From Octopus vulgaris (lineage: Eukaryota), in assembly GCA_951406725.2 (NCBI GenBank), contig OX597837.1:39618001-39682000 (forward strand): a stretch of 64,000 bases of DNA, written 5' to 3'. Each line of letters begins with the position of its first letter. Within the stretch, counting starts at the first letter, position 1. The translations under genes were made by a program, and so were the position numbers. Positions 1-64,000 of the stretch are shown piece after piece. A model generated the notes under the pieces. The model was not told the origin of the DNA and ran no database searches. It saw nothing but the letters and a program-made list of their open reading frames with translations.

Positions 1-420
1 ATATACATTTTATATATAATTTATATGTTCACAGTGTATATAATATTGATAAATACATATGTTTAAGTGTATATAATATATACAGTATATATAATTTACA
101 CATGTTTAAGTGTATATAATATATACAGTATATATAATTTACATATGTTTAAATGGATATAATGTATACACTATATATAATTTATATGTTCATAGTGTAT
201 ATAATATTGATAAATACACGTTTAAGTGTATATAATATATACAGTATATATAATTTACACATGTTTAAGTATATAATATATACAGTATATATAATTTACA
301 TATGTTTAAATGGATATAATGTATACACTATATATAATTTATATGTTCACAGTGTATATAATATTGATAAATACACATGGTTGAGTGTATATAATTATAT
401 ACAGTATGTATAATTTATGA
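1..420. repeat. AT-rich minisatellite (~38-bp subunits in higher-order repeats)
   Basis: Recurrent atatataatttacacatgtttaagtgtatataatatatacagt-type units. Confidence 0.85.
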
Positions 421-672
421 AGATTTTTATCATGTCAATATGGAAATTAAATTTATCACATGACTGCTTTGTGATGATGTTGGCAGAATATATGCCTTGT
501 GGTATTTGAGTTCAAATCCCTCACAGGTTGACTGTCTCTTTCATTCCTCCAGGGGTCTACCAACCACACCCTGAGGTTGGCAGAATTTACTGTCTCCTGC
601 ACTCTGCCCCCCAATCAAAATTCCTAGCCTTGTATCATACACAAAGCAAATTATTATATATATATATATATA

Positions 673-737
673 TAGCTCAGTGGTAGAGCATCTGCTTTGC
701 ATGTGAAAGGCCTCGGGTTCAATTCCTGGCATCTCCG
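673..737 (+). pseudogene. 5'-truncated tRNA-Ala(TGC) pseudogene or tRNA-derived fragment
   Basis: TAGCTCAGTGGTAGAGC (D arm/A box), TT-TGC-AT loop, GGTTCAATTCC (B box), 3' GCATCTCC. The 5' acceptor strand is replaced by (TA)n and the anticodon stem is mismatched. Confidence 0.75.
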
Positions 738-860
738 GCCACAGAACTTTACTATGTGTTTTAGAAGTTTACTTTGTAACCGCAGGGACCTTAAGTTCAA
801 TCCCTCTGCACAGCACCTTGGGCAAGTGTCTTCTACAATTATATATATATATATATATAT

Positions 861-1110
861 ATAAATAACTTATAAAATAAGGGCAAAAGAAAAATTCTAA
901 TGCCCAATATGCCGAAAAAAGACAAATTATCAATAACCATTATAATTTATGTGTCTCGAAACAAGCCGATAGAAATTTTTTTGTTTTTTTAGAAATTTCT
1001 ATCGGTTTATTTCGAGGCGCATAAATTATAATGGTTATTGACAATTTGTCTTTTTTCGGCATATTTGGCATTAGAATTTTTCTTTTGACCTTATTTTATA
1101 AGTTATTTAT
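861..1110. repeat. Long inverted repeat (~115-bp arms) anchored on (TA)n
   Basis: 861-977 is the near reverse complement of 992-1110. Confidence 0.9.
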
Positions 1111-1990
1111 AAATTTAGCCTTTAAAGGTATTTTTTGATATGCTGGCCATTGATAAAAAATTTTTTCGAAAAAAATTTTATCCTACATTAGTTGTGTATA
1201 TATATATATACACACACACACACATACATACACAATACACCTTTTTTGGTTTTCTTCCACTCAATCCACTCAAGGCTTTAGTGAGCCTGGGACTATTGTA
1301 GAAGACACTTGCCTGAGGTGCTGTTCTGTGGGACTGAACCTGAAACCACGTGGTTGCAAAGTGAACCTAACACAATTACGCCTGTGTGCGTGCATGTTCA
1401 TATTCTCTTGTCTTGGCATCACATGCTAATTGCAAAGGAATATGTCATTCCAGCACTGTCGCTCGTTTGCAATCTTTTAATGACAGCATATTTTGAAATT
1501 GTACTGCTTGCATTTGAAAGCCTTGGGAGAAATATTACCTTCCCTGCAAACAGGTGGGATTTGACAACAGCAGGAATATCCAAGCATAAAAAAATCTCTT
1601 AGATTTCGTCTGACCCATGCCAGCGTGAAAATGTCGATGTTAAACCTTCAGCATTCAGATTACTGTCAAATGCAATGCTTTTTCACTATTTTGAATAATT
1701 GTTTATTTTTTAGAATGACATTGCAGGGTAGGTGTGAGAAGCCAGGTCTGGCCAATTTGAACATGAAACAGGTAAAAATATTTGGGCATTACAGATGGCA
1801 AAGATATAGGAACGCTGAACCTTGTACTATTGTTTTTATCTCGGTAAACTTAAGGCAGTGAGCTGCCAGGGTCATTTGTTGAGTCAGACAAAATGCTTAG
1901 AAACATTTCTTCTTGCTACTTTGTGTTCTGAACTCGGGTTCCTCTGAGGTCAATTTTTGCTTTCATCATTTTGGAGTCAAAAAAATATAT

Positions 1991-2220
1991 ATTTCTTTAC
2001 TACCCACAAGGGGATAAACATAGAGGGGATAAACAAGGACATACAAAGGGATTAAGTCGATTACATCGACCCCAGTGCGAAACTGGTACTTTATTCATCG
2101 ATCCCGAAAGGATGAAAGGCAAAGTCTACCTCGGCAGAATTTGAACTCAGAACGTAACGGCAGACGAAATACCGCTAAGCATTTCGCCCGGCGCTCTAAC
2201 ATTTCTGCCAGCTCGCCGCC
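1991..2220 (-). mobile_element. SINE family B (GGCGGCGAGCTGGCAGAAA... head; CCTTTCATCCTTTCGGGGTCGAT core)
   Basis: Near-identical copies at about 11971-12185, 21430-21662, 26640-26861, 34207-34430, 35154-35568, 41558-41787 and 43085-43692. Confidence 0.85.
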
Positions 2221-2249
2221 AAAAAAATATAGAATAAGTAACTTGCCTC

Positions 2250-2930
2250 TTTTAACATTCAGATTTCTCTGTTAAATGTAACGCTTATTTAATCACTTTA
2301 TTTTGAATTGTGCATTTTCTCATAACTTCAAGATTTCAGTGGTGTGATTGTTTATTTTTAGAAGGACCATTGTAGGGGGCCAGGCCTGGTTTAACCCTTT
2401 AACATTCAGATTACTCTGTCAAATGTAATGCTTATTTATTCACACTGTTATGAATTAATTATGCATTATCTCATAGCTTTGAGATTTCAATGATGTGATT
2501 GTATATTTTTAGAATGACATTGTAGGGTAGGTGTGAGAGGCTTGGTTTGACAAGTTTAAACACGGACTTGGCTGGTTTAATTCTTTAATATACTACACTC
2601 TCGGAGTGGTTGGCATTAGGAAGGGCATCCAGCTATAGAAATTCTGCCAGATCAAATTGGAGCCCAGTGCAGCCATCTGGTTCGTCAGACCTCAGTCAAA
2701 TCGTCCAACCTATGCTAGCATGGAAAGCGGATGTTAAACGATGATGATGATTCATATTACTCTGTCGAATATTCTCATTCATTCGCAGTTTTAAATTAAT
2801 CATACATTATCTTATAGCTTCAAGATTTTGATGATGTAATTGTTGACTTTTTAGAATGGTATCGTTGGTTTGACTATAGAGCAGGTAGAATATTTTCGCC
2901 AAATGTGGCCGGTTTATGCCAAAGGGTTAA
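2250..2930 (+). mobile_element. Tandem copies of a TTAACCC-terminated MITE-like family (family 2), with a SINE fragment inserted
   Basis: Repeated aacattcagattactctgtcaaatgtaatgc...tagaatgacattgtagggtaggtgtgagagg; other copies at about 1640-1800, 33609-33823 and 38170-38325. Confidence 0.65.
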
Positions 2931-4068
2931 GATGACGACGAAAAGATCCTATTGCCGGTCAGTCCACCCCTCTAACCAAAAAAAGAAAAATGAAACACTC
3001 ACGGAGTGGTTGGCATTAGGAAGGGCATCTAGCTGTAGAAACACTGCCAGATCAGATTGGAGCCTGGTGCAGCCTTCTCAGACCCCAGTCAAACCGTTCA
3101 ACCCATGCTAGCATGGAAAGCGGACGTTAAACAATGATGATGATGAAACCTGTACAGAAGGCTACAAATATTAAGGAAAAGTAGTATGGTCAATTAGAGC
3201 AACCTATATTACCATTCCTGCTCCTTATTTTATCAGCCATTCCTAAACACGTGCACACACACACACAGACACATGCCAAGGGTTAAAAGGAAATTGGTCT
3301 CAGGCAAGATCCAAACAAAGCAATTAGTTTGTGACTAATTATTTTGCCAGTGATGATGATGATGATGATGATGTGAAATAAATGAAATTTTGTACAGAAT
3401 GAAATAAATAATGACTCAAAACTACAACTTTATGGTACAATGAAAGCTTTTGGTAAGGTCACTTTTGTTAATTTTGGTTTCCCATAGCAACAAGGTGAGT
3501 GTTTTTTGGTCCTTGCTGTTTTTCCTCAGGTGTTAATTCAGATTGTTACCTGGATAAAATATGAAGAAAATAAAACAGATTCAGTGAGAGAGGATATTTT
3601 TTTTTTTACTTGATTCAGTCATTAGACTATGGCCATGCTGGAGCACCACCTTGCGGAATTTGAACTGACCCCAGTACTTTTAAGTCTGGTATTTTTTCTA
3701 TCGGTCTCTTTTGCTGAACCACAAAGTTATGGGGGATATAAACACACAAACACTTGTTGTCAAGCAGTGGCAAGGGACAAACACACACACATATGGACTC
3801 TAACCCTCAAAGACGATGTACAGGTATCCAGCTTTTGCCCCACAACCTGCACACATTCGTTTATAGTGATCAAATGTACATGTTGTATATTAGCTAGATC
3901 ACTCTCCATCAAATTGACATTGTCTGAACAGGTGCACTGTGAGCCACACATCAGGTGTTGAAGTGATCAGAGAGCAGGGTGAGATGAAGTACTTTGCTCA
4001 AGAACATAATGATCTCTAGATCGTGAGGCCAACACCCCAACCACAAGGCCATGTACCTTCTCGCTCTC

Positions 4069-4482
4069 TCATATGTGTATGTATGTATGTGTATGTATGT
4101 GTGTATATATATATGTATGTGTGTATGTATGTGTGTATATATATATGTATGTGTGTATATATATGTGTGTGTGTGTGTATGTATGTATATATATATGTGT
4201 ATGTATATATATATATGTGTATGTATATATATATATGTGTGTATGTATGTATATATGTGTGTGTGTATGTATATATATATGTGTGTATGTATGTGTGTAT
4301 GTATATATATATGTGTGTATATATGTGTGTATGTATGTATATATATATATGTATGTATATGTGTGTGTGTATATATATATATATGTATGTATATGTGTGT
4401 GTGTATATATATATATATATGTATGTATATGTGTGTGTGTATGTATGTATGTGTATGTATGTATGTATGTATGTGTATGTAT
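4069..4482. repeat. Complex (TG)/(TA)/(TATG) microsatellite
   Basis: Seen directly; it is the source of the spurious YI/VC ORFs. Confidence 0.95.
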
Positions 4483-5541
4483 ATAATTTTGAAGTCATTC
4501 ACTAATGAATATCATCACACACAACATGGACAAAATTTCTTCTTAAGAAAAAATACATATTCAAATAAGTAAAACATAATATGAATAGCGATAGCGAAAC
4601 CGGTCGATATATTAAAAATTATATTAAAACTATGTAAGTGTGCATATTTTCTTTTTTTTAAATTTCTTATATACATTACAACTCACTATGTGGGGATAAT
4701 CGAAATTCCTCCCTTTCTGTTACTACTATATATATATATTATATATACACACACACACACATGCATGGCTTAGTGGTTTGGGTGTTGCACTCACGATTGC
4801 AAGATCGTGGGTTCGATTCCCAGACTGGTCATTGCATTGTGTTCATGAGCAAAGCACTTCATTTCATGTTGGTCTGTGATCATTTCGACATCTGACATGG
4901 GGCACCTGTTGAACCTGTACAGGTAATGTCGATCTGTTGTCTACACAAACATTTGATCACTATAAACAAACCATATGTGTGATTGTTCAGTAAAGAAATT
5001 GTCGAACCCTCATAGGTCATCTAATAACAGGAGAGTCCATTATTATTATTATTATTATATATATCATCATCATCATATATATATATATATATATATATAC
5101 ATACATACACACATGATGCATGGGTAGGCGCAGGCATGGCTGTGTGGTTAGGGAGCTTGCTTTCTAACTACATGGTTTGGGGTTCAGTCCCACTGCGTGG
5201 CACTTTGGGTAGGTGTCTTCAACTACAGCCCCGGGCCGACCGAAGCTTTGTGATTGAATTCGGTAGGCGGAAGTTACTGCCGTGTGTGTATATGTTCATG
5301 TAGGTGTTTATGCCTCTCCGAAAGAGAGAGAGAGGGATGGGCTTCTTTCAGTTTCCATCTACCAAATCAACTCAGAAGATGGTCAGCCCTGGGCTATATA
5401 GTAGAAGACACTTGCCCAAGATGCCACACAGTGGGAATGAACCCGGAACCATGTGGTTGTGAAGCAGGCTTCTTACCATACAGCCACGCTTAGTTTCAAC
5501 AAGATTCAGCATAAACATTTGACAAAAGGAACATAAACATA

Positions 5542-5918
5542 GGCGCAGGAGTGGCTGTGTGGTAAGTAGCTTGCTAACCAACCACATGGTTCCGGGTTCA
5601 GTCCCACTGCGTGGCATCTTGGGCAAGTGTCTTCTGCTATAGCCCCGGGCCGACCAATGCTTTGTGAGTGGATTTGGTCGACGGAAACTGAAAGGAGCCT
5701 GTCGTATATATGTGTGTTTGTGTGTCTGTGTTTGTCCCCCTAGCACTGCTTGACAACCGATGCTGGTGTGTTTATGTCCCCGTCACTTAGTGGTTCGGCA
5801 AAAGAGACCGATAGAATAAGTACTGGGCTTACAAAGAATAAGTCCTGGGGTCGATCTGCTCGACTAAAGGCGGTGCCCCAGCATGGTCGCAGTCAAATGA
5901 CTGAAACAAGTAAAAGAG
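5542..5918 (+). mobile_element. SINE family A, full length (tRNA-like head, CCTTGGGCAAGT CORE-like motif, internal microsatellite, GTAAAAGAG tail)
   Basis: Pol III A/B-box-like head GGCGCAGGAGTGGCTGTGTGG...GGTTCAGTCCC; many full and partial copies across the window. Confidence 0.9.
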
Positions 5919-6033
5919 TATAGAAACAATATTTGTTCAACTTACCCCGAATGCAACCAATTGATTCAATAAATATTGTCATTTTTCTACAATTATTTAG
6001 TATCTGTGACTTAAAAATCGGTGATTTGTCTGT

Positions 6034-43850
<37,817 letters not shown>

Positions 43851-43851
<1 letters not shown>

Positions 43852-43904
43852 TTTTTTGCTTCTGGTTTATGTCCTTAACTTCAGACAAGGACGAACATTT
43901 GTAT
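43851..43904 (-). other. CEP295: CEP295 5'UTR exon whose last base supplies the A of the start codon
   Basis: Acceptor ttttctttag, donor GTAAGT. There is an in-frame upstream TAA, and the last base A plus the next exon's TG gives ATG. Confidence 0.6.
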
Positions 43905-44329
43905 CTAAAGAAAACCCCACAAAATAACAAACTTTGCGCTTCTTTTTAAATTCCCAAAAGTTTCTTTTCATAATTAAAACAACAAAACCGTTTCAGTGTT
44001 ATTAAAACCCACAACAGCAGGGTTTAATCATAGGTTTAATTACTGTGTCCTCTACACCTAATAATAAACGTGTTAATTTCACTTAGAGACATCAACAAAT
44101 GGCTTGGAGACCTCCAAGGACTGGTCCAGACTTGACGTCGTTAAGACAAACCTACTCCTGTGTCTGACATCGCAATTAAAGACAGCGACGTCATTACCCG
44201 GACCCGATGTCTTAGTTAAGACGTCCTAGCCCTGGTCCTAGTCCTAAATTCCTCGGTTTACAATCTATCCTGTTTAAAGACCGAACAATATTCGTTTCGT
44301 CATTGTGAATAAAAGTGTTTATATCGTTC

Positions 44330-44480
44330 ACGACATTTTTAAATGGTTTGAATTTCGTAACTATAGAGTGCTGCGCATGCGTCAGTAACTGCCGGATGTC
44401 CGCTCGCTTTCGTTGCTTAGATCAAAGCGTCGTTAGAAACCAACGTTTGGTGAAAGTTTGAGTGAAGACGCTCTTGTCCG
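44330..44480. promoter_or_regulatory. Probable CEP295 promoter
   Basis: CpG-enriched unique island upstream of the 5'UTR exon, with TGCGCATGCG (NRF1-like, 44372), CCGGATGT (ETS-like, 44392) and TTTGAA (CHR-like, 44347). Confidence 0.5.
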
Positions 44481-45250
44481 TGCCTATCTTCTATCGTTCA
44501 TCTTTTGTATAAATCATCGGACTGTGGCCATGCTGGGGCACCACCTTGAGCGATTTTAATCGAACAAATCGACCCCAGGACTTTCTTTTTATTTTATTTT
44601 ATTTTATTTGGAAATCTGGTACTTACTCAAAATCGGTCTCAGCAGTGGAGGCGTAATAGCCCAGTGGTTAGGGCAGCGGACTCGCGGTTTCGATTCCCTG
44701 ACCGGGCGTTGTGTGTGTTTATTGAACGAAAACACCTAAAAGCTCCACGAGGCTCCGGCAGGGGGTGGTAGGGTGGCGACCCCTGTTGTACTCTTTCGCT
44801 CAAACTTTCTCTCAGTCTTTCTTCCTGTTTCTTGTGCCCGACTTCCTACGCAGCCGCTGAGCCTGGATGCGCATCCATCCATCCGTCGATGCTCTCGGTG
44901 TCGGGGGGGTTGACCTGCTCTCTCTTCTGCGGGTCTTACGAATAGCAAAGGACCACGTTTCAGACTTCTCCCACTACAAGGACGAAGACCGCTTAGCTCA
45001 ACAACAACACTCAACAGCAGCAGCAGTAATGGCAACAGAGTAAACAAACGAAGCTCATTGCTCTAAAATGTGCATCTTTGGTCAACTAAGCACCAACTCT
45101 GATCGAAGATTCTTCCGTCTAAAACTGCATCCAATGCTATGATTCCACCCAAAAATACAAACCCTTACAGCTTTCTTTCAACATCATCCAGTTCATCTCT
45201 GACTCAATATTTCTCTTTTATTTCAGGACAGTCACCCCACCCCGCAATAA

Positions 45251-45433
45251 ACATACCATTTTATATTCGTTCTTCCCTCGTTCATTACTGTTCTTATTTA
45301 AACCGATATCCATTGTTCGGAAATCTTTCGTGACACCTCTGTGACCTCTTCGGCGACACTTTCCGTCCTCGTGTGAGGGCATGAGTTCAAATAAGAACAG
45401 TAATAAACGAGTGAAGAACGAACATATAATGTG
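45251..45433. repeat. Small foldback or MITE-like element (~50-bp arms)
   Basis: ttatattcgttcttccctcgttcattactgttcttatttaaac is the near reverse complement of gttcaaataagaacagtaataaacgagtgaagaacgaacatataa. Confidence 0.7.
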
Positions 45434-45646
45434 TGTTCAGTTACTCTTTTACTTGTTTCAGTCATTTGACTGCGCCCATGCTGGAGCACCGCCTTTAGTC
45501 GAGCAAATCGACCCGAGGACTTATTCATTGTAAGCCTAGTACTTATTTTATCGGTCTCTCTTTTGCCGAACCGGTAAGTTACGGGGACTAGACACACCAG
45601 CATCGGTTGTCAACAAGCGATGTTGGGAGGACAAACACACACACAT

Positions 45647-45685
<39 letters not shown>

Positions 45686-45899
45686 ATATATATATACGAC
45701 AGGCTTCTTTCAGTTTCCGTCAACCAAATCCACTCGCAAGGCTTTGGTCGGCCCGTATAGTACAAGACTCTTGCCCAAGGTGCCACGCAATGAAACTGAA
45801 CACGGAACCATGTGGTTGGTAAGCAAACTAGTACAACAGGATTTTTTAAGGGTCCATTCGAATAAAATCGGAATGAAGGAGATCCATAAGTAAATACCT

Positions 45900-46760
45900 G
45901 GCTGACAATCACTGTTGTAAATCATTGATTACATTATTTGTTGGTGCATTTACCCCGTGTAGTTCAAAAGCCGCTGGCGTAGTCAAGTTAGTTGCATGAA
46001 GATCACATATTTTGCTACGAATTTCCTTCGAAACAATTGATGAATATCCTTGCTTTATCTTTGAGAACTTTATAGTCTTGTTAAATGTTGCTTTGTACAG
46101 ATGGCTTAATACGTTCGAAGAACTGCAACTAAATGGTAATTGATTCATAAGAGAGTACTATAAATCCTCGAGTATAGTCCGCCCTAGAGTATAATATTCA
46201 GGGGATTTTTAGGGGGCTGTACCTCTGAAAAACCTAAGCCTTGTGTATAATACGCACCACTTCTCTAACTTGAGTCAAGGAGGTCTATATAACGTCCTTG
46301 GTTTGTAAAAATGTATACGGTAACGTCCTTTATTATTATTGTATATATAGCATAATGCAAACATGTAGCTTTTTTGTGCATTTTGTTTGCAGAAAATAAA
46401 GAAATAACAGTAATAACGTTTAATAAATGTTGCTTACTGCAAGTTATGGATGATTCTTTTAGGACTTCATTGCTTTCAGGCTTAGCTTAAGGTATTTTCG
46501 CACCCTACATCACAAAATGCGTCTGAATAAACATTGCCGGACAGCATATAGAGACTCGGACATTGCTTAGAAAATATTTTAAATTTTTAACCTCGTATAT
46601 AGTACGCACTAAGGATTTTGACCTTTAAATTTTGGGGGAAAAATGCGGATTATACTCGAGGATTGACGGTAAGCTATTTTCAATTGAAAGAAACGAGTTA
46701 TTCCCCTTGGACGAGATAGTACCACGTAGCTCTTAACTTTATATGTCGACGCCTGGGAGT
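45900..46760 (-). pseudogene. Decayed duplicate of a CEP295 giant-exon segment, interrupted by a MITE
   Basis: SNI*QDYKVLKDKARIFINCFEGN versus CEP295 SNIKQDYQVLLDQARTFMKRFKEN; 46672-46712 matches 9026-9066. Confidence 0.8.
46158..46669. mobile_element. Tc1/mariner-pogo-type MITE
   Basis: TIRs ctataaatcctcgagtatagtccgc / gcggattatactcgaggattgacgg, flanked by TA on both sides. Confidence 0.8.
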
Positions 46761-47224
46761 TCATATGATTGTGGCGGGGTCACACAAGCAAAATGGTAAA
46801 TTGGGGTCCCACAGTTGTATATTAAAGGTCCATGAATGAATTATGCTTTATATGTATTTATTGCAACAAACAGCTTGGTTTCTTTCCTTACCGTTTTTAT
46901 CGAATAAATCGATCCAAACATCTTTTCTAAAAGCCTAGTACTTATTCTATCGGTCTCGTTTGCCGAATCGCTAAGTTACAGGGACGTAAACACACCAACA
47001 CCGATTGTCAAGCGGTGGTGGTGGTACAAACACGAACACATACGACAGGTTTCTTTCAGTTTCCGTCAACCAAATCCACTCACAGGGCTTTGGTCGGCCC
47101 GAAGCTATAGTAGAAGACACTTGACCAAGGTGCAACGCAGTGGGACTGAACCCGGAACCATGTGAATGGGAAGCAAACTTCTTACCAAACAACAATTAAA
47201 AATTTTTTTTTTTCAATATCTTTC

Positions 47225-47627
47225 GGATCTTTTCGGTTTGAACGGCAGTTTTTTAAAAATAATTTCCACGTAACTAAACACTTTTAAACTTCGTATACTG
47301 GTAGAATGTGTTTATAAAACATCTTTTTTCTCTTGGCTTTATTGAGAAAATTCTATAGTTTGTAAGATATTTGTTGTTTTTCTTTTCTTCAATTTCTGCA
47401 ATTTCAACCAATCAATGACGTCCATTGAGGTAAGAAACATTCTGTGTCGTATGAATATGTCCCTCGTTTAAGAAACAGATTGGGTTTATTTACATTTGTG
47501 AAGAAAAAAAGATACCCTTCCCCCACCCAGATTGAAAAGCAACAGATCGATACTAGGGTCATAATTATGGGTGACAGTTTCATATGACACCGCTAGAAAA
47601 AACTGCCGTTCAAACCGAAAAGATCCT
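47225..47627. mobile_element. MITE with ~30-bp TIRs (GGATCTTTTCGGTTTGAACGGCAG)
   Basis: Both TIRs present; partial relatives at 32400-32590 and 23387-23530. Confidence 0.8.
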
Positions 47628-47629
47628 AT

Positions 47630-48600
47630 TTTTCTCTAATTATCTGTTCTATTTACAGTGGAAGAACTGACAGACCCCTAACCTGTACCCTTTCTTCGCT
47701 TCCTTTTCAATTGCACCAACTAATGCTGGTTTATTTGTACAAAAGAAGCGCCATACAAAGACAACCCTTTCTGCCAAACCATGACTAGCCTAGTGGTTTT
47801 TAACATTTGTTCTTTCTCCTCCTTCGGAATCGATAAATTAAGTACCAGTTGCGTACTGAGGTTGATCTAATCGACTGGTGCCCCCAAATTTCGGGCCTCG
47901 TGTCTAAAGTAGAAAAGATTTGTACGCGCGCACGCACGCAAGAGACCAAGGGAAATAACTCGTCTCTGTCGGGTGAAAATAGGTCACAATTCTAAGAAGC
48001 TGCCATCACCTCGACCAATTCCAGAACTCCTCACCTGCCCAGAACACAGGCATTAATTTTGGATGCGTAACAGCAATGGTTAATTTATATTAATCCTTAT
48101 CGAGCAAAGGACCAGTTTCTCAGGTGTGTGTGTGTATATATATATATATCATCATCGTCATCCTCATAAAACATCCGTTCTTCTGTTCTATTGACAGTGG
48201 AAGAACTGACAGACCCCTAACCTGTACCCTTTCTTCGCTTCCTTTTCAATTGCACCAACTATTGTTGGTTTATTTGTACAAAAGCAGCGCCATACAAAGA
48301 CAACCCTTTCCGCCAAACCTAGTGGCTTTTAACATTTGTTCTTTATCCTCCTTCGGAATCGATTAATTAAGTACCAGTTGCGTACTGAGGTTGATCTAAT
48401 CGACTGGTCCCCCCAAATTTCGGGCCTTGTGTCTAGAGTAGAAAAGATTTGTACGCGCGCACGCACGCAAGAGACCAAGGGAAATAACTCGTTTCTGTCA
48501 GGTGAAAATAGGTCACAATTCTAAGAAGCTGCCATCGCCTCGACCAATTCCAGAACTCCTCACCTGCCCAGAACACAGGTATTAAATTTGGATGCGTTAC
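47630..48600 (+). pseudogene. Two tandem, inverted, decayed duplicates of a CEP295 giant-exon segment
   Basis: CSIYSGRTD..SSLPFQLHQL, KDNPFCQT and TQETKGNNSSLSGENRS versus CEP295 SSIHSESTD..SSPPLHFQQV, KENPYHQT and TQQSNVNNSSLSGENNS. Confidence 0.8.
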
Positions 48601-50552
48601 CTCCTGAGTTCAACTTTGTCTTTCATCCTTTCGGGGTCAATAAATTAAGTACCAGTTGCGTACTGTGGTTGATTTAATCAACTGGACCCCTCCCCCCAAA
48701 TTTCGGGCCTTGTGCCTAGAGTAGAGAATATTTCTACAGATTGGATCATTTTTTTTTCTCTCTTTTTCTCTTATCTTTCACTCCTATTCACAGATCTTCC
48801 CGAACAGTATCAATGCCTACCTGAAAATGGTTAGACCAATGAGCTGATTTATTTATGGTTGAGGCAGCAACTTCAGAGGAAAGGTGCAAGTCTTTCTGCA
48901 AAATAGATTCTAGAATCTTCCAGGTTGACCGTAATTTAAAGGTGAGAAAATCCAGCATTGAGCAGAGCTGAATTTGTATAGATTGGGTCTTCCTCCACCC
49001 ATCGTCCAGTAATCTCTCTTCTCTCCTATTCACTTGTAGCATCAATTAATGGATATTCACCGTACCATTACTCTCTTACTTGTTTCAATCATTTTACTGT
49101 GGCCATGATAGAGCACTGCCTTTAGTTGAAGAAATCGACCCCAGGACTTATTCAACTGCTAAATTACGGGGATGTAAACATACTAGCATCGGTTGACAAC
49201 CAATGCTGAGGGGGGGGGGCAGACACAGACACACACATACATATATATCCATATATACGATGGGCTTCTTGAAGTTTCCTTCTACCAAATCCACTCACAA
49301 GGCTTTGGTCGGCCTGGGGCTATAGCAGAAGACACTTGCCCAAGGTTCCACACAGTGGGACTGAACCCAGAACCATGTGGGTGGTAGGTGTGGTTATTTT
49401 TAAAACACATAGCTGACAGATATGCACACAAACATATACCACAAACCACATACATATATGATATCCATATATCATCCCATTCTTTCAGTTTCCGTATAGC
49501 ATTTACCAAATCCACTCACAAAAATTCTATAGTAAACTGAAGACACTTGCCCAAGGTGCCACACAGTGGGACTGAACCCAGATTACTTCATTGAAATCTC
49601 GAAAGCTACAAGGTAATGCATGATTATCCGAGGGTGATCGTTGCCAGAGCAGACAACTGGCTTCCGTACCCGTGGCATGTTAAAGGGCACCATTCGCTTC
49701 ACTGGCACCAGTATTGGTGGCACGTGTAAAAAGATTTGAGTGAGGTCATTGCCAGTACCGCCTGACTGGCCACCCACTACACTCTCAGAGTGGTTGGTGT
49801 TAGGAAGGGCCTCAAACTGTAGAAACTCTGCCAGATCAAGATTGGAGCCTGGTGCAGCCATCTGTTTTTTTTCGCCATCCCTGTCAAAATCGTCCAACCT
49901 ATGCTAGCATGGAAAGAGGACGTTAAACAATGATGACGATGATGATTATTATGGTGGCATGTAAAAAGCACCCACTACACTCACGGAGTGGTTGGCGTTA
50001 GGAAGGGCATCCAGATGTAGAAACTCTGCCAGATCAGATTGGAGCCTGGTGCAGCCATCTGGTTTTTTTCGCCAGCCCTCAGTCAAAATCGTCCAACCCA
50101 TGCTAGCATGGAAAGCAGACGTTAAACGATGATGATGATGATGATGAATGTGAATAAATTAGCATTACATTAGACAGGCTCATTTGAATGCAGAAGCGTT
50201 AAAGGTGGGTTGCATTGTTTCATAAAATTTATCATATTTTTCTCCATTTGTGAGTCAGTTGCCTTTCCCTTGGACAACATTGGCGGCGTGGAGGGAGGAG
50301 GCTGGCATGCATGGGTGACTGCTGGTCTTCCATAATACAACCTTGCCTGGACTCGTGCCTTGGAGGGGAACATTCTAGGTTCAATCCCAGCGTCATTCAC
50401 GACCGAAGGGGGCCCCTTTACGCTTGTATATAAATGACATCAACTCATATATTATGTACAATACAGATATACTTATATTAGCAAAAATATATATTCTGGC
50501 ATGAAAGAAAAAGGCACAAAGTATCCAAGTCAATATATATACACACATAAGC

Positions 50553-50612
50553 GGTGTGTGTGTGTGTGTGTATATATGTATATATATATATATATATATG
50601 TGTGTATATATG

Positions 50613-50655
<43 letters not shown>

Positions 50656-50723
50656 TTGTGTATATATATATATGTATATGTATGTATATATATGTATATG
50701 TATGTATGTATATATATATATAT

Positions 50724-50774
<51 letters not shown>

Positions 50775-50796
50775 ATGTATATGTGTGTGTGTGTAT

Positions 50797-50870
<74 letters not shown>

Positions 50871-50950
50871 ATATGTATATATGTATATATATATATATAT
50901 ATGTGTGTGTATATGTATATGTATATATATATATGAATATATATATATAT
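50553..50950. repeat. Complex (TA)/(TG) microsatellite
   Basis: Seen directly. Confidence 0.95.
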
Positions 50951-51265
50951 CATTTAATGTTCGTCTTCCATGCTGGCATGGGTTGGACAGTTTGTCAGCA
51001 GCTAGAGTAGTAAGCCATTTGAAGTGGACAAAATGTTTGGTTGGCACGGTGGTCAAGATGAAAAGCAAAATTAAGCCATAGAGAGGACGGCAGACAAAAA
51101 CACACTCACAGGAAATGATACAAACTCAATCAGTGGCCCACTAAAGGTCAAGGTGGTTTCATAATGACCTTGACCTTCAGTCGACAACTGGCGAAAGAGT
51201 TTGGTTTCCTTACTTTTTGTATTTGTTCTGGGTGCTTTACCTGTTGTCCATACTTGATTGATGTC

Positions 51266-51303
<38 letters not shown>

Positions 51304-51427
51304 TTACACACAATATATATACATACACATGCACATAAATACACACGTACATATGATTCATATAAGTCTTAGATATAATGTGTGTGTGTATATATATAAA
51401 GTATGCATATATATATATATATATATA

Positions 51428-51635
51428 TACCAATTAAGGACTGAACACGAAAAGTGGACAGTCAACATGCTAGATATAGACGTCAAATCGCCATTCTCCA
51501 CAAACAGTATGTTCTCAAATAAAACTTAGTGCTGAGTTTTATTTGAGAACATACTCTTTGTGGAGAATGGCGATTTGACGTCTATACCTAGCATGTTGAC
51601 TGTCCACTTTTCGTGTTCAGTCCTTAATTAGTATA
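51428..51635. repeat. Long inverted repeat (~100-bp arms) anchored on (TA)n
   Basis: 51428-51528 is the near reverse complement of 51533-51635. Confidence 0.9.
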
Positions 51636-51716
51636 TATAAATATTTTAATCTTCGGATACTTTTTAATATGCTAGACCACTGGTTTTAATTGACTAATAT
51701 CAATTTCTACCCTTAA

Positions 51717-51759
<43 letters not shown>

Positions 51760-52209
51760 TACTTTATTTTATATATATATAAATTATAAACTTTAAATAT
51801 ATATAACGTATATATAATATGTGTGTGTGTATATAATTTATATCTGTGTATATATATTTTATATCTGTGTGTATATATATATATGTACAATATAACACAT
51901 TATATTTATATATACACATCTATATATGTACAATATATATTTCATTATATATTTATACACACACACAGACACATATATATATACACACACACATTATATA
52001 TATATATATATATATAAATAAATATATATATATATATATATATACGACAGACAGGTCACACGTATATATACAAACATACAGATACAGGCACACACACACA
52101 CAATCCCCCCACACTGCCCCCCACACATGCAAATAAATAATGATTCATTTCCTCTCTCTCGTTTGCAATCAACATAAATAACAGCGTTCGGTGTTGTCAT
52201 GGTTATTAT

Positions 52210-52356
52210 TTACAGGCTGTTGATGTATCGTTGTATGACGCCTTCCGTGTTGTGCCAAATTCGGTGGAGTTCTTTGGAGAAGTTGTCCTCCCAGTCTTTG
52301 CGATATATCTGCTCTTTGTGTAGGAATTCCTTGATCTGGCTCTGGGAGACGCAGAA
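52210..52356 (-). CDS. CEP63: CEP63-like last exon: FCVSQSQIKEFLHKEQIYRKDWEDNFSKELHRIWHNTEGVIQRYINSL*
   Basis: Acceptor ccatttcag; TAA at 52212-52210; resembles the C-terminal CEP152-binding-type helix of CEP63/DEUP1. Confidence 0.85.
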   Translation of the reverse strand, partial: FCVSQSQIKEFLHKEQIYRKDWEDNFSKELHRIWHNTEGVIQRYINSL

Positions 52357-55300
52357 CTGAAATGGAGAAGGGTTTTTTTGAAGAATTAGATGCGGGGAGA
52401 GAGAGAGAGTGTTTGTATGAGGGAGGTGGACAGAGGGAGGGAGTGAGTGAAGTGGGGAAACAAGTGTGTTTCTATGAGACAGAGAGAGATACTGTGTTTA
52501 TGTGAATGTATGTCTGTATGTGTGTGTGTGTGTGTGAGAGAGAAGGAGAGAGTGAAAGGGAGAGATGAGAGAGTGTTTGTATCAGAGAAAGAGAGATTAT
52601 GTTTATATCAATGTGTATTTGTAAGTGTTTGTATGTGTGTGTGAGAGAGAGAGGGAGAAAGGGAGGGGGAGAGAGAAGAGGAGGAGAGGGATATAGAGAG
52701 GGGAAGAGAAGAGAGAGAGACAGAGGAAGAGCAAGCAGACACTGTGCTTATGTGAATGTATGTTTGTACATGTGTGTGTGTGTGTGTGAGTATGAGAGAG
52801 TGAAAGGGAGAGAGAGAGTGAAGGAGAGATGAGAGAGTGTTTGTATGAGAGAAAGAGAGGATCCAGTCTGATTTGGTAAGGTTTCTACGGCTGGGTGCCC
52901 TTCCTAACGCCAACCACTCCAAGAGTGTAGTGGGTGCTTTTTATGTGCCACCAACATGGGGGCCAGTCAGGCGGCACTGACATCAGCTATGCTCAAATGG
53001 TGCTTTTTATGTGTCACTGGCACGGGAGCCAGTCAGGCGGAACTGGCACTGACCATGCTCGAATGGTGCTCTTTATGTGCCACCAGCACTGGCACTGACC
53101 ATGCTCGAATGGTGCTCTTTATGTGCCACCAGCACTGGCACTGACCATGTTCGAATGGTGCTCTTTATGTGCCACCAGCACTGGCACTGACCATGCTCGA
53201 ATGGTGCTCTTTATGTGCCACCAGCACTGGCACTGACCATGCTCGAATGGTGCTCTTTATGTGCCACCAGCACTGGCACTGACCATGCTCGAATGGTGCT
53301 CTTTATGTGCCACCAGCACTGGCACTGACCATGCTCGAATGGTGCTCTTTATGTGCCACCAGCACTGGCACTGACCATGCTCGAATGGTGCTCTTTATGT
53401 GCCACCAGCACTGGCACTGACCATGCTCGAATGGTGCTCTTTATGTGCCACCGGCACAGGAGCCAGTCAGGCGGCACTGGCATCAGCCACGCTCAAATGG
53501 TGCTATTTATGTGCCACCGACATAGGAGCCAGTCAGGCGGCACTGGCATTGACTATGCTCAAATGGTGCTCTTTTTGTGTCACCGGCACAGGAGCCAGTC
53601 AGGCGGGACTAGCATCAAGCCAAAATTTTATTTAAAAAAAAAAAAAGAAAAAGGTTAAAATTCAAGAGTGATGACTTACCACGCTGTCATTCGGTTTAGG
53701 CTCAATGCCTATCGCATCAATCACATGTTGAAGGTTTGTTTGACTAGTTGAGTTTAGGGCACCGTTTAGGGCTGATAGTGATTGGTGGACTCTGTCCCCA
53801 ACTTCTTTACTAAACCGATGGTCGACATCATCTCTTTTGTTCTCCTTCTCCATCTCTTCTTCTCCTAATTCTTTGTCATGTTCTTTTTCTTTCTCTTCTT
53901 CTTCCACTTCTTCAACTTCCAATTCTTCTTCTTCATCATCATCTTGTTCTTCTTTGTCTTCCGTTTCTGGGAAAAATAGAGAGATTAACCCTTTTGTTAC
54001 CATATGTATTTTGAGATGCTCTGTTGTTTTTTCAATTACTTTAAATATAACAAAGAATTTAGTAAAATAACTTAGTTATCATTAAACTAGTGTTAGGAAC
54101 ATAAATTGTGACTAAAGTTTTGGTGGAAGATTTTAATTCAGAACTTATGAAAACAAGATATTTGTACTCAGAGCCAGAACTGGTTTCAGCTGGGTTTGTA
54201 TCAAAAGGGTTAAGAGAAGCTATTTAAGAAAGGAAGAATGATTTTATTACTGCTGAGGTCATCTTCACCTTTCATATCTTCAACATCAATATTAATGGGA
54301 CCTGTGGAAATTCTACAGAGTGAGAAAGATTAACCCTTTTATTACCATATTTCTGTTGAGATGCTCTGTGTTTCATTCGATTGATTTTAAATGTGACAAA
54401 GAATTTAGTAAAATAAATTTAGTAAAATTTAGTTATCATTAAGCTAGTGTTAGGAACATAAATTGTGACTAAGGTTTGCTGGAAGATTTTAATTCAGAAC
54501 TTATGAAAACAAGACATTTGTACTACAGAGCCAGAACTGGTTTCAGCCAGGTTGGTAATGAAAGGGTTAAGAGAAGCTATTTAAGAAAGAATGATTTTAT
54601 TGCTGTTGAGGTCATCTTCACCTTTCATATCTTCAGCATCAATACTAATGGGACCTGTGGAAATTCCACAGAGTGAAAAAGATTAACCCTTTTGTTACAA
54701 TATTTCTGTTGAGATGCTCTGTGTTTCTTTTAATTAATTTTAAAAGAATTTAGTAAAGAATTTCTACTAGAAAGTCAGAGACGGTTTCAGGCAGCTTGGT
54801 ATCGAAAGGGTTAAAAGCTAATTAAAATAAATATATAAACATGAGCACTGAGGGAGCGCAAACCTCCGCCAAGGCAACACCAACGTCCTCTCAACGATTA
54901 GCCAGAGATGATTTTTAAAATGAGAATGTCTGAAATGAAGTCGACTGCTCTCACAAACGAGAATACTAAAAATGAACCTGACCGCTCTCAAAAATTGAGT
55001 GAAAAACAATGGAAAAATAATCCAGAATCCTTATCCGGTACCGGATCAATTCCAATGGTAGTCATGGAATATGAATGTGGCTTTCTCTCTCTCTTTACTC
55101 TTTTACTTGTTTCAGTCATTTGACTGCGGCCATGCTGGAGCACTGCCTATAGTCGAGCAAATCGACCCCAGGACTTATTCTTTGTAAGCCCAGTACTTAT
55201 ACTTTCGGTCTCTTTTGCCGAACCGCTAAGTGACGGGGACGTAAACACACCAGCATCGGTTGTCAAGCAATGCTAGGGGGACAAACACAGACACACATAC

Positions 55301-58300
55301 ATATATATATACATATATATGACAGGCTTCTTTCAGTTTCCATCTACCAAATTCACTCACAAAGCATTGGTCGGCCTGGGGCTATAGCAGAAGACACTTG
55401 CCCAAGATGCCACGCAGTGGGACTGAACCCGGAACCATGTGGTTGGTAAGCAAGTTACTTACCACACATCCACTCCTGCGCCCTGTAGAGGCTGTAGAAA
55501 ATTTTGTAACATTCATGTGTGTGTGTGTGTGTCTGTGTGTGTGGTGCAAAAATAAAAAAAGCACATGAAGACAATGTAAAAAAACCAAAACAAACAAACA
55601 AACAAGGTATATTAGGATGATGCTCAAGAGAACTGGAAGAACTCGTCAATGTTTTGAGCCAATTCTCTTCTTCAGGAATGAAAGGAGAGATGAAGAGAGA
55701 ATCTTACCTTGATAAAATTCTTCCTTTTCTTGTCTGTTCTGTTGTTGATTTCCCAGTTGTAATTCTACTTTTGCTGTTTCCTCGTCAACGTCCCTGTAAT
55801 TAACGTGGTGGGGCAAAAAAACAGAACTTTGCAAAATAGCTCAGCTAAACAAAAACACAAAATATGATAAAAACAAAACAAACAAAATACCTTATTCAGG
55901 TAATAAAATAATAATAAATGTGCCCTTTTAAAGCCTAGCCAGGCTCATGGGCCCAGTTTCCTGGTTTCAAAGGCGTATGTGTCCCCCAGCTGGACGGGAT
56001 GCCAGTCCATTGCAGCGTTACTCATTTTTGCCAGCTGAGTGGACTGGAGCAACGTGAAATGCAGTGTTTTGCTCAAGAACACAACATGTTGCCCGGTCCA
56101 AGAATTGAAACCACAATCTTATGATCATGATGCTGACACCCTAACAGAAAACACTGATTATTGTACAGTAAGTAACCAGAATAGATCTGGTACATACTTA
56201 ACTGGCATTCTGCCGGTTAGGACAACAAGGGTTACAGTTGATTTGATCAGCAGAATAGCCTGCTCATGAAATTAATGTGAAAGTGGCTGAGAACTCCACA
56301 GACATGTGTACCCTTAACCCTACCTTACTGTATTTATTTTGAGATGCTCTGTGTTTCTTTGTTTTAACAAAGAATTTAGTAAAATAACTTCGTTATCATT
56401 AAGCTAGTGTTAGGAACGTAAATTGCGTCTAAGGTTTGGTGGAAGATTTTAATTCAGAACTTATGAAAACAAGACATTTGTACTACAGAGCCAGAGCCGG
56501 TTTCAGCTGGGTTGGTATCAAAAGAGTTATGAAAGTTCTCAGGGAGATTCAGCGTGACAGAATGTGGCATTATTACAGATAAAACTCATTTTGACAGTTG
56601 AGCAGAGTGGAGCAACATGAAATGAAGTGTCTTGCTCAAGAGACACAATGTGTCACCAGGAATATATACACATATTTAAACTTGCATTCCATCAGGTTAT
56701 AACAATGGGGATTCCAGTTGATCTGATCAATGGAACAGATGGTAATGAAATTAACGTGCAAGTGGCTGAGCACTCCACAGACATGCGTACCCTTAATGTA
56801 GTTCTCAGGGAGATTCAGTGTGATGACACAGAGTGCGACAAGGCTGGCCCCTTTGAATAACAGGTACAACTCATTTTAGCCAGCCGAGTGGACTGGAGTA
56901 ATGAGAAATAAAGTGTCTTGCTCAAGGTAAAAAATGCCACTGGGAATTGAACTCACGATCATCCCTTAGGTTGGGACCCACCATGCTAAAGGGATCAAAA
57001 GAAATGATTCTGCTTTCCTTACTTAAAGGGAAAAAGCAGTAATGTTACCCACCTGGCCTGTGCCATCCAAACCTCATCAAAATTCTCTTCCACTTCATCA
57101 ATCTCCAACTGCATTTTGGTTTTGTGGTTCTTCAGTTTTTCAGTTTGATCCGAGATTATTTTCCCCAAAACAACTTTCTCGGCCTAACAAGAAACAAAAA
57201 TAAAAGGATACATACAACACATCACCATTCCTGTTTAACATCCAATTTTTAAAAAATGGCACTGGGTGGAGAGACAATTGGGTTGAAGGGGCCCAAGTGG
57301 TGGAAGTATAAGACCAGCCAGCTCTGAGGAGCAGGGGCCATTAAAATAGCAAAATGAAAGATAGAGGAAAGAGACATCATGGTTGAGGACCAGGGTTTGG
57401 AGTGTGTCCATCAGTGATGGAGTACCAATCATTTGAGTGGCTCTTCTCTAGATGTGGCCCAGAATGTGTGCATGACAGCAGCACTGTCCTAAATGTGGAA
57501 GTAGAAAGCAATTTTGGGTCATACTTGAGACTCAGGGTGAAGTTCTATGCAAAAGATGTACTTTCGACCCTAGGACTTATTCTATTGGCCTCTTTTGCCG
57601 AACTGCTAAGTTACAGGGACATAAACACACCAGCATCGGTTGTCAAGCGATGTTGGGGGGACAAACACAGACACACAAACATATACACACACATACATAC
57701 ATACATATATATATATATTTATATATATATATATATATATATATACGACAGGCTTCTTTCAGTTTCTATCTGCCAAATCCACTCACAAGGCTTTGGTTGG
57801 CCCGAGGCTATAGTAGAAGACACTTGCCCAAGGTGCCACGCAGTGGGACTGAACCCGGAACCATGTGGTTGGTAAGCAAGCTACTTACTACAGAGCCACT
57901 CCTGAGCTTCAGTGATAGCAATGCCCAGAATTTGGAGTGAGAGTGAGAGCTCTAGCTGAGTGTCACTCATATTTAGAGGAAGTCTGAGATGGTGCTGTTT
58001 TGGGAGCACCAACTCACCTTCAATACCACTAACCCTTCTTTCATGATGGTTTCAAATTTTGGCACAAGGCTAGCAGTTTTGAGGGAGTGGGTAAGTCCAT
58101 TTACATTGACCCCCAGTGATCAACTGGTACCTATTTTATCAACCCTGAAAGAATGAAAGACAAAGTCGACCCCAGCAGCATTTGAACTCAGAACACAAAT
58201 TCAGAGGAAATGCCATGAAGCATTTTCTCTGGGATGGTAGCGATTCTGCTAGCTTGCTGCCTTAACTCTTCTTTCATCTTAGAATAACATCAGGTACACC

Positions 58301-60891
58301 AATCTAAATTAGGAGCAGCACCTCATCATCATCATCATAATCGTTTAACGTCCGCTTTCAATGCTGGTATGGGTTGGACGGTTTGACTGAGGGCTGGCGA
58401 ACCAGATGGCTGCACCAGGCTCCAATCTTGATCTGGCAGAGTTTCTACAGCTGGATGCCCTTCCTAACGCCTACCACTCCGAGAGTGTAGTGGGTGCTTT
58501 TTACGTGCCACCATAATCATCATCATCATCATCATCGTTTAACATCTGCTTTCCATGCTGGCATAGGTTGGACGATTTTGACTGAGGTCTGGTGAACCAG
58601 ATGGCTGCACCAGGCTCCAATCTTGATCTGGCAGAGTTTCTACAGCCGGATGCCCTTCCTAATGCCAGTGTCATCTCTTGTGAAGGGTAGAAGAGTCCAG
58701 TTTGCTGGACATTGTTGTAGAGCTGAAAAAGAGGTAATTCTCCTACCCTGATGTAATCTCCAGGGATACAGGCATCCAGCAACAGGACCTCCATAATGCT
58801 ATGATGGAGAGTGAAGTCAGGCGTAGCATGGTAAATTCCATTGTCTGTTGTGAAGGGTAGGAGAGTCCAGTTTGCTGGACATTGTTGTAGAGCTGAAAAC
58901 GAGGTAATTTCTACTCTTCTCCTCTGGAAGCCATCTGCTTGCGATACCAGAGGGCGCACACTCTCCTACCCTGATGTAATCTCCAGGGATACAGGCATCC
59001 AGCAACAGGACCTCCATAATGCCATGATGGACCGTGAAGTCTGGCATAGCATGGTAAATTCCATTGTCTTGACCACGGTCGAACAATGATGATGATGATG
59101 GGTACTTTTTACATGCCACTGGCAGAAGAGCCAGTCAAGCGGGGCCTGGCATCGATCACATTCAGATAGTGCTTTTTATGCGCCACTGGCACGAAAGGCC
59201 AGTCAGGGGGCAGGGTTATGGTCTACAACAGAGACCAAGATTTTAGGAAGTTTTTACCCACCTTTAACAACTCCAACTGTTCTTTCAGACTAGAATACTC
59301 TTTCATATATTCTTTATGCTTGACCAGATCTTGATGAAGTTGCTGGTTCTCATTCTGTAGAGTTTCCAGCATCTCGTAGTCGTTCTGTAATTAAGAAACA
59401 AGAAATATATGAAACCAACCCGGATTTAGAAATTATTTTTATCTGGAAAGAAAAAAAAAAAAATTATTTTGTGCTTAGAATCTCGGACATCATTTGGTGT
59501 CTGTGTTGGTGACACGTAAAAGCACCAACTGATCGTGGCCGTTTGCCAGCCTGCTCTGGCCCGTGCCGGTGGCACGTAAAAATCAGCCACTACACTCATG
59601 GAGTGGTTGGCGTTAGGAAGGGCATCCAGCTGTAGAAACACTGCTAGATCAGACTGGAGCTTGGTGCAGTCTCCATGGCTTACCAGACTCCGTTCGAACC
59701 GTCCAACCCATGCTAGCATGGAGAACGGATGTTAAACGATGATGATGATGATGAAACTGTCCAACCCATGACAGCATGGAAAACAAATGTTAAATGATGA
59801 TGATGATGATGATGGTGATGATGAAGTTTATGTAAACTACCCAGGTACTAACTAGGCGCAGGAGTGGCTGTGTGGTAAGTAGTTTGCTTACCAACCACAT
59901 GATTCCGGGTTCAGTCCCATCTTGGGCAAGTGTCTTCAGCTATAGCCTCGGGCCGACCAATGCCTTGTGAGTGGATTTGGTACACGGAAACTGAAAGAAT
60001 CCTGTCGTATATATGTATATATATATATATATATATATGTGTATGTGTGTGTATATGTTTGTCCCCCCCAACATCGCTTGACAACCGATGCTGGTGTGTT
60101 TACGTCCCCGTCACTTAGCGGTTCGGCAAAAAGAGACCGATAGAATAAGTACTGGGCTTACAAAGAATAAGTCCCGGGGTCGATTTGCTGGATTAAAGGC
60201 GGTGCTCCAGCATGGCCGCAGTCAAATGACTGAAACAAGTAAAAGAGAGTAAAATAGTAAGAGGTACATTTGCCACTAACCTTCATTTGATGTGCTTGGT
60301 CTTCTTGGTACTGTTCGAGTTCGGACTGCAGGTTGGTGATGGTGGCCAGTTTCGTTTGGAGATCGGTCCTCAACGTAATTACGGCTCTCTTGAGGAGGTC
60401 ATCGGATTTACCGTAGTCACTGAAATGAAACCGCAATTCACAGACGATTGAATGCAATCGTTAAAATCCAAGGAGATTAGTTGTGGTATTAACGACAGGA
60501 TAAGATGACAGGAGATGACAGGGTCAGGCTGTTTAGATTGGATGCTGGAGATGATCATTTGGCATGGCTGGGCATTGAACCTCTCTTTTGGCACTGGAGG
60601 CAAACACACATACATGCAGTGAAACATATACAGTGGGGGAGAGAGAGAGAGAGAGGACAATCTATTAATTGAATACAATTGACATAACTGCTTTTCCTCT
60701 CTTCATATTTTCTTATTGCTCTATAAATTAATGGTGAAATAACTCTACCTTCACCCATTTAGTACACTCGGTAATGTAATTGCCATGCAATGAAAAAACA
60801 CCTGTGTATTAATAAGTGGGTATTCTACCAGCAGTATATTGGATAGATATTATCCCTTAGTTGGTTGGATTCACAACCTCTAACTTTATTT

Positions 60892-60925
<34 letters not shown>

Positions 60926-63900
60926 GGTAAGCTTCTTTCAATTACTGTCAACGAAATTAATTCACAAAGCTTTAGTCGACCTGAGGCTATAGTACAAAGA
61001 CTTGCCCAAGGTGCTGTGCAGTGAGATTGAACCTGAGACCACTTGGTTTGGCAGCAAGTCTCTTAACCACACAGCCATGCCAGCAACCTAAACGCAATTC
61101 CATATCAATCCCAATAATATTTGTACTTACATCAGATCGTCATTCTGCTGCTTAATCAAAAGTCGAAATTTATAAATTTCGTGTTCGCCTTCCTGCCGCT
61201 GTTTCTCGGATTCTTCAAGATTCATTGTGAGGCTCTCGTTTGCAGCTTCCAAATTCTGAAATCCAAATGATAACATCTAGAATATAATCCTTTCTACTAA
61301 AAGCACAAAGCCTGAAATTTTTGGGGAAAGGACTAGTTGGTTACATTGACCCCCCAGTGTTTGGAGTGACAGTGGGAGCTCTAGCTGAGTGTCACTCATA
61401 TTTAGAGGAAGTCTGAGATGGTGCTGTTTTGGGAGTACCTACTCACCTTCAGTACCACTAACCCTTCTTCCATAATGGTTTCAAATTTTGGCACTAGGCT
61501 AGCAGTTTCGAGGGAGGGGGTATATAGGAAGCAAAGTGATTTTTACCTCTCGTTTCCTTTGTAGAACTTTGCATTCAGATTCCATGGATTCAAATTGTCC
61601 CTGGAGGATGTCTTTTTCCTCTTGGACAGCTTTCAATTGCTTCTCACATTCCTGCGGAAAATAATATCAAAATAACAATAATAATAATAGTAAGAATGGT
61701 TTCAAATTTTGGCACATCATCATTATCATCATCGTTTAACACCCGTTTTCCATGCTAGCATGGGTTGGACGGTTCAACCAGGGTCTGGGAAGCCAGGAGG
61801 CAGCACCAGGCCCAGTCTGATCTGGCAGTGTTTCTACAGCTGGATGCCCTTCCTAACGCCAACCGCTCCGCGAGTGTAGTGGGTGCTTTTTACAGCCACG
61901 ATCAGTTGGTGCTTTTTATGCACAAGGCCGATATATTCAAGGGACGGGGGCTAGCGGATTGCATCGACCACTCCCAGTGCTTAACTGGTACTTATTTTTT
62001 TGATCCCAAAAGCAAAGTTGACCTTGGCAGAATTTGAACTCAGAACGTAAGGCCAAACAGAATGCCGCTAAGCATTTTGCCTGATGTGCTAATTATTCTA
62101 CTAGCTTGCTACTGTAATAATAACGATGACGATGATGATGATGATAATAATAATAAATGCCCTGAGGCAGTGGCTCTCATGGCTTCTTATCTTAACTGAT
62201 TGGAAGTGTTATCATGTACATTGTTTTGTCTTGGTATAAAAGATAGCCTACAGCAAATATTCTGCTCAATACCACAGATTTGCTTGTCAGTTGTTTGACC
62301 TTAACCAGTTGAGGATGTCCCTTAGCAGCTGACGATACGTGCATCTCTGATCATGAGCAGAAGTAATGGGGGAGCATCTTAGCCATGTGTTGAGAGGGAT
62401 TCTTTGGGGTTTGAATAATTCACTTCTGGAAACATGGGTGTTTTGTTCAACATCCTTAAACAACGCTTATTGAGGGACCTTTTGAGCAGGATGGGCTACT
62501 CGACCAGAAGAAAATTCTAACTGGGTCCCACCTGCAAGGTCATGCGCTGTTTATCTTGATATGAGATCACCATGTCGCGCACATATGGTTGTGATGCATG
62601 TGCCTGGTGTATCAGACGGGTAGTCATGATGGGTATATTGGGCTTCGTATATTTTACCCCAGTGTCACTTTGATGGCATGAACTGCTCTCTCACTCAATA
62701 ATAATAATAATAATAATGTTAACGATGGTGGTGATGATGATCATGATGATTATAATAATAATGGTTTCTGGTTTAGGTACAAATTCAGCAGTTTTGAAGG
62801 GAAAGGGATTCACTCTTTCGTTACCAACCTTGACTGAAACCACCTCTGGCTCTGTAGTACAAATGTCTTGTTTCCATAAGTTTTTCATTAAAATCTTCCA
62901 CCAAACCTTAATCACAATTCATGTTCCTAACACTAGTTTAATGATAACCAAGTTATTTTACTAAATTCTTTGTCACATTTAAAATCAATTAAAAGAAACA
63001 CAGAGCATCTCAACAGAAATATGGTAACAAAAGGGTTAATCTTTTTCACTCTGTGGAATTTCCACAGGTCCCATTAGTATTGATGTTGAAGATATGAAAG
63101 GTGAAGATGACCTCAACAGCAATAAAATCATTCTTCCTTCCTTAAATAGCTTCTCTTAACCCTTTTGATACCAACCTGGCTGAAACTGGCTCTGGCTCTG
63201 AGTACAAATGTCTTGTTTCCATAAGTTTTGAATTAAAATCTTCCACCAAATCTTAGTCACAATTTATGTTCCTAACACTAGCTTAATGATAACTAAGTTA
63301 TTTTACTAAATTCTTTGTTTATATTTAAAATAAATTGAAAGAAACACAGAGCATCTCAACAGAAATACGGTAACGAAAGGGATTAATCAATTTCATTGAC
63401 CCTAGTACTTGATTTGTACTCTAATTTATCACTGACCCTGGAAAGACAAAAGGGAGGACGTTACCTTTAACCTTTCCGTAAGCTGCTGGATTCGCTGGTT
63501 CTTCTCGTCGTCATGTCCATCTGCAGATTTGCTGCGTTTCTCCATGCTGTGCATCTTGCGCAAGAACGTTTTATGCAACCGCTCATGTTCGGTTCTTAGA
63601 AGAGCTGCCTGGAATGGTAAAAAGCAAAGCAAAAACTCATTGGATAAATCAAAGTATGATGAAGAACTGAATAATTTATCATCATCATCATCATCGTTTA
63701 ACGTCCGCTTTCCATGCTAGAAACCAGACCAAACCAGACTGGAGTCTGGTGCAGCCCCTCAGCTTATCAGCTCTGGTCAAAAACTGTCTAACCGATGGAA
63801 AGCGGACGCTGATGATGACAATGCTGATTGGATGGAGTTTGAGGAAACGGAATATTATTTATTCCGTTTGCAAAACAATGGGGACCAAACAGTAATAATA

Positions 63901-64000
63901 AAAAAAACAGAAAATAAAATCCCAAAGAATTCTACCAAATTGCTTTACCTTTGACTTGAGATTTGTCACTTGTGTCTCGTGTATCTCTTCTGCTTTCTGT
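52210..64000 (-). CDS. CEP63: CEP63/DEUP1 (CCDC67)-family coiled-coil centrosomal protein; 3' part of the gene, 5' end outside the window
   Basis: Ten phase-consistent exons. KSDDLLKRAVITL, LETLQNENQQLHQDL and the C-terminal EFLHKEQIYRKDWEDNFSKELHRIWHNTEGVIQRY resemble recalled CEP63/DEUP1 motifs ([62 protein letters not shown]). Confidence 0.75.
53042..53452. repeat. 46-bp minisatellite (about 9 near-identical copies) inside a family C element
   Basis: actggcactgaccatgctcgaatggtgctctttatgtgccaccagc units. Confidence 0.9.
53680..53966 (-). CDS. CEP63: CEP63-like acidic exon: (E)TEDKEEQDDDEEEELEVEE...IEPKPNDSV
   Basis: Acceptor tttttcccag, donor GTAAGT; 287 nt, phase 1 to 0. Confidence 0.8.
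53985..54814 (+). mobile_element. MITE-spacer-MITE-spacer-MITE array (family 1)
   Basis: TTAA junctions at 53985, 54210, 54330, 54567, 54683 and 54811. Confidence 0.85.
55093..55481 (-). mobile_element. SINE family A, full length
   Basis: Reverse complement of the consensus. Confidence 0.9.
55708..55793 (-). CDS. CEP63: CEP63-like exon: DVDEETAKVELQLGNQQQNRQEKEEFYQ
   Basis: Acceptor ttacag, donor GTAAGA; 86 nt, phase 2 to 1. Confidence 0.8.
57053..57183 (-). CDS. CEP63: CEP63-like exon: AEKVVLGKIISDQTEKLKNHKTKMQLEIDEVEENFDEVWMAQA(R)
   Basis: Acceptor tttcttgttag, donor GTGGGT; 131 nt, phase 0 to 2. Confidence 0.8.
58668..59100 (+). mobile_element. RTE-like LINE 3' end with a partial tandem duplication and (GAT)n tail
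   Basis: RRVQFAGHCCR...LLLWKP...RGRTLSYPDVISRDTG...AMMDREVWHSMV is a typical RTE C-terminus. Confidence 0.8.
59262..59384 (-). CDS. CEP63: CEP63-like exon: NDYEMLETLQNENQQLHQDLVKHKEYMKEYSSLKEQLELLK
   Basis: Acceptor ttacag, donor GTGGGT; 123 nt. Confidence 0.85.
59855..60255 (+). mobile_element. SINE family A, full length
   Basis: Same consensus as 5542-5918. Confidence 0.9.
60281..60419 (-). CDS. CEP63: CEP63-like exon: (I)DYGKSDDLLKRAVITLRTDLQTKLATITNLQSELEQYQEDQAHQMK
   Basis: Acceptor tttcatttcag, donor GTTAGT; 139 nt, phase 2 to 0. Confidence 0.85.
61131..61255 (-). CDS. CEP63: CEP63-like exon: NLEAANESLTMNLEESEKQRQEGEHEIYKFRLLIKQQNDDL
   Basis: Acceptor atttcag, donor GTAAGT; 125 nt, phase 0 to 2. 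Confidence 0.8.
61547..61651 (-). CDS. CEP63: CEP63-like exon: ECEKQLKAVQEEKDILQGQFESMESECKVLQRKRE
   Basis: Acceptor ttttccgcag, donor GTAAAA; 105 nt. Confidence 0.85.
62156..62696 (-). mobile_element. ~540-bp repeat flanked on both sides by (AAT)n; partial copy at 22014-22285
   Basis: The two copies share gcagtggctctcatggcttc...gagagggattctttggggttt and both abut (TAA)n. Confidence 0.7.
62810..63386 (-). mobile_element. MITE-spacer-MITE composite (family 1), inverted orientation
   Basis: Spacer at 63040-63155 is the reverse complement of the other spacers. Confidence 0.85.
63465..63608 (-). CDS. CEP63: CEP63-like exon: AALLRTEHERLHKTFLRKMHSMEKRSKSADGHDDEKNQRIQQLTERLK
   Basis: Acceptor ttccag, donor GTAACG; 144 nt. 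Confidence 0.85.
63949..64000 (-). CDS. CEP63: CEP63-like exon (partial): QKAEEIHETQVTNLKSK
   Basis: Donor AAG|GTAAAG; open frame to the window edge. Confidence 0.7.

Follow-up and report, generated by a model that had tools for sequence, protein, structure and literature searches.

A short spacer carried between piggyBac-type MITEs has spread locally around one source in the genome of Octopus vulgaris: 49 of its 50 copies lie between 31.3 and 44.2 Mb on contig C24, a region that makes up 0.46% of the genome, and the remaining copy lies on C7. Judged by its sequence, the spacer combines the permuted end of a Helitron-like repeat with 45 bases of single-copy DNA and is not a captured exon.

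Composites in the window and the parts of the spacer

The window is a stretch of 64,000 nucleotides in which five copies of the spacer had been noticed between TTAA-flanked MITEs. All five were located, at 91–96% identity to the copy at 54571–54682 and with the one at 63040–63155 inverted, and the surrounding MITEs were each confirmed as an element of about 229 bp bounded by TTAA, with CCCTTT...AAAGGG ends. The features of the array and its host gene, and the other composites, are as follows.

55708..55793, minus strand: upstream CEP63-like exon with a phase-1 donor, placed by sequence and contig depth
53680..53966, minus strand: downstream CEP63-like exon
53985..54814, minus strand: whole array (MITE-spacer-MITE-spacer-internally deleted MITE) with TTAA at each outer end, in the last long CEP63-like intron seen and 18 bases from the real acceptor
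53985..54213, minus strand: MITE arm of 229 bp including both TTAA, with piggyBac-type ends
54214..54329, minus strand: first spacer copy, 116 bp
54330..54570, minus strand: middle MITE arm, with a haplotype limited to three C24 composites (37.80, 38.72 and 39.67 Mb)
54571..54682, minus strand: second spacer copy, 112 bp, with a 4-base deletion
54571..54598, minus strand: part of the Helitron-like repeat H that precedes the TTAA in empty copies
54600..54644, minus strand: 45-base linker (barcode), homologous to C24:37,295,761–37,295,805 (87% for this copy, as much as 93% for other copies)
54645..54682, minus strand: last 38 bases of repeat H, with the terminal CTAG changed to TTAG
54655..54671, minus strand: 17-base palindrome, the terminal hairpin of H, whose final two bases are the AG that had been read as a splice acceptor
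54683..54814, minus strand: internally deleted MITE arm, keeping positions 1–59 and 168–229
39465..40004, minus strand: second composite, with its spacer at 39686–39801
40923..41369, minus strand: third composite, with one arm truncated and its spacer at 41151–41266
62809..63388, plus strand: fourth composite, inverted and antisense in the CEP63-like gene, with its spacer at 63040–63155

The predicted CEP63-like identity of the host was supported by an exon further upstream on the same strand (L069), which matches Pfam CEP63 with an E value of 1.2e-8, above the curated cut-off. In X2 and X4, two of the runs guessed to be RNA (14 were so guessed among 20), the binned depths agree exactly with one contig covering 55708–55796 at a depth of 18 and 12.5, respectively, and the contigs on the downstream exon have equal depths; the X2 contig of depth 18 fits exactly as far as 53680 and continues for 167 letters beyond. 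These equal depths make it likely that one and the same contig in each run spans the normal CEP63-like junction. No Pfam match was obtained for the host of the 39686 and 41151 copies, nor for an exon at 39127–39408 of a possible CEP295-like gene. Two very long exons on the minus strand (8172–11621 and 13800–15506) presumably belong to a second gene, possibly CEP295-like. The CEP63-like gene contains composites of both orientations (at 54 kb and 63 kb). Four of five spacers had been counted as sense to their hosts, but the 54214 and 54571 copies form one array, leaving three of four independent sites in the sense orientation (p = 0.31). For CEP63, the composite is most likely an old intronic insertion without consequence.

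The arms are short (229 bp), non-coding and of high copy number, with 12–13-base inverted repeats beginning CCCTTT. Short terminal inverted repeats starting CCC or CCY are typical of piggyBac-type MITEs. A 29-mer from the MITE had 6105 exact matches genome-wide, of which the first 100 places listed were all on C1. When composites were excised in silico, six sites gave a spanning match; two of these (L046 and L066) corresponded to empty paralogous repeats across a single TTAA, indicating that the TTAA target was duplicated at insertion, and the other four were not clean. We rejected a Helentron or HINE identity for the arms, as their true terminal repeats and TTAA duplication conflict with the description of those elements in the available text of PMC4067079. 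In most of the MITE loci sampled on C1 (L057–L063 and L107–L126), one of three short spacers separates the units of a dimer or trimer, and at C1:1,290,900–1,307,000 (L064, L065) about 65 head-to-tail MITE units with a 16-base spacer form a 246-bp satellite. Elsewhere, L066 holds an inverted pair of composites a few hundred bases apart, and at L022:1718–2589 an 870-base piece, LINE-like by eye, interrupts the middle arm of the array.

Repeat H accounts for 69 of the 116 spacer bases, all from its 3′ end. The first 38 and last 31 bases of the spacer are the two sides of one H TTAA with their order swapped, and the reference spacer copy is identical to the H majority sequence at 34/38 and 29/31 positions, respectively. 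Contigs from X2, X4 and X18 link the spacer end directly to the spacer start over one TTAA, and cease to fit the spacer just past the hairpin. The motif across this join has 66 exact matches on 26 contigs genome-wide, and aligning 30 of them defined H as a dispersed repeat of about 430–500 bp. Its 3′ end consists of a 17-base palindrome with a 7-pair stem, six bases, CTAG and then T; CTAG was followed by T in 14 of the 30 copies and by C in one, the other 15 being decayed or unmatched at this point. The palindrome stops 10 bases short of the end of H, where similarity between copies also stops. The 5′ part could be aligned in 19 of the 30 copies and showed A, then TC, with an unrelated flank clearly in two; many copies are alike further upstream, giving two 5′ types. 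This arrangement of palindrome, six bases, CTAG and T is that of a canonical Helitron 3′ end, in which a 16–20-base palindrome lies about 11 bases from the end, followed by CTRR and the target T (PMC4067079). A MITE in this particular TTAA of H was seen in the composite family only (36 of 37 matches), the remaining match being an empty H.

The 45 bases in the middle have their counterpart at one single-copy site free of MITEs, C24:37,295,761–37,295,805 (37.296 Mb). A genome search with the linker gave 37 candidates, all scored, which were the source itself and 36 composites (40–53 bases, 85–93%); this uniqueness is that of a DNA search which skips very common words. The source stretch was examined for being near the centre of the cloud of copies, so its location, but not its uniqueness, was partly guided. 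Neither H nor a MITE was found in the 10-kb stretch around the source, other than a 28-base scrap, and the founder allele was not found there. By eye, simple and dispersed repeats surround the linker donor, and no acceptor precedes it. Also by eye, the linker copy at the source closes with a short H-like stretch right before the retained H piece, which would fit a microhomology duplication as the founding event. A MITE-free donor, as the original prediction anticipated, exists for this part of the spacer.

Other origins were considered. When the linker was aligned as a decayed internal part of H, 26 of 1000 shuffles reached the same score, and this idea gave way to the 37.296 Mb match at 87–93%. 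The locus L022 (C24:37.49 Mb), where the spacer stands without a left arm, was tried as a donor exon and rejected; its flank belongs to a dispersed repeat (545 candidates) and lacks H context, and the left arm may have been lost. L042 (36.66 Mb), which begins near the linker, was considered as a donor and has only eight extra bases in common with the source. The spacer is not an end-to-end inside piece of a longer consensus, since the arms are also found alone or next to other spacers.

Spacers differ from their own majority sequence by 0.037, which at the rate of 0.0036 per Myr used in the octopus repeat paper (PMC13282606) gives the family an age of about 10 Myr, the rate being borrowed. Summed contig depth, which is not copy number, hints at many spacer copies in X16 and X20 and at one or two linker copies in X18.

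Source-centred spread of the spacer

Confinement of the spacer was seen with every exact or near-exact pattern used, as 28 of 28, 35 of 35 and 48 of 49 matches fell on C24 between 31.3 and 44.2 Mb; one further copy, from the second of these sets, brings the sum to 49 on C24 and one on C7. The C24 copies make up 43 sites, or about 39 if a fourfold segmental duplication is counted once and the parts of a split array are joined. Their median position is 37.39 Mb, 0.1 Mb from the linker source. Distance to that source has a median of 1.7 Mb and a maximum of 6.9 Mb; out of the 43 sites, 15 are at most 1 Mb away, 25 at most 2 Mb and 37 at most 3 Mb. In contrast, both the MITE (6105 exact matches) and H (66, on 26 contigs) occur genome-wide. 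Also on C24, the minus strand of 37,449,746–37,449,906 (L050) holds an exon candidate resembling what we take to be a death-domain piece of a Pelle/IRAK-type kinase.

Gap patterns that require the arm haplotype found beside the spacer (the inner-end haplotype, see below) returned 37 and 60 further end pairs, mostly around unique spacers, with some repeated. A second spacer of 77–91 bases had 27 matches, one on C12 and 26 in four tight colonies; flanks were unrelated in the seven of 27 copies that were read. The colonies are as follows.

C26, 22.4–28.9 Mb: 13 copies
C23, 42.1–43.4 Mb: 6 copies
C20, 70.8–71.1 Mb: 5 copies
C23, 27.9–28.2 Mb: 2 copies

All four matches of a third spacer (91 bases) lie at C23:7.3–10.1 Mb, within 2.8 Mb of each other and with unrelated flanks, and another repeated spacer has two copies on C11, 120 kb apart, again with unrelated flanks; the counts for these last two spacers are those that the gap patterns returned. 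A group on C29 was rejected as a further colony, its flanks being 97–99.8% identical and hence a segmental duplication. Short spacers (12–23 bases between TTAAs) are unconfined, the 23-base one occurring on C1, C24 and other contigs, and these high-copy families have escaped or predate confinement.

How the composite may have moved

We hold with about even confidence that the composite spread some 10 Myr ago by cut-and-paste hops, mostly of a few Mb along the same chromosome, and was later altered by gene conversion. A copy of the Helitron-like repeat with a MITE in its TTAA would first have adjoined the linker, on an allele that is now lost. Either a tandem duplication guided by microhomology or a second MITE insertion would then have produced the MITE-spacer-MITE unit, and a transposase acting in trans would have moved this unit by its outer ends to new TTAA sites, the inner end probably being a weak variant. 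Repeated local hops could have built the cloud about the source, with a single escape to C7, and the later scrambling of the arms would be due to gene conversion between them and the other MITE copies, of which there are thousands.

Inspection of 43 arrays or fragments showed outer ends at TTAA and flanks that were unrelated, except in one fourfold segmental duplication. This part of the original prediction, that two MITEs bracket a captured spacer and carry it, agrees with the many unrelated TTAA sites; what found no support is that the cargo is an exon or terminal-exon module, given its origin in H and the lack of selection described below. An arm haplotype was co-inherited with the spacer in three of three matches, all within 1.9 Mb, and a spacer with a 15-base deletion is present at both 39.247 and 39.409 Mb on C24. 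Closer relatives tended to lie nearer to each other (Mantel rho 0.22, p = 0.027; 34 sites), and the nearest relative was 1.4 Mb away compared with 2.5 Mb in permutations (p = 0.004; 34 sites), although the Mantel signal could come from the central copies being more homogenised. Of the left arms, 33 of 34 carried the inner-end haplotype, as did 17 of 18 first arms in C1 dimers, compared with 3 of 18 solo ends; the y and z spacer families, which were found by a pattern requiring this haplotype, are excluded from the count. The arm end beside the spacer differs from free ends by two CpG-type changes, and a shared haplotype at this end would be expected where a weak inner end lets composites travel. 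Published data point both ways on the mode of movement: local hopping is general among cut-and-paste elements (PMC3878927; PMC12477314), but the passages available on engineered piggyBac report little or none (PMC3878927; PMC2952874).

In the three-spacer array at C24:39.246–39.248 Mb (L014), the end of one spacer repeats the 5′ flank as the result of a tandem duplication at a microhomology, and its 15-base-deleted variant recurs 160 kb away.

The arms carry little clonal signal. Distances are 0.093 between left arms and 0.087 between right arms, compared with 0.097–0.100 to solo copies on C1 and 0.062 between spacers. All four gametes were present in 82% of informative site pairs more than 60 bases apart, and the arms are near linkage equilibrium (r2 of 0.03–0.04 beyond 20 bases). 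Since clonal hopping alone does not give arms nearly without clade signal, gene conversion must be added. Allele frequencies at the outer ends resemble those of solo copies, and three arrays on C24 and one on C23 mix two spacer types, which points to recombination inside the arms.

A possible alternative, to which we give appreciably less than even confidence, is that the spacer and adjoining arm ends were copied into resident MITEs by homologous recombination with a strong preference for templates in the same region, either through break repair from a nearby composite or through re-entry of a MITE-plus-spacer circle, so that transposition of composites is unneeded. Diversity is indeed lowest in the spacer and the 30 arm bases beside its start (0.04–0.06) and is family-like farther out (0.09–0.15). 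The arms being almost as distant from each other as from C1 solos, the solo-like outer ends and the chimeric arrays favour copying as well, and in other families both spacer-side ends are nearly fixed, with right-arm starts of 16/17, 6/7 and 3/3. Repair in Drosophila also prefers intrachromosomal templates (PMC6829126). However, the right-arm start of the C24 family lies 12 bases from the spacer and shows two states in a 16:14 ratio where recombination predicts a clonal one, and the far end of the right arm has one haplotype in 22 of 28 copies vs. 9 of 18 solos (p = 0.058). Copying also leaves unexplained why one inner-end haplotype is common to unrelated spacers, and the left and right arms within a composite are barely more alike than chance (0.080 vs. 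0.087). Whether by hopping or by recombination, a large amount of gene conversion is needed, and the 16:14 split is accounted for by neither. It is a tentative and rather doubtful proposition that spacers, as passive cargo copied into resident MITEs, home through the MITE family by cis-biased recombination, forming Mb-scale colonies without transposition, in which case the spacer would be a dated tracer of chromosome proximity in the germline.

It is very improbable that rolling-circle replication through the retained hairpin carried the unit and built the arrays. The spacer does hold a Helitron-type hairpin and end, and tandem arrays are present, yet none of the 43 arrays or fragments stops at a Helitron terminus; the intact ones end in the MITE terminal inverted repeat and TTAA, and no Helitron part was noticed by eye in the other clustered spacers. 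Equally improbable, in our view, is an origin of the cluster in segmental duplication or in a chromosomal niche rich in MITEs instead of in local movement. Four copies at C24:38.86–39.05 Mb have common flanks, as does the C29 group, but the remaining flanks are unrelated, and a niche would not be centred on the linker source. Moreover, the region has no unusual richness in MITEs: 190 kb of C24 sequence read without targeting contained a single solo MITE, and composites were absent from it. The four copies (L018–L021) are near-identical blocks 45–100 kb apart, one of them inverted, and represent a recent segmental duplication.

Least probable of all, and almost certainly wrong, is the reading of the spacer as a captured exon spread as a mobile terminal-exon module that gives CEP63 an alternative C-terminus. 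The frame, the AATAAA and a phase-1 join from 55708 do yield the predicted C-terminal tail, and the phase suits the intron. The AG is retained in 48 of 48 scored copies (one partial copy was omitted) and AATAAA in 45 of 48, the 15-base linker deletions preserve the frame, and piggyBac elements can serve as terminal exons (PMC2268245). A stop supplied by the TTAA had also been proposed, and the final TTAA provides it in those copies (31 of 48) whose frame is 29 codons long; in the 54571 copy an internal TTAA does. Against an exon, both the acceptor and the hairpin are of Helitron origin. The 8+1+8 palindrome predicted around the AG is exact at 54655–54671 but is broken by a single mismatch in the copies at 54214 and 39686, and the AG itself is a variant of the H hairpin stem (AG in 10 and GG in 11 of 30 empty H copies). 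Against its conservation in every scored copy stands that 25% of all neighbouring base pairs in the spacer never vary. The spacer is thus largely transposon sequence; no host-gene homolog was found, and a Pfam search with the predicted peptide had no result even with E values of up to 1 admitted.

No purifying selection was seen over the first 21 codons of 45 distinct spacers, which had 24 nonsynonymous and 3 synonymous changes vs. 19.7 and 7.1 expected under an assumed transition weight of 6, a synonymous deficit if anything (p = 0.05). The lack of a stop in these codons, which would favour an exon, compares with 0.2 nonsense changes expected. The C-terminal frame is shifted or altered in at least 15 of 48 copies. 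An exon-like look arises readily by chance: 74% of 5000 first-order Markov shuffles had YAG with at least 22 open codons on any strand, and the opposite strand of the spacer is also open for 38 codons. The tract ahead of the spacer AG has 6 of 12 pyrimidines vs. 11 of 12 at the real acceptor.

All four RNA-type contigs on the spacer (X2 and X4) continue through the AG into the preceding sequence, three consisting of nothing but an H end and the fourth of an unspliced composite in which T-to-C changes are numerous, and in each of these runs a single contig depth, from which we infer one contig, explains both flanking exons. Among the 15 joints listed, with 438 more beyond the listing, when contigs of 4 of the 20 runs were compared with 53600–55900, where repeats swamped the output, none led from 55708 to the spacer. 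No X2 or X4 contig started at the spacer acceptor, a blank that carries no weight as contigs drop rare variants, and the acceptor may still see occasional use. The unspliced composite, an X2 contig of 177 bases and depth 2.7 on L022:1504–1595, equals none of the composite copies compared, and its T-to-C changes are as from A-to-I hyper-editing on the opposite strand.

Related systems and meaning of the cloud

IS50 and IS10 composites have one weak arm, and one inner end of the octopus composite likewise looks degenerate. Bacterial TIME-COMPs (PMC13367494) resemble it in that two short elements bracket and carry the intervening DNA. Unlike all of these, the octopus composites are in an animal genome, with direct-repeat arms scrambled by conversion and many independent, non-coding cargoes of 12–130 bases. 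Sleeping Beauty, P, Tol2 and Ac/Ds (PMC3878927; PMC12477314) share with them a strong bias to the donor chromosome and neighborhood with rare long jumps; those data come from single hops of engineered donors, whereas the octopus cloud is a multi-step fossil of about 13 Mb round an identified source. It also belongs to a piggyBac-type family, a group which the available passages of PMC3878927 and PMC2952874 report as hopping locally little or not at all.

Tandem TE dimers and satellites of Drosophila (PMC5932611) are similarly head-to-tail, with a junction that records the locus of origin, and their array expansion has a counterpart in the 246-bp array on C1. The Drosophila dimers remain where they arose or expand there, but the octopus dimer and its junction recur at about 40 separate sites. 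PGBD3 in intron 5 of CSB, with its MER85 MITEs (PMC2268245), is like the spacer in being intronic piggyBac-type DNA with an apparent acceptor and a poly(A) signal. It is, however, spliced, abundant and conserved for more than 43 Myr, whereas the spacer has a weak, Helitron-derived acceptor, no conserved frame and no spliced contig seen. Repeat H resembles canonical non-autonomous Helitrons (PMC4067079) in its 17-base palindrome about 10 bases before the CTAG end, followed by T; the spacer differs from them in that only 69 H bases are left in it, with their order swapped, and that these have no part in bounding the mobile unit. Among the open papers covered, we found no report of barcoded, regionally confined MITE composites, and the octopus repeat paper (PMC13282606), in its available text, gives hot and cold spots only.

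The reach of DNA transposons in a natural germline is known mostly from engineered donors, because natural copies of a family cannot be traced to their source. Here an accidental cargo tags sub-lineages of one abundant MITE, and the source of one tag is identifiable, at the centre of its cloud. The dispersal kernel can thus be measured directly, with a median of 1.7 Mb from the source and one copy in 50 off the chromosome. For a piggyBac-type family, the colonies form a pattern of a rare long jump followed by local growth, and assemblies of relatives would make hopping versus conversion testable at each site.
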